NCBI GenBank assembly: GCA_001179505.1
Contig: CDMY01000997.1
Coordinates: forward strand, 1 to 6,819
DNA from: Vitrella brassicaformis CCMP3155
Lineage: Eukaryota > Protista > Chromerida
Reading direction: 5' to 3'
Length of the DNA stretch: 6,819 bases
Under the pieces are notes generated by a model. The model saw only the letters and a list, made by a program, of their open reading frames with translations. It did no database searches and was not told the DNA's origin. Made by a program: the position numbers and the translations under genes. Shown here in pieces: positions 1-6,819 of this stretch (the first letter of the stretch is position 1; every line of letters starts with the position of its first letter).

Positions 1-539
1 GCAGGTGCTGGTAGAGCTCCTTGACGTCGAAGCTGGTGGTGCACGCCTCCTGGGCCTCCTTCAGACCGCCCTCAACTACCTGTAGGGCCTTACACGAGCT
101 GGCCGTCGACAGCCGGGCGGTCGCGTGGACTGTCTCCTCTTGGCCTTCAGACTGGCCGTTTGCCGTGGCGATGGTTGCCTCCCGGCCCTTGACCGTGCAC
201 TTGAGCTGTGGTGCCCCGCCTGACTCGGTGAAGATCTTCATGGGCCGGTCGAAGGCAACCTGCTGAACGAAGACGGGCTGGCTGGGGCTTGCGTTGCTCA
301 CTGTCGATGTCCAGAGCGCACCGAACAAATCCACATAGCCCGCACCGGGCATCACAGCAACACTGAAAGACAAGGTCCAAGGAGCATGCGCCTTCGATCC
401 TCTGTTTTCTCTCCTTTTCTGTGCTTGCTTACCCAGTAACGACATGGTCTGCGAAGAGCTGCTGCACGTCCTTGCGCAGCTGTGTCTGGAACACCACAGA
501 TCGGTCAGCCCCGATGCTCTGTTTGCCGATGAGGGGGTG
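1..539 (-). other. Domain: dehydratase (DH), N-terminal hot-dog half, truncated by the window edge
   Basis: Starts HPLIG. The catalytic HxxxGxxxxP motif (HVVTGVAVMP, His at 444-446) is completed only after splicing intron 363..432. It is followed by PGAGYVDL, HATARL and FDVKELYQHL, with no stop from 362 to 1. Confidence 0.88.
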
Positions 540-3500
540 GCTGACTTCCTTCCACGGGAACGGCTGCCTGTTCTCGAACAGCCCCTCGGGCTGCGGCGCC
601 AGCTTGACCTCGATCTCCTGCATCACCGCTGACACCGTCGACAGCTCGCTCTTGCCCGGTTCAAGGACCGCCAGCCAGTTGAGGCTGTCCGAGGAGCCGA
701 GGCTGTCGCGACCCACACACTGCTTGCCGAGGTTGATGAGCGTCGGGCGGGGGCCCACCTCCACGAGGATACTGCAGCCCTCGGCGACGGTGGCCGTGAT
801 GCCGTCCATGAAGCGGACTGGCAGCGTGATGTGGCTGGCCCAGAAGTGACTGCTAAGGACCTCGTCGCCGGCCACCTTGCCACTCACGTTGGACACGAAG
901 GGTATGGAGGGCTTGTGCAGCTTGACCGAATCGAGCACCTCACGGAAGGGCTGCACGGTGTCCTCCATCAGCGGAGAGTGGAAGGCATGCGACACCGCCA
1001 GCAGACGATAGCTCTTGTCCGCATTCAGAGCTCTCATCACTGAGCCAACCTCGCTGCGAGTCCCGGACACCACGACACTCTTGGGGCCGTTGACGGCCGC
1101 AACAGAGACGGTCATGGTCTCATCCTCGCCCACACTTGCAATGCCCTTGAACACCTCCTCCTCGCTGAGACGACAGGCGGCCATGACGCCATCATTCTGT
1201 GGAGCGTCGTTCATGATTCGTGCTCGTTCCGCGATGAGCTTGAGTCCGTCCTCGAGGCTCATCACGCCGGCGACGGTGGCGGCCACGTACTCGCCCATGC
1301 TGTGGCCCATGACCACATCGGGCGTCACACCACGGCTCCGCAGCAGCTCCGCCAACGAATACTCAACAGCGAAGATCAGCGGCTGGGAGAACCGAGTCTG
1401 GTCGACGAGCTTCTGCATCTTCTGGCGCTCCTCCTGGTCGTCGCCTGGGAAGAGGACGTCGAGAGCCTTGATGGGCGCCAGATAGCGGTCAAGGATGCCG
1501 ATACATTGGTCCAGGCTCTGCTGGAACACCTTGTCGTTCTCGTACAGCTCCTTGCCCATGTCCAGGTGCTGCGACCCCTGGCCTGTGAACAGAAAAGCCA
1601 CTTTCTTCTTCTCGGCCTTGACGGGCACATTGGCCGCCTTGGTGGACTTGGTCGCCGGAGGCCTGTCCACCGCGGGCGCCTCCTCGAGAATGACGTGGGC
1701 ATTGGCGCCACCAAATCCGAAGGAGCTCACACCGGCGAGGAGCCGCCGGCCGGGCGGCGGTATGAGTGGGAGGGTCTCAGTGGGGAAGGCGACGGGGAGG
1801 CCCACGATGTCGATGTGCGGGTTGAGGGAGCTGAAGTGGAGATTGGGGGGCGTCTGCTTCATCTGCAGCACGAGCACAGCCTTGAGCACACCCGCAATAC
1901 CCGCCGCTCCCTCCAAGTGGCCCATGTTGGTCTTGAGGGCGCCCAGCACGAGAGGGTGCTCCGACTCCCGCCCTCCCGCAAACATGGCCTTGAGCGCGCC
2001 CACCTCGATCGGGTCACCGAGGGACGTACCCGTGCCGTGCGTCTCGATAAAGTCGATTGATGATGGTTGGAGGCCGGCCTGGCGCAGCGCCGACCTGATG
2101 ACCTGCTGCTGGGCCGGCCCGCTGGGGGCTGTCAGACTGGCTGCCCTCCCCCCGTGGTTGACGGCCGTGCCTCTCAGGCAAGCCAACACGCCCACCGAGT
2201 CGGCGGATGTGTCGGAAAGTCGCTTGAGGATGATGGCGGCCGCACCCTCACCACGAACATAGCCGTTGGCCGACGTATCGAATGCCTTGCATCGGGCGTC
2301 GGGAGCCATCATGCGCGCCTTGCAGAACCCCACCGTAACTTGCGGGTTGAGCATCAGGTTGATGCCGGCCCCCACACACGTGCTGCACACGCCTCGTCGG
2401 AGGTTGGAGACGGCGATGTCGAGGGCCACGAGTGAGGATGAGCATGCCGTGTCGACCGTCATGGATGGCCCCTGGAGGCCGAGAATGTAGGAGATGCGGT
2501 TGCTGAGGATAGATGCGGCGGCCCCGCTGGTGCTGTAGCTGCTCNNNNNNNNNNNNNNNNNNNNNNNNNNNNNNNNNNNNNNNNNNNNNNNNNNNNNNNN
2601 NNNNNNNNNNNNNNNNNNNNNNNNNNNNNNNNNNNNNNNNNNNNNNNNNNNNNNNNNNNNNNNNNNNNNNNNNNNNNNNNNNNNNNNNNNNNNNNNNNNN
2701 NNNNNNNNNNNNNNNNNNNNNNNNNNNNNNNNNNNNNNNNNNNNNNNNNNNNNNNNNNNNNNNNNNNNNNNNNNNNNNNNNNNNNNNNNNNNNNNNNNNN
2801 NNNNNNNNNNNNNNNNNNNNNNNNNNNNNNNNNNNNNNNNNNNNTCGAACATCTCTGCGCCGTCGATGAAGCCCCCCTCCCGGATGTACATTTTGCCCTC
2901 CATGTCGGGGTCCCCATCGTAGTGCTCGTCGACGTTCCAGCGGGTCAGCGGCACCTCCACTATCGCATCGCCGCCGGTGCTCAACAGCTCCCACAGCGAC
3001 CCCAGCGACGAGCTGCCGCCCGGCAGACGGCACGCCGCACCCACGATGGCGATAGGCTCGTCTGCCCTGATGCCGCCCACCAGTGTGCCGCCCTGTTGCG
3101 CGGCCTCCTCAGTGGCGCGGCCCTCCAGCTCGCCGACGAGGAAGTCGATGATGTCCTTCGTCGTTGGGTAATTGAAAATGAGCGTCGGCTCGATGTGCAG
3201 CGACAGCGTCTGGGACACGTTCCCGGCAAACTCCACCGCACCAAGGGAGTCGACACCCAGCTCGTGCAGAGGCGCGTCGAAGTCGAAAGTGTCGGTGTTG
3301 CCCAGGATCTTGGCCGCCGACGCCAATACTGCTGACTGGACCATCTCCCTCCTCTGTCCCATGGAGAGGCCCTGGCCCGTTGCCTTTTCCTGTGTCGCAA
3401 CGGAGCCGCCAGACGGCCTCGTCCGAGCAGCTGGGGAATCATCCTTCTCTCCTCCTGCGGCACACTCGGCTACTGACGCCTCGTTGGTGGGTAGGTGAGC

Positions 3501-5976
3501 TGCTGCGGCCTGCTCCTCGTTGTCCGTGTCGGGCCCAGCCACAACCTCATCCCAGATGAGGCCCGCCAGCTCCCTGTTGAGGAGGAGTTCACGCGTCTTG
3601 AACCGACGCACTTTGCCTGACGAGAGGCAGCGACAGAAGCCAAGGACAACACTGGTTGAATCTGACATTGTCCATCGGCATATGTGTACGTCAAATAGAC
3701 GTACCTGCTGTTGTCTTTGGGATGGTTCTTGGTTCGAGCAGCCATATGTGGAAGACGGGAAGCCCCACCTTGGCCGAGACGGCCTTGCATATCTCGCGGC
3801 CGACTTGCCTGTATTGAGCCCCTTTACTGGTGAACGCCTGCCACAGCCCCGAGAGCCATCCCAACGCCGTGCCGTTGTCCATCTTGATCTCGACCGCCAG
3901 ACCCAGCCGCTCGTGATCATCCACCTCCAGTGAGAACGCCGCCACGCATCCCTTGCGGACCGATTCGCAGCTCTCTGCTGCCTCCTCGATATCTTGGGGG
4001 AAGTAGTTGCGGCCCCGGACGATGATCATGTCCTTGATGCGGCCGGCGATGAAGAGTTCTTCCTTGTAGAGGAAGCCGCTGTCACCTGTGCGGAAGTAAA
4101 ACGGCTCCGACTTGTCCCCCGTGCGGTAGATGCACTGCCCGTGGAACGACTCCCGCGTCTTGTCGGGAAGGTTGAAGTAGCCACGGGCCGTGCTGCCAGA
4201 CATGATCCACACCTCGCCGCGCCGGCCCTCTGGCAGCTCCTTCAGAGTCTCGGGATCAACAATTCGAACTGAACGAAGCAGTCGGTGATCGACCGGCGTT
4301 GGTCATGGTGGGGTGTGTGTGTGTGCCTGTGTGTGTGTGTGTGTATGTGTGTGTACCGTCTATCCCAGGGAAGGGCACGCCGCATCCGACGAGCCTCTGG
4401 TAGCCGCCTGCGTCCGTATCAGCTTCATCCACCAACTCCACCACACCCTGGCCACACACACAGTCGGATGGTTGTCTCGTGTGCAGCCAGCCCATGTGTG
4501 CCGTGTGTTCGTTCATCATGTACTTGGCTCCTCAATTTTTTGGCATCGACATTGATGATGAGCGGCTCGCTATCGATGCCTTTGCGGCCTGTCACGAACA
4601 AGGTGTTCTCAGCCAATCCATACGCCGGAAGGAACATGCTTCGACGCACTCCTTTGCTCTCAAATTTCTGTTCAATAAGTCACATAGAGTGCGCACAGAC
4701 AGCCAGGGTGCTCATGAATCCTACGTTCTGTCGACAGCTAGCTTGCCTGCCGCACGCACGTACCTTGACGAATTTCTCCACGGTGGCTACTCGGATTGGT
4801 TCTGCCCCGCACAGGAACCCCATGACGTGGCTGAGGTCCAGGTCGTGAAACACGCTGTCGGGCATCTTGCGCGTCACCAGCTCAAAGGCGAAGTTCGGCG
4901 CAGCACACGCACACGCCTTGTAGCGACTCATGCCTGCGTGAATGCGAACGGCACACAGACCGAAAGCCATGCATTCAAGTCAAGCACCACTCGGCGGTCA
5001 GCTCGAGACTCGTGCTGACAGGCACCTCACCTTGCAGCCACAGGTAGGGCTTCCTGACGAAGTCGAGCGGTGAGATCTGGTAGAGCTCACATCCAAAGAA
5101 GATGGGCGTGCAGAGGAAGCCGATGAGCCCCATGTCGTGGTAGACGGGAAGCCAGGAGAAGAGCCGCAGCCGGTGGCCCCGCACCCGCTCGCTGATCTCG
5201 TGACGCTGCATCAGGATCTCGCGCGTCCTGGTGTACGGCTGGCCCGTCACTGTGATGTTGGGAATGGTCGGGTCGTCGATGTTGCTGTCACAGCCGTAGG
5301 CTGAGGCGCAGCAATGGACGTTGTGCAGCAGCGACCCGTGCGTGACTATCACCCCCTTGGGCGCCGCTGTCGACCCCGATGTGAACTGCAAAAAAGCAAT
5401 GTCACTCAGGCCGATGGACGGGGGGGTGAAGGACGCCTCGGGCTTGTCGTCTGCGGCCGTCCGCTTGAGTGCGTCGCTGGTGAGGATCCACTCGATGGAT
5501 CTCCACCTGTTGTCCTTGGCATAAAGGCCCACAACGGGGGCGATCCTCTGGTAGAAGGTGTTGGTGAGCGAGTAGCGCACCTCGGTGCTCTCGGCGATGT
5601 CGCAGAAGCGCGGCACATCGATGTCTGCCTTATTGGGGGCGGGGGGATACACAGGCACCGCAACGACGCCCGTGTAGAGGCAGGCGAGGAAGGCGATGAT
5701 GAAGTCGGTGCCGGGTGGGTAGCACAGGATGACTCGATCGCCCACCGACAGGCCAAGCTCCTCTATCAGAAACGCCCCGAGCCGCTGCACCTTCCTGAAG
5801 AGCTCACTGTATGTCAGCACCTCGGCCGGCTCCCCATTGCCGTCGAGCCATGTGATGGCGGGATGCTGTGGTATCTCATCCGCCCACTTGGCGAGGGCTG
5901 TGCCGAATGCCGACGCCCCATAAAGCTGGTGCAGCTGTGAGAGATCATGAGAGATTGGTCGGGGAGGGACCTCCAT
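1..5976 (-). CDS. Type I modular PKS/FAS megasynthase, 5' part (FAAL-ACP-KS-AT-DH...), 7 exons visible, 3'-truncated by the window edge
   Basis: Manual splicing gives one continuous frame. Exons are 5976-5031 (946 nt), 4933-4764 (170), 4667-4524 (144), 4447-4357 (91), 4268-3705 (564), 3616-433 (3184, includes the N gap) and 362-1. All six introns are GT-AG with matching phases (1,0,0,1,1,2), and each junction restores an expected motif: LWLQ-G-MSRYKA, EKFVK-KFESKG, LRSQ-GVVEL, PGID-V-RIVDPET, PKTTA-G-KVRR, DHVVT-G-VAVMP. ATG 5976 (gctATGg) is the first in-frame ATG after an in-frame TGA at 6031-6033. Confidence 0.93.
363..432 (-). other. Spliceosomal intron 6 of the PKS gene (70 nt, phase 2)
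   Basis: Donor GG|GTAAGC and acceptor ttgtcttTCAG|T. Splicing removes the TAA at 429-431 and restores the DH motif HVVTGVAVMP. Confidence 0.93.
700..1601 (-). other. Domain: acyltransferase (AT), predicted malonyl-CoA specific
   Basis: VAFLFTGQGSQ, TRFSQP, GHSMG with active Ser at 1299-1301, conserved Arg in ERARIM, VAAVNGP, SHAFHSP (HAFH at 978-989), PVRF and EVGP. The 3' boundary is approximate. Confidence 0.93.
1680..3059 (-). other. Domain: ketosynthase (KS), interrupted by the N gap
   Basis: Starts EPIAIVGAACRLPG. Catalytic Cys in DTACSSS (2442-2444), His in ETHGTGT (2037-2039) and His in KTNMGHLE (1917-1919). Ends GVSSFGFGGANAHVILEE. Confidence 0.96.
2545..2844. other. Sequence gap (300 N) inside the KS-coding region
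   Basis: Run of N from 2545 to 2844. The reading frame is the same on both sides (AEMFD...SSYSTSG). Confidence 0.99.
3126..3344 (-). other. Domain: loading acyl carrier protein (ACP)
   Basis: DAPLHELGVDSLGAVEF with the phosphopantetheine Ser at 3246-3248, followed by the ACP C-terminal signature PTLIFNYPT. Confidence 0.92.
3617..3704 (-). other. Spliceosomal intron 5 of the PKS gene (88 nt, phase 1)
   Basis: Donor CAG|GTACGT and acceptor ctctcgtCAG|GC. Splicing restores the A10 motif PKTTAGK. Confidence 0.93.
4269..4356 (-). other. Spliceosomal intron 4 of the PKS gene (88 nt, phase 1), contains an AC microsatellite
   Basis: Donor G|GTACAC and acceptor cttcgttCAG|TT. Splicing gives PFPGID-V-RIVDPET. 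Confidence 0.88.
4313..4354. repeat. Imperfect (GT/AC)n microsatellite
   Basis: gtgtgtgtgtgtgcctgtgtgtgtgtgtgtgtatgtgtgtgt is seen directly. It starts immediately after the intron 4 donor. Confidence 0.97.
4448..4523 (-). other. Spliceosomal intron 3 of the PKS gene (76 nt, phase 0)
   Basis: Donor CAA|GTACAT (weaker) and acceptor tgtggcCAG|GGT. The intron is needed to change frame into GVVELVDEAD. Confidence 0.8.
4668..4763 (-). other. Spliceosomal intron 2 of the PKS gene (96 nt, phase 0)
   Basis: Donor AAG|GTACGT and acceptor ttgaaCAG|AAA. Splicing joins EKFVK to KFESKGVRRSMFLPAYG. Confidence 0.9.
4934..5030 (-). other. Spliceosomal intron 1 of the PKS gene (97 nt, phase 1)
   Basis: Donor G|GTGAGG and acceptor cattcacgCAG|GC. 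Splicing joins LWLQ to G-MSRYK. Confidence 0.92.
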
Positions 5977-6430
5977 AGCGCTGATCGATGTGCTGTGAGT
6001 GTGGGCCACGCCACGAAGTCCAGAGCGAGCTCAGCGGGGCTGCTTCCGGGCGATGCGGTCTTGCCTGCCGTTTGAAGGGAGTGAGGATAGCCGGCGAGCT
6101 CAGCCACGTCGATCTGTGATAAAGATCTATGTAGCGACGTGCTTCAGACCCGCTCACACGTCCACATCTGCATGAGAAGAGAAAACAAGCGTGGCCTGCC
6201 TTCCGGTGAGGCTGCCGATGGATCAATTCCATGCTTGCTGACCTCCGAATGCTCCTGTTCGAGCCCACTCATGATGGCTTGTAATGATTTTCTGTCCTTC
6301 TCCCCTCAAGCGTTACACGACCAGCCCTACACCCTCGGGGTAATTTCGCTTCTGTTTGAGCCTTTGAAGGGCAGTGGAGGCCTGCTGGCGCGTAGTTAGA
6401 GTCAGGTGTCGCAGCATCTCTGTCGGCGTC
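5977..6430. promoter_or_regulatory. Divergent (head-to-head) intergenic region, putative bidirectional promoter and 5' UTRs
   Basis: 454 bp between the minus-strand PKS ATG (5976) and the plus-strand ATG (6431). The call is positional only, and no specific core promoter element was identified. Confidence 0.55.
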
Positions 6431-6819
6431 ATGTCTGCGAGTCAGCCCATGTCGGTCAAGTTCGAGGGCTCTGAGGACACTCTGACCATATCAGAGGCCG
6501 TGGCGCAGCAGTACACCTTCTTCCAAGCCGTAAGGAACCGATCATGGCACTGCATGTGCTGCTGGGTGCAAGATCTGACTGCCTTCGTGTGTTGTGCTGC
6601 AGTTGCTGGACGGCGGTTTCCAGGAGTCGGCCGAGCGCACAGTGACGCTCAAGGAGATCTCCCGGCCAATAGCTGCCGTCGTGCTGCAGAGGAGAAACGA
6701 CATGCTCAAAGATATCACACGAGAGGTACCGGGGTGCACACTGCCGTCTTTCCCATGTCGGATGCTGCTGTCACTCATTGTGCGTCTGTCTGTGCTAGAA
6801 TCTGTTGGATTGCTTGTCG
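6431..6819 (+). CDS. BTB/POZ (SKP1/Elongin-C-like fold) domain protein, 5' part; join(6431..6529, 6603..6725, 6799..>6819)
   Basis: The spliced translation is MSASQPMSVKFEGSEDTLTISEAVAQQYTFFQA|LLDGGFQESAERTVTLKEISRPIAAVVLQRRNDMLKDITRE|NLLDCLS. FFQALLDGGFQESAERTVTLKEIS matches the BTB consensus (YFxAMFxGGFxESxxxxIxLxDIS), and ITRENLLDCL matches the later LTxENVLELL helix. Both introns are phase-0 GT-AG. The family call is by eye, with no HMM search. Confidence 0.72.
   Translation, partial: MSASQPMSVKFEGSEDTLTISEAVAQQYTFFQAVRNRSWHCMCCWVQDLTAFVCCAAVAGRRFPGVGRAHSDAQGDLPANSCRRAAEEKRHAQRYHTRGTGVHTAVFPMSDAAVTHCASVCARICWIAC
6530..6602 (+). other. Intron 1 of the BTB-like gene (73 nt)
   Basis: Donor GCC|GTAAGG, CTGAC branch-like motif at 6575-6579 and acceptor tgtgctgCAG|TTG. 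Confidence 0.85.
6726..6798 (+). other. Intron 2 of the BTB-like gene (73 nt)
   Basis: Donor GAG|GTACCG, CTCAT branch-like motif and acceptor tctgtgcTAG|AAT. Confidence 0.72.

Follow-up and report, generated by a model that had tools for sequence, protein, structure and literature searches.

The intact front end of a probable apicomplexan-type fatty-acid/polyketide megasynthase gene in Vitrella brassicaformis

Type I megasynthases of Cryptosporidium and coccidian parasites begin with a loading unit. In CpFAS1 of Cryptosporidium parvum an AL-ACP unit is followed by KS-AT-DH-ER-KR-ACP modules (PMC2995488), and an N-terminal acyl ligase-ACP preceding KS-AT-DH is common to CpFAS1, CpPKS1 and the coccidian FAS/PKS. 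A FAAL-ACP-KS-AT start is also found in the cyanobacterial Ols synthase (PMC11837247, PMC10114076). The FAALs of the mycobacterial pairs FadD32/Pks13 and FadD28/PpsA are stand-alone proteins. FAS-I/PKS genes of chromerids were already catalogued in 2020 (PMC7464705), but that catalogue does not mention ligase or loading domains, and the terms 'ligase', 'AMP-binding' and 'loading' are absent from it.

The window (the whole stretch of DNA that was analysed) is the 6,819 nt contig CDMY01000997.1 of Vitrella brassicaformis. It carries the start of a gene for a giant enzyme that builds lipids or polyketides, and in this intact front end every visible catalytic motif is preserved. The partial gene lies on the minus strand (1–5976), starts with an ATG at 5976 and runs off the window edge at base 1, its downstream part and 3′ end lying beyond. 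It comprises seven exons, or about 1,786 codons provided that an internal N gap holds 198 nt. In the exon model, all six introns are GT-AG, 70–97 nt long and of compatible phase. Domain searches (Pfam, NCBIfam, PDB) were made exon by exon, and exon order was checked by tblastn of homologues, which were collinear with the window exons. The exons and domains are as follows.

Exon 1, 5031–5976, minus strand: FAAL N-terminal domain (Pfam AMP-binding 1.6e-37, FAAL NCBIfam models, PDB 7R7E/F/G 1e-38)
Exon 2, 4764–4933, minus strand: FAAL, PRK05850 profile positions 258–311
Exon 3, 4524–4667, minus strand: FAAL, with YGLAE (4608–4622); the FAAL-specific insertion region begins here
Exon 4, 4357–4447, minus strand: variable stretch of the FAAL insertion region, as far as the VGCG..PG segment
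Exon 5, 3705–4268, minus strand: end of the FAAL N-domain and C-terminal subdomain (FAAL NCBIfam 2.7e-34, PDB 7R7E 8e-27)
Intron 5, 3617–3704, minus strand: 88 nt, GT-AG, inside the FAAL A10 motif, connecting the ligase exons with the exon for ACP-KS-AT
Exon 6, 433–3616, minus strand: last FAAL residues with the A10 lysine (G/KVRR, the slash marking the splice junction), acidic/Ala-rich linker, ACP, KS, AT and start of DH; contains the N gap
Loading ACP, 3138–3332, minus strand: Pfam PP-binding 6e-13, phosphopantetheine serine in GVDS (3246–3257)
Ketosynthase, 1833–3059, minus strand: Pfam KS_N 2–71 and 143–251, KS_C; CurL 4MZ0 1.3e-173; N gap inside
Assembly gap, 2545–2844, no strand: 300 N, inside the KS N-domain, exon 6
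Acyltransferase, malonyl type, 711–1595, minus strand: Pfam Acyl_transf_1 7e-54, 42% identity to the CurL AT
PKS dehydratase, N-terminal half, 1–539, minus strand: split PKS_DH_N matches, HPLIG (525–539), continuing off the window
Exon 7, 1–362, minus strand: open up to the window edge

The exon 2 junction (KPYLWLQ/GMSRYK) is identical to that of the gene model for a second copy of the gene (P0001, see below), and the same model also uses the intron 5 junction. Intron 5 splits PKTTAG/KVRR, so that the A10 lysine shares an exon with ACP-KS-AT. Exon 4 alone gave no match in Pfam, NCBIfam or PDB; it was placed by collinear tblastn of P0122 (a Vitrella paralogue) and P0191 (from Cystoisospora suis), and by gene model P0001.

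At the gap, 71 Pfam positions, 68 NCBIfam positions and 62–68 residues of four homologues are missing, and the second copy has 198 nt there (L001, 13250–13447) that are open and in frame. Because 62–71 residues are missing from the profile and homologue alignments, and because the second copy is open at this position, the flanks of the gap fit one continuous exon. Some 198 nt of exon 6 (~67 KS residues) are probably concealed by the gap, where the window itself shows Ns. A word search for protein fragments bridging the gap, made with the ACP-KS part of P0001 (560–900), found nothing above 61% identity.

The best protein match, at 96% identity, is from V. brassicaformis CCMP3155, in agreement with the initial annotation, which had proposed a free-living alveolate or alga as host. 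This strain carries a second copy of the gene, 93–97% identical to the window gene, on contig CDMY01000506.1 (62.7 kb), where it lies among eukaryotic gene models. The encoded product, P0001, is an unnamed protein of 1220 aa, a length that matches Vbra_16257.t1 (PMC7464705). Gene structure and the upstream neighbour gene are common to both copies, and coding identity is 94–98% per exon (~97% over exon 6). The second copy differs in having a 15 nt in-frame deletion in exon 1, absent from the window gene, and a further 2.5 kb upstream; its contig also ends within the AT, earlier in the gene than the window does. Gene model P0001 omits exon 3, which is intact, and two N-gapped stretches, and the public model is thereby corrected.

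The window might represent a redundant haplotig, or a duplicate in decay, of the CDMY01000506.1 gene rather than a separately working gene, a reading that we consider possible, though not the likelier one. Both copies lie at scaffold ends, with a common 300-N gap convention and the same upstream neighbour; some introns match between the copies as closely as the exons do; and the window's own protein is missing from the protein collection, not being returned by queries with exon 6b or with the whole of P0001. However, no exon of either copy contains a stop or frameshift, all splice sites are intact, and the reading frame of each copy stays open wherever their codons can be compared. Across 975 codons without stops, dS was 0.066 and dN/dS 0.35, a ratio that indicates purifying selection. 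The 15 nt indel and the 2.5 kb upstream difference show that the assembly has not simply duplicated identical DNA, and the description of the gene stands even for a haplotig.

The ligase retains all of the ANL core motifs, namely the P-loop (TSGSTAAPKG, 5353–5382), YGLAE, TGD, GRxKD and PKTxxGK with the A10 lysine, the last being completed across intron 5. Exon 1 additionally carries YHDMGL (5125–5142), and exon 5 carries TGD and GRIKDMIIVRGRN (4006–4044). Pfam AMP-binding matches the start of exon 5 as well as exon 1. NCBIfam FAAL models cover exons 1, 2, 3 and 5 in collinear order, and for these exons PRK05850 and FadD21/28/32 are among the top-scoring families; the top match itself is an NRPS/PKS model for exon 1 and PRK07768, named 'long-chain-fatty-acid--CoA ligase', for exon 2. 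The best PDB matches of the ligase are FAAL structures (7R7E/F/G, 3KXW, FadD23, FadD28 and FadD32), headed by the Ols-type 7R7E/F/G at the values listed for exons 1 and 5, which is the FAAL domain of a Picosynechococcus PCC 7002 PKS (PMC11837247). Exon 3 alone matched the FAAL chains FadD32, 7R7F and 3KXW in PDB, along with two unrelated chains at chance level, and none of its matches is named as a CoA ligase.

At the level of sequence, the FAAL-specific insertion between YGLAE and the hinge appears to be present. About 80 residues lie between exons 2 and 5, compared with 46 positions of the generic AMP-binding profile, a length that fits this insertion; exons 2–4 together (~136 aa) correspond to residues 250–381 of 7R7F, and the tail of exon 3 aligns with residues 328–372 of FadD32. 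These results support placing the ligase with FAAL families and structures rather than with acyl-CoA synthetases, as the initial annotation had done. It is improbable that the ligase is instead a separate gene product, a fused acyl-CoA synthetase or a loader of a non-fatty starter (aromatic, amino acid). Predicting a substrate from sequence is difficult for ANL enzymes, the weaker PDB matches include McyG and beta-aminoacyl-ACP synthetases, and PRK07768 scores well too; but the A10 motif is complete only after splicing into the ACP-KS exon, homologues have the fusion on one polypeptide, FAAL models and structures lead the matches of the detectable ligase exons, and the insertion region has FAAL length.

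Downstream of the ligase, the KS has its full Cys-His-His triad, with the cysteine in DTACSS (2436–2453) and the histidines in HGTGT (2025–2039) and NMGH (1917–1928). After the gap, KAsynt_C_assoc matches over profile positions 2–75 of 111 only. The AT carries GQGSQ (1569–1583), the GHSxG serine in GHSMG (1293–1307) and the malonyl motif HAFH (978–989); together with the KS triad these are the features of a cis-AT modular type I PKS. The best solved structure for KS-AT is CurL, whose KS-AT linker is ~115 residues long. The window gene has instead a linker of 26 residues, between ...HVILEEAP and FLFTGQGSQ, and so lacks a full-size linker subdomain (~100 aa).

The DH is represented by its first half, its Asp motif falling outside the window. 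Two collinear PKS_DH_N matches, both sub-threshold (16.4 and 15.3 bits, profile positions 1–35 and 39–89), are separated by intron 6 (363–432), and exon 7 alone gave a DH match below threshold only. The HxxxGxxxxP motif (DHVVTG/VAVMP) is completed across this intron, and homologues P0005 and P0010 align straight through the junction. The spliced FAAL-ACP-KS-AT-DH order described in the initial annotation is thus upheld by collinear Pfam and NCBIfam domains over seven exons (for DH, the N-terminal half), as is its statement that the visible catalytic residues are intact, from TSGSTAAPKG to HPLIG.

The nearest relatives of the window gene are the Vitrella sister copy, the Vitrella paralogue, Chromera proteins and a Cystoisospora 'type I fatty acid synthase'. 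Ligase identity is 49–58% to C. suis, Chromera and Vitrella proteins, compared with 31–40% to metagenomic and bacterial-like proteins. FAAL-ACP-KS occurs on one polypeptide, collinear with the window exons, in the C. suis type I FAS, in P0122 and in metagenomic P0168. The C. suis protein (P0191) is collinear with exons 1–6, with identities of 53% (exon 1), 50% (exon 5) and 68% (KS core), and of 49–53% for the ligase, which substantiates the likeness to Cryptosporidium and coccidian loading units noted initially. A KS phylogeny, which had been recommended as a check, grouped the window KS with sequences of Vitrella, Chromera, GHVU01 and Chrysoparadoxa in one clade (SH-aLRT 100), separate from the KSs of cyanobacteria and actinobacteria, in a tree that took in no full-length apicomplexan KS. 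The same clade includes a partial protein labelled 'Planctomycetes MAG' and a single protein from Amycolatopsis.

The paralogue P0122 belongs to a distinct locus (CDMY01000244.1, L002) with ~49–58% identity to the window gene. With its neighbouring models it reads FAAL-ACP-KS-AT, then AT-end, DH, KR, ACP, KS and further domains; public annotation divides it into three models, and the locus adjoins ELO elongase and Patched/sterol-sensing genes.

The window gene shares with the CpFAS1-like type I FAS/PKS of apicomplexans and chromerids both a loading unit fused to KS-AT-DH and alveolates as closest relatives, but it has six short introns whereas CpFAS1 is intronless. Ols differs in having a KR after the AT, where the window gene has the start of a DH (HPLIG, HxxxGxxxxP); FAAL-ACP-KS-AT leading directly to KR-ACP-ST-TE is not seen in the portion of the gene within the window. 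Unlike the stand-alone mycobacterial FAALs, the ligase and ACP are here fused to the synthase. A bacterial gene or contaminant contig is very improbable and was rejected: despite 50–56% identity of the KS-AT part to cyanobacterial PKS KSs and the two bacterially named proteins in the KS clade, six spliceosomal-type GT-AG introns are required to keep the frame, the sister copy sits amid eukaryotic gene models on a 62.7 kb V. brassicaformis contig, and the closest ligase relatives are alveolate.

We therefore regard the window as most probably the promoter-proximal part of a nuclear, spliced gene for an apicomplexan-type type I fatty-acid/polyketide megasynthase. While its structure, domain order, motifs and kinship can be read directly, its activity is predicted. 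Judging from family membership, the N-terminal FAAL would activate a free fatty acid, probably of medium to long chain, as acyl-AMP, and would transfer the acyl group, with no CoA intermediate, to the fused ACP on its phosphopantetheine arm. The first KS would then take over the acyl chain, the malonyl-specific AT would put malonate on a downstream ACP and, after condensation, the DH and reducing domains beyond the window would process the beta-carbon. The number of modules, the mode of release and the product we likewise infer.

With its Cryptosporidium/coccidian-like loading unit, the window gene, though real, is a fairly unremarkable member of an enzyme family that was already catalogued, and since the 2020 catalogue leaves out ligase and loading domains, the present annotation is a modest addition. 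More speculatively, and with considerable doubt, the two diverged, intact copies may have arisen when a FAAL-primed synthase whose KS-AT linker is drastically shortened was recently duplicated, in a chromerid-specific event. The enzyme would in that case make a very-long-chain lipid, alcohol or sulfated lipid for the wall of the cyst or sporangium, a counterpart of the lipids that coccidian FAS/PKS are proposed to supply to the oocyst wall. If this were true, the products of apicomplexan megasynthases, long unknown, could be tested directly in an alga that is free-living and culturable. An intact, spliced version of the acyl ligase-ACP loading unit seen in Cryptosporidium and coccidian megasynthases thus occurs in a free-living photosynthetic relative of these parasites as well, which supports the view that this loading-unit architecture arose before parasitism.

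The studied gene was traced on the minus strand by stop-to-stop scanning and inspection of junctions, and its seven exons (E1–E7) and associated features are as follows:

5976–5031, minus strand, E1, with the first in-frame ATG at 5976
4933–4764, minus strand, E2
4667–4524, minus strand, E3
4447–4357, minus strand, E4
4268–3705, minus strand, E5
3616–433, minus strand, E6
362–1, minus strand, E7, open as far as the window edge
1679–1602, minus strand, KS–AT linker, about 26 residues from the KS end (HVILEEAP) to the AT start (FLFTGQGSQ)
6431–6819, plus strand, start of a divergent spliced gene, with exons at about 6431–6529 and 6603–6725 and a GT–AG intron

The end coordinate of the initial annotation (5976) is thus the start codon position of this model, and the gene is truncated by the window, since E7 runs open to its edge. 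All six introns (70–97 nt) start with GT and end with AG, and their phases preserve a single reading frame. The same exon model was reproduced by tblastn of single-chain FAAL–ACP–KS relatives. Intron 4 contains a (TG)n-rich microsatellite (4311–4354), and a like repeat matches positions 1592–1646 of L001, the sister locus on contig CDMY01000506.1.

Profile, protein and structure searches were run on single exons. Pfam AMP-binding was matched by E1 (profile 2–245) and the start of E5 (354–384); E6 carries PP-binding and KS_N (2–71) before its gap, and KS_N (143–251), KS_C, KAsynt_C_assoc and Acyl_transf_1 after it. FAAL families were among the top NCBIfam matches of E1, E2, E3 and E5, which are collinear on the fatty-acid–AMP ligase model PRK05850 (7–203..., 258–311, 314–357 and 384–555, respectively), and the 26 positions left unmatched between E3 and E5 are filled by E4. 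The DH is represented in the window by two weak PKS_DH_N matches on either side of intron 6 (profile 1–35 at the end of E6 and 39–89 in E7; 16.4 and 15.3 bits, both below the threshold of 27 bits). Both P0005, from Chromera, and P0010, derived from a transcript, align across this junction without interruption, and the splice completes the DH motif HxxxGxxxxP (DHVVTG/VAVMP). The ligase motifs (P-loop, YGLAE, TGD and GRIKDMIIVRGRN), the ACP serine (GVDS), the KS Cys-His-His and the AT motifs (GQGSQ, GHSMG and malonyl-type HAFH) are all intact. Exon model, domain order and motifs agree with the spliced FAAL–ACP–KS–AT–DH polypeptide with intact visible catalytic residues that had been proposed initially. 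Intron 5 splits the ligase A10 motif (PKTTAG/KVRR), so that the ligase catalytic lysine is encoded on the ACP–KS–AT exon, which argues against the ligase and synthase being separate genes.

Among solved structures, those nearest to the ligase are 7R7E/F/G, which represent the FAAL domain in a PKS from Picosynechococcus PCC 7002 (PMC11837247), followed by Legionella FAAL 3KXW, FadD23, FadD28 and FadD32. FAAL models and chains lead for each detectable ligase exon, beside one NRPS/PKS model and the CoA-ligase-named PRK07768. E3 alone matched the FAAL chains FadD32, 7R7F and 3KXW and two unrelated chains at chance level, and none of its structure matches was named as a CoA ligase. About 80 residues separate the end of E2 from the start of E5, a span for which the generic AMP-binding profile has 46 positions. 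This stretch, corresponding to 7R7F residues 250–381, matches by alignment the FAAL-specific insertion in place and size (PMC11837247). Matches to family models and to chains of solved structures identify the ligase as a FAAL rather than an acyl-CoA synthetase, with putative rejection of CoA.

A run of 300 N (2545–2844) lies within the KS N-domain, where profile positions 72–142 of Pfam KS_N and 73–140 of the NCBIfam PKS model are absent, and four homologues have 62–68 residues unmatched between the flanking alignments. L001 aligns flush with both flanks and has 198 nt in between (13250–13447), which read as typical KS sequence over 67 open codons and contain neither stop nor intron. Since 198 and 300 are both divisible by three, either length keeps the two flanks in one frame. 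Judged from the sister copy and homology, the flanks fit an unbroken exon in which about 198 nt are unread. No fragment bridging the gap was present in the protein collection searched.

Among proteins, the window matches P0001 best (96% identity), a partial and unnamed V. brassicaformis CCMP3155 protein. Its contig carries a second copy of the gene (L001 10001–14882, corresponding to window 1110–6047), 93–97% identical and with the same divergent upstream neighbour. That copy itself contains two 300-N gaps and breaks off within the AT, where the contig ends. Comparison of the two copies over 975 comparable codons gave a dS of 0.066 and a dN/dS of 0.35, and neither copy has a stop. A 15 nt in-frame indel in E1 (near 5200–5215) gives the window five residues (VTGQP) that L001 lacks, located in an N-domain loop of the ligase. 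The two copies may be paralogues or divergent haplotigs, and the 300-N gap convention common to both suggests that they come from one assembly. The public model P0001 is faulty: it passes over two N gaps and omits exon 3, an exon found intact in L001.

Upstream of the synthase, L001 has about 2.5 kb more DNA before the divergent gene (L001 7423–9963, against only about 119 nt at window 6047–6166), holding an entire 249 aa gene model and most of a 160 aa model, neither with a Pfam match. This difference may reflect the gain or loss of a mobile or repeated element. The divergent gene is 93% identical to that of the sister locus, where it is modelled as a 534 aa protein without Pfam matches. Since the start codons of the synthase and the divergent gene are about 455 nt apart, a bidirectional promoter is predicted as likely between them.

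The nearest solved structure of the KS–AT is CurL 4MZ0 (1.3e-173), with animal FAS far off (about 1e-70). The linker of about 26 residues contrasts with about 115 in CurL, and the Pfam KS C-terminal extension was matched only at positions 2–75 of 111. The short linker seems, from these alignments, to be a clade feature, because homologues (P0002, P0004–P0006, P0005 and P0010) align over the KS–AT without a large gap.

A search for relatives with whole P0001 recovered proteins in which a single chain combines AMP-binding, PP-binding and KS, including P0121 of Chromera velia, the Vitrella paralogue P0122 and metagenomic P0123 and P0168. By tblastn, the Cystoisospora suis 'type I fatty acid synthase' (P0191) is 53% identical to E1, 50% to E5 and 68% to the KS core, while metagenomic, bacterial-like proteins reach only 31–40% over the ligase. 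The KS part that follows the gap was placed in a quick maximum-likelihood tree of 48 rows, none of them a full-length apicomplexan KS. There the window and its sister copy fall within a 15-row clade (SH-aLRT 100) with the Vitrella paralogue, Chromera, GHVU01, Chrysoparadoxa and some metagenomic partials, apart from cyanobacterial and actinobacterial KSs. Inside this otherwise protist clade are P0002, a 'Planctomycetes bacterium' MAG fragment on a 3.2 kb contig, and P0003, labelled Amycolatopsis, which may represent mis-binned eukaryotic DNA or transfer.

In the public annotation, the paralogous FAAL-primed synthase (L002, CDMY01000244.1, 1–24367) is divided among three gene models:

178 aa, AMP-binding piece
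1204 aa, P0122
3268 aa, AT–DH–KR–ACP–KS... model

It adjoins genes for an ELO fatty-acid elongase and a Patched/sterol-sensing-domain protein. Its order downstream (FAAL–ACP–KS–AT, then DH, KR, ACP, KS and more) cannot be carried over to the window gene with confidence.

In the proposed mechanism, the ligase would adenylate a free fatty acid and load it onto the fused ACP, from which it would pass to the KS for extension with malonyl units chosen by the AT, and the beta-carbon would be processed by the DH and reducing domains beyond the window. The same logic has been demonstrated experimentally for the loading unit and modules of CpFAS1 of Cryptosporidium parvum, and CpFAS1/CpPKS1 and the coccidian FAS/PKS begin with an acyl ligase–ACP (PMC2995488), bearing out the earlier comparison with Cryptosporidium/Toxoplasma-type loading units. 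Alveolate FAALs have been noted (PMC11837247), and chromerid FAS-I/PKS genes were catalogued with no mention of ligase or loading domains (PMC7464705); the table there includes Vbra_16257.t1, of the same length as P0001 (1220 aa). The window gene is therefore of a kind already known, from which it departs in having six introns and a very short KS–AT linker and in being duplicated.
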